This document shows, piece by piece, positions 1 to 12,537 of a DNA stretch of 12,537 nucleotides. The DNA lies in contig JAAFKI010000102.1 in the NCBI GenBank assembly GCA_021399345.1, positions 1 through 12,537 of the forward strand, in the 5' to 3' direction. The stretch comes from Candidatus Heimdallarchaeota archaeon (lineage in GTDB: Archaea; Asgardarchaeota; Heimdallarchaeia; Heimdallarchaeales; Heimdallarchaeaceae). The translations under genes were made by a program, and so were the position numbers. Under the pieces are notes generated by a model that was not told the origin of the DNA, did not search any database, and saw only the letters and a list, made by a program, of their open reading frames with translations. Position 1 is the first letter of the stretch, and each line of letters opens with the position of its first letter.

Positions 1-48
1 CGCGGTATAAATCACAAATTTTAATTAGATTGTGTTATTGTGTTTTTC

Positions 49-77
49 AATCCTTATTTGAAAGCAAATATTGGATT
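49..77. promoter_or_regulatory. Imperfect inverted repeat upstream of the cluster (possible operator or hairpin)
   Basis: AATCC-T-TATTTG-[AAAG]-CAAATA-TT-GGATT: 55-60 pairs with 65-70 and 49-53 pairs with 73-77. Confidence 0.35.
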
Positions 78-120
78 AAGAATGAGATAAAGATTATTAC
101 AGCTATATGGGGTTATATGA

Positions 121-687
121 ATGGAAATTGAAAGTTTATTTCCTGAAATTAAAGAAATCAAGAATATTGATTTGTTGAATAAGGTAGCGAAATCTCTTGA
201 AAAAGCAATTCAACAAGGTGGATGGAGCACACAAGATCTTCACAAAATTCCTTTCACACTGTTAATTCCCGACTTAGTCAATGAAGATCTTACAGTGAAA
301 ATATCAATTATAGATCATATTCGAGCTGTAACACAGATGTGTTTAGCCACTTATGAAAGATATGAGATGCTTGGTCTTGGAGATAAGTTAAATAGAGATG
401 AGCTAATCGCAGGTGGATTACTACACGACGTAGGAAAATTCATCGAGTATGAAAAAGACGAAACTGGACATATAATTCAGACAGCGGAAGGAAAATACTT
501 ACGTCATCCAGCGATGGGTCTTGAATTAGTTTATGAATATTCTTTACCACTGATCGTTAGACAAGCCATTGTTTTTCACAGTAAAGAAGGAGATAAAATT
601 CCTAGATTAAAAGAAGTAGATATTATCCATCGCTGTGATTTTCTTTGCTTTGCTCCAATAAAACAAATATTCGAAGAAAATAAATGA
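121..687 (+). CDS. HD-domain (HDIG-type) metal-dependent phosphohydrolase, 188 aa
   Basis: Conserved HD-superfamily residues in order: DHIRAV, LIAGGLLHDVGK (HD at 424-429), LRHP, FHS, IHRCD. Size and motifs recall the MptB/MJ0837-like HD family; substrate not assignable. Confidence 0.88.
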   Translation: MEIESLFPEIKEIKNIDLLNKVAKSLEKAIQQGGWSTQDLHKIPFTLLIPDLVNEDLTVKISIIDHIRAVTQMCLATYERYEMLGLGDKLNRDELIAGGLLHDVGKFIEYEKDETGHIIQTAEGKYLRHPAMGLELVYEYSLPLIVRQAIVFHSKEGDKIPRLKEVDIIHRCDFLCFAPIKQIFEENK

Positions 688-705
688 GGAAAAGGTGTTT
701 TTGAA

Positions 706-1839
706 ATGAAGAAATACAAAATTGTAGTTTTACCAGGTGATGGTGTTGGTGTTGACGTAACAGAAGCAGCAATGAAAGTTCTGAAAGCTGTTGGATTTAG
801 TGATAAAGCTGAATATACATATGGAGATATTGGCTGGGAATTTTGGTGTAAGGAAGGAAATCCTTTACCAGATAGAACAATTGAGCTTCTCAAGAATTCA
901 GACTGTTCTTTGTTTTCAGCTATCACATCAAAACCCAAGGAAGAGGCTGAAAAGGAATTAGTTCCAGAATTACAAGGTAAGGGGTTAGTTTACTTTAGTC
1001 CTATTGTGAGATTACGACAACTGTTTGACCTTTATATCAACTTACGTCCTTGCAAAGCTTATCCAGGTAATCCTCTTAATTACAGGGATGATATTGATCT
1101 GGTAGTTTTTCGTGAAAATACTGAAGGACTTTATGTCGGAATCGAATGGCATCCTGTCCCAGAAGTAGTAATGAAAACAATTATTGAAAATCATCCCAAG
1201 GCAAAACGATTTGAAGAAGCGAATCTAGATGATGTAGCCATATCTACTAGAATATTCACTCGAGAAGGAGTTCAACGTATTCTCAAGGCTAGTATGGATT
1301 ATGCAAAGGAGTTTGACTACCCAACTGTAACTGTTGTAGAAAAACCAAATGTTATCAGAGAAACAAGTGGCTTGATGGTACGAGAAGCAAGAAAATTGAT
1401 ACAGGATTATGGCAACATAGAATTGTGGGAAACGAACATAGATGCAATGGCAATGTGGCTAGTAAAAAATCCTCAGAACTATGGGGTTTTAGTATCGTCT
1501 AACATGTTTGGAGATATTGTTTCAGACTTAGCAGCTCAGATAATAGGTGGGTTAGGTTTTGCTTGTTCAGGAAACATAGGAGAAAATTTTGCTGTTTTCG
1601 AGCCAACTCATGGATCAGCTCCCAAGTATGTGGGAATGAATAAAGTAAATCCAATTGCACAAATTCTTGCTGCAAAAATGATGTTAGATTGGTTGGATGA
1701 AAAAGACATGGCTAAAAAGATTGAAGATGCAGTAGCCGCTGTAATTGTTGAAGGAAAATATCGCACTTATGATATGGGCGGAAATACAACAACTTCTGAA
1801 ATGGCAGACGCCATTTGTGAGAAGATAAATGTCCTTTAA
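706..1839 (+). CDS. Isocitrate/homoisocitrate/isopropylmalate dehydrogenase family protein (homoisocitrate dehydrogenase-like, predicted NADP-type)
   Basis: LPGDGVG N-terminal motif; three substrate Args in RLRQLFDLYINLRP and FRENTEGLY (catalytic Tyr); catalytic Lys in EKPNV; metal-binding IDA..M and NMFGDIVSD; FEPTHGSAPKY. SD-like AGGTG at 693-697. Confidence 0.95.
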   Translation: MKKYKIVVLPGDGVGVDVTEAAMKVLKAVGFSDKAEYTYGDIGWEFWCKEGNPLPDRTIELLKNSDCSLFSAITSKPKEEAEKELVPELQGKGLVYFSPIVRLRQLFDLYINLRPCKAYPGNPLNYRDDIDLVVFRENTEGLYVGIEWHPVPEVVMKTIIENHPKAKRFEEANLDDVAISTRIFTREGVQRILKASMDYAKEFDYPTVTVVEKPNVIRETSGLMVREARKLIQDYGNIELWETNIDAMAMWLVKNPQNYGVLVSSNMFGDIVSDLAAQIIGGLGFACSGNIGENFAVFEPTHGSAPKYVGMNKVNPIAQILAAKMMLDWLDEKDMAKKIEDAVAAVIVEGKYRTYDMGGNTTTSEMADAICEKINVL

Positions 1840-1843
1840 CATA

Positions 1844-1863
1844 TTTTTTCCTTCATTTTTTTC
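1844..1863 (+). terminator. Candidate archaeal-type oligo-T terminator
   Basis: Two T runs (TTTTTT-CCTTCA-TTTTTTT) starting a few nt after the TAA at 1839, in the only large intergenic gap of the cluster. Confidence 0.45.
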
Positions 1864-1893
1864 TTACATCATTTTCTATGAAAATCAATGCCC

Positions 1894-1919
1894 CATAAAT
1901 ACATAACATAAATACATAA
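1894..1919. repeat. Perfect tandem direct repeat, 2 x 13 bp (CATAAATACATAA)
   Basis: 1894-1906 and 1907-1919 are identical. Confidence 0.9.
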
Positions 1920-1946
1920 GGATAATCTTATTACTTATTTATTAAT

Positions 1947-1952
1947 AGGTGA
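1947..1952 (+). promoter_or_regulatory. Shine-Dalgarno-like AGGTGA for the ATG at 1964
   Basis: Archaeal-type GGTGA 11 nt upstream of an in-frame ATG. Similar motifs precede 706 (AGGTG), 3229 (GAGGTG), 5609 (GAGGGA), 6922 (GGAGG) and 9084 (GGAG). Confidence 0.55.
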
Positions 1953-1963
1953 AACAGAGCGAA

Positions 1964-3232
1964 ATGACTAGCTTCACACTTATTGAAAAAATCATCAGAA
2001 ATCGTACAGATGTTTCAGATAGTGAGATCTATCCAAATAACATAGTATGGGTTAATCTTGATTTGGTTACAGCAAGAGATTATGCAGGACCTCAAGTTAT
2101 AGATCTATTTCAAAAAAACTATATTGGTTCTAAAACATTCAACAATGAAAAAGTTATCTTTACTCCAGATTGTTATCCTTATGGCAATGATCCAAAGCAT
2201 GCTAAAGATCAAGAAAAAATTCGCGTATTTGCCAAAGAACATGGAATCAAGGTAACTGATCTCGGGTCAGGTATAGGTTCTCATCTATTGTTTCGAAGAG
2301 GTTTTTCAAAACCAGGAGATGTAGTTATTGGAGCTGATAGCCATTATAATATTCTTGGAGCTTTAGGAATCTTAGGGCAAGGAGCAGGAGATGTCATGCT
2401 TGCTTTTGCCTTGAAAACAGGAAAATCATGGATAAAAATTCCTGAAACTGTAAAAATTATCTTAAAGGGAGATTATGAGTGGCCAACAACAGCAAAAGAT
2501 TTAGCTCTTTATGTTCTAAAAGAACTTCATGAATATGGAATTACAGGGAAAGCTGTCGAATTCTATGGTGCGATTATTGACAAGTTATCAATTGAAGAAA
2601 GAGTCACTTTATGTTCTCTAATTACAGAAGCTTCAGGCGTTATTGGATTTGTACCAGCTGATAAAATTACAGCTGATTATTACTCCAAGATTGGAATCGA
2701 GATAGAAATGTTATCCGCTGATGAAGATGCAAGATACATCTCAGAATTAGTCTTAGATATTCAAGATTTAGGCCAATACATCGCATGTCCTCCACATCCA
2801 CATAATGTCAAAAAAATTGAGGAAGTAATGGGTACTCCCATAAATTCTATTGTTATTGGTTCTTGTACAAATGGAAGTTCAGCAGATATTCATGATGCTG
2901 CAAAGATACTAAAGGGACACAAAATCAACCCAAATGTGAGATTTGGAATAGTTCCTGCAACTAGAGAGGATTTCGTTTCAATCAATCTAAATGGCGATAT
3001 GACAATAATTCTAGAATCTGGTGGAAACTTTTTTGGTGTAGGTTGTTCAACCTGCGCGAAGGGACAATATGGTTTAACCGGGGGTGAAACAGCTGTAACT
3101 TTAACAACAGGAAACAGAAACACTCAAGGCAAAATTGGTCCCGCAGATGTTTATTTAGCTAGTCCTGTTGTAGCTGCAGCTACAGCAATTGAAGGAAAAA
3201 TTGCTGCTCCTAAAGAGGTGGTTAAAAGATGA
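1964..3232 (+). CDS. Aconitase-family (LeuC/HacA-like) [4Fe-4S] hydro-lyase large subunit, divergent active site
   Basis: TLIEKII start, IGADSH, TGKSWIKIPET, TAKDLAL, three cluster cysteines (IGSCTNG, GCSTC), NRN, VYLASP..AAATAIEGKI. The ORF track starts at GTG 1949; ATG 1964 is preferred because that GTG lies within the SD motif. Confidence 0.92.
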   Translation: MTSFTLIEKIIRNRTDVSDSEIYPNNIVWVNLDLVTARDYAGPQVIDLFQKNYIGSKTFNNEKVIFTPDCYPYGNDPKHAKDQEKIRVFAKEHGIKVTDLGSGIGSHLLFRRGFSKPGDVVIGADSHYNILGALGILGQGAGDVMLAFALKTGKSWIKIPETVKIILKGDYEWPTTAKDLALYVLKELHEYGITGKAVEFYGAIIDKLSIEERVTLCSLITEASGVIGFVPADKITADYYSKIGIEIEMLSADEDARYISELVLDIQDLGQYIACPPHPHNVKKIEEVMGTPINSIVIGSCTNGSSADIHDAAKILKGHKINPNVRFGIVPATREDFVSINLNGDMTIILESGGNFFGVGCSTCAKGQYGLTGGETAVTLTTGNRNTQGKIGPADVYLASPVVAAATAIEGKIAAPKEVVKR

Positions 3233-3735
3233 GTAAAGAAACAATCAAAGCCAAAGCAAAGCTAGTCATAGTAGATGACATTGATACCGACCAAATATTT
3301 CATCAATCCTTATTAACAATTCATGACCCCAATGAAATAAAACCGCATATTTTCGGAAATCTTGAAGGGTATAAGAGTTTTGGAAAGGAAGATAATGTTG
3401 GGAAGATATTATTAGTTGGTAAAAATTTCGGTAAAGGATCCACAAGACAACAAGCTGTAACAGGATTTATAGCTCATGGAATCACAGCAATAGTTGGTGA
3501 ATCTTTTGGGCCAATTTATTATAGTAATTCTGTAAATTCAGGTTTACTCCTTGTTGAAGTACCAGGAATATCTGAATTCAAGGTTAAAGAAGATGATAAT
3601 CTAGAAATAGACATAACTCAATCATTAATTATCAACCAAAATAATGGGGAGACCATTAAATGTGTTAAAATACCTCAACCAGTATTAGATATAATAGAAG
3701 CTGGTGGTCTTTTAAAACTTGGAGAAATAATGTAA
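3229..3735 (+). CDS. Aconitase-family (LeuD/HacB-like) small (swivel) subunit, divergent
   Basis: DDIDTDQI, GKNFGKGSTRQQA (canonical GxNFGCGSSREHA), NSVNSGL, IIEAGGL. ATGA overlap with the upstream large subunit. Confidence 0.92.
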   Translation: MSKETIKAKAKLVIVDDIDTDQIFHQSLLTIHDPNEIKPHIFGNLEGYKSFGKEDNVGKILLVGKNFGKGSTRQQAVTGFIAHGITAIVGESFGPIYYSNSVNSGLLLVEVPGISEFKVKEDDNLEIDITQSLIINQNNGETIKCVKIPQPVLDIIEAGGLLKLGEIM

Positions 3736-3747
3736 AAAGTGGGATAT

Positions 3748-5598
3748 ATGAATGGCAAAACATTTTCAGAAAAACTTTTTTCGTTTAAATCAAATACAGG
3801 TGTGAAAGCTGGCGACATTGTTTATGCTGAACCTGATTTAATTCTGTCACACGATAATTCAGCATCAATAGAAAAGACTTTTCAAAAAATGGGTGGAACA
3901 AAAATCAAATTTCCTGAACGTCTTGTAATAGTCTTGGATCATGATTCACCACCAACGAGTGCCAAGATAGCAAATGATCATAAAAGTATAAGAGAATTAG
4001 TTAAAAAGCAGAATATAACTAATTTCTATGATGAGGGGAGGGGAATCTGCCATCAGTTGATGTCCAACCATGCTTCACCTAATATGCTCATTGTTGGATC
4101 AGATTCTCATACATGCACAAGTGGTGCATTTGCTACATTTGCAGCAGGAATTGATAGAACAGAAACAGCAGGATTGTGGTTAACAGGAAAGACTTGGTTT
4201 AGGGTTCCTGAAACAATTAAAGTTGTGCTAAATGGTAAATTACCTTTGGGTGTTTATGCAAAGGATATTGCTTTATGGTTAATGAATAAAATAGGCGCTG
4301 CTGGAGCGACCTATTATGCAATTGAGTTTCATGGAAAGGGTGTAGAAGCTTTATCTGTATCTGAAAGAATGACACTAGCAAACCTAGCTTCAGAGATGGG
4401 CGCTAAAACAGCTATTTTCCCACCAGACAAAGTTTTAATCAAATGGTCAAAAGAGAAACATGGTTCATCTGTAATTCCACAAGAAAAACTATTCTGGTCG
4501 GACAAAGATGCAATATTTAGCAGAGAAATCATTCTAGATTTAGCAAAATTGGAACCTTTAGTTGCGGTTCCACATCAAGTAGATAACACACAGTTTGCCA
4601 AAAAACTAGAAAAAACCCCCATTCATCAAGCTTTTCTGGGAACTTGTACAAATGCCAGATTAGATGATTTAGAGATTGCTGCGGAAATAATCAAAGATAA
4701 AAAAGTGAAAAATGGAGTGATGTTTCTTGTAGCTCCAGCTTCAAACAAAATCTATCTTGAAGCTTCAGAGAAGGGAGTTATTCAAACACTTGTTAAGGCA
4801 GGTGCAATAATACTTTCATGCAGTTGTGGTCCGTGTTTAGGTAAGGGACAAGGAATACCAGCTGACGACTGGAATGTTTTATCTACTGCAAACAGGAATT
4901 TTCTGGGAAGAATGGGAAATAAAAATGCACGTATATTTTTGGCATCTCCAGCAACTATAACAGCTTCTGCAATTGAAGGAAAAATTACAGACCCCAGAAA
5001 ATATCTATCATCTGGAGCCATAAGAGAGGAAACTGAAATAGAGCTACAATATAGAGATGTAGAAACTAAAACCCTTGAAATAGACTCTAAAGACGATAGA
5101 TACAACATGTATGTTTGGGATTATAGTGATGTTGACGATTTCAACACAGATCAGATGTTTGCGGGAGGTCTTACATACGATATTAAATCTTCAGAGGGAG
5201 ATAAAATAGTTCCACATTTATTCAAAGGCTTAGATGAAACTTTTGCAACTAGAATTAAGGAGGGGGATATTGTAATAGGTGGAGAAAATTTTGGATGTGG
5301 TTCATCAAGAGAACATCCAGCTGTAGGACTTGCAGCTGCGGGTGTTAAAGCTGTTATTGTAAAATCAGTATCTCGGATCTTTTATAGATCTGCAATTAAC
5401 CAGGGATTACCAATCATTGTACATCAAGAGTTCATTGAAAAATTTGATAAAAATCAGCAAACAACAATTGACTTAGAAAAAGGCCAAATTACAAATGGAA
5501 GTCAAGTTTATTCTTTCCCAAAACTACCAAGTGAATTACTAGAAATATTCACAGCTGGAGGACTTATCAAATATTATCAAAAACAATACTCAAACTAG
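3748..5598 (+). CDS. Fused large+small subunit aconitase-family hydro-lyase (homoaconitase-like)
   Basis: Large domain: SHDN, LDHD, GRGICHQ, GSDSHTCTSGA, FLGTCTN, SCGPCLG, STANRNFLGRMG, LASP. After a ~40 aa linker, small domain: NTDQMF, GENFGCGSSREHP, SRIFYRSAINQGLP, AGGLI. The ORF track starts at GTG 3739; ATG 3748 is the likelier start. Confidence 0.93.
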   Translation: MNGKTFSEKLFSFKSNTGVKAGDIVYAEPDLILSHDNSASIEKTFQKMGGTKIKFPERLVIVLDHDSPPTSAKIANDHKSIRELVKKQNITNFYDEGRGICHQLMSNHASPNMLIVGSDSHTCTSGAFATFAAGIDRTETAGLWLTGKTWFRVPETIKVVLNGKLPLGVYAKDIALWLMNKIGAAGATYYAIEFHGKGVEALSVSERMTLANLASEMGAKTAIFPPDKVLIKWSKEKHGSSVIPQEKLFWSDKDAIFSREIILDLAKLEPLVAVPHQVDNTQFAKKLEKTPIHQAFLGTCTNARLDDLEIAAEIIKDKKVKNGVMFLVAPASNKIYLEASEKGVIQTLVKAGAIILSCSCGPCLGKGQGIPADDWNVLSTANRNFLGRMGNKNARIFLASPATITASAIEGKITDPRKYLSSGAIREETEIELQYRDVETKTLEIDSKDDRYNMYVWDYSDVDDFNTDQMFAGGLTYDIKSSEGDKIVPHLFKGLDETFATRIKEGDIVIGGENFGCGSSREHPAVGLAAAGVKAVIVKSVSRIFYRSAINQGLPIIVHQEFIEKFDKNQQTTIDLEKGQITNGSQVYSFPKLPSELLEIFTAGGLIKYYQKQYSN

Positions 5599-5608
5599 AG
5601 GGATAAAA

Positions 5609-6925
5609 ATGAAATTATACGAATATGAGGCAAAGCAGATTTTTGAACAGTTTAACCTTAAAATTCCTAAACAAATAGCAATAATAGAAAGTGTTGAAGA
5701 TTTAGTGGACATATCTTTAGAATTTCCAATTATGATTAAGGCTATGGTTTTAATTGGGGGAAGGGGAAAAGCAGGAGGAATAAAGAAAGCTGAAACTATT
5801 GAGGAAACAGAGAACATCATAAAAGAAATGTTGGGTTTAACAATTCATGGTTATCCTATAAAGAAAATTTTACTTGAGGAAGCGGTTGATATTGCTAGTG
5901 AAATCTACCTGTCCATAACCACTGATCCTGCAACTTTTGATATAGTATTGGTTACATCTGCAAGTGGTGGTGTTGATATTGAAGAAGTTGCTCGAACTAA
6001 ACCAGATGAAATATGGAAGAAAGTACTAAGAAATAATGACAAATCTTTGAATGCTGAAATAGGAAAAAAAGCTGCTGATTTTCTAGTAGATAAAGATCAA
6101 AATCTCCAACTAGTGAGTGAAAAACTTCAACAAGCTATTGAATCTCTCTATTTGGCTTTTCAGGATGCTGAAGCAAAAATTTGTGAAATAAATCCCCTAA
6201 TTGTAACAAAGAAAGGAGACATAATTGTTGCTGATGCGAAATTTGTACTTGATGATAACAGTTTGTACAGACAAACACCTTTGCTGAAATCAATTGGGAT
6301 AGATCCCGGAAGTAAAAGGCACGATGTTTCAGAGCAAACAGCTTTTGAAGCAAAAGCATATCAAATCGGCTTTCCGTTCATTGATTTACTAGAGAATCCA
6401 GAGAATTTTGTGAAAGATGAAGAGAAACTGTATGTAGGTCTTGTTCCAGGAGGAGCAGGATATGGAATTTTTTCTGTAGATGAAATTGTTAATGTTGGAA
6501 ATCGATATTTCAATGGCAAGGTTGTTCCCATAAATTTCATGGATAGTGGTGGTGGTCCTTCAATAAGTAAGGTTGCAGATATGTTTCACCTTCTTATGAA
6601 TCATCCAGCAACAGATCTGATTATAACTAGTCGTTTTGGGGGGATATCTAGTTGTGATGTCTTCATTCAAGGATTGATTATGTCATTAAGAGATAGATTC
6701 ATTGCTAAGAAAATAATGATACCGGTTTATGGTCGAATGGTTGGAACTGATTTAGCTGCTGCAAAAGCCTTCCTTGAGAAAGCTAAGCTAGAAACACCAG
6801 AACCACTAATAGACTTACACATTGTTGTTGGAAATCAAAAGATAATGGTGGATGTCATTAAAGATGGAATTGAATATGGGTTTAAAGTGAAAAAACAAAG
6901 TGAGAATATGGAGGGTATTAAATGA
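5609..6925 (+). CDS. Succinyl-CoA synthetase beta-like / acyl-CoA synthetase (NDP-forming) ATP-grasp subunit; probable partner subunit of an ATP-citrate-lyase-like enzyme
   Basis: MKLYEYEAK, KAMVLIGGRGKAGGIK, EIYLSI, GGVDIEEVA, EINPL, ADAKFVLDDNSLYRQ; C-terminal ligase domain with GGAG, NFMDSGGG and FGGI. Confidence 0.9.
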   Translation: MKLYEYEAKQIFEQFNLKIPKQIAIIESVEDLVDISLEFPIMIKAMVLIGGRGKAGGIKKAETIEETENIIKEMLGLTIHGYPIKKILLEEAVDIASEIYLSITTDPATFDIVLVTSASGGVDIEEVARTKPDEIWKKVLRNNDKSLNAEIGKKAADFLVDKDQNLQLVSEKLQQAIESLYLAFQDAEAKICEINPLIVTKKGDIIVADAKFVLDDNSLYRQTPLLKSIGIDPGSKRHDVSEQTAFEAKAYQIGFPFIDLLENPENFVKDEEKLYVGLVPGGAGYGIFSVDEIVNVGNRYFNGKVVPINFMDSGGGPSISKVADMFHLLMNHPATDLIITSRFGGISSCDVFIQGLIMSLRDRFIAKKIMIPVYGRMVGTDLAAAKAFLEKAKLETPEPLIDLHIVVGNQKIMVDVIKDGIEYGFKVKKQSENMEGIK

Positions 6926-9063
6926 CAACTGATAAATTAGCCGTGGATCAAGGACTTCTCTATTATCTCATCAAACACATTCGTCCTGAACTCGCTCAGA
7001 AAATATCCGAAAAGAAAACAATTGAAACTATGATTGTTGGATTAGGAAGACAAGGAACTCGACACGCGCAACTTATGATGGAATATGGGACCAACGTTAC
7101 ATGTGGAGTAGCACCAGGCAAAGGTGGTACATATGTTCATGAAACTGTTCCTGTTTATGAATCTGCTGAGTCAGCAAAAAGGAAATACCCTGATATAGCT
7201 GTAGCAAGTATATGGAAACATTATTCTTCTGCTAAGGATGCTACAATTGAAGCTATTAGATCAGGAATTCCTATTGTTGTTCTAATTTCAGAATTTATTC
7301 CATTAAAGGATGTAAGAGACATTCTAGTTGAAGCTAGAAAACATAAAACAATCTTATTTGGTGGTAACACACCAGGAATAATATTTCCTCCAGAAGGAAT
7401 AAAAGTGGGTATGCTTCCAGATATTTTTCAGGCTCAAAAAACAGATAACAAAACTGGTCCCAAAGGAGTGACAATTTTATCGCGAAGTGGAGCTATTCTA
7501 TATCATTTATCTGATGCACTAGCTAGTGCAGGAATTGCTCAAAATGGAGTATTGGGTGTAGGGGGAGATGGAGCTATTGGTTCTCGTTTTATAGATCTTG
7601 TTTCAAGAATAATGCAATACGAGCACACAGATTTAGTTGTTATCGCTGGTGAAATTGGTGGAATGCAGGAAGAATTGCTAGCTCAAGACATGGAAGCAAA
7701 TCCAGAAAAATATCCAAAACCTCTAGTTGCATTAATATCAGGAGCCAATGCTCCGGAAGGAAAAACCATGGGGCATGCAGGAGCTGTAATTTCTCCTGGG
7801 CAAAGTTATGGTACCTATCAAACAAAGAAGGAATCCTTGGAAAAAGCAGGAGTAACTGTAGTAAACCATCAAAGAGATTTAATAGATGCTGTAAGGTCAA
7901 AATTAAATCGAATATATTTTGATATTGAGGAATATTACTCAAAAATGCGTAAAAAATGGGATGCTAGACCACCAGTGAAAACTTGGGGGACTTTAGTAAC
8001 TAATGTAATGCCAAACAATTTGATAATACGAGGATATCCTCTACAAGAAATTATAGCAGAAAAAGGATTTTTGGAAACGTCATATTTACTCCTTAAAGGA
8101 GAATTTCCTGAAGAAGCTCAACTTAAAGAGCTTGAAGATATTGCAAAAGAAGCAATAAAACAAGAATTCGCGGACCTTAAATCGATTACCATAAGTTCAG
8201 ATATTTCTAAAACTCTTGGAACATTGATGTTGGTCGATAATAAACTTGCAGATTTTGTAAGATTGAATTCTGAAGAAACAAAAATCGCTGCTTATACATT
8301 GGGAAGAGTATTGAAGTATTTTGCATATATTCTAGGCAATTTAGATCAACTAGAATCTTCTTCAGTTTCTGAAACATCATTCTCAGAAATGATATATATA
8401 GGATTGGTCAAAGAAAAAAACCCAGACACGCTTAAAGTTAAGCTGTTAGAAGCAATGATTACTGCTTGTGTAGATCACGGAATCACACCACCATCAGCTC
8501 AAGCAACAATAATTCTAGCGTCGACTAGAGCTAATTATGAAGTAGCTGTAGCTGGAGGTTTACAAGCAATTACTGATGTTCATGGTGGTGCAGGACAAAA
8601 GGCAGCTAAATTCTTCTTATCAGTTGTTGAAAAAGCTGAAAAAGAAAAATTGGAACTCGATGAATCCACCTTCAAATTGATACGTGAAACAATCAAAACC
8701 GGCAAAAGAATTGAAGGTTTAGGTCACCGTATTCATACACAAGATCCTAGAAGAGATGTTTTATGGAAACTTGCAGAAGATGCAGGATATGCAAAGAGTT
8801 GTGTTGATGTTTCAAAAATGATTAGTAGTGCTTTCCACCGCGTGCGAGGAATGAACCTCCCAATTAACGTAGATGGGGTTATTGCGGCGATTACAGCTGA
8901 CATGGGATTAGACCCAAAACTTGCAAAAGTTATTTTTGTATTTGGGAGAACAGCAGGACTGGCCGCACATTATTTTGAGGAAATTAATACTCAGCCTCAG
9001 ATGAGAAGGATTGCGTTTGATAAAGCTACTTACAAAGGACCATCAATTAGAGAAATTAAATAG
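6922..9063 (+). CDS. SucD-like CoA-binding/phospho-His subunit fused to a citryl-CoA lyase/citrate synthase-fold domain (ATP-citrate-lyase-like large subunit)
   Basis: N-half: GVAPGKGG, GGNTPG, SRSG, GVGGD, GEIGG, GKTMGHAGA (phospho-His at 7774-7776). C-half from ~7984: IRGYPL, DHGITPPS, HGGAG, GLGHRIH..DPR, PINVDG, GRTAGLAAHYFEE. ATGA overlap with the beta-like gene. Confidence 0.92.
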   Translation: MTTDKLAVDQGLLYYLIKHIRPELAQKISEKKTIETMIVGLGRQGTRHAQLMMEYGTNVTCGVAPGKGGTYVHETVPVYESAESAKRKYPDIAVASIWKHYSSAKDATIEAIRSGIPIVVLISEFIPLKDVRDILVEARKHKTILFGGNTPGIIFPPEGIKVGMLPDIFQAQKTDNKTGPKGVTILSRSGAILYHLSDALASAGIAQNGVLGVGGDGAIGSRFIDLVSRIMQYEHTDLVVIAGEIGGMQEELLAQDMEANPEKYPKPLVALISGANAPEGKTMGHAGAVISPGQSYGTYQTKKESLEKAGVTVVNHQRDLIDAVRSKLNRIYFDIEEYYSKMRKKWDARPPVKTWGTLVTNVMPNNLIIRGYPLQEIIAEKGFLETSYLLLKGEFPEEAQLKELEDIAKEAIKQEFADLKSITISSDISKTLGTLMLVDNKLADFVRLNSEETKIAAYTLGRVLKYFAYILGNLDQLESSSVSETSFSEMIYIGLVKEKNPDTLKVKLLEAMITACVDHGITPPSAQATIILASTRANYEVAVAGGLQAITDVHGGAGQKAAKFFLSVVEKAEKEKLELDESTFKLIRETIKTGKRIEGLGHRIHTQDPRRDVLWKLAEDAGYAKSCVDVSKMISSAFHRVRGMNLPINVDGVIAAITADMGLDPKLAKVIFVFGRTAGLAAHYFEEINTQPQMRRIAFDKATYKGPSIREIK

Positions 9064-9083
9064 GATGTTGATTGGAGAAAAGA

Positions 9084-9884
9084 ATGAAGAATCTAGCATT
9101 TGAGATAATTGGGGATATATTAATCATCAGGGATGATTCTGATGAAATTTCTTTGAAAAGCTTTGCAGAAGAAAAAATCCAAAAGCACTCTTTTATTAAA
9201 ACAGTATTACTTCAAACCTCCAAAATCCATGGACAAGAGCGAAAAAGAAAGATCAGGTATGTTATGGGAAAAAACAAATCAGAAACAATTCACAAAGAGC
9301 ATGGAAATTCATTCTTAGTAGATTTATCTGAAGTATTTTTCTCTCCTCGTTTGAGTTATGAAAGACAACGAATTGCTAATTTGATTGGAGAAAATGAGAT
9401 AATTCTAAATTTCTTTTCAGGAGTTGGTCCGTTTAGTATAGCTTTAGCATCGAAATGCAATTCATGTGTTGTTCATAGTATTGAAATAAACAAAACAGCA
9501 TATGATTGTCTTCTCAAAAATATTGAAACAAACAAATGTCAGGAAAAAGTTATCCCTTATTTCGGAGACGCTTTTGAGATTGTTCCAAAAATGTTTATCA
9601 ACAGTGTAAATAGGGTTTTGCTTCCTTTACCTCTAGATTCAGACAAAGCCCTCCCAATAGCTTATCAAACTTTGAAAGACGGAAGAGGAATTATTCATTG
9701 GCAAATTACAAAAAGAATAAGCTCAAAAGAGATAAGGGAAGAAATAATTATTGACAGAATTAATAGCATCCCCCATTCATACAATTTCTCCAAGAATTAT
9801 ACAATTACAGATATGAGATTAATTAGATGGTTAGGTCCAAAAATAGCACATATTGCAGTAGATTTAAGTTTCAAAGCTCCTTAA
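9084..9884 (+). CDS. Trm5/Taw2-family (Met-10-like) SAM-dependent tRNA G37/wyosine-pathway transferase, lacking the N-terminal D1 domain
   Basis: FEIIGDILII, TIHKEHG..F.VDL..VFFSPRLSYERQR, SAM motif FSGVGPFSI, IEIN..AY..L..N...NK, GDA, RVLLPLP. The ORF track starts at TTG 9072; ATG 9084 follows a GGAG. Confidence 0.88.
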   Translation: MKNLAFEIIGDILIIRDDSDEISLKSFAEEKIQKHSFIKTVLLQTSKIHGQERKRKIRYVMGKNKSETIHKEHGNSFLVDLSEVFFSPRLSYERQRIANLIGENEIILNFFSGVGPFSIALASKCNSCVVHSIEINKTAYDCLLKNIETNKCQEKVIPYFGDAFEIVPKMFINSVNRVLLPLPLDSDKALPIAYQTLKDGRGIIHWQITKRISSKEIREEIIIDRINSIPHSYNFSKNYTITDMRLIRWLGPKIAHIAVDLSFKAP

Positions 9885-10305
9885 TAGAACTAACATAATC
9901 TGCGTATTCCTCAAGTTCTTTGAAATAATCTTCTGATGTAAAGATATATTCATTTGAGTTATTAATATCTCGAATAATTTGTAAGAGATCCTGAAGAGAT
10001 AAAATTCCATTAGTAATTAATAAATCGAAATTTGCAATTAAACAGACAGCATTTTTCAAAACACTTAATGTATCAAGTAGAGTGTTCCGAACATTATTCA
10101 CTGCCTCATTAGATCCAATTGTTACATAGGGAATAGAGTCTTCTAGCTCTAAATCCGGAATCCAAGTAAAAGAATCATCAATAATGATTACCAATACAGG
10201 TTTTGAGTGCCCTTTTGCTCTTAAAATTGATCCTAATCCAGTATGAAAAGCTCCTTTTCTCACACCAAAATAGTAATGGGTTAAGTAAAGGTCAGTCATA
10301 AACAT
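9871..10305 (-). CDS. CobO/BtuR (cob(I)alamin adenosyltransferase)-fold protein, degenerate
   Basis: HYYFGVRKG...GLGSILRAKGHSKPVLVI aligns by eye with the family's hYTGxGKGKTTAAhGxAhRAxGHGxKV. The C-terminal GILSLQDLLQII...EYIFTS....ELEEYADYVS matches GLI..EEVL.....ELVLTGR.....L.E.AD.VT. Confidence 0.6.
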   Translation of the reverse strand: MFMTDLYLTHYYFGVRKGAFHTGLGSILRAKGHSKPVLVIIIDDSFTWIPDLELEDSIPYVTIGSNEAVNNVRNTLLDTLSVLKNAVCLIANFDLLITNGILSLQDLLQIIRDINNSNEYIFTSEDYFKELEEYADYVSSIKEL

Positions 10306-10312
10306 CTACTTA

Positions 10313-11722
10313 CTAATTAGATTGACTTTGTAATTTTGCCAAGTATCGCTTGTATCCATCTAGAGTGTCTTCAACTCTCAACATATGCCTTTCTGCTTTA
10401 ATTCGTAGTTCTTGCCATTCCTCTTCATCGATTTTCTCCGAATTTAGAGCATGTTCTAATTGTTGGATTCTCTCTATGGCCTTTTGTCTTCGGGTTCCGA
10501 GGTGTTTGATAACATTCTCAATATCTTCGAATTGAATAGGGGTTTTATCTGTTTCTCCAGCTTCTGCCTCAATAATTTTAGTTAATGCAGATTTCTCTTC
10601 TTCCGGTTCTAAATCTTTTTCCTTGGATACATGTGCTATCGTTTCCTTTATTGAGGATACAAAGTCAGCAGCTGTTTCTCTCTGCTCGGGGGACGATAAA
10701 ACTTGATTTAATCTAGATATAGAAGAACGAAACTCATGGACTTCAGCAATTTCTTTCTCACTTAATCCTTCTTCACTTATCACACTTTCTTCAATTGAAG
10801 GGGTGCTTGGAAGCGTAATTTCTCCTTCTTCTTCACTAATGGATATTAGTTTTTCTGTTAATGGAGAAATAACTGTATCATCTCCCGGATCCAAGGCAGA
10901 TAACAAACCTGCTAACTCCTTCAAAGCTTCTTGCTCTGTTTCAATATTTTGCATAAAGGGTTCTTGCTCAAATTCATATTGGGAAGCAAGTTCAATGCCT
11001 TCAATCAGGTCTTTAGCATCATCCATCAAATCCTTTTCAGGTTGCTCAGTTGTTTCTGAAATATCATCCAAAGGAGCAGAATCCACCGGTACAGAATCCA
11101 ATTCAACTTCTTCAATAATTTCTTGTTCTTTAATTTCCTCAACTTCAGGCTTTTCTGTTTCAGCTTCAATCAGTTCTTCAAAAACTTGAACATCAGAATC
11201 GTCTTGTTTTTTTTCCTCGTTTTGCTTTATAGGAATCTGTTTTGATGGTTCAATTTCTGTAATTTGAATATTACTTCTTTGGAGCTGTAACAAGGCTGTT
11301 GTTTGTTGTTTCAGCTTTTTTGTTTCTTCACGAATAGAATTAATGTTAAGCTCCAACGTTTCAAGTTTTGCATTAATGAACTGTAATGTATCATTTTCAG
11401 TACCACTGAATCTATGATATTCTATTTGTAACATATTTGCATATGTAATTACATTGTAAACTGTATCAATCATTTCAGGTAATTCTCTAAACCAAGGTCC
11501 TGCACTGTCGAATTTCAGAAGAATATCCTTAGCAGTCGAAAAATGCTTTTCGTACTCTTTTTGTTGCTCTGGTGGTAAACAAGTTTTAACATATGAGGAA
11601 AGAGTAGCCAGATTTGTTATAAGATGTGTTTTAACATCCTCCTCTTCTTCTGGATTGAATTTACCCTTTAGAACTCCCCAAAACATCGTTTTAATTTCTT
11701 CAATTGCTTTCTCAAGGCTCAT
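10313..11722 (-). CDS. Hypothetical acidic, coiled-coil / partly disordered protein, 469 aa
   Basis: Long ORF packed 2 nt and 7 nt from its neighbours; helical N-terminus, heptad segment, long E/D/P/S-rich middle and helical C-terminus. No family recognised. Confidence 0.85.
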   Translation of the reverse strand: MSLEKAIEEIKTMFWGVLKGKFNPEEEEDVKTHLITNLATLSSYVKTCLPPEQQKEYEKHFSTAKDILLKFDSAGPWFRELPEMIDTVYNVITYANMLQIEYHRFSGTENDTLQFINAKLETLELNINSIREETKKLKQQTTALLQLQRSNIQITEIEPSKQIPIKQNEEKKQDDSDVQVFEELIEAETEKPEVEEIKEQEIIEEVELDSVPVDSAPLDDISETTEQPEKDLMDDAKDLIEGIELASQYEFEQEPFMQNIETEQEALKELAGLLSALDPGDDTVISPLTEKLISISEEEGEITLPSTPSIEESVISEEGLSEKEIAEVHEFRSSISRLNQVLSSPEQRETAADFVSSIKETIAHVSKEKDLEPEEEKSALTKIIEAEAGETDKTPIQFEDIENVIKHLGTRRQKAIERIQQLEHALNSEKIDEEEWQELRIKAERHMLRVEDTLDGYKRYLAKLQSQSN

Positions 11723-11724
11723 TT

Positions 11725-12537
11725 TTAAAACCCTAAATTAATTGTTCTTCGTTTAGTGAAATCATGAGGTAATGAAGGCTCTAAATAAATTTTATCGATT
11801 TTTAAATCATCCTTCAGCTGAATAGTAACATCAAGTTTTTCTTTCGAATCAATGTTCCAGAAATATAGAGATGGTTTTATTCCTGATCGAGAATACTCAC
11901 TTAGTATAGAAAATGAACTTACCAGATGTTGATACTCAGGACTTTTTTTAGCAGGAAAAGATTCACTCCATGGATTCACATGAATGATTATATTGTTTGT
12001 AATCTTTGCTAATTCTGTGATATTTTGACCAAAGAACTCATTAGCTCCAGTAATAAAACCAGTTTCTTTATCAGCTTTTAATACAAAAGAAATATCGATA
12101 TTCTTTAGGTTTTTCACAGTATCTGTAATTTCTCTTAATGTTTGATTAATGTAAGTAGACCTTTCATCATTCCAATTTTCCATTAGGTCCCGGGATTCAA
12201 GATATTCAAAACTGAAATCTCTTTCAATATTCCACTTGCTCGCAAATAATCTCCTACATCTATCACAGAAACAAGTTCTTTTGCTTGCCAACATCAAATC
12301 GTCTAATACCAAATTTTCTATTGGGTAATGAGCTATTTCTGATGCTATAGCTGCTGAATATTTTACCAAATTTTCTTGGCTTGGACAAGAATATGAAGCA
12401 ATAGTAGCGCCATCGCTACTACTTAGTTGAAAATCAGTGTTTTGGGAAAGAAAACTATCCCCATGAACATAAGTAACCGCATCCACTTTTATTCCCATAT
12501 TGTCTGCAATTGTACAAAATGAATGAAAGAAGACACC
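11725..12537 (-). CDS. 5'-truncated putative glycoside-hydrolase-like TIM-barrel protein (GHL10/GHL6-like) with CxCxxC motif
   Basis: The frame is open from the window edge (GVFFHSFCTIADN-MGIKVDA...), so ATG 12498 is probably internal. The pattern GIKVDA...D...G....CPS.......EIAHYPIENLVLDD...CFCDRC...F resembles GHL-type barrels. Confidence 0.55.
   Translation of the reverse strand, partial: GVFFHSFCTIADNMGIKVDAVTYVHGDSFLSQNTDFQLSSSDGATIASYSCPSQENLVKYSAAIASEIAHYPIENLVLDDLMLASKRTCFCDRCRRLFASKWNIERDFSFEYLESRDLMENWNDERSTYINQTLREITDTVKNLKNIDISFVLKADKETGFITGANEFFGQNITELAKITNNIIIHVNPWSESFPAKKSPEYQHLVSSFSILSEYSRSGIKPSLYFWNIDSKEKLDVTIQLKDDLKIDKIYLEPSLPHDFTKRRTINLGF

Follow-up and report, generated by a model that had tools for sequence, protein, structure and literature searches.

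On balance, a seven-gene operon of a Heimdall-group Asgard archaeon probably provides the citrate branch of the TCA cycle in a self-contained, non-canonical form, leading from acetyl-CoA and oxaloacetate to 2-oxoglutarate via citrate. Judged by their sequences, its enzymes are unusual relatives of the textbook citrate synthase, aconitase, and isocitrate dehydrogenase (IDH). The operon lies in a window of 12,537 nucleotides, the whole stretch of DNA that was analyzed, and all genome-wide counts refer to the 88.6%-complete genome. Its seven ORFs, all on the + strand (121-687, 706-1839, 1949-3232, 3229-3735, 3739-5598, 5609-6925, and 6922-9063, spaced by 18, 109, −4, 3, 10, and −4 nt), encode in order an HD-domain protein, a dehydrogenase, LeuC-like and LeuD-like proteins, a fused LeuCD, a SucC-like protein, and a SucD::citrate-synthase-fold protein. 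The Pfam and NCBIfam assignments along the operon (HD; Iso_dh; Aconitase, LeuC type; Aconitase_C, LeuD type; fused Aconitase and Aconitase_C; ATP-grasp_2/Ligase_CoA, SucC type; and CoA_binding, Ligase_CoA, and Citrate_synt) agree with a sequence-only reading of the window, which had recognized these coordinates, the hydro-lyases, the dehydrogenase, and an enzyme combining acyl-CoA synthetase and citryl-CoA lyase. The headline of that reading was a homocitrate/2-oxoadipate pathway; the alternative it offered was a citrate branch of non-canonical type, made up of LeuC/D-type enzymes, and it is this alternative that fares better.

The genes overlap or lie a few nucleotides apart, as described earlier, except at a 109-nt spacer (1840-1948), where T-runs past the dehydrogenase stop codon are followed by an AT-rich TATA-like sequence, possibly an internal terminator/promoter. 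All relatives have a gap of 58-110 nt at this position and tight junctions elsewhere. The identical seven-gene order in 10 relatives from three genera of the family (64-98% protein identity), and the recurrence of sub-sets in other phyla, show that the cluster is no chance association; conservation of the gene neighborhood had been proposed as a check by the sequence-only reading. Other Asgard families also have parts of the module in combination, as do a Bipolaricaulia bacterium and further uncultured anaerobes. The operon holds the only citrate synthase-family, aconitase-family, and Iso_dh genes of the genome, which also encodes the remainder of a TCA set: six 2-oxoacid:ferredoxin oxidoreductase α-subunits, two glutamate dehydrogenases, succinyl-CoA synthetase (SCS) fragments, an SdhA/FrdA-type flavoprotein, a class I fumarase, and an Ldh_2-type dehydrogenase. 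KARI was not found in the genome. No operon enzyme meets any curated NCBIfam equivalog cut-off, and we therefore infer all substrates, as we do the division of labor among the enzymes.

The last two genes would form an ACL-like ligase-lyase (5609-9063), derived from SCS independently of known ACL. The SucC-like ATP-grasp β-subunit (5609-6925, 438 aa; ATP-grasp_2, 148 bits) scores 49 bits against the ACL-type Citrate_synth_N model, which has a cut-off of 83, and has no Pfam match to Citrate_bind. Its closest solved structure is SCS-β (3ufx), no match to ACL-A was obtained in the solved-structure search, and its sequence identity is 29.5% with E. coli SucC and 26.7%, over 240 aa, with a canonical Asgard AclB. 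In the 713-aa protein (6922-9063; CoA_binding, Ligase_CoA, Citrate_synt), a SucD-like α-subunit with a GHAGA phosphohistidine loop (H285), closest to SCS-α (2yv2; ACL, 7e-30), is fused to a full-size citrate-synthase-fold, citryl-CoA-lyase-like domain that covers positions 13-353 of the 357 in Citrate_synt. The lyase motifs VDH519, H554GGA, GH602RIH..DPR610, NVD651, and GR676TAG keep the catalytic His, His, Asp, and Arg of CCL and citrate synthase.

Two known systems resemble this arrangement. Hydrogenobacter thermophilus CcsAB and Ccl (6hxq, 6hxp) also combine an SCS-like ligase with a citrate-synthase-fold lyase, acting in two steps via citryl-CoA, and Ccl is the closest solved relative of the operon lyase core (6hxp, 3e-35). 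The operon lyase, however, is fused to the α-subunit and retains about 100 citrate synthase residues that Ccl has lost, and the ligase subunits are far nearer to true SCS (4e-52 for α and 3e-50 for β) than to Ccs (2e-27 and 5e-21). Type I ACL (Chlorobium and Methanothrix AclB/AclA, human ACLY; 6hxj, 6hxi, 6hxh) shares the expected net reaction and the two-gene layout, an ATP-grasp subunit followed by a CoA-binding/phosphohistidine subunit fused to a citrate synthase-homology domain, but the operon enzyme is an independent fusion, lacks the ACL-type citrate-binding domain, and falls under the ACL ATP-grasp cut-off. It is 27% identical to a canonical Asgard ACL, and both can occur in one genome; literature mentions of ACL in Asgard archaea (bioRxiv 10.1101/2022.10.25.513756; PMC11976288) are not resolved to the type found here.

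The ligase-lyase would catalyze the reversible reaction acetyl-CoA + oxaloacetate + ADP + Pi to citrate + CoA + ATP via enzyme-bound citryl-CoA, that is, ACL chemistry assembled independently from an SCS-like pair and a citryl-CoA-lyase-like domain. Since the thioester energy would be kept as ATP, an energy-poor anaerobe could use the module in place of citrate synthase, or the module could operate in reverse. A physiological precedent for citrate formation by ACL chemistry, coupled to substrate-level phosphorylation, would be Desulfobacter postgatei, in which ACL acts as a citrate synthase that yields ATP, to judge from the entry for Moller et al. 1987 in the reference list of PMC9768450. The acid-binding region of the β-subunit, which is SCS-like and not ACL-like, counts against citrate.

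Two Fe-S hydro-lyases would then convert citrate to cis-aconitate and isocitrate. The first consists of an atypical LeuC-like large subunit (aLeuC; 1949-3232, 427 aa, Aconitase family) and a partner small subunit (aLeuD; 3229-3735, 168 aa, Aconitase_C/LEUD_arch). The cluster cysteines C306, C366, and C369 and the D130-S131-H132 motif are present in aLeuC; D74-C75 replaces the Asp-His pair, so that the conserved active-site His is missing, R43 occupies the position of His in LeuC and Gln in aconitase, and K395 replaces an Arg. Throughout the aLeuC clade the Lys is present and the His absent (115/115 checked), and the Arg is found in 114/115. Clade-specific motifs of aLeuD are DTDQIFH (H25), the loop LLTI, and GSTRQQ, and its specificity loop has no Arg. 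The second enzyme is a fused LeuC-LeuD-type protein (3739-5598, 619 aa; PRK00402, 493 bits), at about the same distance from HacA (4kp2) and LeuC (4kp1) of M. jannaschii; its orthologs are two separate genes in genomes G136 and L042. It has the canonical active-site set (H38, D67-H68, H105, D122-S123-H124, C303, C363, C366, N385-R386, R391, and GSSRE), and the loop of its small domain, GLTYDIK, is as long as that of a true aconitase and places K483 immediately before the Arg position.

The two hydro-lyases probably split the work, the citrate side falling to the His-less aLeuCD and the isocitrate side to the fused enzyme with its canonical active site. Dehydration and rehydration are similarly divided in the isomerization of homocitrate, which requires two aconitase-family enzymes (aconitase and homoaconitase in the α-aminoadipate pathway), and in the methylcitrate cycle, which requires PrpD and aconitase (PMC3556520). 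Unlike in those pathways, both operon enzymes are of the LeuCD type, the one presumed to dehydrate falls in a clade whose members lack the active-site His, and the work would be divided on citrate, a substrate with no described case of such a division. A single aconitase suffices for citrate in all characterized systems known to us, so the citrate reading accounts neither for a second hydro-lyase nor for the HD protein. Both small subunits lack a clearly conserved basic residue that could serve a distal carboxylate, which also counts against citrate.

The HD-domain protein (121-687, 188 aa; Pfam HD, NCBIfam HDIG) has H66, H102-D103, H129, H153, H170, and D173 invariant among 9 orthologs from 4 lineages, and its structure model (pLDDT 93) matched only generic HD relatives (YhaM 9h3f, TM 0.64). 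Its gene is a constant companion, adjoining module genes wherever the module is found; HD and dehydrogenase genes form a separate pair in genomes G062 and G136. It is conceivable, though distinctly unlikely, that the fused LeuCD is the sole aconitase of the citrate branch and that aLeuC/aLeuD and HD make up a unit of their own, placed here for regulatory reasons and serving a different function, perhaps one-way dehydration of a related acid or a salvage/repair step. Such a unit would suit the direct adjacency of HD to aLeuC/aLeuD in three unrelated contexts, a bacterial MAG with aLeuC/aLeuD and no citrate genes nearby, and the full catalytic set of the fused enzyme beside an aLeuC that misses the His and Arg used by aconitases. 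It sits poorly with the position of aLeuC/aLeuD between dehydrogenase and fused hydro-lyase in all genomes of family f1, where the junctions overlap or span 3 nt, with their association with CCL-type lyases across phyla, and with HD staying beside ligase or dehydrogenase where aLeuCD is not adjacent.

The makeup of orthologous modules and their distribution favor the citrate branch. In one module (aLeuC-aLeuD-HD-CitF-CCL-LeuC-LeuD-IDH; IDH 66% identity), a full-length CitF of the citrate lyase α-chain family (552 bits) stands in for the ATP-dependent ligase, and AclB-AclA adjoins CitF in an orthologous module; in another (Ldh_2-HD-SucC-like-SucD-like-CCL-HD-aLeuC-aLeuD), a split citryl-CoA synthetase takes the place of the ligase. 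In a Bipolaricaulia MAG, PrpD adjoins an ACL-like pair (IDH-HD-AclB-AclA-PrpD). Among 151 Asgard genomes, the 713-aa type occurs in 15, canonical citrate synthase in 24, and both in none, a split also seen within genera g9 and g25; canonical citrate synthase, together with an AcnA of roughly 900 aa, is found in sister families f2 and f4, and family f1 has the module only. Uniqueness in the genome, the CitF and split-synthetase replacements, and the lack of co-occurrence with citrate synthase together make the citrate branch the best fit, and it is only from this mutual exclusion that we infer the direction of the module. Against citrate, G026 and G074, both complete genomes from this family, lack the entire module, which is therefore dispensable, and G136 has a complete canonical AclB-AclA-IDH-aconitase cluster (aconitase PRK07229, 975 bits) in addition to the module, which argues against simple redundancy.

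The β-decarboxylating, IDH/HICDH-like dehydrogenase (706-1839, 377 aa; Iso_dh, 301 bits) would interconvert isocitrate and 2-oxoglutarate + CO2, and the two glutamate dehydrogenases would link on to glutamate. All catalytic residues (Arg, Tyr, Lys, and Asp) are present. The cofactor signature APKY..KVNP (K307, Y308, V314), like that of E. coli Icd and unlike the APDI of LeuB, supports its earlier assignment as NADP-type, and there is an Icd-type insert at 145-172. The closest solved structure is T. thermophilus homoisocitrate dehydrogenase (HICDH; 3asj, 4e-65), and the top NCBIfam model is the AksF2 homoisocitrate dehydrogenase, matched below its equivalog cut-off. The motif S98-P-I100 aligns with S113-L-N115 of Icd, and Ile100 replaces an Asn found in all compared isocitrate dehydrogenases (SxN); within G136, the canonical-cluster IDH has SxN and the module enzyme SPI. 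Thermus HICDH (3asj, 1x0l) likewise has Ile at this position, but the operon enzyme differs from it in the Lys-Tyr replacing Asp-Ile, the insert, the retained Ser113 equivalent, and the lack of a conserved Arg85 equivalent, which is Val here, followed by R, K, A, or G.

The same reaction sequence could act on another 2-hydroxy-tricarboxylate, either homocitrate or another substituted citrate or malate, which we consider unlikely. The kinship with HICDH and AksF2 and the Ile at the Asn115 position would be expected, as would hydro-lyases of the LeuC/HacA type, two of them as homocitrate is known to require, and a canonical citrate cluster beside the module in G136. aLeuCD would then be a remodeled dehydratase ahead of an ordinary homoaconitase-like hydratase, the need for which would be explained if a Si-face citrate-synthase-fold enzyme gave the "wrong" enantiomer from a longer 2-oxoacid. 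Evidence to the contrary includes the NADP-IDH cofactor signature, the unconserved Arg85 equivalent, the absence from both small subunits of the YLRT loop of methanogen (HacB-type) homoaconitase, the wide miss of the HacA, HacB, and AksF equivalog cut-offs, the CitF and CCL-type partners, and the mutual exclusion with canonical citrate synthase. We know of no characterized citrate-synthase-fold enzyme that uses a 2-oxoacid other than oxaloacetate.

The homocitrate version proposed originally (acetyl-CoA + 2-oxoglutarate to homocitrate, homoaconitate, homoisocitrate, and 2-oxoadipate, all steps reversible) is very doubtful. No HMGL-like (LeuA, homocitrate synthase; DRE-TIM) gene is in the window, as had been noticed, nor in the whole genome or any of the f1 genomes (14/14). 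LysW and LysX were both absent from the genome, so that 2-oxoadipate would have no known sink or source; of the genes listed earlier for a genome check, those of the citrate synthase, aconitase, and IDH types were found solely in the operon. The retained citryl-CoA-lyase motifs, the replacement of the ligase by CitF, and the canonical enzymes of the sister families, where this genome has only the module, likewise point to citrate.

RNA libraries from two studies contain short contigs matching pieces of all seven operon genes, a weak hint that the operon is expressed. An eighth co-oriented gene (9072-9884), encoding a Taw/Trm5-type tRNA methyltransferase, begins 8 nt past the operon, with synteny limited to the genus.

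Seven plus-strand open reading frames fill positions 121-9063 of contig C31 in the Heimdall archaeon genome (3.27 Mb, 88.6% complete), and the nearest database proteins are labelled Heimdallarchaeota. Pfam and NCBIfam models identify the first product as an HD protein and the second as a dehydrogenase of the Iso_dh family; next come separate LeuC-like and LeuD-like subunits, one protein in which LeuC and LeuD are fused, a SucC-like protein of the ATP-grasp type, and finally a SucD-like protein that carries a citrate-synthase-fold domain at its C-terminus. None of the seven reaches a curated NCBIfam equivalog cut-off, and only the fused hydro-lyase passes broad NCBIfam subfamily models. The successive junctions measure 18, 109, -4, 3, 10, and -4 nt. 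Because the 109-nt spacer (1840-1948) contains T-runs followed by an AT-rich stretch, the HD and dehydrogenase genes may form a transcription unit of their own. RNA libraries from two studies contain short stretches of each of the seven genes, as Logan contigs from which strand, level, and operon structure are not readable and in which DNA carry-over is possible. One such contig, from run X19 (1689 nt, depth ~177), covers positions 1-920, taking in the whole HD gene with the sequence upstream of it and the first part of the dehydrogenase gene; it extends ~770 nt past the window start, which is the end of contig C31.

The last two genes (5609-9063) encode the β- and α-subunits of a ligase-lyase. 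The α-subunit has CoA_binding and Ligase_CoA domains with a phosphohistidine loop (GHAGA, H285), fused to a citrate synthase (CS)-homology lyase domain with the His/His/Asp residues, the combination typical of ATP-citrate lyase (ACL). In the lyase domain the catalytic residues DH519, H602, D651, and R610/R676 are present, and the motifs DH, HGGA, GHRIH-DPR, NVD, and GR are kept. The domain is full-size (~355 aa) rather than truncated and matches the citrate synthase profile from end to end; in its core it most resembles the Hydrogenobacter citryl-CoA lyase (CCL; 6hxp), compared with which ~100 extra CS residues are retained. The layout is common to type I ACL (AclB/AclA, ACLY), but succinyl-CoA synthetase (SCS) is the nearer kin: the N-terminal half of the α-subunit matches SCS-α (2yv2) at 4e-52, versus 7e-30 for ACL and 2e-27 for Ccs, and the β-subunit is closest to SCS-β (3ufx, 3e-50; Ccs, 5e-21), with no match at 1e-10 to the ACL chains of solved structures. 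On the ACL-type ATP-grasp model PF24948 the β-subunit scores 49 bits (cut-off 83), and it has no match to the citrate-binding model PF16114, whereas one canonical AclB from an Asgard genome reaches 229 and 254 bits on the two models. A class-level relative, G136, encodes both canonical AclB/AclA and this ligase-lyase type, with ~27% identity between them. Unlike the SCS α-subunit, a free protein of ~290 aa, the α-subunit here is fused to the lyase domain, and the scores fall under the SucC (243 versus 370) and SucD (215 versus 336) equivalog cut-offs; a separate SucC/SucD pair is encoded on contigs C187 and C70. The Hydrogenobacter Ccs/Ccl type consists of a stand-alone ~260-aa lyase and separate CcsA/CcsB, whereas here the lyase is fused, the ligase is nearer to SCS than to Ccs, and 6hxp is the closest match for the lyase core alone. 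Because its subunits are SCS-nearest, the ACL cut-off is missed, and identity to the coexisting canonical pair is so low, the ligase-lyase is, as judged by sequence comparison, an independent SCS::CCL fusion with an ACL layout and not a type I ACL. Stand-alone CCL-like proteins of 256-282 aa are present in several Asgard families, and one family (f10; for example, G116:C12:34829-35818 and G103:C13:6442-7422) has a separate class of 325-380-aa CS-family proteins that match the Pfam model at only 1e-57 to 1e-68.

Two hydro-lyases are encoded at 1949-5598. The fused LeuCD protein (3739-5598) has all canonical residues of the aconitase superfamily (three cluster Cys, Asp-Ser-His, Asp-His, Asn-Arg, and Arg, with Ser-Arg in the small domain) and is equally close to Methanocaldococcus jannaschii HacA and LeuC. 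The atypical pair, aLeuC/aLeuD, keeps the three cluster Cys, DSH, NR, and GS(T)R. In aLeuC, Asp-Cys replaces the Asp-His pair of the family (within the clade the second residue may be C, L, T, or V), Arg occupies the position of the LeuC His and aconitase Gln72, and Lys replaces the substrate-binding Arg (Arg452). A comparison of 115 relatives, spread over Asgard archaea, Thermoplasmatota, and several phyla of bacteria, shows the Lys present and the His absent in every one and the Arg in 114; aLeuD has its own motifs, DTDQIFH, LLTI, and GSTRQQ. The sequence-only reading had headlined an interconversion of homocitrate and 2-oxoadipate, with a non-canonical citrate branch as its alternative. In small-subunit loop and model score, neither hydro-lyase resembles the methanogen-type HacA/HacB homoaconitase: the YLRT loop, which provides the Arg for the distal carboxylate (2pkp), is in neither the small subunit nor the small domain, where the loops are LLTI and GLTYDIK, and scores lie under the equivalog cut-offs for HacA (417 and 279 versus 550) and HacB (114-117 and 92-99 versus 230). 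The loop of the Heimdall fused enzyme is of true-aconitase length, with a Lys beside the aconitase Arg position. Although clade-specific, the specificity loops differ among orthologues (GLTYDIK, GKYTYE, GRYLQL), and they were set aside as indicators of substrate.

The dehydrogenase (706-1839) has all catalytic residues. Features in common with E. coli Icd are a Ser (S98) at the Ser113 position, an insert that follows GIEW, and the APKY..KVNP signature of the NADP type, in which Lys344/Tyr345 are kept as K307/Y308, and the NADP type initially assigned to it is thus borne out. It departs from Icd-type NADP-isocitrate dehydrogenase (IDH) at Asn115, which with Ser113 serves the γ-carboxylate in Icd and is Ile100 here and Ile in every orthologue (SPIV), and scores 185 on prok_nadp_idh (cut-off 567). 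The nearest solved structure is the Thermus homoisocitrate dehydrogenase, but the enzyme has Lys-Tyr in place of the NAD-type Asp-Ile; the position of Thermus Arg85 (distal carboxylate) is Val, followed by R, K, A, or G, and the Arg85 equivalent is not conserved. The AksF2 score is 318 (cut-off 540).

The HD protein (121-687) has the H...HD...D metal-ligand pattern, with H66, H102-D103, H129, H153, H170, and D173 invariant, and its predicted structure is an all-helical HD fold (pLDDT 93), which places it in the metal-dependent HD phosphohydrolase superfamily. Since the PDB matches are generic HD proteins only (YhaM, PF0395/1xx7, HDDC2, PgpH), the best with a TM-score of 0.64 at 21% identity, no function was derived from them.

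The co-occurrence on which the initial proposal of a single pathway depended extends well beyond this genome. Ten relatives, spread over three genera of the family, keep the seven-gene order (protein identity 64-98%), and subsets recur at a distance. A different Asgard family has HD-aLeuC-aLeuD ... dehydrogenase-AclB-AclA, a MAG of the Bipolaricaulia has dehydrogenase-HD-AclB-AclA-PrpD, and a Thermoplasmatota contig has HD-AclB-AclA. CitF adjoins AclB-AclA in two more Asgard genomes, with the source names Heimdallarchaeota and Promethearchaeota; an archaeal contig reads aLeuC-aLeuD-HD-CitF-CCL-LeuC-LeuD-dehydrogenase, and a bacterial MAG Ldh_2-HD-SucC-like-SucD-like-CCL-HD-aLeuC-aLeuD. Given the shared order and the recurring subsets, the conserved module is a CCL-type domain, an interchangeable activating enzyme, the HD protein, two hydro-lyases, and the dehydrogenase. 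In a bacterial version (L041, 3441-5522), the SucC-like subunit has 517 aa and a weak match to the ACL citrate-binding model, a DUF333 protein lies between the two ligase genes, and there are two different HD genes. In G058 and G041 (L039 2451-3941 and L038 1497-2987), an opposite-strand gene for a 496-aa PLP-dependent (PALP) protein splits aLeuD from the dehydrogenase. The genes around the HD-dehydrogenase pair in G062, G136, G119, and G021 are uninformative.

The operon holds the only CS-, aconitase-, and Iso_dh-family genes of the 88.6%-complete genome, which also encodes two glutamate dehydrogenases, six 2-oxoacid:ferredoxin oxidoreductase α-subunits, an SdhA/FrdA-type flavoprotein, a class I fumarase, SCS fragments, and an Ldh_2-type dehydrogenase. 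The lack of a DRE-TIM synthase gene, first noted for the window, holds for the genome and for 13 others of its family, f1: in none of them was a match found to the HMGL-like family of LeuA, homocitrate synthase, and isopropylmalate synthase. Within the same 88.6%-complete assembly, LysW was not found, the best LysX match was 31 bits (cut-off 276), and KARI, PrpD, and CitF were not found. Leucine/isoleucine biosynthesis was accordingly rejected for this genome (no LeuA/CimA-type gene, no KARI). The methylcitrate cycle was rejected on chemistry, since oxidation of 2-methylisocitrate, a tertiary alcohol, is beyond an enzyme of the IDH type; in addition, neither PrpD nor CitF was found here.

The sister families have canonical citrate synthase and AcnA. 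Among 151 Asgard genomes, 15 have this ligase-lyase and 24 a canonical citrate synthase, with no overlap, and the split recurs inside two genera; because the genomes are related, this exclusion is suggestive and not statistical proof. In two single-contig genomes of family f1 (G026, G074), genes of the CS, aconitase, Iso_dh, HMGL, and SdhA families were not found and fumarase is retained, so that this part of central metabolism seems to be absent from one genus. These two module-less genomes are thus without SdhA/FrdA and keep fumarase, and G003 has the module and no SdhA; with this mixed pattern, the argument makes no use of a joint loss of the module and the remaining TCA-cycle genes.

The simplest account, towards which we lean, is the citrate branch, acetyl-CoA + oxaloacetate <-> citrate <-> isocitrate <-> 2-oxoglutarate, in which ATP, or acetyl-CoA where CitF is the activating enzyme, would retain the energy of the citryl-CoA thioester. 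We infer both the direction of flux and the division of labour between the two hydro-lyases. An ACL operating towards citrate is said to have a precedent in work by Moller et al. in 1987. There are precedents for an aconitase-type isomerisation shared between two enzymes (PMC3556520).

Any substrate other than citrate, all candidates taken together, appears unlikely, and homocitrate takes about half of that small share. What speaks for another tricarboxylate is G136, which carries a complete canonical cluster of AclB, AclA, IDH, and PRK07229-type aconitase on one contig (L043, G136:C1:86000-98000) and the non-canonical module on others, so that one genome has both sets side by side; SxN is found in the canonical IDH of G136 and SPI in its module enzyme, and a chiral, "wrong-handed" tertiary alcohol would account for a special dehydratase. 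If that were the substrate, the pathway would be new. Homocitrate is opposed by the absence of LysW and LysX, by loops and scores unlike those of homoaconitase, by the NADP-IDH-type cofactor signature, and by the CitF/CCL genes that accompany the module; to our knowledge, moreover, every characterised citrate-synthase-fold enzyme acts on oxaloacetate. The evidence thus favours the citrate-branch alternative over the original headline.

On the citrate reading, a wider and rather doubtful proposal, in three parts, is an undescribed "thrifty" citrate module in energy-limited anaerobes, including archaeal relatives of eukaryotes. It would comprise a citrate synthase that keeps the citryl-CoA thioester, through the independently evolved SCS::CCL (ATP) or CitF+CCL (acetyl-CoA); a two-enzyme aconitase, a split of which we know no description for citrate itself, whose citrate-side dehydratase would be a new His-less class of Fe-S hydro-lyase; and a dedicated HD-domain accessory protein. 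If the citrate-branch reading holds, reconstructions of Heimdall-group and other Asgard metabolism need correction where, from standard markers, they take an ACL to mean a reductive TCA cycle or a missing citrate synthase to mean an incomplete one. The ligase-lyase family is distinct from the type I ACL to which the eukaryotic enzyme is related, and it may run citrate-ward with a gain of ATP. It would be a third, independent origin of ACL-type chemistry, with a bearing on the evolution of ACL, CCL, and citrate synthase; the LeuC-like clade without the His and the HD protein that always accompanies the module would be concrete, widespread predicted enzymes. ACL in Asgard archaea has been published at the annotation level (bioRxiv 10.1101/2022.10.25.513756; PMC11976288), and our literature search found no paper that sets apart the type derived from SCS, the clade of His-less hydro-lyases, or the HD partner. 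The present analysis adds data on absence and exclusion across the family and the order, a genome in which SPI and SxN contrast, the finding that the module can coexist with a canonical cluster, and the orthology of the CitF variant.

Downstream, 8 nt past the last operon gene, a Taw/Trm5-type tRNA (wyosine-pathway) methyltransferase is encoded on the plus strand with a TTG start (9072-9884). It scores under all NCBIfam equivalog cut-offs and has two paralogues, on C41 and C89; its synteny is kept within the genus but is absent from G003 and G086. Beside a short fragment resembling CobA (9871-10305) lie two adjacent minus-strand genes for proteins of 469 aa (10313-11722) and 257 aa (11725-12498), neither with a Pfam family even at E = 0.01; both are conserved at this position, with 60-96% identity, in most genus relatives checked.

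Follow-up and report, generated by a model that had tools for sequence, protein, structure and literature searches.

The window analyzed here, 12,537 nucleotides in length, is a contig of a Heimdall-type Asgard MAG (source genome G000; 3.27 Mb, 88.6% complete). Seven co-directional, tightly packed genes span positions 121 to 9063, all on the forward strand. The first, P0001 (121–687), encodes a metal-dependent phosphohydrolase-like protein with an HD domain of the HDIG type (PF01966, TIGR00277). It is followed by P0002 (706–1839), a beta-decarboxylating dehydrogenase of the IDH/HICDH/IPMDH family that matches PF00180 and scores under every NCBIfam cut-off. P0003 (1964–3232, PF00330) and P0004 (3229–3735, PF00694) encode a LeuC-like large subunit and a LeuD-like small subunit, with the P0004 start overlapping the P0003 stop. 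Both are of what we term the RD type, an assignment made for P0003 from its motifs, clade support and dN/dS. Downstream lies P0005 (3739–5598), a fused LeuC-LeuD-type enzyme of 619 amino acids in which all catalytic motifs are canonical. The array ends with P0006 (5609–6925), an ATP-grasp beta-like subunit of the ATP-citrate-lyase (ACL) or citryl-CoA-synthetase (CCS) kind (PF08442, PF24948, PF00549), and P0007 (6922–9063), an ACL alpha-like fusion of 713 amino acids (PF02629, PF00549, PF00285). P0007 joins a succinyl-CoA-synthetase-alpha-like domain to a citryl-CoA lyase (CCL) domain, and falls slightly under the cut-offs of the citryl-CoA lyase NCBIfam models. The open reading frame of P0003 opens at a GTG at 1949; however, its true start is probably the ATG at 1964, since orthologues are 421–422 amino acids long.

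A first-pass annotation of this DNA had pointed out that P0003 departs from its canonical neighbor at several catalytic motifs, and translation of 1949–3232 bears this out. The canonical HD pair is replaced by Arg43-Asp44 (TARDYAG, nucleotides 2075–2080) and the DH pair by Asp74-Cys75 (FTPDCYP, nucleotides 2168–2173). Similarly, G[IV]CHQ has become GIGSH (within GSGIGSH), DSHTC has become DSHYN (within GADSHYN), and NRNF.GR.G has become NRNTQGKIG (within GNRNTQGKIG), such that GR is exchanged for GK. At the aligned positions of P0005 and of the M. jannaschii LeuC/HacA proteins (PDB 4kp1, 4kp2), the canonical HD, DH, G[IV]CHQ, DSHTC and NRNF.GR are all found. We identified one further change absent from the earlier list, a replacement of Asn by Ser in the N...E motif (MTNMAIE to LCSLITE). 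The reading frame is intact and the three Fe-S cysteines (in GSCTNGS and GCSTCAKGQ) are retained, as had also been stated; the Asp-Ser-His triplet, the Glu of N...E and the Asn-Arg-Asn triplet are kept as well.

These substitutions are invariant or nearly so in ∼75 Heimdall orthologues that share 60–95% identity and whose source names are Heimdallarchaeaceae, Kariarchaeaceae and Hodarchaeales, with one labelled Thorarchaeota. Below this set, identity falls sharply to 41–46%, where a second and much larger group bears the same signature, with motifs ARDF.G, FTFD[LCTV], GIG[ST]H, DSH[YLFM]N and NRNF.GKQG. Because the changes are invariant in the orthologues and recur at this distance, they are not the product of chance, and the RD, GIGSH and DSHYN motifs mark a subfamily that extends across a bacterial and archaeal clade. 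We call this group the RD clade, for its RD motif, and define it by a large-subunit signature (ARD[FY].G / F-T-x-D / GIG[ST]H / DSH.N / S...E / NRN..GK) together with a small-subunit signature (IFH[NQ] plus GS[ST]RQQ), both of which are present in P0003 and P0004. A motif-based scan of one genome per species recovered the signature in at least 588 loci, from Anaerolineae and other Chloroflexota, Acidobacteriota, Riflebacteria/Ozemobacter, Cloacimonadota, Sumerlaeota, KSB1, Phycisphaerales and Thermoplasmata.

The RD large subunit is always paired with its own small subunit (GS[ST]RQQ), and natural fusions of the two, 610–637 amino acids in length, also occur (for example P0130, 637 amino acids). 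A tree built from 143 LeuC-like representatives unites the bearers of the signature in a single clade with a support of 100, inside which the Heimdall branch is nested. The sister of this clade is a small group with the motifs VVRDFGG and GIGQH (RD2; P0133 and P0137), for which we found no functional anchor. By motif and phylogeny, the RD clade is a distinct branch of the aconitase superfamily.

Selection on the pair was assessed by pairwise comparison of 13 genomes belonging to the window's family. The dN/dS is ∼0.08–0.09 for the large subunit and 0.10–0.13 for the small, ratios that are approximate because dS (∼1.7–2) is near saturation. These values are no higher than those of the dehydrogenase, P0005 or the ACL subunits, and the P0003 reading frame is intact in all 13 genomes. 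The substitutions are thus neither private to one genome nor accompanied by relaxed selection, and the proposal that they do not represent decay holds; motif invariance and dN/dS together rule out a pseudogene.

Several of the altered positions bear on the chemistry expected of the enzyme. The predicted [4Fe-4S] ligands (C...CxxC) are present in all RD members as GSCTNG and CSTC. In aconitase, the GIxHQ histidine (His147) belongs to a network of hydrogen bonds around the unique Fe. In the RD clade this position is occupied by Ser or Thr (GIG[ST]H), with a His one residue further on. The Asp-His pair corresponding to Asp100-His101 of mitochondrial aconitase is likewise replaced, by D-C in the Heimdall clade and by D-[LCTV] in other RD members. 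His101 of the mitochondrial enzyme protonates the leaving hydroxyl (PMC8184944).

The small subunits are also distinctive. P0004 has GSTRQQ where the canonical sequence is GSSRE[HQ], such that the Ser base and the Arg are retained, and bacterial RD small subunits carry GSSRQQ. The P0004 loop, IFHQSLLTI, lies opposite YLRT in the alignment with MjHACN and opposite YLVY in that with MjIPMI, and its specificity segment (SLLTI) matches neither the YLV[MY] of IPMI nor the YLRT of HACN. Corresponding loops of bacterial RD small subunits read [RAS][YH]L[HA]I, and a signature of IFHN..L.I / GSSRQQ / FGAIY is kept in ∼45 loci. The RD specificity loop is hydrophobic and carries no arginine. Indeed, neither P0004 nor the small domain of P0005 has the loop Arg that binds the gamma-carboxylate in MjHACN; aconitase likewise has an Arg that binds this group. 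The small-domain loop of P0005, GLTY, resembles the KYTY of bacterial canonical partners, with a ..TY loop common to both.

Existing family models place the pair only broadly. P0003 matches PF00330 with 222 bits and P0004 matches PF00694 with 56 bits, whereas P0003 lies below the NCBIfam cut-offs of NF001614 (356.7 versus 385), TIGR02086 (331.3 versus 410) and TIGR01343 (327.9 versus 385.7), and its scores are far under the cut-offs of the aconitase equivalogs (AcnA, AcnB and the PRK07229/TIGR01342 types). One bacterial RD member (L066) lies above all three IPMI/HACN subfamily cut-offs, and annotation pipelines will therefore label many RD members as IPMI or HACN. Names in the source databases and the ESM Atlas are generic isopropylmalate or homoaconitate dehydratase family labels only, and full-text literature searches returned no description of the RD clade or of its link to citryl-CoA lyase.

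That link became apparent from the gene neighborhoods. Bacterial RD loci usually follow the order CCSb-CCSa-CCL-HD-RD_L-RD_S-CAN_L-CAN_S-IDH, in which the RD genes are preceded by a beta-like/alpha-like pair for citryl-CoA synthetase, a citryl-CoA lyase of 260 amino acids and an HD protein, and followed by a canonical LeuC/LeuD pair (CAN) and an IDH-like gene. The gene set in the window's Heimdall family (f1) is the same, and the operon position of P0006 is kept in 12 of 12 relatives. The IDH-like proteins of the bacterial clusters are 61–68% identical to P0002 and have the motif Y[RF]SPIVR[LM]RQ in common with it. The N-domain of P0005 falls together with the canonical LeuC proteins found in the bacterial clusters (support 81–90). 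Given these similarities of the dehydrogenase and the canonical partner, and that of the HD protein described below, the whole module is common to Heimdall archaea and bacteria. The pocket motif of P0002 differs both from the S-x-N of E. coli IDH and from Arg85 of T. thermophilus HICDH, and P0002 is probably the isocitrate dehydrogenase of the module.

Some lineages depart from the usual arrangement. In the split clusters of two bacterial genomes (G001 and G002), RD keeps with CCS/CCL and the canonical pair keeps with the IDH-like gene; both genomes have RD alongside a standard set of citrate synthase, aconitase and IDH. In most clusters, RD and the canonical partner are inherited together. 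A second Asgard family (f19) has an operon of HD, RD_L, RD_S, IDH-like, ACLb and ACLa genes from which the canonical partner is absent and in which an unrelated gene on the opposite strand lies between RD_S and the IDH-like gene. The genomes of this family carry AcnA and two other LeuC-like genes elsewhere, and several RD-positive genomes likewise have AcnA or a fused aconitase of 640–660 amino acids. In Riflebacteria and Cloacimonadota, the RD pair is distant from any citrate genes, and the neighbors of lone RD pairs in these groups and in a Methanobacteriota MAG are housekeeping genes that give no functional hint. Among the RD clusters examined, no additional pathway-specific genes are conserved.

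The HD protein is a conserved member of the module. Orthologues of P0001 (37–43% identity) occur in 32 bacterial RD loci, and among the 47 loci with enough upstream sequence, 20 have one no more than 400 nucleotides upstream of the RD large subunit. A P0001-type protein is also present in the operon of the second Asgard family. The protein family is small (339 hits), and it is divided among taxa, and spread over contigs, in the same manner as the RD clade. A structure model of P0001 (pLDDT 96) shows an HD fold of generic kind, closest to the structures of YhaM and HDDC2/YfbR. The HD protein also gives a weak BLAST match to CCS-beta, which lies in the ATP-grasp region and was judged spurious. 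At one locus (L102), from the RD-negative, CCL-positive Anaerolineae genomes, a CCL-HD pair is present without RD.

The association with citrate-cleaving enzymes extends beyond physical linkage. In a sample of 201 Asgard genomes, we scored a genome as RD-positive at an identity of at least 41% and an E-value of at most 1e-99, and counted P0007-type ACL, canonical AclA-type and split citryl-CoA lyase genes as citrate-cleaving. Such a gene is found in 30 of 32 RD-positive genomes but in only 7 of 169 RD-negative genomes, even when the genes are unlinked. Three RD-negative genomes of the window's own family are also without ACL. Similarly, among 121 genomes from the class of an Anaerolineae carrier, a citryl-CoA lyase occurs in 12 of 14 RD-positive versus 14 of 107 RD-negative genomes, although the genomes within each sample are kin, so these contingency counts, Asgard and bacterial, overstate independence and are to be read as a consistent association across several lineages rather than as a formal probability. 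Those lyases examined from RD-negative genomes of this class are mostly of a more divergent subtype and lack aconitase or IDH neighbors.

The inventory of the source genome narrows the metabolic context. P0003 and P0005 are its only PF00330 genes, P0002 its sole PF00180 gene, and P0007 its sole gene of the citrate-synthase family (PF00285). A search of this genome, at 88.6% completeness, for PF00682 (HMGL-like, which covers LeuA, CimA and homocitrate synthase) gave no match. Within the limits set by its incompleteness, the genome offers no candidate path connecting citrate and 2-oxoglutarate other than this operon. The lack of a LeuA-type gene and the single PF00180 gene argue against leucine or lysine biosynthesis. 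A role as LeuCD or HacAB in those pathways is further disfavored by the sub-cut-off scores and by the separate, genuine leuC-leuB sets that the bacterial RD genomes hold. Two other roles were considered and ruled out. The source genome has a full AcnX gene of its own, which leaves no place for a substitute phosphomevalonate dehydratase, and a substitute fumarase is dismissed because class I fumarase, which the source genome has, occurs in 22 of 23 genomes of the family, including RD-negative ones.

We infer a substrate and a half-reaction from the observed residues, their conservation and the genomic association. In the reading that we tentatively prefer, while holding it to be somewhat short of an even chance, the RD enzyme would be an Fe-S hydro-lyase that converts citrate to cis-aconitate, and its canonical partner would convert cis-aconitate to isocitrate. 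P0003 and P0004 would thus form a heterodimeric [4Fe-4S] hydro-lyase within a module that links citrate to 2-oxoglutarate via citryl-CoA. ACL, or CCS plus CCL, would interconvert acetyl-CoA plus oxaloacetate with citrate; the RD enzyme would interconvert citrate and cis-aconitate; P0005, as the canonical LeuCD-type partner, would interconvert cis-aconitate and isocitrate; and the IDH-like P0002 would interconvert isocitrate and 2-oxoglutarate. The sequence does not tell whether the module runs toward reductive citrate cleavage or toward ATP-conserving citrate synthesis.

In the active site of such an enzyme, the small-subunit Ser (GSTRQ) would serve as the base that takes the proton, and the cluster Fe that has no cysteine ligand would bind the tertiary hydroxyl and carboxylate. 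The new Arg (ARD) and Lys (GK) might reposition the third carboxylate, such that only binding in the "citrate mode" would be possible. Loss of the DH histidine could be tolerated because a tertiary alcohol leaves more easily and would need less help from an acid.

A hydro-lyase acting on the citrate side is suggested because the core for hydration and dehydration is retained, and because the RD gene is tied to the citryl-CoA enzymes and not to the dehydrogenase. Division of the aconitase reaction between two enzymes is suggested by co-inheritance of the canonical partner, and by precedents both for shared isomerization (PMC3556520) and for dehydratases that lack His101 (PMC8184944). The first-pass annotation had proposed a different substrate, stereochemistry or reaction for P0003. 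This general idea appears plausible, with the citrate and citryl-CoA context favoring an altered or partial aconitase-type reaction on citrate or cis-aconitate. Its specific examples, dehydration of an (S)-configured hydroxy-tricarboxylate or a cis/trans isomerization, fared less well: we found no evidence for either, and the gene context favors citrate and cis-aconitate instead. Other observations temper the proposal. The citrate/isocitrate series falls short of proof because P0002 has neither the S-x-N of IDH nor the Arg85 of HICDH, and a two-enzyme aconitase would be redundant in the several carriers that also have AcnA or a fused aconitase. It is on account of the loops without Arg, the odd dehydrogenase pocket, the AcnA carriers, the lone RD pairs and the HD protein, which falls outside the scheme and has no role assigned in it, that we hold the reading no more firmly than this.

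Some of the same observations lend weight to the possibility, which we judge unlikely but worth serious attention, that RD acts on a different hydroxy-acid, either in a pathway other than that from citrate to 2-oxoglutarate or as a repair or side-activity enzyme. Candidates for this acid would be 2-methylcitrate, homocitrate, or a compound of (S) configuration made by a condensation of the citrate-synthase type; alternatively, RD and the HD phosphohydrolase might jointly process a citrate derivative that carries phosphate or CoA. A hydrophobic RD loop and the I-V in the pocket motif of the dehydrogenase would suit such a substrate, as would a new Arg and Lys that could bind an extra anionic group. 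Conservation of a phosphohydrolase-type HD protein in RD clusters, often directly upstream of the large subunit, and the coexistence of RD with standard citrate synthase, aconitase and IDH in G001 and G002 point the same way. However, the only condensing or cleaving enzyme consistently associated with RD is of the citryl-CoA lyase type, the source genome would be left without another route from citrate to 2-oxoglutarate, and the clusters conserve no further genes that might define a different pathway.

It is also possible, but quite unlikely, that RD performs both half-reactions by itself, as a full aconitase of a novel kind, with the canonical partner redundant or serving another 2-oxoacid. 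The f19 operon without a canonical partner and the solitary RD pairs of Riflebacteria and Cloacimonadota would be explained in this way, and the Ser base, Fe-S ligands and DSH that a full isomerase would use are kept. Loss of the equivalents of both His101 and His147 makes full isomerization less likely, though, and the co-inheritance of the canonical partner in most clusters would be unexpected; moreover, AcnA and a further two LeuC-like genes are available in the f19 genomes. A more radical proposal, and a long shot, is that RD and its HD companion catalyze a reaction new to the aconitase superfamily, in which case the ACL/CCL-RD-IDH module would be a new central-carbon pathway and not a variant TCA segment. 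RD may, for example, accept citrate in a phosphorylated or CoA-linked form, or work on the other prochiral arm or the other enantiomer.

Loss of two histidines considered catalytic in aconitase could instead indicate a non-catalytic Fe-S sensor, regulator or scaffold for the ACL/aconitase module, much as IRP1 moonlights, but this is very improbable: the Ser base, the GSxR Arg, DSH, NRN, the Glu and the three Cys are invariant across two domains, as expected of an active site, and the profile matches of P0003 include no nucleic-acid-binding or signalling domain. Finally, that RD is an ordinary isopropylmalate or homoaconitate isomerase (LeuCD/HacAB) of amino-acid or coenzyme biosynthesis, as its best database matches (IPMI/HACN family models and structures) and source annotations would have it, is scarcely credible given that P0003 lies below all of the family cut-offs, that its catalytic and specificity residues differ, that the source genome, 88.6% complete, has one PF00180 gene and yielded no HMGL-like gene, and that bacterial carriers have leuC-leuB sets besides.

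If the RD enzyme does perform the citrate half of a divided aconitase reaction, then many uncultured anaerobes, and Heimdall archaea near the eukaryotic stem, would run the citrate/isocitrate step by a dedicated two-enzyme LeuCD-type system, one member of which has no counterpart of the histidine to which the general-acid role in aconitase is ascribed. The clade would then be a natural experiment on the extent to which the chemistry of Fe-S hydro-lyases depends on His101 and His147. Isopropylmalate and homoaconitate dehydratase labels would be wrong in hundreds of genomes, and reconstructions of leucine, lysine and TCA or reductive TCA (rTCA) metabolism would be distorted. Such a module would also bear on the wiring of ATP-citrate lyase modules in Asgard archaea; an archaeal origin of the eukaryotic ATP-citrate lyase modules has been proposed (PMC11976288).

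The closest characterized relatives of RD are M. jannaschii LeuC (MJ0499) and HacA (MJ1003) (PDB 4kp1, 4nqy, 4kp2), which have the same two-subunit architecture and give the best sequence match (E = 6e-71). They resemble RD in the three Cys, the DSH and NRN triplets and the small-subunit Ser-Arg. In contrast, the archaeal HD, DH, GxCHQ, DSHT[CT], N...E and NRNF.GR are replaced in RD by RD, D[CLT], GIG[ST]H, DSH[YLFM]N, S...E and NRN..GK, respectively, and the genomic partner of RD is a citryl-CoA lyase or ACL, with no LeuA-type synthase found in the genome. A second point of comparison is the AcnX dehydratases, which function without an equivalent of His101 (PMC8184944). AcnX-type members of the superfamily dehydrate only, and they keep the Ser base and the Fe-S Lewis acid as RD does; however, they belong to other Pfam families (PF04412/PF01989) and act on substrates that bear no relation to citrate.

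The model for the proposed pairing of RD with a canonical enzyme comes from fungi and Thermus thermophilus, in which isomerization of homocitrate takes two aconitase-family enzymes and homoaconitase is limited to the second half (Fazius et al. 2012, PMC3556520). In those organisms a standard aconitase that has every canonical residue carries out the first half, and the genes are unclustered, whereas in the RD module this step would fall to a rewired clade of LeuCD type that is dedicated to it, with citrate as the presumed substrate. A genome survey of the rTCA cycle considers only AcnA and AcnB as aconitase types (PMC13147460), and in the literature searched we found no description of CCS/CCL or ACL genes constantly accompanied by an HD protein and a rewired pair of LeuCD type. 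The genes associated with RD are of the same kind as those of the CCS/CCL and ACL systems of reductive-TCA bacteria, joined here to aconitase-like and IDH-like genes.

A second Asgard family carries genes of the RD clade, the aconitase-superfamily group with RD in place of the HD motif, at two loci, L099 (G046:C7:90000-107000) and L100 (G063:C44:28000-38000). Its operon comprises HD, RD_L (large subunit, as P0003), RD_S (small subunit, as P0004), IDH-like, ACLb and ACLa genes, and lacks the canonical LeuCD partner. At L100, RD_S and the IDH-like gene are separated by a gene for a PLP enzyme, encoded on the other strand; at L099, the two are 8.5 kb apart. The RD of this family is of the bacterial type, with 43-45% identity to P0003, so that Asgard archaea contain two RD lineages.

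In bacteria and both Asgard families, the RD pair, like the citryl-CoA lyase genes, is constantly accompanied by a gene for a small HD/HDIG-domain protein. This protein is P0001 in the window (121-687), with counterparts at the loci L040 (7276-7917), L066 (2735-3265) and L100 (8849-9370). The family has few members and is split among taxa in the same way as the RD clade. Beside an aconitase-like enzyme, a phosphohydrolase would have no evident function. At L102 (G225:C71:7400-24300), from an Anaerolineae-class genome, a citryl-CoA lyase gene of the cluster type is followed by the HD gene, the two lying at ∼8072-9447, and no RD gene was found near this pair or genome-wide (E ≤ 1e-120). Thus, the HD protein may be linked to the lyase instead of to RD.

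The IDH-family dehydrogenase P0002 (706-1839) shares 61-68% identity with its bacterial orthologues, such as that at L039:6036-7154. It scores below every NCBIfam cut-off and is ∼40 residues longer than Thermus thermophilus HICDH. In its pocket, the motif Y[RF]SPIVR[LM]RQ agrees with neither the S-x-N of IDH nor Arg85 of HICDH.

Downstream of the operon lies P0008 (9072-9884), a Trm5/Taw2-family tRNA methyltransferase that reaches no NCBIfam equivalog cut-off; its best score, with Taw21, is 158 bits against the 400 required. The only match for a 144-aa ORF at 9871-10305 is partial and weak, to corrinoid adenosyltransferase, and no Pfam match was found for two minus-strand ORFs of 469 aa (10313-11722) and 257 aa (11725-12498).

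The operon itself ends with the ACL/CCS beta-like subunit P0006 (5609-6925) and the ACL alpha-like P0007 (6922-9063). The latter joins a succinyl-CoA-synthetase-alpha-like domain to a citryl-CoA lyase domain, and scores slightly below the citryl-CoA lyase cut-offs. In the bacterial relatives, citryl-CoA synthetase (CCS) alpha and citryl-CoA lyase are encoded by separate genes, and CCS-beta is of unusual length (∼510-550 aa).

Follow-up and report, generated by a model that had tools for sequence, protein, structure and literature searches.

Why a single operon should encode two adjacent aconitase-family enzymes, one a split pair and the other a fused protein, is the question raised by the window, the whole stretch of 12,537 nucleotides analysed here from a Candidatus Heimdallarchaeota archaeon. 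A preliminary description of this DNA proposed that the two enzymes divide the dehydration and rehydration of one substrate between them, that the Si-type lyase encoded downstream imposes this division through its stereochemistry, and that a chiral substrate is the more likely one. Comparison of the two enzymes (here termed P1 and P3), their relatives and their gene neighbourhoods supports their being non-redundant partners and not redundant copies, and leads us to a different suggestion about the acid on which they act.

Organization and conservation of the operon

Gene order was derived from open reading frame calls and from Pfam and NCBIfam profile matches, and all genes lie on the plus strand. 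The first encodes an HD-domain protein of 188 aa (121..687; PF01966, 38.7 bits, with an HDIG domain) and the second an Iso_dh-family beta-decarboxylating dehydrogenase of the isocitrate/homoisocitrate type (377 aa, 706..1839; PF00180, 301 bits). P1 follows as a divergent large subunit, P1L (422 aa, 1964..3232; PF00330, 222 bits), and a divergent small subunit, P1S (168 aa, 3229..3735; PF00694, 56 bits), whose genes overlap by 4 nt; the start of P1L is placed at the ATG at 1964, in a frame already open from a GTG at 1949. After a gap of 3 nt comes P3, a fused large and small enzyme of 619 aa (3739..5598; PF00330, 307 bits, and PF00694, 60 bits). These scores exceed the Pfam gathering cut-offs (28.7 bits for PF00330, 22.8 for PF00694) and place P1L, P1S and P3 in the aconitase superfamily. 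The last two genes encode the SucC-like ATP-grasp subunit of an ACL-like enzyme (438 aa, 5609..6925; PF08442, 148 bits) and a fusion of a SucD-like part with a citryl-CoA lyase (713 aa, 6922..9063; CoA_binding, Ligase_CoA and Citrate_synt, the last at 152 bits), such that P1 and P3 are flanked by one IDH-family dehydrogenase and one ACL-like pair.

The order of split pair and fused enzyme is as first described, although the term "canonical" given to the latter fits P3 only in its catalytic residues. The count of one dehydrogenase and one condensing or cleaving enzyme holds for the window and also for the whole 3.27-Mb genome (88.6% complete), which has one Iso_dh gene, one citrate-synthase-fold gene (PF00285) and two PF00330 genes, all in the operon. 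A profile search of this genome found no PF00682 gene, and neither LysX nor DapA was found in it. Across the 31 genomes of its family (f1), every aconitase-family match lies in the operon pair (four genomes have none at all) and genes of the LeuA/HCS/CimA type are found in 0 of 31. Since the operon holds the family's sole aconitase-family genes, with no LeuA-type gene to accompany them, and the genome's sole IDH and citrate-synthase-fold genes, leucine and lysine roles are excluded.

All 10 related loci examined keep the operon order, which is therefore not due to chance; SucC-like orthologues are syntenic in all 10 loci of family f1. Across the 10 related loci P1L is 76-96% identical and P3 71-95%, and P1L, being conserved as strongly as P3 and the ACL genes, is therefore under purifying selection.

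P1 and P3 compared with named enzymes

P1 and P3 are only 30% identical in their large parts and 33% in their small parts. P3 passes the subfamily models NF001614, TIGR01343 and TIGR02086 and no equivalog model, whereas P1 lies below every NCBIfam cut-off. By family, P3 is of the archaeal IPMI/homoaconitase type and is not a classical AcnA, AcnB or mitochondrial aconitase; it contains the motifs SHD, LDHD, GICHQ, GSDSHT, CTN, CGPC, NRNFLGR and GSSRE, and the loop of its small part reads LTYD/KSS (KYTY[ST] in the family). Bacterial members of its clade are encoded by two genes instead of one fusion.

With reference residues numbered as in pig aconitase, the canonical set of Asp100-His101, His147 and Arg452 is present in P3 (LDHD, GICHQ and NRNFLGR) and not in P1, where the counterparts are FTPD-C, GIGS-H (with the His shifted by one position) and NRNTQGK, and clade-wide FT[FP]D[CLT], GIG[ST]H and NRNxxGK. 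P1L has R43 for Gln72, D74-C75 for Asp100-His101, S111-H112 for His147-Gln148 and K395 for Arg452, and an equivalent of the general acid His101 is missing. P1 retains the Fe-S cysteines (C306, C366 and C369; those of P3 lie in CTN and CGPC), the Asp165-Ser166-His167 motif (GADSH, D130-S131-H132; GSDSH in P3), the Ser642/Arg644 base motif (GSTRQ in P1S, GSSRE in P3), Glu262 and Arg447, and P1L retains E227 and N389-R390. R43, D74, H112, D130, S131, H132, N134, E227, the three cysteines, R390 and K395 are invariant throughout the P1 clade and, judged from sequence, are an active site and not a decayed one. The P1S loop, DTDQIFHQSLLTI (HQSLLTI; HN..L.I in the P1S family, with an invariant His-Asn), stands where M. 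jannaschii LeuD has YLVY and HacB has YLRT.

The lack of a His101 equivalent, the long branch (0.77) of the family f1 P1 in the tree and the lack of an adjacent P1S beside P1L in some lineages would fit an accessory P1, with P3 as the working aconitase and P1 as an isozyme for other conditions, a regulator or sensor, or a non-catalytic partner or scaffold. We regard this as decidedly improbable, given that P1 retains the three cluster cysteines, Asp-Ser-His, Glu262, Arg447 and the Ser-x-Arg base together with invariants of its own across phyla, that its conservation equals that of its neighbours, and that its near-obligate co-inheritance with P3 across two domains (see below) is unlike that of an isozyme.

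Neither enzyme could be matched to a named member of the superfamily. For the methanogen homoaconitase HacAB, P3 scores 417 and 114-117 bits and P1 279 and 92-99, all below the equivalog cut-offs (NF040615, 550; NF040604/NF040625, 230), and the expected small-subunit loop YLRT is replaced by LTYD/KSS in P3 and LLTI in P1S. Isopropylmalate isomerase LeuCD is likewise rejected by score (406/297 and 120/97 bits; equivalog cut-offs TIGR02083, 611, and TIGR02084, 246) and by its partners, with a PF00682 gene in 0 of 31 family genomes and a single Iso_dh gene in the window's own genome. The fungal homoaconitase Lys4/LysF model (TIGR00139, cut-off 529.9) gives 366.5 bits for P3 (P0003) and 157 for P1 (P0001), and the classical AcnA, AcnB and mitochondrial aconitase and AcnD models (TIGR01341, 945; TIGR00117, 1287; TIGR01340, 825; TIGR02333, 1420) give at most 200. 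The fused "putative aconitate hydratase" of about 650 aa (PRK07229/TIGR01342), the sole aconitase beside IDH in many anaerobes, has the same large and small fusion as P3; P3 reaches 385 and 299 bits against its cut-offs of 612 and 719, and in the tree a true member of that type (644 aa, from Cloacimonadota) belongs to neither the P1 nor the P3 clade.

P1 and P3 do match, or come near the cut-offs of, the IPMI_arch and hacA_fam subfamily models, as if one of them were a housekeeping enzyme, LeuCD for leucine or HacAB for lysine or coenzyme B, encoded beside an aconitase by coincidence. This is extremely improbable: an equivalog cut-off is never reached, the loops are neither YLVY nor YLRT, the family has no LeuA/HCS-type gene and the genome only one Iso_dh gene, and LeuA/LeuB-linked LeuCD, where present, is a third, separate gene set.

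Co-inheritance in archaea and bacteria

In the phylogenetic tree P1 and P3 each form a clade of their own, both well supported (SH-aLRT 99 for P1 and 96 for P3), and their sub-clades are congruent. The P1 clade comprises at least 565 loci from many anaerobic phyla; P1 is a member of a large uncharacterised clade and no local oddity. Of the 27 family f1 genomes with the operon, 26 have both enzymes; among 83 Heimdallarchaeia the pair is complete in about 53 and wholly absent from 24, and about six are discordant, the latter all at most 86% complete and at least one of them a contig-end artefact. Where P1 stands alone at its locus, a P3-type gene was found elsewhere in all five genomes tested.

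A bacterial counterpart of the operon is the nine-gene cluster SucC-SucD-CCL-HD-P3L-P3S-IDH-P1L-P1S, complete in 7 of 58 loci and partial in many more; an IDH gene occurs in the P1L locus in 24 of the 58, immediately upstream of P1L in the 20 mapped. Co-occurrence with ACL-like genes, a check put forward in the preliminary description, was indeed observed: the genes for P1 and P3 cluster with those for an HD protein, this dehydrogenase and either an ACL-like enzyme or a citryl-CoA synthetase and lyase (CCS/CCL), both among archaea and in bacteria of several phyla. We found no published description of a P1/P3 citrate cluster in the literature. Because the pairing recurs across anaerobic bacteria and archaea, both enzymes are probably needed for one job.

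Other gene content varies among the genomes with the pair. Three bacteria with the cluster (G211, G212 and G214) have DapA and a conventional citrate synthase, together with an additional IDH, and LysX was not found in them; G211 and G212 also have an AcnB-like gene. AcnA-like genes occur in other Heimdall families too. Orthologues of the SucD-lyase fusion, at least 57% identical, occur in Heimdall families f1, f2, f5 and f6, and in five f6 genomes P1 and P3 are present and no citrate-synthase-fold gene was found.

The role proposed for the pair

The best NCBIfam matches of the dehydrogenase are AksF2 and LEU3_arch, all below cut-off, and its closest solved structure is the homoisocitrate dehydrogenase of T. 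thermophilus (3ASJ), followed by an NAD-IDH (6LKY). It has SPI (loop SPIVRLR) in place of the Ser-x-Asn signature of IDH, and is 62.6% identical to the dehydrogenase of the bacterial cluster, with SPIVRLR, EKPNV, HGSAPKY and RTYD conserved. The SucC-like subunit scores below cut-off with succinate-CoA ligase beta models, as does, by a small margin, the lyase half with citryl-CoA-lyase models (NF004866, 212.1 versus 245 bits; NF004869, 206.9 versus 212), for which the CCL of the bacterial cluster is above the cut-offs (276 versus 212 and 262 versus 245). Like the CCS/CCL of Hydrogenobacter thermophilus and classical ACL, the operon combines a SucC/SucD-like ligase with a citrate-synthase-fold lyase, and as in ACL the lyase is joined to the SucD-like part; a point of difference is that its beta subunit has no Citrate_bind domain.

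We tentatively propose that the operon is a self-contained module interconverting citrate and 2-oxoglutarate, in which two aconitase-family partners split the half-reactions, and the most likely job of P1 and P3 is the conversion of citrate to isocitrate in two steps. The ACL-like enzyme would link acetyl-CoA and oxaloacetate with citrate, P1 and P3 would jointly interconvert citrate and isocitrate via cis-aconitate as non-redundant Fe-S hydro-lyases, and the HICDH-like dehydrogenase would link isocitrate with 2-oxoglutarate. P1, split and with a rebuilt active site in which one His has moved and an Arg has been added, and P3 would be ancient paralogues and obligate partners, each most likely dedicated to one half-reaction through a single binding mode of cis-aconitate. 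A weak argument from gene order (IDH-P1-P3-ACL here; in bacteria, CCL-HD-P3 and an IDH gene directly upstream of P1) tentatively assigns the isocitrate half to P1 and the citrate half to P3. From these comparisons we infer citrate as the substrate, a division by half-reaction with its assignment, and the direction of flux. P1 itself could possibly be an ancient branch that lost His101 and functions solely in concert with P3, as a "two-component aconitase", or else an isomerase of an unknown tricarboxylate, in either case within an ATP-dependent citrate module. If the proposal is true, a compact module for ATP-dependent citrate cleavage or formation is common to Heimdall archaea and to anaerobic bacteria of many phyla, and is the only link from acetyl-CoA and oxaloacetate to 2-oxoglutarate in a family f1 cell.

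A two-enzyme isomerisation has published precedent in the superfamily, which supports the split: fungal homoaconitase, as the preliminary description rightly stated, and that of Thermus catalyse only the second half-reaction, between aconitate and the iso-acid (PMC3556520). As proposed for P1 and P3, their homocitrate to homoisocitrate systems, part of the alpha-aminoadipate (AAA) pathway, use two aconitase-superfamily Fe-S enzymes for one isomerisation, both being required there, and fungal Lys4 is fused as P3 is. The partner in those systems, however, is a classical aconitase (Aco2/AcoA in fungi) and not an IPMI-like, His101-less clade, and here homocitrate synthase and lysine genes are missing and the two enzymes are operonic and co-inherited. 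The closest solved structures to P1 and P3, for their large and their small parts, are the isopropylmalate/citramalate isomerase IPMI (MJ0499/MJ1277; 4KP1, 3VBA) and the homoaconitase HACN (MJ1003/MJ1271; 4KP2, 2PKP) of M. jannaschii, with which they share the large/small architecture (heterodimeric in the methanogen) and the Fe-S ligands, but from which they differ in their loops (HQSLLTI in P1S and LTYD in P3, versus YLVY in IPMI and YLRT in HACN) and, for P1, in lacking the His of the Asp-His pair. IPMI and HACN each catalyse both half-reactions alone (cited in PMC3556520), which weakens the split view, and nothing in the sequences of P1 and P3 indicates that either is confined to one half-reaction, which also counts against it. 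The citrate module is weakened in turn by a dehydrogenase without Ser-x-Asn whose closest characterised relatives are homoisocitrate dehydrogenases, by the five f6 genomes without a citrate-synthase-fold gene and by the lineages in which P1L has no adjacent P1S; in the other Heimdall families with AcnA-like genes, and in G211, G212 and G214 with their own citrate synthase and second IDH, a further pair of aconitase-type enzymes acting on plain citrate looks redundant.

The citrate synthase and second IDH of these three bacteria, two of which add an AcnB-like gene, would suit two complete isomerases for two substrates, citrate/isocitrate and a second hydroxy-acid, with a promiscuous dehydrogenase and possibly lyase. 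The specificity loops of P1 and P3 differ (HN..L.I versus KYTY[ST]) and neither is that of IPMI or HACN, two substrate-binding positions, Arg452 and Gln72, are occupied in P1 by Lys and Arg, respectively, and the dehydrogenase is closest to the HICDH of Thermus, which is promiscuous (dual-specificity). Candidates for the second acid are homocitrate, citramalate/citraconate, methylcitrate and D-malate/maleate. Nevertheless we consider this unlikely, since the second acid has no visible consumer or source in family f1 or in the window's own genome, the three bacteria have DapA and not LysX, and two independent pathways would not need P1 and P3 to be inherited together in so nearly an all-or-none manner.

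The view first put forward, of a chiral tricarboxylate other than citrate (for example, a "wrong-handed" homocitrate) dehydrated by a special P1 and then hydrated by a homoaconitase-like P3, finds some encouragement in the homocitrate-pathway affinities of P3 (hacA_fam; top PDB match 4KP2) and of the dehydrogenase (AksF2; 3ASJ; SPIVRLR without the IDH Asn). The rebuilt acid/base set of P1 could fit a different elimination geometry, and the bacterial parallel sets resemble Thermus, which has both TCA and AAA enzyme sets. We judge it quite unlikely all the same. No consumer of such an acid is visible, LysX being absent from the window's own genome and not found in 5 of 8 other P1- and P3-containing genomes tested (two more were far below cut-off); family f1 would lack any path leading from oxaloacetate to 2-oxoglutarate; and the bacterial CCL is above citryl-CoA-lyase cut-offs. 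Nor is it supported that Si-type lyase stereochemistry forces the split: one ordinary aconitase suffices for classical ACL and for Hydrogenobacter CCS/CCL, and P1 and P3 also occur in the five genomes without a citrate-synthase-fold gene.

A chiral substrate would recall the 2-methylcitrate cycle, in which a citrate-synthase-fold enzyme makes a product that AcnD/PrpF or PrpD dehydrates before AcnB rehydrates it. P1 and P3 reach only 50-96 bits with the AcnD model (cut-off 1420), however, PrpF, PrpD and PrpB are not in the operon, and the next enzyme here is a dehydrogenase and not a lyase.

As for the HD protein, a PDB search found no relatives; its homologues adjoin P1 or P3 genes in Heimdall archaea, Borrarchaeum and bacteria, and it is 40% identical to the HD protein of the bacterial cluster.

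Gene order and active sites of P1 and P3

The window is contig C31 of a genome of 3.27 Mb (88.6% complete, about 35% GC) and carries a tight plus-strand operon extending from a small HD protein (121-687; 188 aa) to a fusion of SucD with citryl-CoA lyase (CCL). The HD gene is followed, all on the plus strand, by an Iso_dh dehydrogenase (706-1839); the large and small subunits of the split aconitase-family enzyme P1 (P1L, 1949/1964-3232, and P1S, 3229-3735, with a 4-nt overlap); P3, an aconitase-family enzyme with fused large and small parts (3739-5598); and the two ACL-like genes, a SucC-like subunit (5609-6925) and the SucD-CCL fusion (6922-9063), which overlap by 4 nt. A Taw21/Trm5-like methyltransferase lies 3' of the fusion. 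Named homologues assign the organism to the Heimdallarchaeia, within the Asgard archaea. P1L and P1S share 30% and 33% identity with the large and small parts of P3, respectively. The whole genome contains one Iso_dh match, one citrate-synthase-fold match and two aconitase-family genes, all within this operon, which bears out the preliminary description of a split pair directly followed by a fused enzyme, with one dehydrogenase and one condensing or cleaving enzyme. The ACL-like alpha chain, the 713-aa SucD-CCL fusion, is unlike classical ACL in architecture, and the beta chain has a Ligase_CoA domain and lacks the Citrate_bind domain.

Catalytic residues were mapped onto the structures of pig aconitase and of the isopropylmalate isomerase and homoaconitase (HACN) of M. 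jannaschii. The canonical set is complete in P3 (SHD, LDHD, GICHQ, GSDSHT, CTN, CGPC, NRNFLGR, GSSRE). In P1, the large subunit retains Asp-Ser-His, all three cysteines that bind the cluster, Glu262 and Asn446-Arg447, and the small subunit retains GSTRQ, the base motif with Ser642-x-Arg644. Four positions of P1L depart from the canonical set: Gln72 is replaced by Arg (ARD), Asp100-His101 by Asp-Cys and Arg452 by Lys, and His147 is shifted by one residue (GIGSH). In an alignment of 20 archaeal and bacterial P1 sequences, R43, D74, H112, D130-S131-H132, N134, E227, C306, C366, C369, R390 and K395 are invariant, so the substitutions are not private to the window archaeon. On this invariance across phyla, and on a conservation equal to that of neighbouring genes, the reading of P1 as a decaying pseudo-enzyme was rejected. 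Candidates to stand in for His101 in P1 are H112, R43 and the small-subunit His.

In P1 small subunits the residues just ahead of the specificity loop include an invariant His-Asn (DTDxI[YF]HN), for which the window has HQ; P3 small subunits carry a KYTY[ST] loop (LTYD in the window's P3). The P1S and P3 loops match neither YLVY of M. jannaschii LeuD nor YLRT of HacB, and neither enzyme reaches the NCBIfam equivalog cut-offs. An equivalence between the lysine of the P3 loop and Arg26 of HACN was rejected, as the family alignment places a tyrosine of the bacterial KYTY[ST] loop at that position.

Co-inheritance and distribution

Among the 31 species-level genomes of the window's own Heimdall family (f1), every aconitase-family match falls in an adjacent P1/P3 pair, which is present in 27 (truncated in one); the other four have neither gene. 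The whole operon is syntenic in all ten loci fetched, where the conservation of P1L (76-96%) is on a par with that of P3 and the ACL genes. The four f1 genomes without the pair (G026, G074, G080 and G152, the first two being single-contig and 92-93% complete) lack aconitase-family and LeuA-type genes as well as the ACL-like fusion; within the family the module is dispensable. Across 83 Heimdallarchaeia, about 53 genomes contain both clades and 24 neither, and the roughly six discordant ones are all at most 86% complete (in one, P1 is split over two contig ends). In another Heimdall family, f5, P1 and P3 are divergently transcribed neighbours and the ACL genes lie elsewhere. A P3-clade gene was also found elsewhere in the genome in all five P1-alone cases tested (Aciduliprofundum, DHVE2, Thermoplasmata, Cloacimonadota and WOR-3). 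Over the loci and genomes compared, homologous clusters do not commonly hold just one of the pair, an outcome that would have counted against the preliminary description, which had asked for this check of co-occurrence. A Borrarchaeia-like genome has the order HD-P1L-P1S-(PALP)-IDH-ACLb-ACLa with no P3 in cis, and canonical-type pairs elsewhere in its genome. Near its P1 locus is a typical Asgard 'eukaryotic signature' gene (L027:14404-16458, minus strand), whose 684-aa product carries a Ras/Roc small-GTPase domain at the N-terminus.

Close orthologues of P1 (60-95% identity) are confined to Heimdall-type metagenome-assembled genomes, and beyond those identity is at most 46%. A pattern scan with one genome per species recovered P1-type proteins at no fewer than 565 loci, in Aminicenantes, WOR-3, Cloacimonadota, Anaerolineae, Eubacteriales, Acidobacteriota, Aciduliprofundum/DHVE2, Thermoplasmata and Borrarchaeum. 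In a maximum-likelihood tree the P1 clade (SH-aLRT 99) has a long stem, and the P3 clade (SH-aLRT 96) adjoins LeuC-like genes linked to Leu operons; sub-clades are congruent between the P1 and P3 trees. In Aciduliprofundum/DHVE2/Thermoplasmata and in one Aminicenantes group, the P1L locus lacks a small subunit of P1S type (loci L134, L128, L135, L076, L090, L092 and L095, the last having a P3-type protein as its sole small subunit); there P1L may borrow the P3 small subunit, or P1S may be encoded elsewhere. In several bacterial loci where the ORF calls lacked P1S, tblastn recovered it, and the apparent absence was in part artefactual. A search for fused forms found no P1-P3 or P1-IDH fusion. 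One 1000-aa metagenome protein, P0127, joins an N-terminal Zn-alcohol-dehydrogenase (MDR) domain to P1-type large and small subunits (ARDFGG, DSHAN, NRNYPGKQG, DTDMIFHN, GSSRQQ); seen once, on one contig, it could be a gene-call artefact.

Neighbour clustering and Pfam searches on 58 loci other than those of f1 defined a bacterial cluster of nine genes in the order SucC-like (about 519 aa), SucD (about 300), CCL (about 260), HD (about 178), P3L, P3S, IDH, P1L, P1S, where P3L and P3S are the two-gene form of P3. It is complete in 7 of the 58 loci and partial in many that are truncated by contig ends; IDH shares a locus with P1L in 24 of the 58, and is immediately upstream in the 20 that were mapped. 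The Asgard version is distinguished by its fused P3 and fused SucD-CCL; in bacteria the ACL-like functions are spread over three genes, and the SucC-like protein of about 519 aa has a weak Citrate_bind match and a C-terminal 4Fe-4S dicluster match. Scored against the NCBIfam citryl-CoA-lyase models, the bacterial CCL lies above the cut-offs and the fused lyase half in the window just below them. In Heimdall, Borrarchaeum and bacteria alike, the P1/P3 genes are accompanied by the small HD protein (window 121-687; L091:4274-4813; L028:10272-10787), which has no solved relative; the gene orders are HD-IDH-P1 (window), HD-P1 (Borrarchaeia) and CCL-HD-P3 (bacteria).

The window dehydrogenase and that of the bacterial cluster are 62.6% identical and have unusual motifs in common, against identities between archaeon and bacteria of 44% for P1L, 50% for P3L and 27-37% for the ACL parts. 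This far better conservation of the dehydrogenase suggests an inter-domain transfer of the module with uneven rates. Its nearest solved relatives are the homoisocitrate dehydrogenase of T. thermophilus and then the NAD-IDHs. In its substrate loop, SPIVRLR, an isoleucine takes the place of the IDH asparagine. Relative to Thermus HICDH it carries an insertion of about 15 residues (KPKEEAEKELVPELQGKG).

Candidate function of the module

Outside the operon the f1 genomes offer no candidate gene for forming or consuming citrate, isocitrate or homologues of these acids. A role in leucine synthesis was ruled out, because a LeuA-type (HMGL-like) gene is found neither in the window genome nor in any of the 31 f1 genomes, and the window genome has a single Iso_dh gene. 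The alpha-aminoadipate (AAA) route to lysine was rejected as a general explanation on the pattern of LysX and DapA: the window genome has neither, LysX gave no match at the search threshold in five of eight other genomes with P1 and P3 and one far below cut-off in two more, and DapA is present in three cluster-bearing bacteria, so the homocitrate/lysine version is weakened. The simplest reading is that the module would interconvert citrate, isocitrate and 2-oxoglutarate and be coupled to the ATP-dependent cleavage or formation of citrate, in which case two hydro-lyases would stand where one aconitase normally suffices.

As the partnership of P1 and P3 is near-obligate, both enzymes are argued to be needed; on that ground the reading we favour, tentatively and at somewhat less than an even chance, is a putative division of the aconitase reaction between them. 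Gene order (IDH-P1-P3-ACL in the window; IDH-P1 and CCL-HD-P3 in bacteria) offers a weak hint that P1 might handle the isocitrate end and P3 the citrate end. In such a mode of working the pair would resemble the AAA and methylcitrate pathways, in which two enzymes share an isomerisation. The published precedent is the AAA pathway, where homoaconitase is confined to the second half and an aconitase carries out the first (PMC3556520). In membership P1 and P3 differ from the known enzymes, falling outside HacAB, LeuCD, fungal Lys4, AcnA/B/D and the PRK07229-type aconitase.

Several observations sustain rival readings and would fit a non-redundant function of the pair, in a dedicated reductive or cleavage branch or on a different substrate. 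Some P1/P3 carriers also own a classical TCA branch: the three cluster-bearing bacteria examined have a standard citrate synthase and another IDH besides the cluster (with an AcnB-like gene in two of them), and AcnA-like genes occur alongside in other Heimdall families. Five genomes of the Heimdall family f6 have P1 and P3 and no citrate-synthase-fold gene that we could find. The same f6 genomes bear on the earlier proposal that the stereochemistry of the Si-type lyase forces the use of two enzymes, which is unsupported because the pair exists there without such a lyase, and because classical Si-type ACL and CCS/CCL (citryl-CoA synthetase/lyase) systems operate with one aconitase. The preliminary interpretation of the paired enzymes is thus partly supported.

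The aconitase step of central metabolism is a textbook single-enzyme reaction. If P1 and P3 divide it, or serve a new substrate, they would represent a widespread two-enzyme alternative to aconitase, assembled from leucine/lysine-type isomerases, and a new active-site solution without His101; the labels LeuCD or homoaconitase that annotation pipelines currently give these genes would then distort the metabolism reconstructed for Asgard archaea, Aminicenantes, Cloacimonadota, WOR-3, Thermoplasmata and others. Asgard/Heimdall archaea are the closest archaeal relatives of eukaryotes, and since the operon is the sole candidate route between citrate and 2-oxoglutarate in f1, its direction and substrate bear on models of carbon flow in this group. 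Literature searches turned up no account of the P1 clade, nor of aconitase-family gene pairs beside ACL or CCS/CCL; one Cloacimonadota paper mentions an ACL-aconitase-IDH cluster and does not remark on the two paralogues.

Elsewhere in the window, two minus-strand ORFs (10313-11722, 469 aa; 11725-12498, 257 aa) match nothing in Pfam or NCBIfam, yet they keep their synteny in related Heimdall loci, at 59-96% identity; in several relatives the 469-aa gene is matched at its N- and C-termini alone, with a gap between. A 144-aa minus-strand protein (9871-10305) matches ATP:corrinoid adenosyltransferase (CobA/BtuR) below cut-off and over no more than the C-terminal third of that enzyme, and is conserved yet fast-evolving among relatives (35-94% identity).

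Follow-up and report, generated by a model that had tools for sequence, protein, structure and literature searches.

A SucD-like and citrate-synthase-fold fusion from a Heimdallarchaeota archaeon is a candidate ACL-like enzyme of separate origin

Analysis of a 12,537-nucleotide stretch of Heimdallarchaeota DNA (the window) indicated that two adjacent forward-strand genes, at 5609-6925 and 6922-9063, probably encode an ATP-dependent, citrate-cleaving or citrate-forming enzyme of two subunits, ACL-like and of a separate lineage. The first gene encodes a SucC-like beta subunit and the second an alpha subunit in which a SucD-like half is fused to a half with the citrate synthase fold. In the proposed mechanism, the beta subunit would bind ATP and phosphorylate His285 of the SucD-like half (7774-7776, in the MGHAGA motif at 7768-7785), predicted from motif and alignment to be the phospho-histidine. 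Citrate and CoA would then give citryl-CoA, which the citrate-synthase-fold half would cleave to acetyl-CoA and oxaloacetate via His554, His602 and Asp651, all steps being reversible. What we infer is which substrate is used, in which direction flux runs and that citryl-CoA is spared hydrolysis. A literature search found no paper on this family of 713-aa fused proteins.

The alpha gene (6922-9063) is an open reading frame of 713 aa, and its product is 97% identical to a Heimdallarchaeota hypothetical protein at NCBI. Pfam domains were found in both halves, with CoA_binding (residues 35-124) and Ligase_CoA (186-308) in the first and Citrate_synt (360-693) in the second. They confirm a fusion of a SucD-like half with a citrate-synthase-family half, which an earlier note had described as SucD-like plus citryl-CoA lyase. 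The motifs quoted in that note were all present: VGLGRQG (7036-7056), GVAPGKGG (7105-7128), IWKHY (7210-7224), SEFIP (7288-7302), GGNTPG (7360-7377), SRSGAILYH (7480-7506) and MGHAGA in the first half, followed by DHG (8473-8481), DVHGGAG (8575-8595, with the His554 codon from 8581) and NVDG (8866-8877) in the second. Several features had been regarded as private to this protein. They do exist, but alignment showed that the N-terminal extension of ~30 aa (6922-7011), which SucD, CcsB-like proteins and AclA lack, is kept in members from Asgard, Thermoplasmata, Aminicenantes and Bipolaricaulia, and that the one-residue deletion in GL-GxQG, the IW(K/R)HY motif and AILYH are also conserved family-wide. 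Only the Heimdall branch has SEFIP; other fused members have SEGIP or TEGIP.

The SucD-like half (residues 35-332; 7024-7917) was delimited by domain matches and the tree and comprises the CoA-binding and ligase-CoA domains. It scored 181 bits against Aeropyrum SucD and 99 bits against Hydrogenobacter CcsB, whereas the whole alpha subunit reached 107 bits against Chlorobium AclA, split over two stretches; the claim that this half is nearer to SucD than to ACL was thus upheld. Public annotations name the alpha subunit either SucD (succinyl-CoA synthetase alpha) or citrate/2-methylcitrate synthase. Together with the closeness of this half and of the beta subunit to succinyl-CoA synthetase (SCS), these names favour a reading in which the chain unites a genuine SCS alpha subunit with a genuine citrate synthase that work independently, fused for co-expression or as a metabolon, with no citryl-CoA passed between the halves. 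We consider this quite unlikely. The alpha subunit falls below the curated cut-off of the SucD family (218 bits vs 353), and residue His195 (7504-7506; TLTYE changed to AILYH) stands at the position of Glu208 in E. coli SucD. All six aligned fused members have His here; Glu is found in SucD, in the CcsB-like protein and in AclA. The replacement of the SCS site-I glutamate was also counted against the assignment as a citrate enzyme. A genuine SucD fragment was found elsewhere in the genome on a 1647-bp contig, with 58% identity to an Asgard SucD (the fusion reaches 40%), so the SCS-like half of the fusion is not needed for succinate.

The C-terminal half (residues 341-713, 373 aa; 7942-9060) was modelled by AF2 with a pLDDT of 96. 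The best PDB matches of the model were whole citrate synthases (TMq 0.71-0.77 over ~380 columns), whereas the Hydrogenobacter citryl-CoA lyase (CCL; 6hxp) aligned over 235 columns only, at 33% identity. On the evidence of this model, the half is a full-length citrate synthase fold rather than a short CCL. Its sequence identity is 33-38% with citryl-CoA lyases and 22-25% with citrate synthases, and its best solved sequence match was the Hydrogenobacter CCL (121 bits). The former label of a lyase half therefore holds for its nearest sequence relatives but not for its fold. A segment of ~105 aa (about residues 399-505; 8116-8436), delimited by alignments and the fold match, is present in citrate synthases, and a gap with the same boundaries is found in short CCLs and canonical AclA. 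The eight active-site residues of citrate synthase, spanning 8476-9006, were all kept in the alignment: H519, H554, H602, R610, D651, F672, R676 and R695 correspond, in this order, to H229, H264, H305, R314, D362, F383, R387 and R407 of E. coli GltA. Canonical AclA has Phe at the H264 position (GPRFGGA) and Tyr at the R407 position. The His of DVHGGAG had been put forward as a citrate synthase feature missing from ACL. ACL does differ here, but short CCLs also retain the HGGA His, and the residue thus sets the alpha subunit apart from ACL, not from CCL. As for two independent activities, the complete fold with eight of eight active-site residues speaks for a true citrate synthase; the sequence proximity to citryl-CoA lyases speaks against it, as does the best score against the NCBIfam citrate synthase equivalogs (97 bits, with a cut-off of 421). 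The general cut-off of the Pfam model is passed. Scores against the NCBIfam SCS and citrate synthase models were all far under the cut-offs.

The partner beta subunit (5609-6925, 438 aa) overlaps the start of the alpha gene (ATGA). It scored 174 bits against Thermus SCS beta and 78 against CcsA, and ACL beta gave no match to it below E 1e-10. Like the alpha subunit, it lies under its curated cut-off (243 bits vs 370 for SucC). The SCS loops NGAGLAM and NIFGGIxRCD are altered to PGGAGYG (in VPGGAGYG, 6443-6466) and SRFGGISSCD (6629-6658), differences from SCS that again weigh against two independent activities, and insertions are found at 6389-6427 and 6500-6520. ACL and CCS-like betas have in common the GGGAS and GG(I/T)ANFTD loops and a Citrate_bind domain, none of which occurs in the Heimdall beta; a Pfam search found no match to Citrate_bind (PF16114) in this subunit or anywhere in the genome. 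The substrate loops are SCS-type yet match neither SCS nor ACL exactly, and citrate is therefore suggested as the substrate by context only.

Five genes of the same operon lie upstream on the forward strand, encoding an HD protein (121-687), an IDH-family dehydrogenase (706-1839), the large (1949-3232) and small (3229-3735) subunits of an aconitase-family enzyme and a fused aconitase (3739-5598). Together with the beta and alpha genes they form a seven-gene order that is conserved in 21 related Heimdall loci, and cut copies were found in three more. The best NCBIfam matches of the neighbours were to the homoaconitase and homoisocitrate dehydrogenase families, an observation that goes against citrate as the substrate. 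The enzyme may accordingly act on another tricarboxylate (homocitrate or 2-methylcitrate, for example), and the operon would then serve ATP-coupled elongation or degradation of 2-oxoacids, not the citrate arm of the TCA cycle. The presence of two different aconitase-family enzymes and the altered acid-binding loops of beta are in line with this proposal, which we judge unlikely: these matches were all under curated cut-offs, the oxaloacetate-binding residues H519, H602, R610, R676 and R695 are intact, and canonical ACL operons of other Asgard archaea likewise contain a fused aconitase and an IDH-family gene.

A sister operon also argues for citrate. The fused family was found in Asgard, Thermoplasmatota, Aminicenantes and Bipolaricaulia, and relatives of the C-terminal half include standalone long forms of 345-381 aa. 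CitF is a member of the citrate CoA-transferase family and makes citryl-CoA. In the Thermoplasmatota locus L101, an HD gene, both aconitase types and an IDH-like gene are accompanied by CitF and a standalone long form, which replace the beta gene and the SucD-like half; CitF is likewise paired with a standalone long form in locus L024. The substitution of CitF for the SCS-like parts in the L101 operon points to citryl-CoA as the shared intermediate, counting both against another tricarboxylate and against two unconnected activities. Fusion to an SCS-like half or pairing with CitF also implies that citryl-CoA is not hydrolysed.

No second citrate-synthase-family gene was found in the source genome. 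In a class-level sample, the fusion was the sole Citrate_synt match in 23 of 28 other genomes of the same family of archaea, the other five having no match. This would be expected if the fusion contained a true, independent citrate synthase, and it also makes the fusion the sole candidate for the citrate step in the source genome and most of this archaeal family, where the two-subunit enzyme may work towards citrate with a yield of ATP. Some Asgard genomes carry the fusion alongside canonical ACL and an ordinary citrate synthase, so that its role there cannot be plain redundancy. As a tentative and rather doubtful extension, the enzyme would be an ATP-yielding citrate synthase in Heimdallarchaeaceae, in which no ordinary citrate synthase was found, with the energy of the thioester being retained as ATP. 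Its C-terminal half would at the same time be an extant intermediate between citrate synthase and CCL, handling citryl-CoA without hydrolysis. If this were true, the proposal that citrate synthase shares its origin with the ACL lyase module could be tested directly.

To place the fusion relative to ACL, separate trees were built for each half of alpha and for beta. All trees were unrooted, and canonical ACL was represented by Asgard AclA and AclB only, checked against 6hxi and 6hxh. Asgard AclA scored 790 bits to Methanothrix ACLY-B and was 25-28% identical to the fusion in each half. Neither half fell inside the clade of these Asgard ACL references. In the C-half trees, the fused proteins and the standalone 345-381-aa relatives formed one clade (SH-aLRT 99; 100/99 in the careful tree, whose bootstrap was not fully settled, with a correlation of 0.979), canonical AclA formed its own (100/100), and fused and unfused states switched several times within the family. 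In the N-half tree, genuine SucD and the fused proteins formed a group (96) that excluded the CcsB-like protein and AclA, and the beta tree repeated this pattern, with the betas of fused systems apart from canonical AclB. The three gene trees also separated the fused system from a CCS/CCL-like trio. Rare changes agreed with the trees, namely the beta loops and Citrate_bind, and the ~105-aa deletion common to ACL and short CCLs. Collectively, these sequence comparisons support an origin of the fusion separate from that of canonical ACL, as the earlier note had proposed.

The AU test did not reject a clade of the fused N-halves with AclA (p 0.21), which was counted against the main reading, and a test touching the ~105-aa segment also did not discriminate. 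It is distinctly improbable, in our view, that the family is a very divergent descendant of the single fusion behind canonical ACL, with standalone long forms and short CCLs as later fissions. The unrejected N-half clade would allow for such a descent, a root placed inside SCS would unite all citrate-type systems in one clade, and the repeated changes of state mean that fission or fusion is clearly frequent. However, the ~105-aa deletion and the ACL-type beta loops would have to postdate the split and yet are common to unfused CCS/CCL-like genes, unfused short CCLs fall between both fused groups in every C-half tree, and the grouping with SucD (96) leaves out both the CcsB-like protein and AclA.

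Given the public annotations, automated reconstructions could count one unusual protein as two ordinary TCA enzymes of Heimdall archaea. The direction and energy coupling of the enzyme, as the only candidate for the citrate step in this family of genomes, decide how the TCA cycle reads in archaea closely related to the eukaryotic host lineage. The finding adds to the evidence for a repeated assembly of ACL-like enzymes, lyase modules of the citrate synthase fold being combined with citryl-CoA makers of the CCS, SCS or CitF type. A full-length citrate synthase fold that groups with lyases by sequence also bears on the relation between citrate synthase and lyase modules.

Among known systems, type I ACL, AclB/AclA (Chlorobium limicola, 6hxj; Methanothrix, 6hxi/6znw; human ACLY), is one of the nearest. 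Both systems consist of two genes, for an ATP-grasp beta and a fused alpha with a SucD-like part (GHAGA His) and a citrate-synthase-homology (CSH) part, in an operon with aconitase and an IDH-family gene. Unlike type I ACL, the Heimdall beta is without the Citrate_bind domain or the GGIANFTD loop. The CSH domain of ACL is short (~260 aa) with RFGGA, whereas the Heimdall C-half is ~105 aa longer with DVHGGAG and retains His554 and Arg695, which in ACL are replaced by Phe and Tyr. CcsAB and CCL of Hydrogenobacter thermophilus (6hxq, 6hxp) are alike in their presumed two-step chemistry. However, CCS/CCL is an arrangement of three separate genes with a short CCL of ~260 aa, and a genuine CCS/CCL-like trio of this kind is present in a related genome (L047). 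The Heimdall system joins alpha and lyase in one chain, its lyase part has a complete citrate synthase fold, and its two SCS-like parts match SCS with higher scores than CcsA or CcsB. Type II ACL, as postulated by Hügler and Sievert (2011; cited in PMC3522073 and PMC6783814), and the fused Planctomycetes enzymes (Thiel et al. 2017, PMC5459899) are, like the Heimdall proteins, non-canonical two-gene candidates for citrate cleavage that are annotated as SCS subunits and citrate synthase. Identity of the fused family with the Planctomycetes enzymes was considered and rejected: the large Phycisphaerae family (P0268, ~571 aa) is a different, shorter fusion in which a SucD-like half is joined to a short CCL, and it falls elsewhere in both the C-half and N-half trees. 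With citrate synthase itself (PF00285), the C-half shares the whole fold and the eight active-site residues, at an identity of only 22-25%.

The window, which spans all of contig C31 from an 88.6% complete Heimdallarchaeota MAG, carries a tight operon of seven genes on the plus strand (121-9063), as annotated with Pfam and NCBIfam. The operon encodes an HD protein (121-687), an IDH-family dehydrogenase (706-1839), aconitase-family large (1949-3232) and small (3229-3735) subunits, a fused aconitase (3739-5598), a SucC-like beta subunit (5609-6925) and a 713-aa fusion protein (P0001, 6922-9063), whose ORF overlaps the SucC-like gene by ATGA. This gene order was conserved at 21 related Heimdall loci, with identities down to ~71%. 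The genes 3' of the operon (9072-12537) looked unrelated to it: a Taw21/Trm5-type tRNA methyltransferase on the plus strand (9072-9884), and a weak CobA-like ORF (9871-10305) and a 469-aa ORF without Pfam or NCBIfam match (10313-11722), both on the minus strand.

Pfam identified CoA_binding, Ligase_CoA and Citrate_synt domains in the fusion. The motifs quoted in the earlier note were all located at their coordinates, including His554 at nt 8581, and its proposal that the fusion is independent of canonical ATP-citrate lyase (ACL) was supported by bit scores, three gene trees and loop and indel changes. In comparisons with solved structures, the N-half matched Aeropyrum SucD at 181 bits and Hydrogenobacter CcsB at 99 bits, and the C-half matched Hydrogenobacter citryl-CoA lyase (CCL) at 121 bits and citrate synthases at ~63 bits; the match of the whole protein to Chlorobium AclA reached 107 bits, split over two stretches. 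The beta subunit scored 174 bits with the beta chain of Thermus succinyl-CoA synthetase (SCS) and 78 bits with CcsA; no ACL beta chain reached E 1e-10. The fusion and its beta subunit are not canonical ACL.

Canonical ACL is nevertheless present in Asgard archaea; of 301 sampled genomes, 80 carried the AclB Citrate_bind domain, none of them among the 28 further members of the window genome's family in the same sample. Ten Asgard AclA genes adjoining AclB loci with this domain were used as references. One member matched Methanothrix ACLY-B with 790 bits and human ACLY with 763 bits, indicating that these are true canonical references, yet the identity of Asgard AclA to the fusion was only 25-28% in either half.

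Unrooted trees were built for each part, those of the C-half from 93 rows, plus a careful run of 50 rows. Fused proteins and standalone proteins of 345-381 aa (together, the long form) made up a single C-half clade (99 SH-aLRT; 100/99 in the careful run), canonical AclA formed its own clade on a very long stem (100/100), and short CCLs lay in between. Fused and standalone long forms were intermixed; the starred branches require at least three state changes, indicating that fusion or fission occurred repeatedly. In the N-half tree, the fused proteins clustered together (100) and grouped next with genuine SucD (96), leaving out AclA, two shorter fused types and the CcsB-like protein of locus L047; for this half, a clade uniting the fused proteins with AclA was not rejected by an AU test (p 0.21). 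In the beta tree, the fusion partners were sister to SucC (94), apart from AclB and the CcsA-like protein (95). Locus L047 (853-3735; G145, from the same order as the window's genome) holds a split three-gene system resembling citryl-CoA synthetase and CCL, made of a 414-aa beta subunit that matches Citrate_bind, a SucD-like protein of 305 aa and a CCL of 251 aa. The two shorter types, P0268 and relatives (~571 aa, very common in Phycisphaerae) and P0359 (555 aa), combine a SucD-like half with a short CCL; since each occupies its own position in both the N-half and C-half trees, their sequences suggest further separate fusions.

Rare changes were examined independently of the trees. GGGAS and GG(I/T)ANFTD loops are common to CcsA-like and AclB proteins. 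The window's beta subunit has SCS-type loops, privately altered (PGGAGYG versus NGAGLAM; SRFGGISSCD versus NIFGGIxRCD), and two additional insertions. His195 of the fusion (7504-7506) replaces the SCS site-I glutamate (E. coli alpha Glu208), as in 6/6 fused-family members aligned, whereas AclA and the CcsB-like protein retain Glu. A segment of ~105 aa, present in the fusion and in citrate synthases, is absent with identical boundaries from short CCLs and AclA. For the AF2 model of residues 341-713 (pLDDT 96), the best superpositions were with complete citrate synthases (TMq 0.71-0.77, ~380 columns), whereas that with CCL 6hxp spanned just 235 columns. A topology separating citrate synthases and long forms from all short forms was not rejected (p 0.43), so the data are compatible with just one insertion or deletion. 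The C-half retains all eight active-site residues of citrate synthase (H519, H554, H602, R610, D651, F672, R676 and R695), as do short CCLs, whereas in AclA two of these positions are occupied by Phe and Tyr.

The strongest clue to the function of the fusion comes from a natural exchange of modules. At locus L101 of Thermoplasmatota (4575-12101), the HD gene, the IDH-like gene and aconitase genes of both types recur as in the window's operon, with the SucC-like gene and SucD-like half replaced by a CitF gene and, immediately behind it, a standalone long form. As the alpha subunit of citrate lyase, CitF is a citrate CoA-transferase; both CitF and an SCS-like ligase can produce an acyl-CoA from a free acid, so citryl-CoA would most simply be the intermediate shared by the two versions. 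The citrate-synthase-fold module would then act as a citryl-CoA lyase or, in reverse, as a synthase without hydrolysis. A CitF and long-form pair was also found at L024, and in the Asgard genome G292 CitF and a short CCL adjoin the fusion operon. The CitF and lyase genes are directly adjacent in all three cases, which come from Thermoplasmatota and an Asgard genome (L101:6815-9274, L024:2983-5590, L086:4962-7443). Such pairs suggest an ATP-independent citrate lyase using free CoA esters, in which CitF would work with a citrate-synthase-fold lyase in place of CitE and CitD. The window's genome also encodes SdhAB homologues and, on contig C70 (1253-1645), a fragment of genuine SucD, indicating that the SCS-like half of the fusion is unnecessary for succinate. 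This fragment is cut by the end of the 1647-bp contig and would be missed by any search of the MAG demanding a full-length match.

Of the family's 28 other genomes in the class-level sample, 23 had the fusion as their sole Citrate_synt match and the remaining 5 had none; classical citrate synthase was found in none of the 28 and is present in sister families. This pattern would suit an enzyme that forms the cell's citrate while conserving ATP, and is equally compatible with citrate cleavage; sequence cannot settle the direction of flux. In another Asgard family, some genomes combine the fusion, canonical ACL and ordinary citrate synthase, indicating that these enzymes are not simply interchangeable. 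All three, including a canonical ACL operon, occur in G256 (L040, L041, L081, L085) and G292 (L086), genomes of one Asgard family, with the CitF and short-CCL pair of G292 on top of its other citrate systems. G256 additionally carries a citrate-synthase domain within a 614-aa ORF.

Fused members were found in many Asgard groups, Thermoplasmatota (2/151 sampled genomes), Aminicenantales and Bipolaricaulia, and standalone long forms in Thermoplasmata, Planctomycetota, Myxococcota and others, the long-form family comprising ~20 clusters at 50% identity. We found no description of the 713-aa fusion type in the papers searched. Two articles refer to a postulated type II ACL (PMC3522073, PMC6783814), fused citrate-cleaving candidates are known from Planctomycetes (PMC5459899), and 'ACL in Asgard' has been reported (bioRxiv 2022.10.25.513756, PMC11976288). 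The large Phycisphaerae family (~571 aa) was rejected as the same enzyme, its fusion being a distinct one that carries a short CCL. Collectively, the data support a putative ACL-like enzyme, made of the fusion and its beta subunit, that is widespread, was assembled separately and has a full citrate-synthase fold.
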